Assembly (NCBI RefSeq): GCF_009914755.1
Contig: NC_060928.1
Reading direction: 5' to 3' (one strand)
Source of the DNA: the human T2T-CHM13v2.0 reference genome, Homo sapiens
DNA length: 64,000 nt
Part shown: positions 1 to 64,000 of the stretch, one piece after another
Layout: every line of letters begins with the position of its first letter
Numbering within the stretch: position 1 is the first letter of the stretch
Made by a program: the position numbers and the translations under genes
The notes under the pieces: model-generated
What the model was told of the DNA's origin: nothing
Database searches by the model: none
What the model saw: the letters and a program-made list of their open reading frames with translations, nothing else

Positions 1-140
1 GGCCCATCTCTGGAGCCATCTCTGGGGCCCAACCCAAAACACAGGACCTAGAATGTGGAAGGTAGTTTCCCCACAGGAATATCAGTGTGCTTTCATCAGA
101 GGAAGGTAAATGGGTGGTGGTCAGGAAAAGCAACAAGGAT
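1..140 (-). mobile_element. Old MaLR LTR fragment (MLT1J/K-like)
   Basis: Resembles an MLT1 terminus (ggtagtttcccc...ggaatatcagtgtgct...aagcaaca); similar to 970-1055. Confidence 0.5.
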
Positions 141-599
141 ATGAGGAACTCAAATTTCATGAGGGAGAGGAAATAGAAGCAGAAAAACTATAAATGACCT
201 GATGTATGCCGTAAGGAAGGTATAACCAAAGTCTTGGAGATGCCAGAGGAAAGAACAGGTGAACCGGTAACTCCATCCTTCTGAGGATGACTGTGTCTCA
301 CATAGGAATGATTCTTAAAGGATATGGGCATTGCCTTTCATGCAAGAAACATGATTAAGAGATTGAGATCAGGCTAAACATGTAAACTGAGGCCAGAGAG
401 GGTACCTATAAAACATCTTATATGTTCAGCTAGGGACTCTGTGTCTCTTCTGTGGTAAACAGCAAGGACAGTTATGGCCAGCCTCCCAATGACATGTTAG
501 GTCTCTGTGCAACCAGTTGGCTTAAGACAAATGTTACCTTAGCTACTGTGACTGCCGTTCTTCCCCTTGTACAGGATTTGGGAGCTTCTCCCTGTTTGG

Positions 600-1055
600 G
601 GGACAAGACAGCTTAAAAACTGAGTCTCAAAAGAAATGAAAAATGAATGCAAGGGGAGAAGACTTTAGGAAAAACAGAAACTCAATTCAGATGGGCTTCA
701 TCAAAAACCAAACAATTTTACTTTCCCCCGTGTTGGCTTCATTTTTTCGCAGGCTTTCTCCTTGCAGCACAGATTGTAGCAGCTCTAAGCTTACATCCTA
801 CCAGCTTAGCAAATCCAGGAGAATGAGGGCTGCTTTTCCGTGAGTCTCAACAGCAGTCTCATAACAGATGCCACTGGATTGGGCCCCACACCCATCCTGG
901 GGCCACTCATGGGTCCCAGAACTTCTCTGGAGCCAAGGACAGAGTCCAAAGCACTCAGCCACAAGTGTGGAAAGGGTACCACCCCAAGGGGAAATCGAGG
1001 TGTTGTTAGTAGAGAAAGGAGTGGACCCTGGGCAGCAATAACAACAGACATTCAC
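600..1055 (-). mobile_element. Old MaLR LTR (MLT1K-like)
   Basis: ttggcttcatt...caggctttctcc...agcttacatcctaccagcttagcaa...acaacagacattcac is typical of antisense MLT1J/K. Confidence 0.6.
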
Positions 1056-1784
1056 GGCTTACAGAACAAATAAGACCACTCGGAGCCGGAGTCCAGGCTC
1101 TTAATATTCAATCCTGCCTGACATTCTCCCTGTGCTTCTTAGTACTGGGCTTTCCTCTGTTAGAGACATTTAAGGTTTATAAAGCAACCCAAATTAAGGC
1201 TTTTGCTTGGTAGAGTGTGCCTAATTAGATGGTATTTTCTTAATGTTCATATAATATTTGTTTCTTGCTCACTTATATCTACTTCCTTTTATAAGACGTG
1301 TAGACCCAGAGAGGTACCCACATTTGAGGTAGCAATGAAATATGTCCAGGAAGCCTTGCTGGAACGCCAGAAGCAATGGGGTCAAAAAGACTGACTTAGT
1401 AACTTCTAAGTTGCAGAAAATGGCTCATCTCCCAAAAAAGGAGTCGCTGAATCCTTGTAGGAAACACATCTATACAACCTATAGTCCCATCCTTACTTTA
1501 AAAGGCTTTTGTAAAATTTCTATTTTATTTCTGTCCATTAATCATATTTATTAGGGAATCACTGTAATTTGCATCTAAAACTATAAGAATAACAGAATTA
1601 TATCAGGAACTGCCTCCAAAATGCTTATATAGAGATTATGAAACATCTAATGATGAGGTTTTGTACTTTGGTAACTTAACTTTGAAATATTTTGTACCCT
1701 ACGGCTCTAAAGTTCACATTTTCTTTCCAATGATGTTGAACTCCATTATGTGCAATTTAATTAACTTTGGTAAACAAGTATGAC

Positions 1785-3114
1785 TTTTTTTATTATTATT
1801 ACACTTTAAGTTCTGGGATGCATGTGCAGAACATGCAGGTTTGTTACATAGGTATACACGTTCCATGGTGGTTTGCTGCACCTATCAACCTGTCATCTAC
1901 ATTAGGTGTTTCTCCTAATGCTATCCCTCCCCTAGCCCCCCATCCCCCTGACAGGCCTCGGTGTGTGATATTCCCCTCCCTGTGTCCACATGTTCTCATT
2001 CTTCAACTCCAACTTATCAGTGAGAACATGCAGTGTTTGGTTTTCTGTTCCTGTGTTAGTTTGCTGAGAATGATGGTTTCCAGCTTCATCCATGTCCCTG
2101 CAAAGGACATGAAATCATCGTTTTTATGGCTACGTAGTATTCCATGGTATATGTATGTCACATTTTCTTTATCCAGTCTATCATTGGTGGGCATTTCGGT
2201 TGGTTCTTTGCTATTGTGAACAGTGCTGCAATAAACATACGTGTGCATGTGTCTTTATAGTAGCATGATTTATAATCCTTAGGGGTTTATAATGGGATTG
2301 CTGGGTCAAATGGTATTTCCGGTTCTAGATCCTTGGGGAATCCCCATACTGTCTTCCACAATGGTTGAACTAATTTACACTCCCACCAACAGTGTAAGAG
2401 CATTCCTATTTCTCCACATCCTCTCCAGCATCTGTTGTTTCCTGACTTTTTAATGATCTCTTTTCTAACTGGCGTGAGATGATATCTCATTGTAGTTTTG
2501 ATTTGCATTTCTCTAATGACCAGGGATGATTAGTTTTTTTTTTCTATGTTTGTTGGCCGCATAAATGCCTTCTTTTGAGAAGTGTCTGTTCATATCATTT
2601 GCCCACTTTTTGATGGGGCTGTTTTTTTCTTGTAAATTTGTTTAAGTTCTTTGTAGATTCTGGATATTAGCCCTTTGTCAGATTTATAGATTGCAGAAAT
2701 TTTCTCCCGTTCTGTAGGTTGCCTGTTCTCTCTGATGATAGTTTCTTTTGCTGTGCAGAAGCTCTTTAGTTTAATTAGATCCCATTTGTTGATTTTGGCT
2801 ATTTTTTGCCATTGCTTTTGGTGTTTCAGTCATGAAGTCTTTGCCCATGCCTATGTCCTGAATGGTATTGCCTAAGTTTTCTTCTAGGGCAGTTTTAGGT
2901 CTTACATTTAAGTTTTTAATCCATCTTGAGTTAATTTTTGTATAAAGTGTAAGTAAGGGGTCCAGTTTCAGTTTTCTGTATATGGCTAGCCAGTTTTCCC
3001 AACACCATGTATTAATTAGGGAATCCTTTCCCCATTGCTTGTTTTCATCCGGTTTGTCAAAGATCAGATAATTGTAGATGTGTGGCATTATTTCTGAGGC
3101 CTCTGTTCTGTTCT
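1785..3114 (-). mobile_element. 5'-truncated L1PA element (ORF2 C-terminal remnant plus 3' UTR)
   Basis: T-rich tail followed by L1 3' UTR; ORFs 2287..2508 and 2771..3088 give degraded ORF2 peptides ([23 protein letters not shown]); candidate TSD GTATGAC at 1778-1784 and 3115-3121. Confidence 0.95.
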
Positions 3115-4539
3115 GTATGACATATTTTGTCTTTAGTCATAATAATACGACTAACATGATGTAGACTACTTAAAATGTAATATTTTCAGTATTTCTTTAT
3201 ACTTTGAAATATGCAGGACATTTCTGAACATTCTCATGAGTCTATTAGTGTGCCTTTGCTATTTAATATGCATATTAAAATCTGTTCTTGTTTATTCACT
3301 TATATAAAAACAAGAGAAAGTTTAAAAAGCACAAATCCTGACTCTGTTGGAGAATGTGTGTGCTTTTATCTCTAGCAATTTGGAAAGATTTTAAATTAGT
3401 CATTTGTTTTCTCATTGACAGTCTTTGTTATATTTAAACATGTTCGTGAAATTAATGCTAACTATATACAATAAGCATTCAAAAATAAAAAGTTAATTTC
3501 TTTTTAATGAAAAGAACGTGTTTATGTCTTACATGTCTGAGTTTTAGGTAGGAGTAGTTTTGTGCAATTATATGACATGATTTTAGTTTTTTCTGACTAA
3601 AAACATGCTTATGTCCTCACTGTGCTTTACCAAAAAAAAACTTCTTGTTTTCTATTGTCTGCCATAGCCATTCTAAAAGCAATGTTTAATTTACTTATGT
3701 AGAAAGTTTAAATAACCTTTCTGCTTTATTTCACCACCTTGACCCCTTGTCATGCTGTTCATTCTGCCATTCATTCAAATGATGGGAAGACATTTTTCTT
3801 TAAGACAAGCTTTTTACCCATGGTGCAACCTAGCTAGAGGATTGTTACCAGAAGACAGTTACAAAGCTACTTTCTGTTTGATCAAAAAACTGACAGATTT
3901 GTGGAAATCAGCTCAGAAGAATAATCTATTTTCTAAGATCTCTATGTAGGAACTTAGTAAATGTCTTCCCTGTACTTTGTAGATCTGCAAAAATAATATG
4001 GTTCAGCTCTACATCAGAGCTATGACTATATGTTTGCCATTCATTGATGAATTCATTCATTCATTGCGAGAATGATTATTGGACTTCTTCTAAATGAAAC
4101 AGAGGAACTCTATTTTTACATGTTGATGGATTACTAATTGTAAACATTCAGGTAGAGATTTATGGTATTAGAAAGAGAGAAAGATAGAAGGAATGAGGGC
4201 TTTTGGACTTGTGTCCAGGATTACTGTCTAAGCAGGTTCAAATGTTTTCCTATTTACTTGTTTACTGTCAGGATATTGACGCCATCTCATTGTTCCCAGT
4301 ATTGACCTGCAAAATACTAAAATGCAGAAAATTTCTATTTATCTCTACCAAGGAATAGGAACTTCTCATTAACTATATATTTTGACTGACTAATAATTTA
4401 AAAGATACACGGTGAAAATGACCAATTTTCAAAGAATGTACATAAAAGTATCATGAAAAATGTGAAAACAGCTTATTCTTATATGTAAAATATGAAATAC
4501 TGTAGTATTCAGGTCATCTTTACAAATATATCAGATTCA

Positions 4540-4810
4540 CCATCTTTCACTTTTCTTTATGTGAAACCCATTGAGACTAGATAAGTATTAGAATTCAGGG
4601 ATTTTCAGGTGTATATTAAGTCAATATGATTTGTATATTATACATTAATCTAACTGCAGAAAACATCTGAATATATAAAGACTATGAATTGTTTCACAAC
4701 CGTTCAGGTCTAGTTTTGCTGGCAAATAAATATGCACTAAACATAAAAAAAAAGCCTTTGCTTTTGCTCTTCAGAGCTTCTTGGACTTCAAAAGTCTATC
4801 GGATTGCAGA
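4540..4810. mobile_element. Degraded Tigger-family DNA transposon fragment (MER46C-like)
   Basis: ttcaggtctagttttgctggcaaat...ttcagagcttcttggacttc resembles MER46C by eye. Confidence 0.45.
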
Positions 4811-4814
4811 GTTC

Positions 4815-5113
4815 TTTTTTTTTTTTTTTTTTTTGAGACAGAGTCTCGCTCCATCACCCAGGTTGGAGTGCAGTGGCGTAATCTCGGCTCACTGCAGCCT
4901 CCGCATCCTGGGTCAAGCAATTCTCCTGCCTCAGCCTCCCGAGTAACTGGGACTACAGGTGCAGGACACCACACCTGGCTAATTTTTGTATTTTTAATAG
5001 AGCTGGGGTTTCACCCTGTTGGTCAGGATGGTCTTGATCTCCTGACCTTGTGATCTTCCCGCCTCAGCCTCCCAACGTGCTGGGATTACAGGCGTGAGCC
5101 ACTGCATCCAGCC
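4815..5113 (-). mobile_element. Alu (AluSc-like), full length
   Basis: Poly-T then gagacagagtctcgct...gtgagccactgcatccagcc; TSD GATTGCAGA(G/C)TTCT on both sides. Confidence 0.95.
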
Positions 5114-5849
5114 CCCAGATTGCAGACTTCTTATCTCACAGCAGCATGCTTTAGCATCTCATTTATCTGGCAATCAGATTTCATCATCACCTTTTGGGGG
5201 CAGAATTGGGAAGGCAAAATGAAGCAACATTGGCTTCTGAGCATCAAAGAAGATAGCTGTGGGCCACGTGCTTTAGTTATAAAATTATAAAACTTTTCGA
5301 ATTGGAAGGAACCTTTGGAATCATGCCACCTAGCTCTTTCATTCTACAGCTGTGGAAGCTAAAGCATAGGGAGACAAAATTGTTAGTTTGAGGTTGGCTA
5401 GCCCAACAGAGCCATACTCATGTTGAATTATTTGTAAAATTAATCTTCATTGTTTAACAAGCCTAATGTTTTGCTGTAAGCTTTCCCAGAACGTTCATGT
5501 TTCTGAGTGATAGTGATTAGAACAGCAGATTAGAAATATGGGGGACATAGAAAGCACTCTAGAGACTAATTTACTGAGAAGTGGAACTGAGAAGCAGAGG
5601 AGGAAGCAGGAGATTTGCAGGACAGCGAAAACTTCTCAACATACTCTGAAAGTTAGACAGCACGAGTAATAGATTCCTTTAGGGATAACAATGCCTGCTG
5701 GTTGTTCAGGTGCTCTTAACCAAAGGAAATGCAGTGTTTTCCCATGAAAACAAAGTGAAGGGCCACATGGCACCACGTTTTGACAAACCCATTCACTCTG
5801 GGTTGGATTTATTTCTTTCAAAACACCACCAAATATCAAAGTAAAAGAG

Positions 5850-5935
5850 TATTTCAGGGACTGTAATATATGGGAAATCTCTATCTCTGTTCAATTTTCC
5901 TGTAAACTTGAAACTTCTCTAAAAAATAAAGCTGT
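5850..5935 (+). mobile_element. L1M 3'-end fragment
   Basis: atatgggaaatctct...caattttcctgtaaacttgaaacttctctaaaaaataaag is typical of old L1MC/MD ends. Confidence 0.55.
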
Positions 5936-7029
5936 TAGAAAGAGAGAGAGAGATTGCATTCACTTCTCATTGATATTTCAATCAATGGAATTTCTTAACA
6001 GACAACTTTGGGAAGAGAGACTGAAATAGCAGCATTACTGCTATTGACTATTAGTTATTTTTAAGAAAACACCATCTCTATGTGTCAAACAAAATACAGA
6101 TGAGACCATTTTTTAAAAGATTGACACTAAGACTCTAAGAACAAGTTAAAACTGTATTTACGTAGGCAAGGATGTGTGAAATATATTTTTCAAAGATCAC
6201 TGGCCAAATTTTTATTAGCTTAATCTCTGTTAAAGTGCAAATATTACTGAGAAAGCTGACTGTTACCCTTCCCAGTCTTTTTAGTTTAATGAGAGCAAAT
6301 TCCAGTTCTTGTCTCAAATGCAGATTTTGATAAAACAAAGCTTGGATATATTTGCGTTTAGAGGAAGAAATAGATTTAAGCAAAGAGAGAAAGAAAGGCA
6401 AAACCTGAGAGGGTTTGGACACTGAAAACAAATCTCTGGTTTTATAATCTTGCCCACATTAAAGTAGTAACTTCTAGAATAAAGCTCCATTGTCAGGTCA
6501 TAGGATTTTACGTTCTTGTCCAGTAATTTTGAAACATTATTAATTTGCTTAGATTGTTGATATGTAATTAATAATTAATGTTTCCTGTTTTCTATCTAAA
6601 ATAAAGAAGCTTGGATCAGATTGAACAGAAATAAAATATCTTCTTAATCTTAGTCCTCACTTGAGATAAACACAGAGCTAAGCTATTCACTTAAGTCTTA
6701 ATTTTTATATAAGAAATAAATAATAAGTCGGTATTTTATGAAGAGTTTCTGAATATAAAATTGAGCTATAGTTTAAAAATATTGTGGCTAATTACAACAT
6801 TTCCTTTTGTTTTAGGAATGGTAAAGAGTTAACAAAAGACCACTGTGTTTAAATGGTTGGTTCTTGGAAACTAAATTTAAGATAATAGTCAAATAATGTA
6901 AATTTAATTGCATTTAAAACTTACGATAAATTATAGTATACCAACTGCTTCCACATATGTGGATATTATTTAGCTTTTAGGCCAGAGTAAAGTGTACTTA
7001 AGACATACTATATGGTAATGACTTAGATT

Positions 7030-7250
7030 CAGGCTTGACAATCTACGGATTGAATCTCGCCTGTAGCCTGTTTTTGTAAATAAAGTTTTATTGGAACACA
7101 ACCACATCATTTGTTTATGTATTCTCTGTGGCTACTTTTGTGCTACAACAGCGAGGTTTGAGTAGTTGCCAGAGAGATTCCATGGCCCACAAAGCCTTAC
7201 GTATTTAATATTATATCTGGCTCTTTAAGAAAAACGTTTGCTGGCCCGCG
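7030..7250 (-). mobile_element. MER58A-like hAT-Charlie DNA transposon
   Basis: gcctgtttttgtaaataaagttttattggaacacaaccac...ggcccacaaagcc...atctggctcttt...aaacgtttgctggccc. Confidence 0.8.
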
Positions 7251-7263
7251 ATTTGGATGGTCA

Positions 7264-8064
<801 letters not shown>

Positions 8065-8620
8065 CTATTTGAGATTATGGTTTATATTTCCTAGGGCTTT
8101 GAATTTTTTAGGACATCATTATAAGGAGCCATTTTTTATTTCCATATACCAGACTAGTGAAAAGAAAGTGGCATTGTTGCTTCTGATTGTATTCTGTAAC
8201 TTTCAACTCTAAATGACTTGTGTAGGATTTCCACCACTAATTGGTTTGCCTGGGTCTTGTACACATATTTCAAATCCTAACTTCATTATCTTGGCCCCCT
8301 GCATATACTGATACTCTCTACCATTATCAATGGAACAATTTCCATGTACTTTACAACTGCAACCTTTTGCACTATACAAGATAGCCCAAGAACAGCCTTC
8401 ATGAATTGCATCATAACTGTAGCACTGCTCAACTTACACTGACATTCCCCGTCCATGTGGGCCATAAGCTCCTGGAGAAGAGGGATCATACCAATATCAT
8501 TTTCCTGCGTGTCAGCCTTGGGCAGTGTTTGCTATTCAAAACTGAAATTTTTATCTAGAAGTGTACTTTTAGAATTTTCTCCTCTGTTCAAGCTCAGTAG
8601 TTGAAGTATATATTAAAGTA

Positions 8621-8744
8621 AGGGTGTCCATTTAATTTGTCACCAAATTGAGACAATTCTGAGAGTTAAAGATGAGTCTCTGAATAGTTGTACTAGGACA
8701 TAGACCAGAACTATGTTCAGAAAACCAGGACATACAGTCACCTT
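8621..8744. mobile_element. MER94-like hAT-Blackjack MITE
   Basis: Imperfect terminal inverted repeats agggtgtccat.../...acagtcacctt; internal gagacaattctgagagttaaag and aaaccaggacat. Confidence 0.6.
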
Positions 8745-9361
8745 AATATTTGGAGATTTTTAAATTACAAAATTTCCTTAACTATACTATGTGTGATATT
8801 AAATAGTTGTACATCATAAAGTAGACATTAAAATGACTTTTATAATAGCAACAAATGACCAAAAACAAAAACATTTGAAAAATTGTGGAATTTCAGTTAA
8901 CTTGGAGTTAGTATCTTATGCCTGATAGAAGCAACATGATGGCCAAGCCTCCTTTTCTTGCTCTTGTACTTTCACAGGACCTTCTCATCCTTTTCATCAT
9001 CAAGAAAATCACGTGGCTGTCACTATAGACAACAAACAACTACCAATAAAAGAAAAAAAAATAGAAGAAGGAAGGCGGCTCCTCTAGGATTGTGTCAGGA
9101 TTAGAAAATAATGTCTTGCACCAGCCATCTTGTTCCATTTCTTTCCTATTTAATTATTGCTCTTTTTATTAAAAAGCATAATCAGGCATGCATTGATCTT
9201 ACAATAAGCTTTGCTTATAGTAAAACTGAAGCACATTTTAAATTATGCAGTTCACTATATTAAGCCAGGACTTTCCAGTCCACCCAAAGTTTCCCGTAAA
9301 GTTCTGTTTGACCTTTGTATAAAGACCACCTTCACTAGGTGACTTATTTTTGCTGCCCTCT

Positions 9362-9370
9362 TGGGTGGTC
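9362..9370 (-). promoter_or_regulatory. Perfect GLI consensus site (TGGGTGGTC = GACCACCCA on the - strand) in intron 4
   Basis: Exact 9-mer match with two near-matches within 100 bp; HHIP is an established Hedgehog/GLI feedback target. Function untested. Confidence 0.55.
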
Positions 9371-11299
9371 GAATGAGGCAAATTTCCCTGTTGAACAACA
9401 TACAGCCTTCTTTTTTGCCAACTGAACATTACACTGGGATGTGGCTTGGAGGCACAGTTTCTCAATACTATAAACAACTGCTTTCTTGGAACAGCTTGTT
9501 GCTGAAGCATAAAGAGAGGTTACTCTTGGTTTAGCCTTGAGTAGCATATGAATTGGTTAAGGAAGTAAGTGTGGCTCACCCACCAAATTACAGTGGCCAT
9601 AATATAATTAAGTTCGGTATCCTCCCTAGAGGCTCTAAGAAGTATTATTATGACACCAAACTTAAAGAAGAGGGATTTTTTTTTTAAGAGCCAGGAAATT
9701 CATGAGAAGCAGTCTTTGGGGAAAATGCTGCAAAGATTTTAAAAACTCCGTAGAAATATCTAAAAGTTGTTCAAGAAAAAAGGCTGGGTTAAAATACAGT
9801 AGTTAGTTATCGATGATCCTGAGTACTATTAAATCAGTATCTCTCACAAGAGTAGGGTGCCTTGGGATTAAAGATGGTATTGAAATTGGGATGGAGAACA
9901 AAAGGGAAGATTAAAGATACATTAGAAATATTAATAGTAAAACAAAGGAAAAATAGGAAATGTTACTAAAAGAAATTATGGGAAAGGCAATTGCTCTCTG
10001 CTTATCCAAATTGTAATTAAAACATAAAATTTCTAAAAACAACTTAGACTTTTAAGTTAAAGACTTAATTTAGACTATTAAAAGATTATTAAAGACCTAC
10101 ACGTCTCTAAGTGGAAAGAAGGAGAAAAGAGAATGAGAATGTAGAGCCATTTGCTGGCTCAGCTTAAGGCCACAGCTTTCTTAGCAATGCAGCTTGTACA
10201 GTTGTCAGAGCTTTCTGGTAGAACCCTAGTCTGGGTGCAACAGTCACAGAGACAAATATGAAAATAGGAACATGTATGAAAACTTAAACCCTTAAAAAGA
10301 AAGACGCTTAGCCTCTATTTATTTCCAAATAATTGCTGTTCAAGGCATTGCTCTTTATCTCTTGGGCCCCATGACAGAGTGGCTTAAAATAAATCATCAA
10401 GTCTTCAGGGCAAGTGTGATTTATTTTTTGGTCATATACTGCTGCTTTGTCATTCTATGTAATTATTATATTCAGCCAGTCTGCTTATCATTGGTTACAG
10501 CTTCATAATGTCACAAATAATCCTGCTTATGTTTATCTGTCTAGGTGTCAGCCATCCATGCCATAAATCCTATAACAACCTAATAATATTCTCTTCATGT
10601 GTTTTGTGCAGAAGCTACATTGCAATAAGTATGGCTTTCACATAAATAGAGAGTTTTGGAGTACAGGAGTGACTCGGGGAAAAGTGTGATTCCACAGATG
10701 GTGCTACTCAGACAAATCAAAGGGCTGAATGTAGTATCTGGCAAATCCATCTTTAATGCAGCCATTCCTCTACATGGCTTTGGTTTAGAGTATACATTAA
10801 TGCATTAACTCTAGGCTAGTACAGAGCTTAATGATGCATCCCTGCTTAATTTCTACCAATTTCACAGAGGATATTTTTGTCTCCTGCAAGTAGGAATCAA
10901 GAAAGTTTACTAGATGTGCTCATAGTGTAGTGAGCCTTATGTGGGAAAAGGAAAACCAACACCTTTGAATTCTTTCATTCTGTGTGGAGTTGCCCTAAAT
11001 TAAGCTGATGCTTCAGTGTCTTCATCCCTTACACAATCAGTTGCATCACTCCTCCACCACAGAGCCATAAAACTCACTGGTCTAGTCAGTGCTTTAGATG
11101 TTTCAGGTGCCTAATAACTTTTGGCAACTTTTTTTTTTTTTTTTTTTTTTTTTTGCTATTGGCCTATAGGTCATCTCAGCATTATCAAAACTAAGTTTGA
11201 TAACTTACATTCTATTTGCATACGGCTTTTAACTTGTTAGGAATGGAAATCCACCTTTTTGAAGTTCCACTGTGTTACAGAGTCTTTACAAGTTCCAAT

Positions 11300-11420
11300 C
11301 TTGTAAACTAGGTATGATTATCCCTTTTTATGGATAAGGAAACTCATGTTCAGAAACTTAAGTAATCTTCTCAATGATATATATCTAGCAACTGGTCGAA
11401 CCAGGATTCAAATTTTATGT
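11300..11420 (-). mobile_element. MIR fragment
   Basis: attatcccttttta tggataaggaaactcatgttcagaaacttaagtaa...ccaggattcaaa (MIR core). Confidence 0.7.
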
Positions 11421-13141
11421 CTAATAATTGTGAACAAAATCCATCAAATAACCATCCAAAACCCAGCCTGTGAACGCATTTAAAGAAATTTTGCTCTAGA
11501 ATCAGCACTGATTTTCAACTCTGCTGTCTTCTGTGAACATTGCATAATAAACTAACACTAAGTCAAACACAGACCATGTTCCCACCCAAGTCAGCCTTGG
11601 TTCCCAAGCACAAGTCGCTTTCAGAATAGCTTGTTGTTGAAGCAGGAAAAAAAAAATTGTGCTTGATTTGGCCTTGAGTAGCAATGTGAATTATAAAGGA
11701 AGTTAAGCATGGCTTGCTAGAAGAGTCCCAGCGGTGCTGGTGCTTCTATAGAATTAATTGGAGAGTCTTTTTTTTTTTGAAGTCCCAGGCAGCCAATGAG
11801 TGAAAATGCATAATTTATGCAAGTGTTGGGGAAAAGGCACACCTGTGCCAAGATAAGATTTTCCTATCTTGGATGAGTGGGAAGTTTAATTTTTCTGCAA
11901 AAATAAATTGGAAGCCTAAATATTAGAACTTATGGGGAAGAGTTATGCCTTCTAATGTATTTAAATAAACGTGAGGTTCTTTTGTTCCTTTTCCCAGTCT
12001 ATTTTATCCTTTAAAAGACACAAGTCACGGGGAGCATGTTAAATGTCAAAGAAACTATGTAAACTGGTAGATGTTAATTAACTCTGCCAGACAAAACAGT
12101 TGCAGGATTGGATAAATGAGGAAATCCATCATCTAAGAAGTTATATGCAAGAACGGAAGGGATGAGAAGTCATTCTCATACACAAAACTTCTCAATTCTC
12201 CTGTGTCTGGATGAAGGCCATAGACATTTTATGAATTTAAAGTGGGAGCACCAAAAATGTCATTGGAGTGCTTATTTCTTCAAGCTTGGTGTGTTATAAA
12301 TGTCATCTAGGGACGATGCCATACCAGTAGGAAGATATCATTTACAGCGTGTTCTAGACACTGAAACCATTTCAGTCACAGATAAATATCTTCCCAAGGG
12401 TTTGGTTTGCAAAAAGAAAAAAAGAATCTTTCTATCAATTGCTGGATTAGGTCATACAATTCTTTCAATCTATAGCAATTAAACTATACCTGCACACATG
12501 TGATTTACAAGACAGTTTGATTTCAGAGAGCTTTTATTAATGTATTTTATTTCATTCAGAGTGTGTTCTTTATAACAAACAGGAAATCTCACTAACTCTA
12601 ATCCAAAGTTTGAGCAATGGAAAGGCACATAGATGATGTCGTACATTATAAATATTTTTTGTACTTGCTAGTTTATTTCTAAGGAAATTATGAGAATGAC
12701 ATCATAATGATGACTGACTTTTATTAGTGTTTTTGCTCTGAAGATCTAGACAAGTAGTTACAAAGAAAAACAAATTGTCTAGTGTTACCGCTTAATACTT
12801 TGCCTGATGTTTTCTAGTGACATTAATCTTGGGAAGTGATTCCAGGACTTCTATGCTACCATGAGTTCTCTTTTACATATTTATCATCAAAAAGAACATG
12901 GTGGTAAAGTACAACATTTTTAAAAACTCAAAACAGGAAATAATTACTTTTGATTTTTGCCTGGAGCACTGCTTGGATTAGTCTACAACTTGAAAAACAA
13001 TTTTAGACCAATATTTTATAGACCATTATTTGTTACTATCAGAGGAAGGTTTAACATAACTGTTTATTATACATTTTAGCAAGATGCTTCTTTTTTCTAC
13101 TAATATCAAATAGAAATTGTTAACATTCTGTTTTTAACTGA

Positions 13142-13465
<324 letters not shown>

Positions 13466-13589
13466 TAAACCATTTTAAATGACTTATTTGATATTGGTAT
13501 GTTTTGAAAGAGAAGATAATTGTGTAAAGATAGATGAAATTCATGAAATTGAGGTATAGGTCTTAGAGTCTACTATTAACCCACACACT

Positions 13590-14075
13590 GAATATTTGAA
13601 TACCTAGAGTTATCAGTCATTGAGCTAAGTGCTGAGGTGCAATCAAAGAATAATAAAACTTGATTTCCATCTAAGATTTCTTCTGTATGGGGTAGGGAGA
13701 CTGGTAGGTATAATCAACACAAAGTGATATGATGGTAGTATGGTGTCCTAGCAATACCTGGAAAGTACTAGGATGAAAAGAAAAAGACATGCTTGCTAAA
13801 CTCTGGAGTCAAGGAGGACTTTGCAGAAGTGCTGGAGCTGGTCTTAAACGATCAACAAGTTATTCCATAGAAACTAGATGGGAACGATCTTCAAAGCAGA
13901 GGGAACAAACAAATGCAAATGCATCAGGATATGAAAGCCAAGAGAGCATCAGAGTTGACCATAGCTGGAAAGACACGAACATGAGATGGAATGACAGAGC
14001 GGAGACTGGAAAGAGAGGTTAAGACCATATTGTAAAGTGTCTCATGGCCCCTGATAAATTATTTGGGCCTATTTT
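13590..14075 (-). mobile_element. L2 fragment
   Basis: aatatttgaatacct...gagctggtcttaaacgat...ggaacaaacaaatgcaaa pattern of the L2 3' region. Confidence 0.55.
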
Positions 14076-15524
14076 ATAGGTGATAAGAGTAAAAAAGTTT
14101 TGCTTTGTTGTTATTTTGAAGAGGCAAAGTAAAATGACCAGATTTGTTTGTTACAAATCTGTGAAGAATGGACCAGTGTCTTATCATTAGCATGGCCAAC
14201 AGAAACAAAAAACTCTTACAGTCAAAGAAGAAAAATGAACTGTCCTTCATGCTGTCCATGATTTTTTTTTAACCTCCATTTAGATTTATATCAGGCAATT
14301 CAAAGAAAACAGCTTTATCTGTGTTTTAACCAGCTCAGCAGCAGGGGATGCCAAAGTCACTCCAGCATTAATAAGGGCAGTTCTAACTTAGGCCATATTC
14401 CTACTTCAAGACTGTTTCGAAATGCTGTGTAATATTACACAAAATAATATTTCATGGTATATTGAGGGGCTCCCAGACAATCTTACATGCATCTCTGATA
14501 TCTACCATTTATTAAAATTGAAAGATTGCCAACTTTCCAATAGAAAAAAAACAAAACTTCCTTTATCGTTTTCACAGTGATAAAATATAGACCACCAGAT
14601 ATCTGGATTTCTAATATAAACATCAATATGGCCTTATATTTTGCTTATAAGTATAAACAAACTTCAAGGTTTATTATATCATGCATACTAATTTTGATAG
14701 GCAATTTCACATTTGAGTCCCTGATTCCTGCTGTCTAGGCTTATATGTGTGACATAAAGACAATATTTTTGATTCTGGCAATATTTAAGAAAGAGAAGAG
14801 CAAGGCAATTGGTTGATGTTGCTGACATTTGTGTCCATAATTAGGCTGATGGATTGCTGCTTCAGGAGTTTTGCTTTTTTAACCATTTGATGATTCTTGA
14901 AATATCTATGTAGTTTTTGCTAATGTGCTTGTATTTCTATTTTCTTTTTTTAATAATCACATATAGTACATATAAATACAAACAGTGCCTCCATTTATAT
15001 ACTTAAATGTCTATGTATAGGATTTTTTTACATAAGGAAGGAGATGCCTTTTTAAATTAATTTTTAAATTTGATTTCAATAACTCCAGCCACCCAGTAAA
15101 ACATGTAGCTTTACTTCAAAAGCTGCAAATGAAAAGTCTAAGTACCATCAGCAATGCCTCCTCCAAAGCCCTCACTCTAAAGTCACTTGTCACACATTCT
15201 ATCAAATAAGGGAGAAAAAAACAAACACTATATCCAATTATAGTTTTCCACCTGAAACTACCAAAATAGAAAAAAAAAATTTTCCTATTAAAATGGAAAA
15301 AGTCTAAGTGCTCAGGTAGAATCATTGAATTATCATTTTTGCTAGAGTTGACCTTATGCATTTCAAGGCTGGCACCATCATGTACAGGAACAATATGCTC
15401 ATTGCTCCTCCCACCCATCCCCACCATGATGAAGAAAAGAGCTGATTAGTGAACAACTAATAAATATGTGCCATCTGGGTACTAGTAACTTTAAATTTTT
15501 ATTTAATGTATTTTTCATTTTTTA

Positions 15525-16330
15525 AGAAAATACCTTGTGAAGTAGAAGTTATCATGCCTTTACAATAAAAAAAAAGCTGAAGCTCAGGGGTGTTAAATTA
15601 TTTCCCCCAAGTCAAACAGCCTGGAAGTCACATAAGCGAAGATTCAAACCCAACTGTCATGTAATAGAGCCCACATTCTCTCCACCGTATTTACGTGTGC
15701 CCTCAGATACCGAAAATTCTCCACAACCAGCAAGAATAGGAGGTACACATATTTCTGTACTCTTCTCTTCCGTTTCTCTTTTTCCCGAAGAATCATACTC
15801 ATTACAGATAAAGTATCTCTCTGGGAGATGCTGTTCTTTCTTTACCTGGAACCTTCTTCCCTTTCTGGCTCCTTCTCATCCTTGAAGTCTCAACCTGAAT
15901 TTTTAGACAGGTCTTCCCTCTTTAGAGAGGTCTTTGCTAATGCCCTAGTCTGAATTAGATTCCCCCTGAATTCTTTCCCGTAACACCCTATTCTTGTCTT
16001 TTATAGCCCTCTCCAAAGTTGAAATACATATTTATGTATAGCGTTACTTGTGTAAAGTCTCTCCCCAGCTAGAATACAATAGCCCAGGCTGTGGTATATT
16101 TTAACAATGGCTAAATTTTCTTGAGCACCAATAGTGTGTCAGGGGTCATCCTTCTATCTTTCCATGCAACAACTCACCAGGTAGGAAATGCGTGTATTTT
16201 GAAAGTGGTAAAACCGAGACACAGAGAGGCTAAGGTAACTCTCCCAAAGTTAGAAAGCCATCAAGAGGAGGAGCCAAGTTGCAAAGCAAGGTAGTCTGGA
16301 TCCCTGAGCCCATACTCTTAAACACCATGC
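15525..16330. mobile_element. Cluster of MIR (about 15525-15690 and 16105-16330) and L2 (about 15835-16095) fragments
   Basis: MIR cores (gaagctcagggg tgttaaattatttcccccaagtca; aaaccgagacacagagaggctaaggtaactctcccaaag) and an L2-type pyrimidine-rich segment. Confidence 0.6.
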
Positions 16331-19300
16331 TATGAATGAATAGGAATCTGACACATGAGGACATGGAAGCAACTGGCATACCACATCTGCCCCTTAATGA
16401 CTGAGTGATGTGCTGGAATCTGAGAGCAAGAGCTGTGGAGTGAGTGAGGATAAATGTTCATAACGTTATAGGTGTTGAAGAGAGTGGGTGCTGGCAGTGA
16501 GGAAAGTGGAACCACTATAAACACTTCATTTGCCCTACAATTTAGAATCAGGAACTAATCTCTGCATAGTGATTCTGGGAATTGGAATGGGACTCCTTAA
16601 TTTTCCATCAGTTTTTTTTTTCAAACTGCTACCTGGGTCAAATTATGAACATACTAGAACACTGGTTAGTCTTTCACTGTTTGGCTCTTCCCTTAGTTGA
16701 CTAACAACACAGTCTCAAGCAATTTTAACATCAGAAGTTCCCTCAAATTCTGTCCTTTGATCCAAAATTGTATTAATCATAGATATTTAAATTTTCCATT
16801 ATATTAAAAATTATAAGGAACAGAGCTTTTATTCATTGAAATCTATCCTATTGGAGAAACTCCCATGGAAAACGTGAACAGCTGGACACTGTCCTCCTTA
16901 AAATAAATCCTCATGTATTTAAATAAGGTTATTTGTACTCCTCAGAGTTTTTTCTTTTGTGACTTTAAGAAATTCAAGCCCTCCCTTTAGACTTTCTTTA
17001 TAAATCCTATTCTAATTTTATAATCACTTTTCTATCTTTAATCTGAACTTCATCCAGATTAAACTTTTTTAGATATGTATAATGTATAGTTCACACATTT
17101 ATTCTATCTGAATGGAGTAGACCATAATTTCTTTCCTATAGAAAACATGGAATTACAAAATTTTACATTTTAAATTGTCACATAATTTAATACTAAAGAT
17201 GCATTTGATCAGAAATATATATTATTAGTTTTTATTCAGAATTAATACAAAGATATAAGATATCAAATATCAAAAAGATTTTCTTAATTTAGATATCTGA
17301 GCCATAGCAAATGTTTATTTGCTAAATGTTGATTTGTAGCTAATGATATTTTGGAATAAGAATAATTTTTCATATTAAAAATGAATGTTTAGATTGTTCA
17401 TATTGTAGTGTTTTAATGTTTCTGTGTTGTTAGAATTCTGCATTTGATCATTTTGTAAAATAGTACTTAATAAAAATATCAAAGATTCAAAGAATTTGAT
17501 TCTGCTACTTGGTAAATTGCAAGTTTAATTGACATATAAATCATGAAAATACAAACTCTACTTAGAAAATAATTTTTAAAGTACCGTAATTGTTATATGA
17601 CCTTGAAGTTCCAGCAATCTATTGCATAACTCTTCAAGAGAAGTCACATGGAGGAAACCTCATATTTCCTTAAATTTATTAGTGTTCCTTGGTGGTCTAA
17701 ACTATTGGGGTTTTTTTTTTCAAGGTTTCTTTTCAAAGCAATAATCTTACTTAATTGCTTAATGTTTTCTCTTATATAAGTCAATTTGAGTTCTTATTTA
17801 GAGTAACAATAGAAATACATAATGGCTAAGAGTAGTGAAACATGACTAGGAAACTCAAGTATACCAGTGTTATATTTCTATATAATGACGTGAAGATAAT
17901 GCTTTTAGCTGCATGACCAGCATATTAGCCACACATCGTAAAAACCAAACTTCATAAAAGCAAGAGGTCAAATTCATTAAAAACAATTTTGTACCCTTTG
18001 CTACAGTTAAGCATTTATCTTTAATATTGTGATTTCTTTCTTCTATTGAAAAGGCCCTGAATCTCCCATTTCCTGACAGGAGAAAAAAAAATTAAAGTAA
18101 AAAGGTATAAATCACATGAAACTATCAAGAAAACTTACTTTATATTCCTGGGTTTAATGTTTAAAATCAAATGGTAAGACTTTATGCCTCAGAGATTTTA
18201 GCTTTAAAGATGGTGAATGAAATAATAAGTCCATTTTATTTCATTTGTTTTCAACATAAAAATCTAATATTCCAGTAATTCCATAAAATTAACTTTTGTT
18301 TTTATAAAAGTTAATGGTTCTTATGTTTGTAAGATTATCACTAATAAAATATGAAAATGCATTTGTCTTTATTATAGACCAAGTCATTCTAAAAAAGACA
18401 TTTCTTAGCCATTAAGTAAAATAAATTATAAGGGGGTCTGAAAAAGTTAATGGGTTTTCTAAATTGTCTTCCTTATTCCAAAGGAAATACTTGCTTTTCT
18501 AACAAGATTTGCTTGATATTTGTCAGTTTAATTTTTTTTTAACTATTCATGATTTAAGAATGGCCCTAAGAGTGAAATCCATGAGACACTGAGAGAAGAA
18601 AGAATTGAACCTCTCCAAACATAAATAGTATTTCCTTTATTCTGTGGCATCATCTAGTCTTTGGGGATATGTATGTCTTTAATGGATATGCATGCTCTCA
18701 TACACTCCTTGAATAATCTTATATTCGTCCTTAGTTTATAATTGAATATCCAAATTTAAATCTAAATTTGGTATCTTTTTTGTTCTTATAAATATGTGTC
18801 ATATTAGTCAATAGGGCTCTGAAGTAATTTTCACAGCTAATTGCTACTATCAAAAATACACATTTTTCTATCATAAATCTTGGTGGTGCATTTTCACATT
18901 GGGTTTGTTTTTGGAGGGGAGGAAATATTGTAATTTGCCATCGGTATTACTGAAGAACACACAAATGTCGGGGTCTATTTCTTTCACCCCTTATATTTGT
19001 CTACTAAATAAATTTCTTTATGTTTAACTTTAGAGGATAAATTTTATATATTTTAATGAAAAAACGATATTTCTACAATAGCAAAGTTATGGGTGTTTCA
19101 ATTTTAGAACAAAAATTTAGATTACATCAAGCCTTACAAATCATTCATTAATAAACCAGCCACTGGTAACACATGCCACGTAAATCTCCTGAAAAGATAT
19201 CCACAAATCTTTATCAAAAGTATGTGGTGAGCCTGGTGCTAAATATAAGTATAAATGTGCATGTCCATGCCTGCAATTTTCTGAAGTCCAAAAGTTCTTT

Positions 19301-19999
19301 GGATGGCAAGCAGCAAGTTAATACTTCTTCTACATAACGTGCACGCATTCCTCATCTGATCAAAATGTAGGACTTCACATTCTCTACTTCAAAATTACAT
19401 TCCCTACTTGAGAAGCTTCTTATGTTATAGAACAACTGAATGTGAGAAGAGTTCTTCCCTCTCTGTGCACTATAATAGTTATATCTTCAATTTGAATAGC
19501 ACTTTAGAGCTCATTAAGTAATTTTACATTCATCATCTTCTTGGATTATCTGAGCAACCTTATGTGATAGATTTAAGATATTTACCAAGAAGTTTTCCTT
19601 TGCCTCAGTGAGTGTATTTACACCACATAAATTTACACAAATCTGCACCTCTTTTTTTTTTCCCAAACAGGCCATTTACTGGCACAACACTACCTTAAAA
19701 CCTAAATTAACCTTTGTGTTAAAATAATTGAGGTACACACTTCAGTATATCCCACATAAGTTAAAATGACTAAATCATTTAATTTAAAGTAATATATATG
19801 AGTTAAAGTAACTGAGGGATGAGCTTCATTTTATTCCCTTGTAGAACTTCAGAAACCCAAGTTACTTAAGACTGTTTCAAAACTGCCTCAGTTCATGAAC
19901 AATGGGTGCTGATAAGAGAATACAGTCTCTTCTTTTTTTGTTCATTTCTTCATTTAGGAAGTACTTGGTAGAGCACTGTAACATAATAGTTCCCATTGT

Positions 20000-20200
20000 G
20001 TGTCTTCCAATCACAATCTCTGCTTTGCTACTTCTATTTAAGCATTTGGGGCAAGTTACTCAATTCCTCTATGCCTCTTGTTTCCTTACATGGAAAGTAA
20101 AGATAATAAAACAGTATTAAACTCTAGAGTTGCTATAAAGTTTAAACAGAATATTGCTTGAAAATCACTTAGCACAGTCTCTGTCACGCAGTAAGAACTC
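20000..20200 (+). mobile_element. MIR fragment
   Basis: ggggcaagttactcaattcctctatgcctc...cttagcacagtctctgtcacgcagtaagaactcagta. Confidence 0.75.
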
Positions 20201-21652
20201 AGTACATCCTATTTGTACTATAACAAGGAGGTAGAGTCAGTACCTCCACTGTCAATGAGGTACTATGTAAGACATCAGAAATACCACGATGTGGTCTCTG
20301 CCTTCAAGAAGCTTACAGTCTATTGGAGACTTGCTCCTAATTTACATATCTAACATTTTGTTGTGTCTAACAAAGTAGTTAGCTTAATATTTTACCCTTT
20401 TACAGTTCAGTCTAGAATTTTTTTTAAATTTTTTGTTCAACAAGTCTTAAGCCTATGGTTCATAATAGTTTTGTGAGGTTACAAAGCTTTTTCTAATTGT
20501 AATTTTTATTCATTTTTATTCCCAAGAATATTCTTATAGTTTTGTTAAACCATCATTAATTTATTTTCATTTAGCCTCAGTGCACAGAATAAAAGCTTTG
20601 CTTTCTCCAAGTGTTACCAATGTTTCTATAATTTTTTTCTCTAAAAAATTGTTTATTGCTAGGATTTTCCTTTTGAGAAGGGATTTTTATGCTTTTTGGA
20701 GGCTTATTGTTTTATTACTTTATTATTTCAAATAGATATTTCACACAGTTTAATTTTATTAGAGCATTTTGTCTCATTGAGAAGATATTTTAGAAAGTGG
20801 AACTTTGGAATAGATATTATAGCATCTGATGCGTATTGAGCCAGATAGTCCCTTGTGTTTAAGTCATTCTCTGATATTATATTGGATTCCTTGGGCACAT
20901 ATATTAAAGTTTCCACAGCTGTCAACTGCTGCCTGAGCAAGACAAAAGGTACAAGTCAATCCAATCTCTAATATGCCGTAATGTATCACATGCCACAGTT
21001 CAAATGCTTTAAAAGCCTGGGGAGGAAATAGTAATATGAACATAATAAATTAAATTCCACTTGACAAATATAAATTTTATATAAAATAAATCATATATAC
21101 ATAACATTGTGACTCTAATAGTTATAAGTATATAACTGAGTATGTATATATACATTTTTCCTCATAGATGGAAATGTCAAAAGATCATTCATATATGGAA
21201 TAAGAAGGAGCTATGAAACTAGAAATTCTAGAAAATAGCCACTTCCAATACGTCCAATATCCTCACTCTGAGTAGGCTGTAACTTAAACCTAGTATTACT
21301 GATTTATTTTGTTTTTTGAAGAGAGTAGAAAAGAGAATTATTGTGACTTACAGGTAGATGATTTCCGTGTGGAATCTCTTTTATTCTTCCATTTGCACTT
21401 TTCTAATTTGTCTGCATCTGCTACCTTCAAAAGATAAAATGCTTGAAAATCCTAAACATAGATTTGACACGGACCAATCGCTACATACCAGAGATTATAT
21501 ACCCCATGAGACACTTCCTAAAATTCTGAATTGCTGGTTATCTTCTAGCAGCTCTCCAATGTTATCTGAAGCAGGACAGATTTCTTTGTCAGGTGTGATG
21601 GAGTGTGATGAAGATGAGCTTGTGTCCCAACAGCATCTGAAAATTGTATATG

Positions 21653-21924
21653 CAGTTATGCACTGCATAAAGACATTTGAGTCAACAACGGACCACATAT
21701 ACAATGGTGGTCCCATAAGATTATAACACCATATTTTTACAGTACCTTTTCTATGTTTACATGCACAGATGCTGACCATTGTATTAAGTTGCCTACAATA
21801 GTCAGTAAAGTAACATGCTACACAGCTTTGCAGCCTAGGAGCAACGGGCCATACCACATAGCCTAGATGTGTAGTAGGCTCTACCATCTCAGAAGGTATC
21901 CCCATTGTTAAGCTATTCATGACT
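21653..21924 (+). mobile_element. Tigger3a/MER7A-like DNA transposon with an internal deletion
   Basis: TIRs cagttatgcactgcataa.../...ttaagctattcatgactg; internal ggtggtcccataagattataa and gcctaggagcaa. Confidence 0.85.
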
Positions 21925-22339
21925 GTACCTTCTTGGAGGACTGAAACAGTGAGTAAACACGATTAAGGAGAAGAGAAAAGTTGAGCATCAGCATTCCGTT
22001 AATTGGACTAAGTTTAAAGGAAAACCAAATCTGGAAAAGTAGAGGAAATTTTAATGAAAAGGGAGAATTCCTATTAGAATTGATACGTCCTTCGTTTATT
22101 GTGGCTGGTTTCATCCTCAGGGAATAGTGCAGGTCAGAAAAGCCAAAAGAGTGGATTACAAAATGAAACAAGATATTTTATGTCTTTTCCCAAACTTAAG
22201 TTTAGTAGAAAAAACAAGTCAAGTTCAAGAGTAAGAATTTTATGAACGAAAAGAAAACTACCAAATTATTAGAAGTATTCTCAAATAGACTTGATCACGA
22301 TCTCCATTTCCCTAGAAAAGAGAATGGGCTAAGTAACCT

Positions 22340-23150
22340 TTCAGGTTCTTTCTGGGATATTTTCTGACACCAAATGAGAGGTTTACTCTCACACCCACCA
22401 GTCCTCCCACACCAATTGTGCGTCCAACAATTTGATTTAGTTCAATTCAATTCTGAAACTATCTGGACTTAGCTCAGACCTCACAGGTTAAGGGCTCAGC
22501 CCCATAAGACTGCTCCTACTTCAAATACCAACCACAAATGGGATGCCCATGCTACCACATTTCTGCCGAGCAGGCTACAAATTTGGGGGTTCTCATAATT
22601 CGCCTTCAGCCTTGGTAATTCACTAGAATGACTCATAGAACACAGGAAAGCACTTTTATTTACTATTACTGGTTTACTATGAAGGATACGACTCAGGAAC
22701 AGCCAAATGGAAGAGAGGCATAAAACAAGATATTGGAAGGGGGTGCTGTACAGAGCTCCCCTGCCCTCTCTGGGTGTACCACTCTCTGTGAACCCTATTG
22801 TTTAGGGTCTTAAGGAGGTTTCATTACACAGACATGATTGATTGAATTACTGGCCATTGGTGATTGAACCCAACCTCCAACCTCTCTTGCTCCCTGGGGT
22901 TGTGGGGTAGGCTGAAAGTTCCAATTCTCTAATCACATGGTGGGTTCCTCTGGCTGCAAGCCCCCATCTTGAAGTTATCTAAAAGCCCACCAAAGTCAGC
23001 TTAGTAGTATAAAATCAGGTGTGATTAAAGCGGCTCCTTACAAATGAAAAAAAAATGCACTCCTATCACTCAGGAAATTCCAAGAGTTTTAGAGGCTTTG
23101 TGCCAAGAACTGGAGACAAAGAACAAACTTTTTTTTTTTTAATATATCAC
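22340..23150. mobile_element. MER21-family solo LTR
   Basis: ttcaattcaattctga...cacaggttaagggctcagccccataagactgc...ggaacagccaaatggaagag...caggaaattccaagagttttag. Confidence 0.8.
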
Positions 23151-23756
23151 AGAAACAAATCATGCAGTCCTTCCCATAAGTTAACCCAGGGACCTCAGGG
23201 GATTGACTCCTGTTCTGAGACCAATTTAGACTTTTGGAACTATTGAAAAGCGATGCTTCTTATCTTTTCCAAGAGTTGTGAAGAAATCAGTGCTCTGCAA
23301 TGTGTTTCACAGCTTATACACACAGCAAAATAACACAGTTTTAATCAACTTAAAATGCAAAGATTGTCCTCCAGTTAGTAGAAATGGTTTATATATATTT
23401 AATTTTACCTTCTCTGTATCTTGGAATCTCGTTTGACTAACTTGGGAGTTTTGATCTGAACTTAATTCATACGTGAAAGTTTCACATGTCCACATTTTAT
23501 CAAATGGTCTTCTCTCTCCTTCTGCTCAATTCTGAAGGATAGTTTCACTTCGTTTTGAAGAATGTTGGTTATTCTTCCAATACTGACAGCTATGAGAAAG
23601 AGCTTGTTGTAACAGAGTGTACCTTAAGTATCTCCTTGTGAACTTATATATGAACTTCACTGGTCTCCTCTTTCAGTGCTCACAGGAGGGCATGGCCATG
23701 AAGACACAAGTCAGAAATGCTTGGGATCCTTTTTCAGAAACCGATTAAAATATTCA

Positions 23757-24251
23757 TGTGGTAGGCAGAATAATGCCCCTCCCCAAATGATGTCCTTGTC
23801 CTTTCCCTAGAACTTGTGAATGTGTTACCTTATATGGCAAAGGGGAATTAAGGTTGCAATGGAATTAAGATTGCTAAACAGCACATAGGGAGATTATCCT
23901 GGATCATCTGGGTGGGCTCAGTGTAATCACAAGTTCTTAAAAGTGGAAGAGGAAGACAAAGGAGGTCAGAGTGATGTGATATGAGAAGGATTCAATCCAC
24001 CATTGCTGGCTTTGAAGATGGAAGAAAGAAGACACAAACTGAGAAATGCAGATGGCTTCCATAATTGGAAAATGAAAGAAAATGGATTATCTTCTAGCAC
24101 CTCTAGAAAGAAACTTAGCTCTGCCAACATTTATTATAACCTGTGAGACCCATGTTGAACTCTAATCTACAAATTAAGATAAAAAATTTATGTTATTTCA
24201 AGCCACAAAGTTTGTGGTAAATTTTCATAGCAGCAATAGAAAATGAATACA
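23757..24251 (+). mobile_element. MLT1D-like MaLR solo LTR
   Basis: tgtggtaggcagaataatgcccc...gagattatcctggat...tggctttgaagatggaag...cagcaatagaaaatgaataca; TG...CA ends. Confidence 0.88.
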
Positions 24252-25382
24252 ATCTGGTACTGTGTTTGAACTAACAGTTCTCAAACAAACCTGTTTTGCC
24301 ATTTCTGATCAGCAAATAGTTCCAGTCTAAGAGAAAGCATAGATTTGCATGAGAGGGTCCCATTTTAGTCCCAAGTCCTCTTTTTCCTCTTTTTCCTTTC
24401 ATGATGTGTATCAGCAAAACATAAGCAAGAAAATGACAGTTAATAAAAGAAATGTGAAAGCCTGCCTTATAGCAAAAGTATATATCTTATAGGGAATTCA
24501 AAATACCACCACTCTATTCTTATATTAATTCTTAAAAATTCCTTGAGCATTAAGAGAGCAACAATTTTACCAGAGAGCTTCATTCATACCTGTGTGCTTG
24601 TGTCATGTACATAAAATAAATTACCAGATGGTCTTACTGTTTGTAGAAACTCCGCTTACTTCTTCATGTAAGTTTTTATGTAATTAAGCTGTTTTTTTCT
24701 TTTTTTTTTTTTTAGCAAGTTTTAGAGTGGAGAAAGCTCAGGTGCCAATATATAAATTAATCTTTGTGTCAGAAGTTACCAAAAGTATTTATTTCTTATC
24801 TTTAATACTTGTTTTTTGACCATGCACATTTCTAACAGTGTAGCATTGTTCATCCTCCTCAAAAATCTCCAAGTACGATGGGAATGAAACAACTCAAAAT
24901 TCAAAACTATACTTTGTTATGTGCTTCCATATACAAACTCATTGAGAGGAGGAATTTATTCTTATTGATTGTTTATCCCTAAGCACCAACACATTATATC
25001 CAACACATAATGGGTATTCAATAAGTATTTGTGGAATAAGTGTAAAATTAAAAAAAGAAATAGTTGGCAGTAACAACTAATGTCTTGAACATAGTGTCAC
25101 ATTATTTAGTTTATGTTTCATGGCTTTCATAATATCATAGGGTCATGTTGTGGATGACTGAACTTGAAGTCAGCCACTTACCAAAAGGTCACTAAGAAAA
25201 ATTATGTTTCCTAAAATGTACAAGTCAGTATTTCCTGAAGGACATTAGGGCAAATTTAAAGCAAAAACAGAAACCAGAAAAAAACTAACTGTAACCACAT
25301 TAAAGTATGAAGAGAATGTTGTCTTTTAAATATCACAATGAAAGATGTTGTCCTATAATGTCTGTTAAAAAAGAAAAAATAG

Positions 25383-25550
25383 GGCCGAGTGTGGTGGCTC
25401 ATGCCTGTAATACCCACACTGTCAGAAACCAAGGCAAGAGGATCACTTGAGCCCAGAAGTTCAAGGCTGCAGTGAGCCATGATTGTGACACTGCACTCCA
25501 GCCAGGGTGATAGAGTGAAACCATGTATAAAAAAAGAAAAGAAAAAAATA
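25383..25550 (+). mobile_element. Monomeric fossil Alu (FAM/FRAM-like)
   Basis: Single ~145-nt monomer with J-type ttcaaggctgcagtgagccatgat and an A-tail. Confidence 0.85.
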
Positions 25551-26311
25551 ATACTTTCTGTTATAATCATTTTATGATTATCTCTTCTTTCAAATGGATA
25601 CTTAATTATTCAAAGAAGAGGAATATTCTTAATTGGTTAGAACTTGGATCTGTTCACCAGGGAAGAATTTATCCCAAAGCTGCAACACTAGGTCTGATCT
25701 TGTATTTACATTAAAGTATCAGTACTCTTCATTTTGGGGTTGTCTATTTTCTGTGGACCCTGTGAAATTGCTTTTAAGAGCTGACTGATAACTAGAATGG
25801 CAGATAGTTAAACACTTATTAAAAGCGCCTGAAGAGGGTTTTATTATTTCCTCTGAAACAACTTAGTCTACAGGTTCCAAATTGCGGGAACATTATTTTC
25901 AAATCATTCAACACTCCAAATTTGAGCAGTCATTTGTGCTTGCTGTCCAGTAGGGCTGTCCAGAAGTTGATGTAGCATTGAAGAGCTGAGCAAAGGGGAA
26001 GAGGGGGTCTTGTGGCAGCCTATGAAGCTTGGATGAGGTTCAAGTCAGTAAGTTGTTTTTTTTTTTTTAAAGCATTACCAAACTGAGGAAATCCTAAATT
26101 CTTGTTTGTAAATTACTTGTTGCCCTTTTAGCTTTCAGTTTGGTTCTAGCAATGCTGTCTGTGCATTCCCAGAAGCACAATATACAAAGTGCTCAGTGCT
26201 AATAATGAAGTACAATTATAATGTGAATATTTAGACAAATCACTGCTTTTCACATGGGTAAGAATAAACATTTTGGACATTGGTTAACAGTTTTTAAAAG
26301 TATAATGTTAG

Positions 26312-26604
<293 letters not shown>

Positions 26605-29600
26605 GGGATAATGTTAGAAATCAGTGTCTTTTTGAAAGGCAAGACTGCCTGAATCACGACTCTTCCATTTGCCATTCTATTAATATGTTTTTCTCCCTTT
26701 TTAGCCAGCTTGGCTCAACTAATCACTAGAAGCTCAAGAATAAAATAAAAACTCCCCAGATGCTCCCTAGACTCAGTTCAATAATTGACATTTCTGGAAG
26801 GAGTGTATGATTTTGATTCCATATTCTCTGAGCCATAAAACCACACATAATGAAGGGGTAGGATGAGAAGGGGTTAGAAGGAGAGCAGTTAGTAACATTG
26901 GCACCAGGGCTTTGTTTTTTTCTACTGAGCCTCTAAAGCTGGGTTATCGGATTTGGAAATAGAGTGAAGAGAAGGGAGTCTTTGGGCTAGGGGATCAGAC
27001 CAACAGAATGGGGCTTTGAACACACACAGTCAGAGCTGGGACAAAGGGGACTAAGATAATAGAAGGAAGTACAGGAGGCTGGGAGGTCTGGTCTGCTGGC
27101 CAGTCCCGGCTCCAGGCACCAACGTCCAGGCTCTCGGGCTAGGACGGTGTCCTGGTGAAGACTACAGCTGAAGCAACCTTAAATATCTGGTGGTGTTTCT
27201 GATGGTGTGGCCTCTAACTGACCCTGGTCTAAAATTAACCCTTCAGTGCCCAATCAACATATTTCTTCATAAGACCTTGAAAAATGACCCAGACCTTAGA
27301 GATAGGTTTGCATTTGAGAGTTAAATCATAATTTGTCAGTAATATATTTTAATTAAGTAGACAACATAATTCTGAAGTCTAATTCAAGTGAAATGTGAGC
27401 TCTCAATACATTAATCTCCTGGCACACTGTGGCACACCAGGAGTATATCTATCTGTCCTTTCTAATTTCTGAATATTTAGGAATCCTGTTATATAATTTT
27501 AAAATCTAGATTCAAGAAAATCTAGGATATTTATATAATACATTAAATTGTTTTCATCAGTGTAGTTATGAAAGTGAGTATTTCTCTGAAATGACTTAAG
27601 AGTAGTCAAATTTCTAAACTACTTTGCACCTGGAAGTTGACCCAAAAATGAGATCATATGTAATGATTAATCAATTGTAAATCCTATTACCTGAAAATGT
27701 CAGAATTACTGACTTTTTTTAAATTGCTTTTTTGATTTATTTCTCTGTCATTCACATGTCTCATTCTGTTTCCATATTTGGCACTTTAGTAAATGTCAAA
27801 AATGCCCCCAAAGTCATTTATGTGATAGATGGTATCTCTAAAGTGAACAATTGTCTTCTATCACTTGTGGATTTGTTTAAATCTCTTTTCCCATCTGTCT
27901 TTCTACAGTGCCTTAATTCTACATTCTTAATTCCTGAGAAGCAACCAGCACAGTTTTGAAGCATGTTGCTATCCAATTCAAATTGTATTTCTGATGATTT
28001 GATTAAAAACTACAAAGAACTACTTTCAACAAAAGCTGCTTATGGTGGAACACAAACATTTGTGAAGCAGGCATGCAGTACTTAACCTGCACTCACAGCT
28101 TTAGGGGGAAATATATTTGAGGGAGGAATTAATCACAAACGAAATCCCACCCTCGGGCCTCGTTAGACAATCCGTCAAGGAGGTTCAAATGTGCAGTGGC
28201 TTCTCTACAGTCAAATTGTACTTACATATCCTAGCTTCCAGTGTCTCAGAAGAAAGCCAAAAGATTTTTATTTAATGAAGATTTAAGCAGAAAAACAGCA
28301 CCATCGAGTCAATATTAAAATGACCAGAACAAGATAATCTGAAAAACAGAGAGTCATTCATATATCGGTCATTAGAGTTTTACCTTTATGATTAAAATTA
28401 AAATTATGCATATTGTGATGTGGAGGAAAGTTGACTTTTTGACATTTAAATAATGACTTGGTCGTTCTGTGTATTTGCAGCCATTTTAATATTTGTATGT
28501 TCTGAAAGTTTGGATATTCTACTTTGGGTGATCTATACCTAAAAACAGTTTTCTCTAAGCCAGGAAACAAATCGATGTTTATTAAAAGTAAACTTTTCTG
28601 CCTAAACCTTTCAATTCTGAACTCCATGTAAAATAAGAAGTACAAACAGTTCTATGCTTTGCTAGTAACATATACTATTGTGTGGGGGACAAAAACATGA
28701 GAGTGCTTCCATGACTGAACATGACCTTGTGAAGAGGTTGCAGTATTAGAGATTTTTTTTTCTCTGCTAACACTTGAGAAGGAATAACTTCTCATAGCTT
28801 TTTGCCATACGCTATGTCGTGATGTTTAATGGAATAAATAAGGTGATGTGCCATCAGCAGTTGCAGCGTTCAATTTCTATGCCATGTTTTTCTCCGAGAA
28901 AGTGCTTCCTGGCTTTACTAGTATGTGAACTTTAAGGCTCTGATCTAGATAATTTTAGATACTTTGATTTCATTATAGAAATTCCTAGACTATTTGTGGG
29001 ATAAAACAAAGGCTAAGACCATATTGAATTTCAACAAGTTGAATTAGCAGAAAATGAAGATAAAATGCCTTTCTATTTAAGAACATGAAGATGTTTTAAT
29101 TGTTATAGCATTTGGCATGCCTAATGTATACAATCCTTGACATTCATATAATAACACAAGAAAGTTGTTTGGGATTTTGCTTTAATTTCCTAGTGTCCCC
29201 TTTCCCCTCTAGCATTTCTCCCACTCCTTCCCCAGCCATGGCCTTTAGGCATCCTCTGGCTGCTTCATCCTTCTGTAAAGAAAAACCCTATGCAGCGAAG
29301 GGATTCATGTAAAACTGCCTCATTTCTAGATAGATAGGCAAGGCTGCCTATTACCTAGCTATGATGAACAGACCACCATCGTTGTGACAACTGATGTAGA
29401 TGCCTCCAGGGTAAAGCAAAGGTTTACATATTACACAAGCAATTTAACTGTTTTCTAAACATATTGCCAAGACAGTGGGAGTTGGCAGCCCACACTGTGT
29501 TTTAGGTTTTGGAGACTTGGATTAGAAGTGACTGTTGATTATGAACCTTTTTATTTGTCTTCTATGAACTACAAGCAACCTAGTAACCCGGGAAAGAATT

Positions 29601-29908
29601 CTTCACAGCACTTAAACTTGTCTTCCTAGCTGCCCAAGATTACATACACAAATCACTTGACAAAAGTGGTGTAAGACTCTTGTGCATAGATAACCACACA
29701 AGACAATTGTCTTGTTCTAACCCTTAAAGAGTTCCACAAAGTGAAATGTTTTATAATCCTTTTTTGTGCAGTAGGCAAGGAAGAAAAGAAAGGAGGTTGG
29801 GCAAAGATTATCCAAAAGAAAGAAAGAGACTCTTTTGGGGTTCCAGTTGAAACACAATAAAGAACATAATTAACTTTACAATTCTTTGTGTTTTTCATTT
29901 GACTGCAG

Positions 29909-30060
29909 GGAGGAGATGAAAGAGGACTGCTAAGCCTCGCATTCCATCCCAATTACAAGAAAAATGGAAAGTTGTATGTGTCCTATACCACCAACCAAGA
30001 ACGGTGGGCTATCGGGCCTCATGACCACATTCTTAGGGTTGTGGAATACACAGTATCCAG
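29909..30060 (+). CDS. HHIP: HHIP exon 5 (152 nt), beta-propeller: GGDERGLLSLAFHPNYKKNGKLYVSYTTNQERWAIGPHDHILRVVEYTVS(R)
   Basis: Manual translation; acceptor ctgcag| and donor CAG|gtatca; peptide recognised as HHIP. Confidence 0.97.
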
Positions 30061-30464
30061 GTATCACTAAAAGGCATCGAAGCATAGAAATTTCTCATCT
30101 TATTTTCTCATCATCTTTTCATAAGTTTTTTTATTTAGAAGTTGCAAATAAGTAACCATAAGGTGGCAATAATTAAATCATTACCTCCATCTTGCTGAAA
30201 ACTCCATATGTGTCTTTAAGAGAAATGGAGAACAACAATGGTTTTGACATTTTTCCTCAATTATCTCTCAACTTAAAGGCTACCTCTGAAACTTGGAAAA
30301 TAATGTGATTTTCCAGCAATTTCTGTTAGCTCCATTTCAAATATATGTTTCCTTATTTACTATGTGCCAGGAGTTTGTTTTTTCATTTATATACTATTCA
30401 CTTTCTGATGGACTCATCTTAAATCTTTTAACAGTCATGGTATTGTTTTCTTCCCACAATGTAG

Positions 30465-30638
30465 AAAAAATCCACACCAAGTTGATTTGAGAACAGCCAG
30501 AGTCTTTCTTGAAGTTGCAGAACTCCACAGAAAGCATCTGGGAGGACAACTGCTCTTTGGCCCTGACGGCTTTTTGTACATCATTCTTGGTGATGGGATG
30601 ATTACACTGGATGATATGGAAGAAATGGATGGGTTAAG
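30465..30638 (+). CDS. HHIP: HHIP exon 6 (174 nt): (R)KNPHQVDLRTARVFLEVAELHRKHLGGQLLFGPDGFLYIILGDGMITLDDMEEMDGL(S); includes the Hedgehog-binding loop with Asp383 (GAT 30628-30630)
   Basis: aatgtag| acceptor, AAG|gtaaaa donor; frame continues from exon 5 (phase 2). Confidence 0.97.
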
Positions 30639-31150
30639 GTAAAAGGCTGATCACAGATGGGTTCCTCTCAAGGTTAAAATAGTTTAAGTGCCAGAAGAAA
30701 AGGTGGGCACCAGTGAATTAAGAACCATCTTTGAATGGTCACCTTGGTTAAATACTTAACTTTTGTCATCAGTGTCTGCATTTATGAAATGAAGAGGAAT
30801 TCACTAATATGCTACGTGATCTTTTGTTTGTCATGAAAAGAGTTACTGTTGTGTAGTTCTCTGTTCCAGGGCTGCCTCTGCTCCACAAAGCACTGAGAAG
30901 CAGTGGCCCTGTACAACCATACTGCCTCTCAACACTGTGTAATAGGCTAACACCGCCCAGCGAACCTTCCTGGGAGATATAGAATACATAGGTTTAGGCT
31001 GACAAAAATTAAGAGAACAGAGGCAAAAAAAAAAAAAAAAAAAAAAAAAAGCAGTGTACTACTGATGCCACAGTCCTCAGCCACCATCACACAGTGTCTT
31101 GGTTCAGTTGCTTGTCTGGAACGGCCCAGTTTCATTTTCCACAATAAGGA

Positions 31151-31434
31151 ATTTATTTTATTTAATTATTCCTTTATTTATTCAGACAAGGTCTCACTCT
31201 ATTGCTCAGGCCAGCATGTAGCAGCACCATTATGGCTCACTGTGGCTTCAAACCCCTGGGCTCAAGAGATCCGCCTGGCCGCATGCCACCACATCTGGCT
31301 CATTTTAAAATTTTTTGTAGAGATGGAGTCTCGCTATGTTGCCAGGCTGGCCTTGAACTCTTGGCATTAAACAATCCTCTCACCTTGGCTTCCCAAAGTG
31401 CTGGGATTACAGACGTGAGCCACTGCATCCAGCC
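31151..31434 (-). mobile_element. AluJ in HHIP intron 6
   Basis: Diverged antisense Alu with J-type features (gggctcaagagatcc, gtctcgctatgttgcc). Confidence 0.9.
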
Positions 31435-31559
31435 ACTTTAATATTTTATTTCAACTAAGGGGATGATTTTTTCATCAATAGAGCAACCTCACCATATTTA
31501 ATATAGGTGAAATATATAATGAAAATGTAAAACACATACTCTGTCCCCCAATTTCTCAG

Positions 31560-31703
31560 TGATTTCACAGGCTCAGTGCTACGGCTGGATGTGGACACAG
31601 ACATGTGCAACGTGCCTTATTCCATACCAAGGAGCAACCCACACTTCAACAGCACCAACCAGCCCCCCGAAGTGTTTGCTCATGGGCTCCACGATCCAGG
31701 CAG
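31560..31703 (+). CDS. HHIP: HHIP exon 7 (144 nt): (S)DFTGSVLRLDVDTDMCNVPYSIPRSNPHFNSTNQPPEVFAHGLHDPG(R)
   Basis: tttctcag| acceptor, CAG|gtgaga donor; frame continuous. Confidence 0.97.
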
Positions 31704-33154
31704 GTGAGAACACAAGTCTGTCTTCTCACTGGCTTTTAAGCCAGGCGGGGATCCGAGAACTGGGAAAATATAGCATAGAGCATATACCATCACAGAGCAG
31801 CCAAAGGTAGTATCTAAGGCCATGCCTCTAAAGTCACAACAGGTCATTACTCAAGTGAGTATTTAGCACTCTGTCTTCTATTACTGTGAGAAGCAGATTG
31901 AGAAGGCAGATTAGACAACGAAAAGGACAAATTCATGGAGAAAATTTCACCTTAAAATGTGGAGAGGTTATTATCAGATAAACACTATTGGACTAGTATA
32001 ATGACCAAGACTTTAATCTGAACAGTTTAGAGAGATCAACTTTTTGATTTGTCTCCTTAAATCCCACTAAGTCTTAAGTTCTTTATATATTACATGGCGG
32101 TGATAATAACTGCCTTGCTATGATTAAATAAAAATCTGTAAGTAAAGTACCAAATAGTGTGTCTGACTCCTGGTAGGTTTTAAATGAATTGCAATTCTTG
32201 TTATCATAGCTTCACTTAAATATGATGCTGCAGTGTTAATTTGCAAGGAGTTGAGCTAAATATTAACTTTTATTTCACTTTGAAAACATTGCAAATACTA
32301 AAGGACTCCATATTAACTGTTGGTACTACCATGAACCAAAACAAAGGAAAACTAAAAAGTATGTAGGGTGGGAAATTTGGGGTACATTTTGTAAAAATGC
32401 TATGAAGTATAATACAGCAATTTCAGTAACGAAAGCTTCATCCAGTCTATGGTCTATTATTCATACTCAGGGATATCTGGCCACATCCATTTATTCACTA
32501 AGTAGGTTATTATTACCATTTAATGTTTATTGAGTGTTCACTATGTGCAAGGTGAATATTTCTCAAACTTTTTATTTTTATAATCCCTCATGCCCTTCAT
32601 CTCTCCTCCATCAAACCCAAGTCTACAGTTCATTTCCTTTTTGGCATCTCAGCAGATCTTAAAATCTGTGAGACAGGGAATACTTAAGGTGGGTTCAGGA
32701 TGTGGAGGAAACTGTCACATTCCATTCCTAGAGCTCAGAACTCACAGATACCACCACAAAGCAACACTTTGAAGTCAGGCAGCCTGAGTCACCACAATCC
32801 CGCTGGAGCTTTCTCACAACCTTCCTGGGGGTCCTGAACCTCAATGCAAAAACATGGGATGAGGTGCTTTACAGACCAGATGTGTGGCAAGATGCCTGTG
32901 CTGCGGAGCCTCCCCACCTCTGGTGGCAGAGGGCTGAAGGAAAAGTTGGTGTTTATATTCCACCTCCCTCCAAAAGTATTCTAAGCAGAAGACGATTTAA
33001 TAAAGCAGAAAGAAAACTAAATTAATTATTGGCTAAAAATAAAGGGAACTTTTATTAAGCACTTGCTGTGGGGTGCTGAACTAAGTATCTTGTGTACTTT
33101 ATCTCCTCTCTGCTTCTCAGCAAGGCTCACCATCAGCCCCACTTCTCCCACTCC

Positions 33155-33450
33155 CCTTTTATTAATAGACTAGTTAAAGGACAGTGATAGATGCACAGCA
33201 AAATTGAGAAAAAGGTATAGACATTTTTATATTACCCGTACCTCCACACATGCATAGTCTCTCGCATTATGATCATCCCCCATAGAGAAACATTTGTTAT
33301 AGTTGATGAACTGACATTGACACGTCATAATCACCCAGAGCCCATGGTTTACATTAGGGTTCACTCTTGGTGTTGTGAATTCTGTAGGTTTAGACAAATG
33401 GATAATGACATGTATCCACCATTATAGTATCACCCAGAGAGTTTCACTGG
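33155..33450 (-). mobile_element. L1MC-type 3'-end fragment within MIR-like sequence
   Basis: cacagcaaaattgag...acatttgttatagttgatgaa...tttacattagggttcactcttggtgttgt...atgacatgtatccaccattatagtatc. Confidence 0.75.
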
Positions 33451-34019
33451 CAGGGCCCTTTTTCACATGAGAAACTGAAGGTTACAAGGGTCAAGCAGTT
33501 CTTAGTGGACCTGGTATTCAGCCAGAGCCATAGCTCCAAGCCCCCAGCAACTCTACCTGGCCTGCTTTCCAGATTTGCTGTTTCTTGTTGGAAACAAGTC
33601 AAACCTCTTTTTCTCATAGTTTCTCTATCTTCAAAGAAAGGTAATAGAGGAAAATGTTCTCTCCACTATGGATTTAGTTCCACCTTAAGTCACAGCATGA
33701 CTGTATCATGATCCCTGCCAGGCATTGTCTTCTGTGAATCATTGAACTAGAGAGGACAATAAAGGGACTGTTGCCACAGAACAACTAACCCATCTTTGGC
33801 AGGTCACGCTTATGGTTTCCCTATCATGAATGAGATCATTGGGAGCCAAGAGTTTATGTTTTGTTTTTTGTTTGTTCTTTTATAATTGCTACATGACTCT
33901 TACGTCTCTTAAGAACCAGCACCAACTCTCAATTTTTTATTTTATTTTTTAAATTTCTTTATTAGCTCCAATGGTTTCATTTTGTTTTTAAGTAATTAAT
34001 ATATTTTGTTGGCCTAGAA

Positions 34020-34248
34020 CAGTGATTCTCAATGGGATAATTTTACCCCCAGGGGACATTTGGCTATGTCTGGGAACATTTTTGGTTTTCACAATTAGAG
34101 TGTGATGGGGGTGAGGGAGTGATGCTACTGGCATTTTGCCTGTAGAGGCCAGAGATGCTGCTAAACACCCTACAGTTGGCAGCACAGCCTCCCCAGACAA
34201 AAAATTACCTGGCCCAAAATGTCAGCAGTGCCAAGATAGAGAAACCTA
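34020..34248. mobile_element. MER20 hAT-Charlie DNA transposon
   Basis: cagtgattctcaa...cccccaggggacatttggctatgtctgg...gatgctgctaaacaccctaca...ggcccaaaatgtcagcagtgccaag...gagaaacc. Confidence 0.88.
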
Positions 34249-34718
34249 AAAACAATGCAAGCCTGTTTTCCACACTTTTGATAACTTCCAAAATTGTATT
34301 ATATAACTTCATTCTTCCCCCAACCCAAGCTCCTCATACCCAGTCCCTCAGTGATTGAAACATTCCACAAACCTTGAACCCCTCTTATATTCCTGGCTTT
34401 GAACCAGATAACAGGAAGATAGTGATGAAGTTGCAAGTCCTACCTCCCCTTATGGAGCTTCCTGTCAGTGGCTTAAGTCACAGAGATACTCTGGCCCCCA
34501 GATTAGGGATGGAAAACATGAAAACAGAGTCAACGTAAAAGACCTCGATATTTGTAGGGACCAGCTTTACTATATTCCTGGAATTAAAGCACATGTTTTC
34601 CTGTGTTAGAGCAGCCTAAGTTTTAGAATGCAGCAATTTCATGTAAGAAACCCAAAATTAATGTTATAACTAGTACTGTTTTGTGTGGCACAGAGATGAG
34701 TTGATGGTAACACTGTTG

Positions 34719-35003
34719 TTTTTTTTATGTTATTTTACCTTAAGTTCTGGGATACATGTGCTGAACTTGCAGGTTTCTTACATAGGTTTACATGTGCCAT
34801 GGTAGTTTGCTGCACCTATCAACCCGTCATCTAGGTTTTAAGCCCGTATGCGTTAGGTATTTGTCCTAAGGCTCTTCGTCCCCCTGCACCCCGCCCCCCA
34901 ACAGGCCCCAGTGTGTGATGTTTCCCTCCCTGTGTCCATGTGTTCTCATTGTTCAACTCCCACTTATGAGTAAGAACAGGCGGTGTTTGGTTTTCTGTTC
35001 CTG
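34719..35003 (-). mobile_element. Short L1PA 3'-UTR fragment
   Basis: taagttctgggatacatgtg...tgttcaactcccacttatgag; TSD GATGGT(A/G)ACAC(T/C)G at ~34703 and ~35004. Confidence 0.92.
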
Positions 35004-35345
35004 GATGGTGACACCGATTCTTATTCACAATACTTTACCAGTGTATTATACATGTGATATTCCTTAAGAACAGACTAACAATTGTTTTAAGACAGTGTGC
35101 ATATTTATAACATAAGAAATTATAAATCATAAGAGAAATTAAGAAATATATTCCAGAGATTAAGCTTCAACCAAGTAAGCAAACACATCGGACTACTTCC
35201 TTCAGTGCTTTCTAGAAGATCCAAACTAAATTGCCATAGGATCCTTGCCAGTCCACAAAGGGCTCCTTCCTATGTCAGGAATCTCCAGTCTGAGCTTGGA
35301 AAAGATCACGGTAGGAATTAATGTGTATCCCCTCTTGTTATGCAG

Positions 35346-35467
35346 ATGTGCTGTGGATAGACATCCCACTGATATAAACATCAATTTAACGATACTGTGT
35401 TCAGACTCCAATGGAAAAAACAGATCATCAGCCAGAATTCTACAGATAATAAAGGGGAAAGATTATG
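35346..35467 (+). CDS. HHIP: HHIP exon 8 (122 nt): (R)CAVDRHPTDININLTILCSDSNGKNRSSARILQIIKGKDY(E)
   Basis: ttatgcag| acceptor, ATG|gtatgt donor; peptide visible inside ORF 35245..35475. Confidence 0.97.
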
Positions 35468-36281
35468 GTATGTAGAGCATAATTTGCTGATTTTGCTTTA
35501 GTTCAAGTTTTGTCTTAGTATATTTAGTAATTGAAGAGAAAGGGATTTCTGAAAAATGAGCATTTGGGAAAGCATAAAAACACTGGCCTAACAATCATGC
35601 AGGAGTAAATTGCTCACTTTTTAAAGCTCCAGTGACTCTTACAAGCCCTGAGGGTTCCATCTGGTTAATTACCATGGATTGAAAGGTTCTCAGTAGGTCC
35701 AAAAAATTTAACCGTCCTTCAAAAGTTAGCAGCTTATATTTTGTTCATCAGAGAATCAAGATGAATAAGTTCTATTCAGTAGGGGAGAGCAGCTTGTCTT
35801 AACATCTTATATACAGAGAAAAAACAAGTGTTAAAAGTAAGACATTTCTCAATATCCAACATGCCTGTCTCAGCAGTTAGGAAAATTGTAAGTGATTCAA
35901 ATAAGAATGTAATTTTTTAAAAAATGTTTATCTTAGAGAAAACAAAGTAATCAACTTGAAAAACAAGTCATGGGAATGGGACATTTAAGCAGTATTTTTA
36001 ATAACATGATTACTTGAATATTTAGAGAGAACATGTAAAAATATAAAGTTGGATAATAATAAAGTTCAAAACACTTAGTATTTTTTAATATTTTAGTATT
36101 TATTCCTTTTGAAGGAAGCAATATATCAACCATTATTATGATTCAGGAAACACAGTAGATTAAGATTATTAAATTGATTGCTTTTTCTATTTACTCATTC
36201 AATACAGATATTTATTTAACACCAGGAATGAAGCAGCTGTGTTAGTTCATGTGGTATTCAGTTATTTTACTTTTTTTTCAG

Positions 36282-36308
36282 GTGTGTGTGTGTGTGTGTG
36301 TGTGTGTG
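36282..36308. repeat. (GT)n microsatellite followed by cacgcgca
   Basis: Direct reading. Confidence 0.95.
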
Positions 36309-36484
36309 CACGCGCATCTTTTAAAAGCCAAACCAAAGAGTAATGTGATTTGGAAAAAAAAAAAAAAACTAATGAGTCACTAGCTCGATGGAATTTTGGC
36401 TACATTTGTAGATTAAACAAAATTCTACAGTCACATTAATTGAGGTTAAGCTAAAATTGGTTACAATATTAACAGCACTACATT

Positions 36485-36730
36485 TATTTATTTTAAAACA
36501 CATCTACAGTGCTTACTACATGCCAGACCCTGTAGTAAGCACTTTATACTCATTTCCTTTACAGAACAACTCTATGTGATAGGCACTATCATTGGCCACA
36601 TTGTACAAATGAGGAAACTGAGGCACAGAAAGATTAATTGTCACACAACACAAAGTGGCAGAGTCTGGATTTGAATCTGACCAGCCTAACTCCAGAGTTT
36701 GTGACCTTAATTATTCAATTATGCTACCTC
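36485..36730 (-). mobile_element. MIR, near full length
   Basis: gtgcttactacatgccagac...acaaatgaggaaactgaggcacagaaagattaa...ggatttgaatc. Confidence 0.85.
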
Positions 36731-37624
36731 TCAGTGTGCTCATTATTTAAAATTTCTCTTATCTTTTCTACTTTTTTGTAGTCTCATATACACCATAATC
36801 ACATGGGAGGGTAAGAGGTCGTTAAAAATTACTATCTTTTCACAAAAGCTTTTGATAAAATCTGTTGATAATGACTTATTTGATCTTAAATACATAAAAG
36901 GTAATTTTCAGATTAATTTGCAAGTAGCTTTAGAGCTTTTCCATTACAATTAGCATGCAGATATCCAAGTATGTAATGGCCTGCACAGAAAGATAGAGAC
37001 ACAAGACTATACACATGTAATCAGGAGTTATTGAAATAGACTTTGTTATCCACACAACTCTATAAACAGAACATTAAAATATTTTAAATGAAGATATTAC
37101 TTGACTAAGTTACAACATTTTCACATATAGAATAAATGCATGTTTAAAGACCTTTTATGTACTATGTTTTTATTTTCATTAAAGTGTAGGCTTTTAAACA
37201 TTTTACATATTTTGACAGAGCTCTGTCTCAATTTACTCAATATATGCAGAAGCATTTCTACACAAAACTTAGTATGTAAAGCCTTAAATGTTTTTTTTTT
37301 AAGTATTTTGGTTCAAAGTAAATAATCATGAGTCCCAAAATATCCAGATTCTAATTTCATTGAAAACTTGGTATGTCTTGCAAATTCAACAACAGCAAGC
37401 GTTTGCGGAGCATTCTGATTTCATTAAGCTGTACATGGATGTCCTTTAATGTTGATACTATTTAGCAAAGACTGTTTTCATTAAATAGCTCTAGCAAGAA
37501 ACCCTTTGGTGTATCATAGAACACATTTCAGAGTTAAATTACTATAGTAATTGTTGTTTGGTGTACATTCCTTTTACTTTATGAAAATATGTTTCATTTG
37601 ATCTAATGCTATGTTTCTTTCCAG

Positions 37625-37748
37625 AAAGTGAGCCATCACTTTTAGAATTCAAGCCATTCAGTAATGGTCCTTTGGTTGGTGGATTTGTATACCGGGGCTG
37701 CCAGTCAGAAAGATTGTATGGAAGCTACGTGTTTGGAGATCGTAATGG
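37625..37748 (+). CDS. HHIP: HHIP exon 9 (124 nt): (E)SEPSLLEFKPFSNGPLVGGFVYRGCQSERLYGSYVFGDRN(G)
   Basis: tttctttccag| acceptor, TGG|gtaggt donor; frame continuous. Confidence 0.97.
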
Positions 37749-38699
37749 GTAGGTTTCCTGATACCACAACAGTATGATATACCAAATGACATATCCATTA
37801 ATCATTTGGCAAACTGCCACAAAATATTCAAATGATTGTCTCTTTTTGTGCATCAGATGGGGAATACACATAAATATTATTTACTTTTAGTTCCATAGAT
37901 ATAGTGGTTTAATTGAAGAACTTCCAAAAAGATGCTCTCTCAACAGGCTTGATAAATTTCATAAAATAATTTTTAAGGGCACAGAAGTCTTCAGATGGAC
38001 TTTTCATATTATTTAGGCTCTTCCCTTCATCCTCAACATAAATTTACCATGACAATAAATAATTTGAAAACTATTGTTTTACTTGCTGTATAAATATTTT
38101 AAAAATTATATTGCAAGGCTCAAGATTTTTGGTTTTGCCAAATTTTCAGGACTTTAAGCGAGATAATATAATTTGTCTCTATAAGTAGGAATAATACAAA
38201 ATTAAATTTTAGTCTCAATTTTCAAGGTCACATTGTGGATAATTGTAAGAAACTCTGTGACGAAATCCAAATTAAGAATCTTGTTTTCCAAGTCACTGGC
38301 ATTCAGGCATATGGCAGAGCTGATACTCTTGGTCGCTACAAGGAACTAGAAAAATGTACTGACCCCATGCTCTTCCCCTGTTCCTCTCTCTGATTAATAG
38401 CACAGCATGGATTCTAGTCCTGGCGAGGAAGTATCATTCTCTGGATGAAGGGGAGGGCTTTTCTCATACTCAGGTACTTTTAGTGCCCCCTCCAAACAAA
38501 ATACTATCTTTAAGTACTTTCTCCGCATATGGGAATTTCACAGTACTCACACACGTTATGGGCTATGTTATTTTTCCCTTTAGAAGCCAGGTCTATGGCA
38601 AAGCAATTGTTTGTTATGAATTTTATTTTAAACATCTTATTGTCATCAATAAACAAAAGTGTGTATTCATTGTAGCTTTATGGTATGTTTCTGTTGTAG

Positions 38700-38830
38700 G
38701 AATTTCCTAACTCTCCAGCAAAGTCCTGTGACAAAGCAGTGGCAAGAAAAACCACTCTGTCTCGGCACTAGTGGGTCCTGTAGAGGCTACTTTTCCGGTC
38801 ACATCTTGGGATTTGGAGAAGATGAACTAG
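38700..38830 (+). CDS. HHIP: HHIP exon 10 (131 nt): (G)NFLTLQQSPVTKQWQEKPLCLGTSGSCRGYFSGHILGFGEDEL(G)
   Basis: ctgttgtag| acceptor, TAG|gtactg donor; peptide visible inside ORF 38659..38907. Confidence 0.97.
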
Positions 38831-39931
38831 GTACTGTACAATCTAGTTCTGTTAAGTTTCATTCTCACTTCCTTTTTCAAGAGGCTTTGTTCTGCCCTGA
38901 AGAATAAATACAGCAATCTTATCCTCTACTTGTTGGAAATGTAATCCACAGCAAAGATGACCTACTCCAGAGATTAAGACAGTCCAGTTACATATTCTCT
39001 ACCAGTAACTTTTCCCTGAGAGCCTTTATATTTTATTTTCACACTAGAAATACCAAAATATAAGGCAGAAAAATGGGAGGCAGGAAAAGAATTTTTTAGT
39101 CCTGAAGAGATAATTTTTTAAATGTTTAATGATATTTTTGATTATACATCTGAGTAGTTTGTGTATATTCTCTATCTAAAAACCTTTCCATGTATCCATG
39201 TCTCTTGGAATAAATAAAAAAGTTTTGTTGGAATCTGAAACTTGCCTTACCCGCTATTTCTTTTTTCTTTTTTCTTTTTGCCCATTGGGGCACGAAATTT
39301 GAGCAAGATGATCTGAGTGCAGTTCTTCTTTCCAATAGAATAGAAATTATGTTCTCATGGGACAATCTATGGTATAACATATAATATACTTCTTGGCATG
39401 TTTACCAAAATGTATGCAGCTTAAAAAGCAAAAAAGAAGTTGAAATTGAAATATGATCAGTGAGTAAAAATTTTATTCTCTACTAATTTAAATTACAGAG
39501 ATCAATGTAGTTTCATAGTGACTCCCTTTAAAAAATAATATTCAAACAAACCTTAACTATTATGCTCCTTTAGCCTCAGAGATAAATTTCTAGGCATAAA
39601 GAAGAATGTATGTTTCCCATGTTAATCAGAATATTTTCTCTAAAACTTCAGATTTGGTTTTTTTTACATCAAATGGAGACTTCATCAGAAATAGTTCCAT
39701 GCCCTTTACTTAGAATAATAAGGGACTCAGACAAGACTGTTGAAACACATAAGATAAGTTTCAGAGCCACAGGAATATAACAATTCAAAGAAGAGAATCC
39801 AGTCTATTCTTTGCTTGTTCCAGCACTGAAAGCAATTTAAAATTTTTCCTTAACATTCCCCTACCGCACTCAAAGGAACCAGAAAGATACTTCCCCTAAC
39901 TTACATCCTCTGTAATATAATTTTAATTTCA

Positions 39932-40309
<378 letters not shown>

Positions 40310-41132
40310 TTAGAGATGAATGTTTAAATGTTGTGACTGAATAATTCTGATTTTCCCAGACCTTGCTACAAATGATTCATCATCACTCATTATGTTAACG
40401 TCACCACCATTAGGTAAAATATTCCAAATGTCTGTGTACACCTAATACTATTTAGAAGCAGAACTAAAAAATAAAGATATATAATCCTGACTCTCCAAAA
40501 GCTACAACCCTGTATATACCTCATAATTAAAATAAATACAGTTTCACTGGATTACATTTTAATGTGAAACTCGCTAGCTTTAATTGAAGAACCATATAAG
40601 AAAATGAGTAAGTTTTTGCACCTTTTGAAATAAAAGTATTGAGAGTCTGGGACTTTGCATATTATTTTTTTAACTATAAAGTCAGGATGGATTTGTTGTG
40701 AGGATTAAATGAAGTAAACTATAAAATACTTGACAAAATAATATTAATTCTTTTGCTTACATTGCTTTGTACTTTCATTTTTATTTTTTCTGTTGTGCCT
40801 ACGTTTTTAGTACAAACTGTGTAAATCCTTTTCAGAAGTAGAAAAGTAGCAGGGTGTGTTTAATGCACAATAATAAGAGAAATATAGACTAAAGGATTTT
40901 TCATGGGGGAGGACCAAATATAAATTTTAAAACTTTATAAATGTGTAATTATAAATATGGCTTCAAATTTTCTATTCACATGATCAATTCAACACATAGA
41001 ATTATATGGAAGTAGTGGTGATAAACGGGGTGGTTTTCTCCTAAAAGAGTACCCCATCTGTTGTATTTCATCATTATGAACACAGCTAGCATCAAGAGTT
41101 AGAGTTTAGAGAGTTGAGACTGAGCATCAAGG

Positions 41133-41166
<34 letters not shown>
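41133..41166. repeat. (TC)n microsatellite
   Basis: Direct reading. Confidence 0.9.
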
Positions 41167-41344
41167 AATCCTTCTCTCCCCTCTCCCCCAGTGTTTATTT
41201 TAACATATTTTGATGTACTTTCATGTCTTCTAAAAAGCTAAAGAAGGCACAACCCAATTTCATGTGGCCTCAAATTATCAATTAACGGTAACAACTTGAT
41301 AACTGACATGTATCAATCTTGCACAGAAATAAATCAAGATAAAA

Positions 41345-42200
41345 TTTGTCCATTCAATATCCATTCTACAAATATTTATTGAGCACCTTCTCTGTGCAAA
41401 GCTCTGTTCTGGATGCTGGGGATGCAGCAGTGGATAAAGAGACAAAAGTCTAAACTAGTGTCATGAAATTTATATTGTACAGGAGGAGGAAAATCAAAAT
41501 AAATTTTTAAAAAATACGGTACATAAATTGGTAATAAATGCTTTGAAGAAAAATCTAGTAGTAAAGAGGAATTTGTTGGGAGTTGGGGAAGGTGCGATTT
41601 TAAAGTGCAGTCAGGAAAGGTGATATTTAAGTACAGCCTTGAAGAAGGGGGGAAAAAATGAACCTAGTGGAGACTCACAGGAAGATGGAGCCTGTAATAG
41701 GGGCCTGGAACAGCAAGAACTTGAGACAGAAGCCTGAGCTGGGAACTTGCCTCTCCTGTGTGAAATCACAAGCCGGTGAGGCTAGAGAAGAGTGAACAAG
41801 AGGGCAAAATGTTGCAGATGAGGTTATAGCAGTAAGTGCTACTGTCAGGACTTGCTTTTGCTCTGGATGAGATAAGAAGCTATTGCAGGGCATTGAAACA
41901 AAGGAGTGTGATCCAACGTACATGATCTAACTCCTTTGAAAAGAATCACTGTGGCTGGTACGTTGAGAATACACACAGAAGAACAAGAGTGGCAACAGGG
42001 AGCTCAGTTAGACAGCTGTTGCCATAATCTAGATGAGAAATAATATCTGCTTGCACTGGAGTAGTAGTGGGATATGGAAAGGAGTGACTGGAATCTGGAA
42101 TTCTGGATGCACTGTAAAGGCAGACATGTGAGACTCTTGCATAATCTTTAGGCAAGTGATTTTCTTGTGGATAGATGGAGATAGATTGACATATAGAATA
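41345..42200 (-). mobile_element. L2 element 3' portion, ending just upstream of exon 11
   Basis: cattctacaaatatttattgagcacc...ctggggatgcagcagtg...aagaatcactgtggctgg... typical L2a. Confidence 0.85.
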
Positions 42201-42271
42201 ACTGCCAGGCAATAGGAAGTAAGGACCTCTACTGCTATAAATTTGCTTATTGTTATTTCTTTCTTTAACAG

Positions 42272-42353
42272 GTGAAGTTTACATTTTATCAAGCAGTAAA
42301 AGTATGACCCAGACTCACAATGGAAAACTCTACAAAATTGTAGATCCCAAAAG
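42272..42353 (+). CDS. HHIP: HHIP exon 11 (82 nt): (G)EVYILSSSKSMTQTHNGKLYKIVDPK(R)
   Basis: ttctttaacag| acceptor, AAG|gtgaga donor; frame continuous. Confidence 0.96.
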
Positions 42354-44679
42354 GTGAGATTTCCTTTTATCCCATTAAGTCAAGTAATTTTCTTCTTCCA
42401 ATTATTTTAGTTCATTCAATTAATGATAGGAATGTCACAATTAGCAATCAGCCAAGATGTACACTTTTACCATTTCCATATGCTTAGAGCTGTCCTGAAA
42501 GGATTTTCTTCGCCTGTCTATGATGACTGATGCCACTATGCAGAACTTTAAAAGCTCATTCATGTCGTCCTTGCTGTCATCACAGAGCAGCATTATATTC
42601 ATGGAATCAGAGTCCTCAGTTAAAAGCCAGAAAGGGGCCCTGACGTGTGAGGCAGTGGCTTAGGCTCTGGTGTTGGAAGCCATAAACCCTCCTTATTGTT
42701 AAGAAAACGAGAAACATACTGGCAGACATGACAGCTGCTTAGTATGATTTTTGTTAAGTAAACAGGTAAGTTACTTTGGCAGTTCAACATCTGAGCCTCA
42801 TTTGGAAACTATCTGAAAGCTTGCAGTGCTCATGAAGACTGTGGTGACTAGACAAATAAAAACTTAAGTAGGGTTTTGTTATTTGCTTCAGCAAAAGAAA
42901 GATTTGAATGTTTTATTCCTTTAAAGAATATGTTTATCTCACCCCTGGTCCTTCCCACTCACCCATCACAACATTTATACATATGTACTTCAATCATCTT
43001 GAATCATCAATAGTCAGTTGTTAATTTCATGGATCAAACCTGAGCTATCAGAAGCTGATAAAATTATATGTTGTCAAAAATACATTAGTCATAAATTTAG
43101 AAACAGCTAATCATAACAAAACCTAAGGATTCTCACAGACACGACTGTTGTTGAGCACTAGGACTTGTTACTCTTTAGCCACACCATGCTGCAAATTTCG
43201 GATTCCTTCTATACTATTTTCATGACTCCGTTTTCAAATTACAATTCAAGTCTTTTTCAAAAGAATTAACTCTAATAATCTGAAAAGTTTACTAAGGGCA
43301 CTTTAAAATATTCTTTCTCAATTGCAAATTGTATATGTTTTTCTGAGATTTTGTCCTTTTTCTATGCAACAAAACGCTTTTCTGAGGGAAATGTAGGTCG
43401 ACATTGGCTCTTGCAGAACAAAAAAAGAATCAGTTCAAACAATCTCTGGGCAGTATCACATATCACATATCACAGGTTGATAACATCCCTTCTCTATTTA
43501 ACTGTATACATTTTCTTTCACAGTAAGATAAATACCCATCTATATACTATAGTGATTTTTTTTCCACAAGTGTGAAATTAATGACCTCCATAAGAAAAGC
43601 AAAGATAAATGAAAATAAAATCAGACACTTAGGGGATTATTGAAGTTGGCAACCTTAAGAATAAAAATCAAACTAATGTTAATTCACAAAATAGCAGCAT
43701 TCTAAAGACTCATAATGAGGTGTACGGATTTCACTCAGATATAATACAATTAGTTTCAAAACAGACATTGTTATTCTGTTATACTGTCTCAGTCTATGTG
43801 TTTTTGCAAAGTACCTGGTAGCATTGTAATGGATTCTCTCTCCTTCTCACAAAAATCTTTCTCTCTTCATCTGGATTGTTTAGTCTGTGGCTGAGTTTAG
43901 GTGCATTTTACACCTTCAATCTATTATTAGTGTCTAATTACCAAGGTTGCCATAAGGGACCTTGGCTTTGTGATCTTAGTTCTCCTCTAGTAGGGTGGTC
44001 TCAGAGTGACATACCTGAAGGCCTGACTTCTCATTATGGTGCCTGTTTCTGGTGAGTCATGTCATGTGGGGGGCCCGGGTTAAGATTTGTGTTTGCTTTT
44101 CAGAAGGTGGGGGAAGTAGCAGAGTCCCAAAGAAACCGTCCTTGTACACAGACATGAGCATAAATTTCAAAATTAAACTGACTATAAGAAAACAAATGTT
44201 TTTATAAACATTTGTTGGGAGCCTCATGCTGTTTTGATTTGGCCATCAACGTTTATTATCATAATATTTCTTCCTAGATGAGTTGACACTTAAGTATGTG
44301 AACAGGATTATTTTGGAAACAAACTAATTACAAGCACAGTAGTGTTCAGGAGGTCTGTGTTAGGGTAGAATTGTTTTTCTAAAATTTTTGAGGTAGAATT
44401 TTAAAAAAGATTCTTGTCAGCTAAAAAAACAATATATAGACACGTTTTGTTATACCAAAAATCAAACACAAATTAAACTTTTAGGTTAATTGTATTCTCA
44501 TACCAAAACCCCCAGGTTTGCTAGAATAATGTTTTCAGAATAACTTTCAAACATCAGTTGATTTGTGGCCCAAGAAGAGAAAAGCAGGAAACTATGAAAT
44601 TTTTATTTTCTATATTATATGTCATAGAAGTTACATTCTTACCATAGGATTTATGTTTTTCCTATTTTTCCCTACATGT

Positions 44680-44718
44680 GCACACACACAGACACACACA
44701 AAAACACACACACACACA
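44680..44718. repeat. Interrupted (CA)n microsatellite
   Basis: Direct reading. Confidence 0.85.
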
Positions 44719-44977
44719 ATGAGGGAGTTTAGAAACCATAGAAACTATATACGCAGTATCTCTTAAATCATTTTGGCAAAAACAGATAAGGTTCTAGTAT
44801 TACCACCTCAGTCTGTAAGGACAATTTGATCTAAAGCTGTAAGTTACATAATCATTTACATAAGTTCAAATCAATTACAGTGTGCAGCAATCTCAGAAAA
44901 GGATGGTGAGATATTCTCTTGTAAAAATTAAATGCCATTGTTTAGCATGAAAAAAAATAGAAAATGCCTAGAACTCA

Positions 44978-45313
<336 letters not shown>

Positions 45314-45962
45314 GCAACTTCCAAGGAAACAGAAAAGGAATTAAGTTTGCCTCCATGTTAGAACATTGTACACACTCCTGGAATACCTTCAGGGACTGAA
45401 CAGTCACATCTTATGGCAGGGCAGAGTTAGGGTCAAATCAACACCAGTCACCCAGTTGGCTCAGCCAACCCACAGGATCCAAAAAAGTCTCTAGTACTGA
45501 ATTCAGCATGCCATAGCCTGGGGGATCCTTCAGCTAGCAATTCTGAAAAACAGATTTAGATGAACTGAGCACAAAATCTTGGCAATAACTTTACTTTCAC
45601 TTAGTAATGCCATCTGAAACTAGTCAAGATTGGGAGCAAGTCTATCTAGGTCAGACAGGGAGTCAACTGGTCTGATCTCTAAATCTTCCTTAGTGTAGCA
45701 CTCAGCATAGATTATTTCACCATACTGTGCCCCTTTGTCCATCAAAAATATATAGAAGATGATATTTCTGTCCCTGCTGCATTCTACAGAGGGCTGTGAA
45801 GGTGTTTAAATAATCTATTTTAAACATATTACATTCTTTAGTAATTTTTGTGTGTTTATTCCAGGCATTCCAGGATTATTTTCAGGTGATCTCTCAACTT
45901 TTAAGGTTCCTTTATTTCCAAAATTGGAATAAAGACATCTATGGAGCTTCTAAGAATGCTCA

Positions 45963-46262
<300 letters not shown>

Positions 46263-47869
46263 GAACTCTCAATACATAGTTTTCAAATTATACCTTGGAT
46301 GCTCTTTGCTAAATCCTTTCAGAATTACATAAATGTTCCTAGGGGTGGAAATTAAAGAATTCTGACAAAGTTATGTAACTTCCAAGATTTATTTTTATAG
46401 AACACGAATTTTTTTATAGTATTGACAAATATTATTTAATTTTTGTTTCAGATGAACTTAAACCAAATGACTTTTTTTGAAACATTTCCAGAGTTTATGT
46501 TTCTAGGAATTTGTAAAGGAAAATTATTCTCCATCATGTTGATTTAATTATTATGTACCCACTCTTGCTATATTTTAACATATCATTTATCTGTTACCCA
46601 ACCAAGTCACACAGACCATTCCCTTAATAAGTCTATAAATTAATAATGCAAATTCCAGGCTCGAGAGGTCATTTTACATACATGTTGTATCCCCAATCTC
46701 CTCTGTGACCAATATCAAAAACTGCCCCTCATTCCTCTTCCCCCCATGGCCCACTTACTGCCCTTTGTCTATTGTTTTCTTAATATCTTCATCCTACTTC
46801 TTATTAGACTGGATGCTAAAGAGTGCTTTTTTCAAAAAAATCACTTCATAAGAGGAAACCAGTTCTGTTTATCCTTTGCATATATCTCAGGGAGCCAGCA
46901 GGCAGCTCTGCCATCCTAAAGAAAGTTACACATAATAGAGCAGCTTTAGCCCAATAAGCCAGTCTAGTCCCAATTCATCAGCCAAAGTTTTATGCAAGTG
47001 GCCCCCCTAAGTTGATAAATTCCCACAGTGCCTGTTGACCCAGCTGCCAAGTCCTCTTGCAGCAGGTGGTGTTTTCATGGCCACCCTGACAGTAATACAA
47101 ACTGTTTAGCAGCTCCATTGACCTTTCAGCTATTAACAGGGATACAGGCTCCACTAGGGACTAGTTTTCAAACATGACAGAATTTCTTAACACTAGAGGT
47201 CATGAACAAGTATATGCCCTATAAAAGTCCATTCAGCATGGTGGATTTGAAGTCTAAGAGGCAAGGAAACATTTTCCACATTTTTGCTATCATCATTATT
47301 CTATGTATCCAGTAACCAAAGATGAATATACATGTATCTGCCTGACTATATTTTATTATCAGTATACTAGATTTCCTGTTGTGGTGCACAATACCTTTTC
47401 ATCTAACAAATCCCTACTAAGCTGCCATATAGCATCTGAAATTTTAGAGATATACCACAAAAGATTTGGGCAACATCAAAGTTGAAACTTCTAATGAATG
47501 GATGAGCATGCATACATAATAGATGGTAGCAGCCTGAGTATCACTAAAATTGTATTCATACTTTAGTAAGATTTGCATACATGTACATGTGTACAGACAC
47601 ACTGAAACATACAGGTAACACATGCAATGTTATGTAGAGCTGTCACCTATTTCAAAATAAATAGGTGCTATTATATAATAATTTATGACAAAAAACTTTG
47701 TGTGACCATGTTATTTTAAAGGGTTTATGTCTTATTTTTAAAAACCATCATATGCTTTTATTCCAAGTGCTGACAGATTTGTATTTATAAAATGCAAAAC
47801 TACTTCTATTTCTCCCCTACTTGAAATCCTTCACTGGTCACCCACAGCTATTAAAGATGAATCTAAACT

Positions 47870-48030
47870 TTTAATTTTTCCCCAACTTTAAGATATAATT
47901 GACAAATAAGAATTGCATATATTTACAGTGTACAACATGATGTTTTGATAAATGTTGTGAAATGACTGAGTCAAGTTAACTAGCATATCCATCGCCTTAC
48001 CTACTTATCATTATTTCTGGTGAGAACATA
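47870..48030 (-). mobile_element. L1MA-type 3'-end fragment
   Basis: atataattgacaaataagaattgcatatatttacagtgtacaacatgatgttttgata...tggtgagaaca. Confidence 0.75.
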
Positions 48031-48043
48031 TATCAGTCTTCTT

Positions 48044-48044
<1 letters not shown>

Positions 48045-48077
<33 letters not shown>

Positions 48078-48129
48078 TTATATATATATATGTATATATA
48101 TATGTATGTATGCATATATATATATATAT
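48045..48129. repeat. Compound (TG)n(TA)n microsatellite
   Basis: Direct reading. Confidence 0.95.
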
Positions 48130-48972
48130 CCCATTTCCTGGAAATGTGACATATGACCACAGCATTCAAAGGAATTTTCTCTTTTATACTAAGTAGTCTC
48201 TTTTAAGCTATCAATTTTGATACTTAGAATATCATCTTCTTTAGTAATTGGATAGATTGCTATGAAAACTTGACTGAATTGCCACTTCAAACTGGCATTC
48301 ATCTAAAAAGCCATAAAATGGAGAATGTGAATGGTGAAGAATATATTCTTCAAAGTGAGACTTATATATTGAGTGAAAAATTCTTAAAAGCATTTTCTTT
48401 TCAATTAACATGGCCACCACCACTGCCATGCCCACCACTATCTCTTGTAGGACAATGCTAGAAGTCTGATATTAGTCCTTTTGAATATCTTATACTTTTA
48501 TAGTAAATTAGTATATCATCAGATATTGCAGAACCTTAAAGACAGATTTAATGTTGCATTAGATATGTCTGAAACAGTCATGCAAATTTTTTGAAAAGAT
48601 GTTTTCTAGAGGAAGATGTAGCTTATAAAGAAAAAACTGCATCTTAGCATCATTTTGTTACTAATTCATTTTGTTTGATTTAAAAAATTTGTTACTTAAA
48701 TGACTTATTTTTGTCAACCGTGACAAATGAATGATATATGAACATCAAAATTTGGAAATTCATCAGGCTAGTCATCTTCAAAGAGAATTTGAACTAACAT
48801 TCCTGTGCTCTTTTATAGGAAAGAAACTTGTTTTAAATTTCTTTTCTCCTTTAAAGCATTTAGTGAATCTTAAATTTCTACCTTTGTATGATATGAAATT
48901 AAAACACTGGTAGATCTATTGCTTTATAAGTGGGGAAATGGAGCTAAGAATTTATTTTTTGATGATTTCTAA

Positions 48973-49364
<392 letters not shown>

Positions 49365-50464
49365 TATTTACTCTATTTGTTAATATTAGTTGTCATTCCC
49401 CTGGGCTATTTTTATCACAATAAAAATAGATAAAATCAGAAAAAAATTCTCTGGTTATATTAAGTTACTAAAGCAATACTTGTGTTTAACATTTTTATCA
49501 ATTATGGTTTATGAATTAAGTATTTAAATTAAAAACTTGATTTTGGACATGAAATTCTGAACAGAATATATTTCCTTCTTTATATTAGGAAGCAATGGCA
49601 TTGGCTTTTTTATTATAACCTAATTATTTAGTTTTTATTTTGTGTCATATCAGAGTAAGTACAGATATAATCCAAGATTTCTGATTTCATTAAGTCCTGA
49701 TTTCATTAGAAGCATTTTTTAATGTCTCCTGTGTTCAGTATATTATATTTGCATTATGTGCTACAGAGGGAGAGAATGAATGAGAAGTTGGTCCCATCCC
49801 CTAAGGAGTTTATTTTCACTTTAAATCAGGAGATTGCATATATTATTAAAATGTAAAAAATATTATTTGAGGTAAAACAGTTTGAAACAAAAATACTGTA
49901 CCATAACCCTGTACATTATAAATTGCCAAATTAATGATCCAGAAGTTCTTGATGTAGGTAAAATTCACCATGATTTGGTTTCCCATTCAAGTCTGTTCTG
50001 CTACAGTGCAAATTTCTTTAACACTAATAAGCTCATATACAAAAGAGAATATCAGCACAACATGAAAGTAGTTATGTAGCTTTTCAAGCAAGAGGTAACG
50101 AGAATTATAAGGAAAGGAACATGCCCTCAGCCTAGCTGTTGCACAAGCAGAAAAAGCCTTCTCAACTGAGCCGTCAATGAAAAGGAAGTGCCTGTACTGG
50201 GTTTCCCTCTCTCTCGATGCATCCCACAGTCTTCCATGGCTCTCTTCAGGGTGCACATCCACTTTTCAGAGTTCCACTTCCATCATTATTTTGTTTTGTG
50301 TGTTTCTAATCTCTCCTGAAGCGACCTCCAGCTACTTCTGAGCTGCTTGCTGGTTGCCCAAACTTTCTTCCAAGGTACCAGCTTTTGTTTTCACCACTGC
50401 TTTAGTTACAAAGCTGCACAGATCTTGAGGGGTCTGCCCCAAACCAATTCTTCCCATAAGCCCT

Positions 50465-50819
50465 TGTCTTAGTCAGCTGAGGTTGTTATAACAAAATACC
50501 TAGGTGGCTTAAACAACAGACTTCTGATCGTACTGGAGGAAATCCAAGAGCAGGGTACCAGCATGGTTGGATGCTTGGTGAAGGCTCCGTTTCTGGTTTA
50601 CATATTGCCACCTTCTCACTGTATCCTAACACGATGGAGAGAGAAAGCAAGCTCTCTGGTGACACTTCTTATAACGGCAATAATCGCATCATGGGGGCTC
50701 TATCTTCATGACCTTATTTAAATCTCACTTCTTCCCAAAGACCCTGTCTCCTAATGCTGTTATTTTCGGGGTTAGGGCCTCAATATGTGATTTTGGAGGG
50801 AAACAAGCAGTCCGTAACA
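50465..50819 (-). mobile_element. MLT1A-like MaLR solo LTR
   Basis: tgtcttagtc...ataacaaaatacc...ggtggcttaaacaacag...agcaagctctctggtg...cagtccgtaaca; 5-bp flanks gccct/gcccc. Confidence 0.85.
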
Positions 50820-52874
50820 GCCCCCTTATTTTAAGTGCCATTTTGTGGAATACAATATTTTTCAGGAACATGTACATTGAATTACAGTAGAAATGCCTAT
50901 TTTTCTATATTCACTGCTCATATTATAGTTGATCAGTTTCTAAAGCTAGGATATTGCAAATATAATACCACAAATACCTAAGGCAGTTTGATAAAACTGG
51001 ACCTTGTCTTTTTATCTAAAAGCATATGACATTATTATTTAGTTTCATTAATCTTTTCTCCTAGGTTTTCCCTGTAAGATATTACATAACTTTTCATGTC
51101 CTGAATTTCCCATGGAAATATATGCATTGAGTTAAGTTGATAAACCAAAGTTGATACAGGATATCCACATACCCTTTTAGATATTTGTGTACTGTGGTGT
51201 TGATGATTGTATAGTGAGATTAATAGGACCTGAAATGTGGGTACATTGCTACCTTTTTTCCTAAAGTAAGAGGGCCAGTTCAGTGGAAAGAACACTGAAC
51301 CAGGAAAGAGTTCCAGAATTCTCTGTAACTAGCTGTGTGAAAGCCACTTAATCTCTTCATACACTTTCTGATCTTTTAAACTTAAGAATTACAAAGCTGA
51401 CCCTCTCTCATGAGAATAAAGTTAAACTTGAAAAATGTAAGTGGCTTCATTATTTGCTTTTATTATGGTTGCATCTTTAACCATAGAAGAAAATTAGATG
51501 GATATTTGTGAAATTTCTGACAATGTTATTAGCAGTAGACAGTCAAACCTGTGGCTCGATTCACTAAGTTACTACTGCTTTTGCCTCCTTTGAAAGGTTT
51601 AGTGCCAACTCAGTTTCAAACTGCCTAGGTATTAAAGCCAAGTAACACTGTTTCTTAGTGAGCAAGTGAGTTCAACCTGTGAGGATGAGACTTTTAAATC
51701 TTGGAAATCCTCAAAATGAAGAAAATATTAGTCGCAAAGAAGACAGCCAATGCTGAGCCCCACTTGTTTTCAGCACATTTCAGGACACAGAAATTTCTAG
51801 ACACTATGTAAAAATAAGATAGAACATTAGCTTTATCCATCCTAAACTCAAATTTTAGAAATGTTTAGTACAAATTAAAAATTAGAATATGATTTATAAG
51901 GTATATAAATTCAGAGTTATCCTTGAATTCAAAGGTTTTTTTTCCTCTTTATTCTAGTATCAGAGTTATTTAAGAATACATAATACAGATATTTCTGCAG
52001 CCTACATATGCTATAATGTCAAGGAAGGTATTCCTTAAAAATAAAATGAAAGCTGTAACTCTTAAAACATTTAATTTCTTGCTGTACTTCAGATAGTACT
52101 TGAAAAATACATTAGGAAATGTGTGTTGCTGTCAATCCTGCCATGAAGTCCCAATGAGATCAATATTACATGGTTACACAGGAAGAGATTCCATTGGCTC
52201 CGTTCTTCTACCTGGAATATGGTTGTATTATAAATATATGATTCCTCGGCGAAATTTAGTTTATATAATGCATTGTTGTTTTTAAAGCTGCCTACAAAAT
52301 GGCTATGTGTAGTCTCAAAACATGCGGTAAATCCTTCAGAATACAGCATTCTACTCCTTATAAGTAAACTGACACTGAAGAAAGAAACACCGATATGACC
52401 AGGAAAAATTCAGTGAGCAGCCAGATTAAAGACAATTACGAAGAAGAAAAATATCAGTTTGTGTACTGCCTTTGAGAAAGGCACTAAAATGATTAATAAA
52501 AAGATGACACAGCAAGTACTATACTAGCACTTATTCCTATTCGTAAAGCTCCACAGATGGAAGACAGTAAAAATTTATCCCATCATAAGAAATTTTTCAC
52601 TTCCTTACCCTTTTTTAGGTAAAAGTGATGAGTATTGGCTTAAAAATGATGAGTGGTCAAGGATAATCACTGTGTATCAAATTGCTTACAGCGTGAGGAA
52701 ATTCATTAAACCATAGAATCTGCTGTGGCATTCGAAGACTGCCTCCTTGTTCAGGGCAAGGACTCCACCCAGTTGGAAGATTTCAGAGCATTCTGTACTT
52801 GGAAGTGCCTGAATACACTAATTAATGGCCACATTGATTCCTCCTGGCTGGGAAATGGACCTAATTTAGAAACA

Positions 52875-52972
52875 GGCCTCACAAACTTGAATATGCATGT
52901 GAGTCACCTGGCCATTTTGTTAAAGATTCAAAATCAGTAGGTCTGGGGTTAGAGCCTGAGATTCTGCATTCT
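52875..52972. mobile_element. MER5A-like fragment
   Basis: aatcagtaggtctggggttagagcctgagattctgcatt. Confidence 0.65.
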
Positions 52973-54726
52973 GTGGAATGAGGATTTTGACTTATCAATT
53001 TTTCCTAACTCATGAGAATGAAAGAAAGCATGGAAGAAAAGTAGTTTTTTAAATGTTAGAGTTGCAAGGGTGCTCTTTTCCATGTGTCCCAATGTGTCTG
53101 TGGATAAAGGAGTAACACAGCTCTTATGTTACCTTCCACCCTTAAACATAAAGCTGTCTAAGACAGGCTACAGAATTATTACATCTTCTAATACTTCCAT
53201 CAGGATATCATACATAAGTATTATTCTTGATCTGCATATCTTGTTTTACAATGAAATGAATTCAAAATCTGGACACCTCACAAAAATTTCAGAATGAGCT
53301 CCTTTATTTTTGTTAGACAAAATAGATTTCTGCAGTGCTCATTTGGAAGGGTAGTCCTCCTCAGACAGGATTTATCCTCGTACCTCCGCGCAGAATCAAA
53401 GGACTTCTCATGTACTGATTTATTTGTTCATCCCCTAAATTAAATATCATGAAATGAAAACTGTTCAGAATACCACTACCCAAAGACATTCACTGTTGGT
53501 CTTAGCTATTCACAGAAAGTCATCACCTCTAATGGATGTTATAAATAACTTATGCTTCTCAACTTCCCTTCTTTCAAAAAAGTATCCAAATCTTTATACT
53601 ACTACACAAAGCAAGCCAAAGTTGGTTTCTAAGAAAATTTTTTAAATTTCTGAAAACAGTGCTTTATACATTAAAGAATGTTGGACAGTTTTTTGAACTA
53701 GGGTTTTAGTGTTTCATTATTTGTCATGCATGAAGGGATTAGGAAATATGTTTTTCTGATTTAAATTAAGTTCAAAGGCTATGGGGATAGCTGTCAACAA
53801 ATAGGCTAGATATATTCTTTTTTACAAGCCTAAACAACCTCTTGGGTAAGTTTTCTGTTTTGAAAGTTACTCTGACTTCATTTAGTAAAGTGAAGGTTCC
53901 AAAAGTTTAAAGAGTTATTGTTTAAAAGAAGAACGAGACAATTTAAATGATTCTTATTAGATCGTACATTAAAGCACCCAATTTTCCAGTCCAATAAAAT
54001 TAAGTAAGAAAATGGGTTAATGCATCACAGATATATACCCTAAAGTTTTGTTTAGATTCTATCTAGGTGTGTATATGTAGTACTTAAGTATATGTAAGAT
54101 GGTCTATTTCAACATGACAATAATAATAAAGTTTAAAGGTACTGTTTATTCCTTTTTTGTTTCTCTTTATTTCATGTAAAAGGGCCCTGTTCTTTTCAGT
54201 AAAAGGAAGAATGTCACCATTACAAAGAGTTATTGGAGGGGAATGGTTGGAATCACCAAAAATCTTTGTCAGACGTTACCAAATATTAGAAAAATGAATT
54301 TTAATGTGTTGACTTAATTCCCATCTGTAAGAGAAGACAATCCTCTCTCTTTATCTCATGCTCACCTTGACTTCTTAGCCTTCGGTTTATTTACTATGAT
54401 TATAATTATTATCAAAATGCATCTTTCAGAATGAGTATAACTGTACCTTGGAAAAAAACTTTAAGACAAGTTTATTTAGGCAATAGAGAGAAATACAGTA
54501 AATGTTTTGTGTTTATGATATGAAAGTATAGCAATTAGATTTTAAGGATATCCCTCCCCTGAATGGCCCATATTTTCCTAATATCTTTACACAACAACAT
54601 AGAAGGGGCACAAACACCCTTTTAAAATTCCATATTCTTATTAATTTCATTCATTCAATAGATTTCTATTAACCATCTTCCATGTGCAACACATTCTTCT
54701 AGGTCCTGGGGAGCCACAAGAGATGA

Positions 54727-55113
<387 letters not shown>

Positions 55114-57408
55114 TAATTTAATTTAATAAACATTTATTGACTGACTATACAGGATTTTCCTAGTTCCTATGAATATGAATACTTGAAGAAGATAAAATAC
55201 ATGGTGGTATAAATGTCATCTCTCTATAACATCCCTTAAAGTAGTTGCCTCCTCATCTGTATTTCTATGATACTTCATGTGTGCCTGTATCATAGCAAAG
55301 ATCACACTGCATTATACTTTTGTGTATGCATGTTTGTCTTATCCTCAGTGGTCTGTGTGAGGCTCAGGACCCTGTACTATTTATGTCTTATCTCCCTGAA
55401 GAGCGCAGTACTTGCCCAAGTAAATGATTGGACTTGAAGAGGATTGAGTATGTAGCTTCTGCCCTCAGAAAAACTTCAGTGAAGAAGGGAAAAAAATAGA
55501 TAAATAGCCTATTCCTGAAGAGAACCCTAAAAGAGACAGGCAATCTTTTAGGTAAATGTTCATATTAAGGGAGCCCTGATAGAGTAACAGTTTAAAAGAG
55601 AGAGGATTGATTTAATATAATAAGTACAGAATGTTATTTATCAACTGTGTAGAACAAAAAAAGATAATTTCTCCCGGTATTTAAATAAAACTTGAGGGAA
55701 TTACAATGTTTGTATATTACAGCCACACAGTCTTATATAAATTAAAGTAAACAAGCCCAGGTGTGAAATAATTACTACATCCGTGGGTAAACAAGCATTT
55801 ACCAAATCTTAGGGAAAAAATAATTTAGAATCTTCTCCCTAATCTGAGTTTCCTTATGTTTGAATGTTTGGTGAAAAGTAGTCAAAGCATCAAATTGGAG
55901 TATCAGCAGAGAAACAGGGGTCAGACACTCTCCCCCAAAGAATAGCCCTTCAGTATCAGATTCCTATTTATCATGTCCTCATTCCTTTTCCCAGTGCCCA
56001 TGAATCAGTGTTCCTATACTTTGCCTCGAACAGGCAATATCTTCTAGTTGTTGTTTAACAAAGTTCATCTATATTCATGACCTAAATGATGCCATCTCTT
56101 TGGATTCACCTATTCAGGCATAAACCATCTCATGGGGTAGTATGTGAGAGTAGGTACCTGCAAATTTTGCATTGCCTATAACATGTAATAGATTTTTGAC
56201 ATACTCTATTTCTGGGTCTCTTTTCTTGAATGAGTCAGAAAGTGGGTGAGCAAGTGAGTAAGGAATAGAAATTAGATGCACAGAATTCTGCAATTTCAAC
56301 TAGAATATTTGTTTACTGAATGCCACTCAGTGGCCTATGACTCAGAAGAATTTCATGGCTACTGAAAAACTGCTCTTCTTGTGGTCAGAAATGCCACCAT
56401 TGTCTCACAAACAAAATAAGAATTTTAAATGAGAAAGAAATAGAATATACTTGGGATACTCAAGAACAAGAAGAAGGCGAAGATTGTGTCCTTACTTTTC
56501 TTGGCATAGTCATTTAACATTTTCTCTACCTTATCCCACCCCACCCTTACTCCCAGAAAGACACTTTTGAGGAACATATGGAAACTGTTAATGTTTTCTG
56601 AATAAAAATATGCTTAGTGCATAGAATGCCTGAAGGGCCTTTCACATAAATTGACCATTCCTAGATTCAAATAAGAAGCTGAATAGATTTAAGGGAGTTT
56701 TCTGAATTGTCATGTTAGCTACAGAACATAGCACTTTCTACATAGAGTGGGACTTTTCTTCTGGAGAAGAGCTAGGGAAGCCACCGTACATTTTAAATAT
56801 TTTTGTTTTTAACATATATGGTTTTTATATGGTTTTGAGTCATTGTAGAAACAGCCTGAGATCAGGACCCAAATTATCATCACTGTTCATATTGCCATAG
56901 GGACATAACAAGGTAACCTATCTCCAAAAAATTGAGTCTACAGGGCTTAATTATTTGCTTATCTCAAAAAGCTCTGTAATTTACCTCTTGAGGTTTTGAC
57001 CTGTAATGATCACCTTCTTTTTATGGTACTTAAGGTGTCCATTTGCTTGGCCGTCCTAATGCTGTTGATTTGACTGTCAATGAAAACATTTGTTTACATT
57101 CCTTAACTGAAAAGAAACTTCTCACCACACTGTGGCACAGGTAACAGCGACTGACAGGAAAGTGCCACTGGATATTTTTTTCCCTGAAGATTAGGTAATG
57201 AGCAGTTGTGACCATGACTCCAGCCTGACCCAGCTCAAATGACATCTTATTTTAAAAACAGTAAGAACCATAAAAATCTTCTGAAGGCATCTTGGTTTCC
57301 ACTATAAATGATGGCAGTTGTAGAACAATTAAAATCTATGACTTTTTACACTGCAAATAAGATGTTTCTGTTTGCTACTTTTAGCATTCTTTTTTCCTTA
57401 TAGCAGGA

Positions 57409-57503
57409 CAAAATCAAATTATTTATATATACATATATAATCATTACATATATGGATCAAAATCAGATTTTATATATATATAATCTTCACATATATATGG
57501 ATC
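57409..57503. repeat. Diverged tandem duplication of a ~47-nt TA-rich unit
   Basis: caaaatcaaatt...atataatc...acatatatggat occurs at 57409-57457 and again at 57458-57502. Confidence 0.75.
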
Positions 57504-58135
57504 TTTCTGTGCATGGAGTTTAAACTTCAACTCAATAGTATACACACATATATTATGGTCACCTTTCAAGAAAAATCAGTCTAAAAATATTATCTCAAAA
57601 GAAATATAAAATTAAAACAAAAATAAAATTTAAAAAAAAAACAAAGATTCCAAAGCTTTTCAGGCTACAAGTCATTTTGATGAATGCCTTCAGCCCTGTA
57701 CTACTGCCAACTGTGTCAATAACAAGTGAAACTATCTCAGACACTATTCCTAAACATTTTTGTAGATATAGGGGGAAAAGTTTTAAGATATTTATACTAC
57801 TTTACTTTAAATATTGCAATTGTTAGAAATTCTTACTTACCAAATGTGAAATATCAATTTAATTAAAGATATTTTCATCAATGGGCTTTGATCAGGATAA
57901 AGTTTCTTAGAATGTTTAATGTGTTTAGTTGGGTTACAAACTGGTTAGTTTGTTTCCTCACTGGTATGTATTTCCTATCCTTAGAAAGTTGTAAATCTGA
58001 CTGAGTCACTTAAAAAAAAAAAAAAGTCTCTCTAGAAAGTAAGAGGCATGCTTTGTAAGCCACAGAATCACTAGATTTCATTCCACTGTTGATTTTCAAA
58101 TGGAATACACTTTCAACTATTGTGTTTTAATGTAG

Positions 58136-58284
58136 ACCTTTAATGCCTGAGGAATGCAGAGCCACGGTACAACCTGCACAGACACTGACTTCAGAGTGCT
58201 CCAGGCTCTGTCGAAACGGCTACTGCACCCCCACGGGAAAGTGCTGCTGCAGTCCAGGCTGGGAGGGGGACTTCTGCAGAACTG
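58136..58284 (+). CDS. HHIP: HHIP exon 12 (149 nt), EGF-like domain 1: (R)PLMPEECRATVQPAQTLTSECSRLCRNGYCTPTGKCCCSPGWEGDFCRT(A)
   Basis: ttttaatgtag| acceptor, CTG|gttagt donor; EGF cysteine pattern. Confidence 0.97.
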
Positions 58285-59530
58285 GTTAGTATTTCTGTTT
58301 TCACCTGAAAAGGACTGGGGATGAGCCAATCCTTAGGTACTCAAGAACTCAACATTGATTGTTTCTTCTACAATAATATAGTGTTCAAAAGTATTTAGCC
58401 ATTTACAATACTATTAATGCTCATCTGTTTATGAGCTTGTAAGTAAAATCTTGCTCATTTTCTTAATGTAAACAATTCACTTATGTAAGTTAATTATAAA
58501 TATACAAAACCTTTAAATGACTGAGTCCTTTCAAAAAGTAAAAAATGCAAATAGCACAACTAGATCATCTCTTTAGGCCTCTTGGTCCTGGGTTCTGAAA
58601 TTTCACACTAGCCAATGACTTAGTGTTTGCAAAGCCCCTCTCCAAGCGCTAGCATTTTCCAGACACCCTGTAAATGCCCTCCCTGGCTTTACTGCTTGCT
58701 TTCCTACCACAGCAGACTAAAAACAGGGCTTTTCAGTGGGTGTTATTAAATAAAACGGGAAAATGCAATTATCTAGAGACATATTATGAGATTTTTTTTC
58801 ATGCTTTTTGCCACTCCCCTGTGAACCATCAACTAGGTGTGCATCTGCTCAGAGAGAGCAAAGGAGATTTATTCCAGGGTTGTTCTAGCCTATAACTTGA
58901 TAGTTCCTCAATTATGTGCAATGATGCTTAAGTTCTACTTGGTGTGAAGTCAGAAAATTAGATAAATTTAGAAACCTAGAGTTTAAAATGTGTATGTTGA
59001 AAATGCATAATCAACAACCAGCATATACCATCACTTAGAAATGATTTTGATCTCGGCTATTTCAAATATTAAAATACTATTGCCAATGAAAATTAAAACC
59101 TCAAATTAACATTTAATATTATTTATTCATAAATGCTATCTTTTTGTTTGTCCTCAAGATGTATTTCAAAAAATTATAACTATAACTTGTCTATTTTTAT
59201 ATTGCCTAACAAAAAAACCAACATTTAAAACCACATATAGAGGATATATTTTAAACTTACATTGCTTCAGCATTAATAACATTATGTGTGTGATTAATAC
59301 TATGGTTATGTATCTAGGAAGGAGTTATCAAAATTAAAACTCAACAGAAATTAAGTAATTACATTATTTAAAACAAATGCTTACATGTTATTTACCCATC
59401 TTCTCTGCCTTTTTGTTGGTTGACCAAAAATATGAGAATCAGTATTCAAATGTAATGATATTCAAATTCCTGCTAATTTATTATCTCTCTGCTTCCTTTG
59501 CTGCCTAACAATATCTACTTTTTCTGCATC

Positions 59531-59831
59531 TTTTTTTTTTTTTTTTTTTTGAGGTGGAGTCTCTCTCTGTCGCCCAGGCTGGAGGGCAGTGAGGCAATCT
59601 CGGCTCACCACAACCTCCACCTCCTGGGTTCAAGTGATTCTCCCGCCTCAGCTTCCCGAGTAGCTTGGATTATAGGCGCCCACCACCATGCCCTCCTAAT
59701 TTTTGTATTTATAGTGGAGATGGGTTTCCACCACGTTGGCCAGGCTGGTCTTGAACTCTCAACCTCATGTGATCTGCCACCTTGGCCTCCCAGAGTGCTT
59801 GGATAACAGGTGTGAGCCACCATGCCCAGCC
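59531..59831 (-). mobile_element. AluS in intron 12
   Basis: Poly-T then Alu body; TSD TCTGCATCTTTT. Confidence 0.94.
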
Positions 59832-61160
59832 TCTCTGCATCTTTTAGTAACAGAATATAACATAAAGTGTCCATTCTGTTATATTCCCTGCTTTGCATTT
59901 TGCCTAATCTCTTATGTTATCTGAAGCCTGCTAGTGACAGTATATTTAAACTGAGGGTGAATGAATTATCTCAAATACAGATGGCACTATATATACCTTA
60001 ATAGATATTAATAATAAATTGTGATATAAATGAAAATAGACATACATTGAGTTAACATAAAGTTTTACTCCATGAGGTACTTTCATTTTTACACTGAATC
60101 AATTTAAATAGTTTGAATATATAACATTTACCAAAACCATTTTATAAAAATAATCTGTTTATGTGGGATGTTTTGGACCTAAACAGGAATTTTATTCATG
60201 TACTCACATTGTTTACTCATCTCCCACAGATTTAAAGCATAAAATTGTTTATTTTCTTCTTACTTTTTCTATCCCATGTGTCAACCACAGACACCTGGAA
60301 TTTGATTAACGCATTTGAAAGGTCAAAATGACCCTGTCTCGTCAAAACATAAGGAAATGTATTGAAGGAATTTGACTCCATCCCCAGTGACTGTACTCCC
60401 CAGATTTAATCAGAAAATAGCAATTTATATACCCAATTTTATGTCTCATTTTAGCAGTATATCTTCTTATTTCCCATTTATATTGTAGTGGTAAAATTCT
60501 TTAATGAATAAATTCTGTGCTGTAGGGTAATCCTGAAAAGGTTTGCTCAGAACATCCTTTGCTGGCCAACTGCACTGACTCCAGAAAGAGACTTCTAAGT
60601 GTAATCAGAGAGCAAAGCATATGCTGTCTGCCCCCTGGAAGCAAGAGGAAGGAAGAATCCAAGGGAGTTTATACGGTGGATATTCCACCCAACCAAAATC
60701 CAAAACTGACTGTTCCTTTCTGTTGCACTGGAGTTGCTTGAGCCTCTGTGTCTCCCCCTCAGGCTGGGCCACTCCCATGTTGAGATCCTACCTTGAAGGA
60801 ATGGGAACATAGAGCTTGGGAGGCCCTCTGTAGAGAATGCTCCTGTGAAGCAGAGATTTCAAAGGACTAAAATCTTCATTTTAAATAGAGTTAATTTTGC
60901 AAAGGGTTGCAATTGTTTCTCATGATCTCTGCTTCTCTAGAAATGTCTCTCATTCTCTGCTGAGTTCAGGTCTCCAAATAACTATGGGTGTAAAAGCCTG
61001 TTTCCTACTTGCATATTTATCTTTCAGATCATTTTGTAACTATCTCCCTCCTTTTTTCCCTCGCTTCCCTTATTCAGCAAATATTTGTTGGTCTCATGCT
61101 CAGTCCTGTTTCTGACATACAGAATGAGAGTGTGATGTTCTTGCTCTTTTTCTCTCCCAG

Positions 61161-61354
61161 CAAAATGTGAGCCAGCATGTCGTCATGGAGGTGTCTGTGT
61201 TAGACCGAACAAGTGCCTCTGTAAAAAAGGATATCTTGGTCCTCAATGTGAACAAGTGGACAGAAACATCCGCAGAGTGACCAGGGCAGGTATTCTTGAT
61301 CAGATCATTGACATGACATCTTACTTGCTGGATCTAACAAGTTACATTGTATAG
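61161..61354 (+). CDS. HHIP: HHIP exon 13 coding part (194 nt), EGF-like domain 2 plus C-terminal hydrophobic helix: (A)KCEPACRHGGVCVRPNKCLCKKGYLGPQCEQVDRNIRRVTRAGILDQIIDMTSYLLDLTSYIV*
   Basis: tttttctctcccag| acceptor; TAG stop at 61352-61354; matches the HHIP C-terminus as I recall it. Confidence 0.97.
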
Positions 61355-62115
61355 TTTCTGGGACTGTTTGAATATTCTATTCCAATGGGCATTTATTTTT
61401 TATCCTGTCATTAAAAAAAAAAGACTGTTATCCTGCTACACACTCCTGTGATTTCATTCTCTTTTATTAATTTAAAAATAATTTCCAGAAATGTGCAGAT
61501 CCTCTGTGTGTATGTCAGCATGTTTGTTCACATATGCACATACACATACTCATAACCCCTATATGCGTTGTTGCATAACAGATGATTTTTTAAAATATAT
61601 ACTTCCTTATGCAAAGTAATTTACACAGAAATTCCATTGTAAATTGATAATGGATTTTTTATGTTACTAGAAGAGATTATTTGACTTCCCAGGAATTTTC
61701 TGTCTGTAATCACTAAAGTCAACTTTAATAGAGTTTTGAAACAGTACTGTGCAATCCGATGGATCTAATTAAAAAAAAGGCAATATTTTTATATTAAAGT
61801 ACTATACTAGGAGAGAATGTTTCAGAACTCCCTGATGAATTTCTAAGTGAGCAACTTGATATAAAATTGTAATCTTCATTTTTGTCAGTGTATCCAGTTA
61901 CAGAATGCTACACACTTACCTTTTTATTGGCTGAGAAATCTGGTTATTTCATCTTAATCTCAAGATTGTTTTCAAGTGTTTTATAATTAAATCATAATAG
62001 CATATTTTAAAATCAATCTTCCTAAAAGGTCTGCTTTTATTGTATATTTTATTTAACAATAGGCACTGGGTTTGTGTTACATATTTATATATTTTATTTT
62101 ATTTTTATAATATAG

Positions 62116-62126
62116 ACATCACCTAG
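62116..62126 (+). CDS. HHIP: Putative alternative terminal coding segment (G|AC ATC ACC TAG = Asp-Ile-Thr-stop), reached from an internal donor at 61289/61290
   Basis: U-rich, AG-free tract 62063-62113 ending in atatag|; in frame with the phase-1 donor GCAG|gtattc. Confidence 0.55.
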
Positions 62127-62563
62127 ATGAAACACCTTTACCCTGTCCTGTAAAACACTAAAGTTACATTTTTCACCAACTTAATTGGAAAGAAGGGGAG
62201 TGAGAAAGCAAACAGTCTTTAATGTGCTGTGGATCTAATCTAGCAAGGTATCCTTGTGCCAACATGTAATCATTAACGACGGATGAAAAAGCAAGAAAAC
62301 AGCCAATCCTTATAAAATTCCAGCATTAAACATTTGTAAAGTGCTTTTCACCATAGCAAGACTGTCAGAGTCTATGTTATTAGAATGTTGCAGATTTCCA
62401 CTGAATCGAACCTCACTGGAGAAGAGCTCACTTGTTTTTAAAAATCTTGGCTATGTAAGCTGTCACCTGTACAAATTTTTAACATAATAATTCTTGCCAA
62501 ATATGACTTTAAATGTACGTGTTCCTTCAGAACTCAATGAAAATACTCTTTGGCTAATGTATC

Positions 62564-62569
62564 AATAAA
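62564..62569 (+). terminator. Candidate polyadenylation signal AATAAA with downstream GU/U-rich tract
   Basis: First canonical AATAAA I found after the stop; preceded by TGTA and followed by tgttctgttc. Confidence 0.5.
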
Positions 62570-64000
62570 TTTTCTGTAAATGTTCTGTTCAGGGTTTTAC
62601 AGAGATGACATGTTCTGACTTAAAACTGCAAAAAGTCTAGTAGATATTTTTCTTCATGGTTTTCAAAGCCAGCTCTCCACGTTTGGATTTTAACAAAATA
62701 TAAGGCCTCTTTGCACTAGTGAAAAAACACGTCTACTCATGACAAGTGCACACCCACTATGGCTGTCCTTCTTCTGTAAACATCCATTCCTCTAGAATCT
62801 AAATTGTAGAGCAGTATAGATTATGCAGCGCCAGCTGACTTTCTAAACCTTCTCCTTACCTTTAGGAATACAAGCCTCAATTTAAAAAATATATTGTAGC
62901 TAGTATTTCTCTATTGTTTTAAGGTGAGAGATTTGCAATTAAAGCCCAGTAAGCATTTATATAGAAGCCACAATGTAGAAAGATTGGTTAAGTACACTGC
63001 TCTTGTCTTCCATATATGATTACTTAAGTTTCAAGTGACCTCATGCCAAATGGAAATGGGTTGAGAAATCTTGGTTCAGTGCTTAGTGAACAATAGCCTG
63101 CATTAAAAAGTGCATGCATAATTTTGCACAATTTAGATTCAATTGACAGTCTATTCAAAGAAGTCTCAGGATTAAATGAGCATGGAGACCAAATTGCCCT
63201 CTTACCCCAGAAAAGGGGTGGTCCCTTCTAGTCACACTAACACTTCATTGGCCCAACAGTGTGACAAATCTTGCAATGAACCATGCAGTAGCCTGCATCT
63301 GTAGGTTAATAGCAATCTTTTGTCTCCATTGCTTTCTCTTCATAGCCCTTTTACTGAATTCCATCACAGAAAGTTTTACAATTAAAAAAAAATGTCCTGA
63401 CAACCATTTTTGTAAATGGACCTTACCATCTAATTGTCCCTTATTCAACGTGGGTGACATTAACAAAATGTGAACTTCTTGTGAGGGAGCCAGCTGTCTA
63501 AATCTGTCAAATCGTGCAGTTTTATTACACATTCTCCAATTCTTCCTAGTTTCCCTGAAAACAATAAGGATACTGCTATATATTCAGTAAAATCTAAAAA
63601 AATCAAGCATTACTTCTTACATCTTTAAACTTTCCATCTCCTCCCCAAAATAAAAGGTGTTCTATTGCCATTAGTTCTACTGTTTTAAAATATCTATATT
63701 AAGTTGACCAGGCCCAGATTTTTTATACAGCTTTTTCCCAAGTGAAAGATTTTCAAGTGACTTAGAAAAACATATGTGCCCCAGGTGTCATTGCCTTTTC
63801 TTTTGTGAGTCATTAGAATGAAAGGCCAAGTTCTTCTCAAGAGAAGATAGCAAGATCCACGGATATTAAGCCAAGCAAAGAAAGTAAAATCATTGGAGTC
63901 ATTTCTTTCTGTTCTTAGGAGAAAAGTAGATAGCACTGGCTAATTGATGGCAACATATTTTAAATTAAGTGGTCAATTCAAAAATTCTCTTTGACCTTTT

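What the first reader, a model, noticed from the sequence alone, without database searches (positions are those of the whole stretch)
61286..62126. Hidden 826-nt intron in the last exon could switch HHIP from membrane-tethered to a soluble ...VTRADIT* form
Seen: a donor-like GCAG|gtattc at 61289/61290 lies exactly between EGF2 and the hydrophobic tail, and it resembles the real exon 5 donor CAG|gtatca. In the 3' UTR a ~50-nt AG-free, U-rich tract ends in atatag| (62115), followed by ACATCACCTAG. Joining the two gives GCA G|AC ATC ACC TAG, a 682-aa protein lacking the last 21 residues (GILDQIIDMTSYLLDLTSYIV). The stop lies after the last junction, so NMD is not expected. Established: the C-terminal helix was described as HHIP's membrane-association element, and tail-deleted HHIP acts as a secreted Hedgehog antagonist. 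Inference: a splicing switch that tunes the range of Hedgehog inhibition. It may already exist as a predicted isoform, which I cannot check.
Basis: partly seen in the sequence, partly recalled or inferred. Interest (0 to 1): 0.8.

Follow-up and report, generated by a model that had tools for sequence, protein, structure and literature searches.

The report
Optional intron removing HHIP's tail helix
The last exon of human HHIP holds an optional intron whose removal would give a Hedgehog inhibitor without its cell-surface-retaining tail; this exact protein is already annotated in a musk deer and a cobra, but its use in humans is untested.

Summary
The sequence facts are confirmed. CAG|GTATTC sits at 61289/61290. 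A 52-nt AG-free, T-rich tract ends in AG at 62114-62115. Joining 61289 to 62116 reads ...VTRA-DIT-stop, 682 aa, without the 21-residue helix.

Splice-site strength alone does not mark the pair out. By a crude matrix the donor ranks 3rd of 16 GT in the exon-13 coding part. The acceptor ranks 11th of 156 AG in the visible 3'UTR.

The support comes from other species. Among 123 HHIP proteins fetched, Moschus berezovskii "isoform X2" (682 aa) and a Naja naja fragment both end ...RRVTRADIT. A lizard model leaves the canonical sequence after the same "RA". So do ten shark models, where a Kunitz domain follows. The hidden donor therefore lies on an old exon border.

Human use is not shown. RefSeq lists one HHIP transcript, and I had no RNA-seq or vertebrate DNA. 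My ten library searches found no paper on such an HHIP isoform.

The "membrane tether" premise is dated. Holtz 2015 finds the helix amphipathic and full-length HHIP1 also secreted.

Verdict: a plausible conserved minor isoform, close to the engineered deltaC22 construct. A regulated "switch" is inference.

The parts
61161..61289 (+). Part of exon 13 kept in both forms: the second EGF repeat and the basic linker ...DRNIRRVTRA, plus the first base (G) of codon 680
   Evidence: Translation. Pfam EGF_2 matches residues 2-29 of the exon-13 peptide. Exon bounds come from the hub's RefSeq table.
61287..61295 (+). Facultative donor CAG|GTATTC, with GT at 61290-61291. Six consecutive positions (-3 to +3) fit the consensus; +4 to +6 do not.
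   Evidence: Same core as the real exon 5 donor CAG|GTATCA. Crude matrix score 0.1 bit, 3rd of 16 GT in the exon-13 coding part. +3 A and +4 T are fixed by the Gly-Ile codons (read from the sequence).
61290..62115 (+). The 826-nt optional intron. It is retained in the annotated mRNA.
   Evidence: GC is 28.6%, against 35.5% in the 3'UTR after it and 36.1% in intron 12.
61289..61354 (+). Codons 680-700 (GILDQIIDMTSYLLDLTSYIV) and the stop at 61352-61354. This segment is read only when the intron is retained.
   Evidence: 108 of 123 fetched HHIP proteins carry this helix. G680-I686 and S690-I699 are invariant or nearly so in a 30-sequence alignment. Hydrophobic residues sit at 3-4 spacing: I681, I685, M688, L692, L695, I699.
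61355..62115 (+). 761 nt of proximal 3'UTR that the splice would also remove
   Evidence: Holds 5 ATTTA and 4 ATTAAA motifs and an A10 run at 61413-61422.
62063..62115 (+). Acceptor region: AG-free T/A-rich tract, yUnAy branch candidates (A at 62087 and 62096), AG at 62114-62115
   Evidence: Matrix score 2.6, 11th of 156 AG in the visible 3'UTR.
62116..62126 (+). Alternative coding end: AC ATC ACC TAG completes Asp-Ile-Thr-stop
   Evidence: It is the only one of 156 3'UTR acceptors that yields DIT-stop. The same tail ends P0094 (Moschus X2) and P0089 (Naja naja).

Best explanation
Positions 61290-62115 are a real, evolutionarily old, facultative intron inside HHIP's annotated last exon.

Default state: the weak donor is ignored. 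The ribosome reads through it into 21 codons for an amphipathic helix with 3-4 hydrophobic spacing, and stops at 61352-61354.

Spliced state: codon 680 is completed from the 3'UTR, giving Asp-Ile-Thr-stop and a 682-aa protein.
- It keeps the cysteine-rich domain, the Hedgehog-binding propeller, both EGF repeats and the basic linker.
- It lacks the helix.
- The mRNA also loses 761 nt of AU-rich 3'UTR.

Expected behaviour: like the engineered deltaC22 protein. It would still be an inhibitor and still bind heparan sulfate through its N-terminal domain. It would be held less well at the producing cell and so act further away.

Shown here: the sequence anatomy; annotated proteins with the same tail in a ruminant and a snake; use of the same exon border in a lizard model and in shark models.

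Inferred: that human cells use the junction (probably as a minor form), that the choice is regulated, and the effect on signalling range.
For: 1. The anatomy is complete and in frame.
2. P0094, named by NCBI 'hedgehog-interacting protein isoform X2 [Moschus berezovskii]', has 682 aa. It is collinear with a canonical 700-aa HHIP (648 of 681 identical) up to ...RA, then ends DIT.
3. P0089, a Naja naja fragment from a separate submitter annotation, ends ...RRVTRADIT. It aligns to Crotalus HHIP up to ...TRA.
4. A 3-residue tail across an intron of about 800 nt cannot be placed by protein alignment. Such models therefore need transcript evidence (inference).
5. In the human sequence only 1 of 156 3'UTR acceptors gives DIT-stop. 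The human AG at 62114-62115 is thus very likely the counterpart of the acceptor used in those models.
6. The donor position is shared. Lizard P0083 reads ...VTRA|ERPSH.... Ten elasmobranch models read ...RVARA|(A)VCQQ... followed by a Kunitz domain, PF00014, E 8.8e-17. Callorhinchus P0091 reads ...RAGIQTN..., which looks like read-through of a G|GTAT... donor.
7. The donor core equals that of the gene's constitutive exon 5 donor. The acceptor's pyrimidine count, AG-free zone and branch motifs fall within the range of the gene's nine real acceptors.
8. deltaC22 (A679-V700 removed) accumulates in COS-7 supernatants (Holtz 2015, passages).
Against: - Human RefSeq (RS_2025_08 on T2T) lists 1 of 1 HHIP transcript, so the NCBI pipeline did not call this junction in human (hub annotation).
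- Only 2 of 123 fetched HHIP proteins carry the tail; 108 carry the helix.
- None of the human-identical fragments (P0001-P0004) ends in DIT, and all 15 short proteins have the helix.
- Site strength is ordinary: 311 of 3281 GT and 260 of 4207 AG in the window score as high. Three AG inside the proposed intron (61670, 61692, 61888) score higher than 62115.
- Automatic isoform models can record noise. Shark P0103 reads the Kunitz exon out of frame.
- I saw no RNA-seq and no non-human nucleotide sequence. Orthology of the acceptor is inferred from three amino acids and a stop.
- The helix is among the best conserved parts of the protein, so the helix-bearing form is clearly the main functional one.
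Confidence: 0.5

Rival explanations
1. The junction is used, but only as low-level splicing noise without a role. The donor survives because Gly-Ile must be encoded (GGN ATH) at an old exon border. The acceptor region survives because the 3'UTR is constrained for other reasons. Annotation pipelines occasionally pick up the rare product.
For: - Human RefSeq has a single transcript (hub annotation).
- The tail is only three residues and has no recognisable feature.
- +1 G, +3 A and +4 T of the donor are forced by the nearly invariant G680-I681.
- Gnomon-type models include an evident noise isoform in sharks (P0103).
- 2 of 123 proteins have the tail.
Against: - The same junction product appears in two annotations made by different pipelines, in lineages that split at the base of amniotes.
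- Asp-Ile-Thr-stop is kept in human, ruminant and snake, which neutral 3'UTR sequence would not do over that distance (inference).
- The cut falls one residue from the deltaC22 boundary, leaving all folded domains intact.
Confidence: 0.33
2. In human the GT and AG are a chance pair in an AT-rich 3'UTR and are never joined. The resemblance to the musk deer and cobra models is irrelevant to human.
For: - About 1 in 10 GT and 1 in 16 AG in the window score as well.
- 41 of 156 3'UTR acceptors would give a tail of 5 aa or fewer from this donor.
- There is no human transcript model (hub annotation).
Against:
- All signals needed (GT, branch motifs, AG-free tract, AG) are intact in human.
- The donor core equals that of a constitutive donor of the same gene.
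Confidence: 0.12

Closest known systems
NCBI model 'hedgehog-interacting protein isoform X2' of Moschus berezovskii (P0094), and the Naja naja HHIP fragment (P0089)
   Same: Same point of departure after ...VTRA, same Asp-Ile-Thr tail, and the same 682-aa length as the human prediction.
   Different: They are automatic models in other species. No human model exists in the RefSeq table supplied. I could not see their nucleotide records or the evidence behind them.
Engineered HHIP1-deltaC22 (Chuang and McMahon 1999, as cited by Holtz 2015; Holtz 2015, PMC4460154)
   Same: Removes essentially the same segment (A679-V700 against G680-V700). It keeps every folded domain and accumulates in COS-7 medium.
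   Different: It is a laboratory construct. The natural form would keep A679, add DIT, and also shorten the 3'UTR by 761 nt.
Exitrons (Marquez et al. 2015, PMC4484396; abstract read)
   Same: An intron hidden inside an annotated coding exon, with retention as the default coding form. That paper's 'splicing memory' idea (imprints of former exon borders drive such splicing) fits the shark border.
   Different: The acceptor lies in the 3'UTR rather than in coding sequence. The event swaps the C-terminus instead of deleting an internal segment. 826 nt is not a multiple of three.
Elasmobranch HHIP with a C-terminal Kunitz domain (P0098-P0102, P0119-P0123)
   Same: Same exon border after ...R-A and the first base of the next codon.
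   Different: There the border leads to a real domain-coding exon. I found no trace of that exon in 22.6 kb after the human stop (best E 0.17), nor on chr4 in a genome-wide search.
Splice-derived soluble forms of surface receptors such as esRAGE or sFLT1 (recalled, not checked here)
   Same: The ligand-binding part is kept, the retaining tail is dropped, and the result is a decoy that can travel.
   Different: HHIP's tail is an amphipathic helix, not a proven membrane span, and the full-length protein can also be released (Holtz 2015).

Membership tests
Exitron (Marquez et al. 2015) | Both splice sites lie inside one annotated protein-coding exon | tested here: met
   61290 and 62115 both lie in exon 13, 61161-68608 (hub annotation).
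Exitron (Marquez et al. 2015) | The spliced segment lies within coding sequence, so the product is internally deleted or frameshifted | tested here: not met
   Only 65 nt are coding. The acceptor is 761 nt into the 3'UTR.
Exitron (Marquez et al. 2015) | Transcripts with the segment removed are observed | not testable with these tools
   No RNA-seq was available. There is indirect support from models in two other species. The paper's supplementary lists could not be read.
Stop-codon-spanning intron (coding sequence to 3'UTR) that escapes nonsense-mediated decay | Canonical GT...AG, with a branch motif and an AG-free pyrimidine-rich tract | tested here: met
Stop-codon-spanning intron (coding sequence to 3'UTR) that escapes nonsense-mediated decay | The new stop lies downstream of the last exon junction | tested here: met
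   TAG at 62124-62126 lies 9 nt after the junction, and no annotated intron follows (hub annotation).
Splice-derived soluble isoform of a cell-surface-associated protein | The ligand-binding domains are kept intact | tested here: met
   The cut is 13 residues after the last Cys of EGF2. P0094 is collinear with canonical HHIP to ...RA.
Splice-derived soluble isoform of a cell-surface-associated protein | The removed segment is the membrane anchor | tested here: inconclusive
   Literature only. deltaC22 is released from COS-7 cells, but the helix is amphipathic, full-length protein is secreted from NIH/3T3, and retention runs through heparan sulfate (Holtz 2015; Griffiths 2021).
Orthologue of the annotated ...VTRADIT HHIP isoform | Identical point of departure, tail and stop | tested here: met
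Orthologue of the annotated ...VTRADIT HHIP isoform | Orthologous acceptor at the nucleotide level | not testable with these tools
   No vertebrate genomic DNA other than the window's own assembly was available.

The most novel reading that the evidence does not exclude
The helix-coding stretch of HHIP is the exonised 5' end of an ancient intron.
- The jawed-vertebrate ancestor had an exon border after ...R-A. Sharks still use it constitutively, joined to a Kunitz exon.
- Bony vertebrates mostly read through it to make the helix.
- Amniotes kept a choice between 'read through' (helix: clustered, cell-bound inhibitor) and 'splice' (DIT: free inhibitor).
- The spliced form would be an endogenous source of the soluble HHIP reported in brain and serum, and a means of setting the range of Hedgehog inhibition.
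Probability: 0.2. Interest if true: 0.75.

Novelty: new member of a known kind. Interest (0 to 1): 0.55.

Why it matters
[quoted passage not shown] How one gene gives both cell-bound and soluble protein is still discussed in terms of cell type, heparan sulfate and proteolysis (Holtz 2015; COPD review PMC11134200).

In the passages and term counts I saw, none of these papers mentions splicing. 'Splice' and 'isoform' occur 0 times in Holtz 2015, Griffiths 2021 and Olsen 2004.

A natural transcript encoding a near-copy of deltaC22 would give a simple, testable source of soluble HHIP. It would also give a handle, the junction itself, for measuring it in lung, vessels, brain and cartilage. HHIP is discussed among COPD genes identified by genome-wide association studies.

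The shared border with shark Kunitz-HHIP also bears on how the C-terminus of this protein evolved.

Tried and rejected
- and the translations used the wrong reading frame. One search corrected this.
- Site strength as a discriminator: the matrix from recalled frequencies does not single out the pair. MaxEntScan and SpliceAI were not available.
- Human-like fragments with the DIT tail: none among the 103 proteins of 112-2000 aa or the 15 of 34-111 aa. The database is clustered at 90% identity, so a form differing only in its tail can be hidden inside a canonical cluster. This absence therefore weighs little.
- Relic of the shark Kunitz exon or of the lizard tail in human: tblastn against the window gave best E 0.36. 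Against the 3'UTR plus 20 kb downstream it gave best E 0.17. The whole-genome search with P0101 found Kunitz-region matches only at other loci; its last chr4 match ended at window 61288. That search used a stricter first look, so weak matches may be missed.
- Self-association of the helix: complex prediction with three copies of residues 661-700 of P0029 returned 'no answer' (score 0.06). This is not evidence either way.
- Literature.
  - searches returned 0 papers;
  - searches returned lists in which no listed title or abstract start concerned an HHIP isoform (listings only; the queries were too loose);
  - one search found Holtz 2015 and Griffiths 2021, one search found Olsen 2004, and one search listed ten papers that cite Coulombe 2004;
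  - (HHIP plus Kunitz) gave 6 papers, none with either term in title or abstract.
- Not readable: Kwong 2014 (PMC4163939) is not held. Coulombe 2004 and Chuang and McMahon 1999 were not read and are cited only through other papers' passages. The supplements of the exitron paper could not be read, so I cannot say whether HHIP is in its list.

Full report
**1. The observation**

Exon 13 of HHIP starts at 61161 and is read from 61163 as KCEPACRHGG...RRVTRAGILDQIIDMTSYLLDLTSYIV-stop. My first translations used the wrong frame.

The exon would end ...GCAG at 61289 and the intron would begin GTATTC. The site splits codon 680 after its first base. It lies 13 residues after the last cysteine of the second EGF repeat; the Pfam EGF_2 match covers residues 2-29 of the exon peptide.

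The acceptor AG is at 62114-62115. The nearest upstream AG ends at 62062, leaving a 52-nt AG-free tract with 29 T, 13 A, 5 G and 3 C in its last 50 nt.

The join gives ...VTRA-Asp-Ile-Thr-stop, 682 aa, with the stop at 62124-62126. The intron would be 826 nt. Every sequence statement of the finding is correct.

**2. Chance**

I had no MaxEntScan or SpliceAI. I scored sites with a simple position matrix whose frequencies I recalled from memory, so the numbers are only a ranking aid.

- The donor scores 0.1 bit. The eight real donors in the window score -1.3 to 6.9; exon 5 scores 0.0.
- 311 of 3281 GT in the window do as well. Within the exon-13 coding part the donor is 3rd of 16, behind AAT|GTGAGC at 61167 and GAG|GTGTCT at 61191.
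- The acceptor scores 2.6. The nine real acceptors score 0.1 to 8.3, and 260 of 4207 AG in the window do as well.
- In the visible 3'UTR the acceptor is 11th of 156. Three better-scoring AG lie inside the proposed intron.
- From this donor, 41 of 156 acceptors would give a tail of five residues or fewer.

On other counts the acceptor is ordinary for this gene. It has 14 of 20 pyrimidines (real acceptors 12-19), an AG-free zone of 51 nt by that script's count (real 22-75), and yUnAy motifs at -28 and -19.

The human sequence alone therefore permits the intron but does not argue for it.

**3. Evidence from other species**

I searched the exon-13 peptide against the large protein collection for longer proteins. 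This returned 103 HHIP relatives. Their C-termini sort as follows.

- 92 end in the canonical helix.
- One Tetraodon model has the helix followed by an extension.
- Two end ...RRVTRADIT. P0094 is named by NCBI 'hedgehog-interacting protein isoform X2 [Moschus berezovskii]' and has 682 aa. P0089 is a partial Naja naja protein.

P0094 is collinear with a canonical 700-aa HHIP, with 648 of 681 residues identical, up to ...RA. P0089 aligns to rattlesnake HHIP up to ...TRA.

A three-residue tail across an intron of this size cannot be placed by protein similarity, so both models should rest on transcripts; this is my inference. In the human 3'UTR only 1 of 156 acceptors yields DIT-stop. The human AG at 62114-62115 is therefore very probably the counterpart of the acceptor used there.

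**4. The donor sits on an old exon border**

- A lizard model (P0083, Hemicordylus capensis X1, 716 aa) reads ...VTRA and then an unrelated 37-residue tail.
- Five shark cluster representatives, and five more, read ...RVARA followed by V, AV or AAV. They then run CQQ... into a Kunitz/BPTI domain (PF00014 at 681-732 of P0101, 61.5 bits against a cut-off of 21).
- The one-, two- and three-residue variants look like neighbouring alternative acceptors.
- All 10 hits to that tail are elasmobranch HHIP (nine with NCBI species names; P0098 is an unnamed Logan cluster assigned by its tail); none is from a bony vertebrate.
- None of the seven cartilaginous-fish representatives has the helix.
- The chimaera model P0091 reads ...RAGIQTNILL..., as if translated through a G|GTAT... 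donor.

Across all 123 proteins fetched, 108 carry the helix, 10 the Kunitz tail, 2 the DIT tail and 3 something else.

The Gly-Ile that opens the helix is nearly invariant. It fixes +1 G, +3 A and +4 T of the donor, which explains why the site is weak yet durable.

This fits the 'splicing memory' idea of Marquez et al. 2015 (abstract). I cannot say which state is ancestral.

I found no relic of the Kunitz exon in the window (best E 0.36) or in the rest of the 3'UTR plus about 15 kb beyond it (best E 0.17). A whole-genome search found none on chr4 either. There the exon-13 match ends at window 61288, right at the border (which ran with a stricter first look).

**5. What the spliced form would do**

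Holtz et al. 2015 (PMC4460154, passages) define HHIP1-deltaC22 as lacking A679-V700. The natural form would lack G680-V700. They report the following.

- deltaC22 accumulates in COS-7 supernatants, whereas full-length protein is largely retained there.
- Full-length HHIP1 is secreted intact from NIH/3T3 cells.
- The helix is amphipathic and unlikely to span a membrane.
- Phospholipase treatment does not release the protein.
- Retention is ionic, through heparan sulfate bound mainly by the N-terminal domain.
- Deleting the last 30 residues lowers heparin affinity (elution at 450 instead of 550 mM NaCl), while mutating the four arginines does not.

Griffiths et al. 2021 (PMC8660895, passages) describe residues 671-700 as contributing to surface binding through a predicted zipper-type assembly. 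The sequence shows hydrophobic residues at 3-4 spacing: I681, I685, M688, L692, L695, I699.

The spliced form would keep the basic linker and all folded domains and lose only this helix. My reading is a shift in the balance between retained or clustered protein and free protein, not a switch from tethered to soluble.

The mRNA would also lose 761 nt of AU-rich 3'UTR, with 5 ATTTA and 4 ATTAAA motifs. That could change its stability or its 3' end choice; this is inference.

**6. What speaks against it**

- The RefSeq table supplied with the finding lists one HHIP transcript. A pipeline that called X2 in musk deer did not call it in human, so if the junction is used in human it is probably minor.
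- No human-identical fragment with the DIT tail turned up. Clustering at 90% identity could hide one.
- Automatic isoforms include noise; shark P0103 reads the Kunitz exon out of frame.
- I saw no RNA-seq and no non-human DNA.

**7. Literature and novelty**

I used all ten library searches.

- Three returned nothing: HHIP with exitron, Hhip with 'alternatively spliced' and 'secreted form', and HHIP with long-read and 'novel isoform'.
- The others gave no title or abstract start about an HHIP isoform (listings only).
- 'Splice' and 'isoform' occur 0 times in Holtz 2015, Griffiths 2021 and Olsen 2004.
- A 2024 COPD review states only that HHIP is on the surface or soluble, citing Coulombe 2004 and Kwong 2014. 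I could not read either paper.

So the isoform exists as a database model in other species. Within the library I could search, it is not discussed in print and it is not annotated in human.

I class it as a new member of a known kind: an intron hidden in a terminal exon that swaps the C-terminus. It fails the strict exitron definition because its acceptor is in the 3'UTR.

**8. Verdict**

- Observation: confirmed.
- Interpretation: partly supported.
- About 0.5 that this is a real, conserved alternative intron that human cells also use at some level, with the consequence described.
- About 0.33 that the junction is real but is functionless noise at a fossil exon border.
- About 0.12 that it is never used in human.
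- Interest 0.55. The claim is concrete and cheap to test, and it bears on an open point in Hedgehog biology. The human evidence is still missing.

Noticed in passing
P0098-P0102 and P0119-P0123 (proteins); border corresponds to window 61289/61290: Shark HHIP models carry a C-terminal Kunitz/BPTI domain (PF00014, E 8.8e-17 in P0101) in place of the helix, joined at the same codon position as the human hidden donor. All 10 hits to that tail are elasmobranch HHIP. One library search (HHIP plus Kunitz) listed no paper with either term in title or abstract.
   Followed up: partly
P0083 (Hemicordylus capensis HHIP isoform X1, 716 aa; cluster of 53 members): This lizard model leaves the canonical sequence after ...VTRA, the same border. 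It continues with an unrelated 37-residue Cys-rich tail (ERPSHTERREEQ...). No match to it was found in the human window or 20 kb downstream.
   Followed up: partly
P0091 (Callorhinchus milii, 652 aa): It ends ...RAGIQTNILLYFSASATWF, which looks like translation through the donor into the intron. No cartilaginous-fish representative has the canonical helix, so the helix may be confined to bony vertebrates.
   Followed up: no
P0103 (Heterodontus francisci isoform X4): Its tail appears to be the Kunitz exon read in another frame after a slightly different donor. I judged this by reasoning from the protein tails, not by a tool. It is an example of a probably non-functional automatic isoform and a caution for reading X-numbered models as biology.
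   Followed up: no
window 61164-61172: A better consensus donor, AAT|GTGAGC (matrix score 3.3), lies six bases inside exon 13, just after the real acceptor. It is apparently unused.
   Followed up: no
window 61355-62115: The proposed intron is more AT-rich (GC 28.6%) than the 3'UTR after it (35.5%). It holds ATTAAA at 61410, 61768, 61793 and 61986 and an A10 run at 61413-61422. These are possible proximal poly(A) sites or internal-priming sites that could confuse 3'-end data.
   Followed up: no
G000:C1:221.77 Mb and G000:C14:93.88 Mb: The shark HHIP query also hit two other human loci at 35-37% identity over the propeller region. I presume these are the HHIP-like paralogues (names recalled). 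I did not check whether they have a border at the equivalent position.
   Followed up: no
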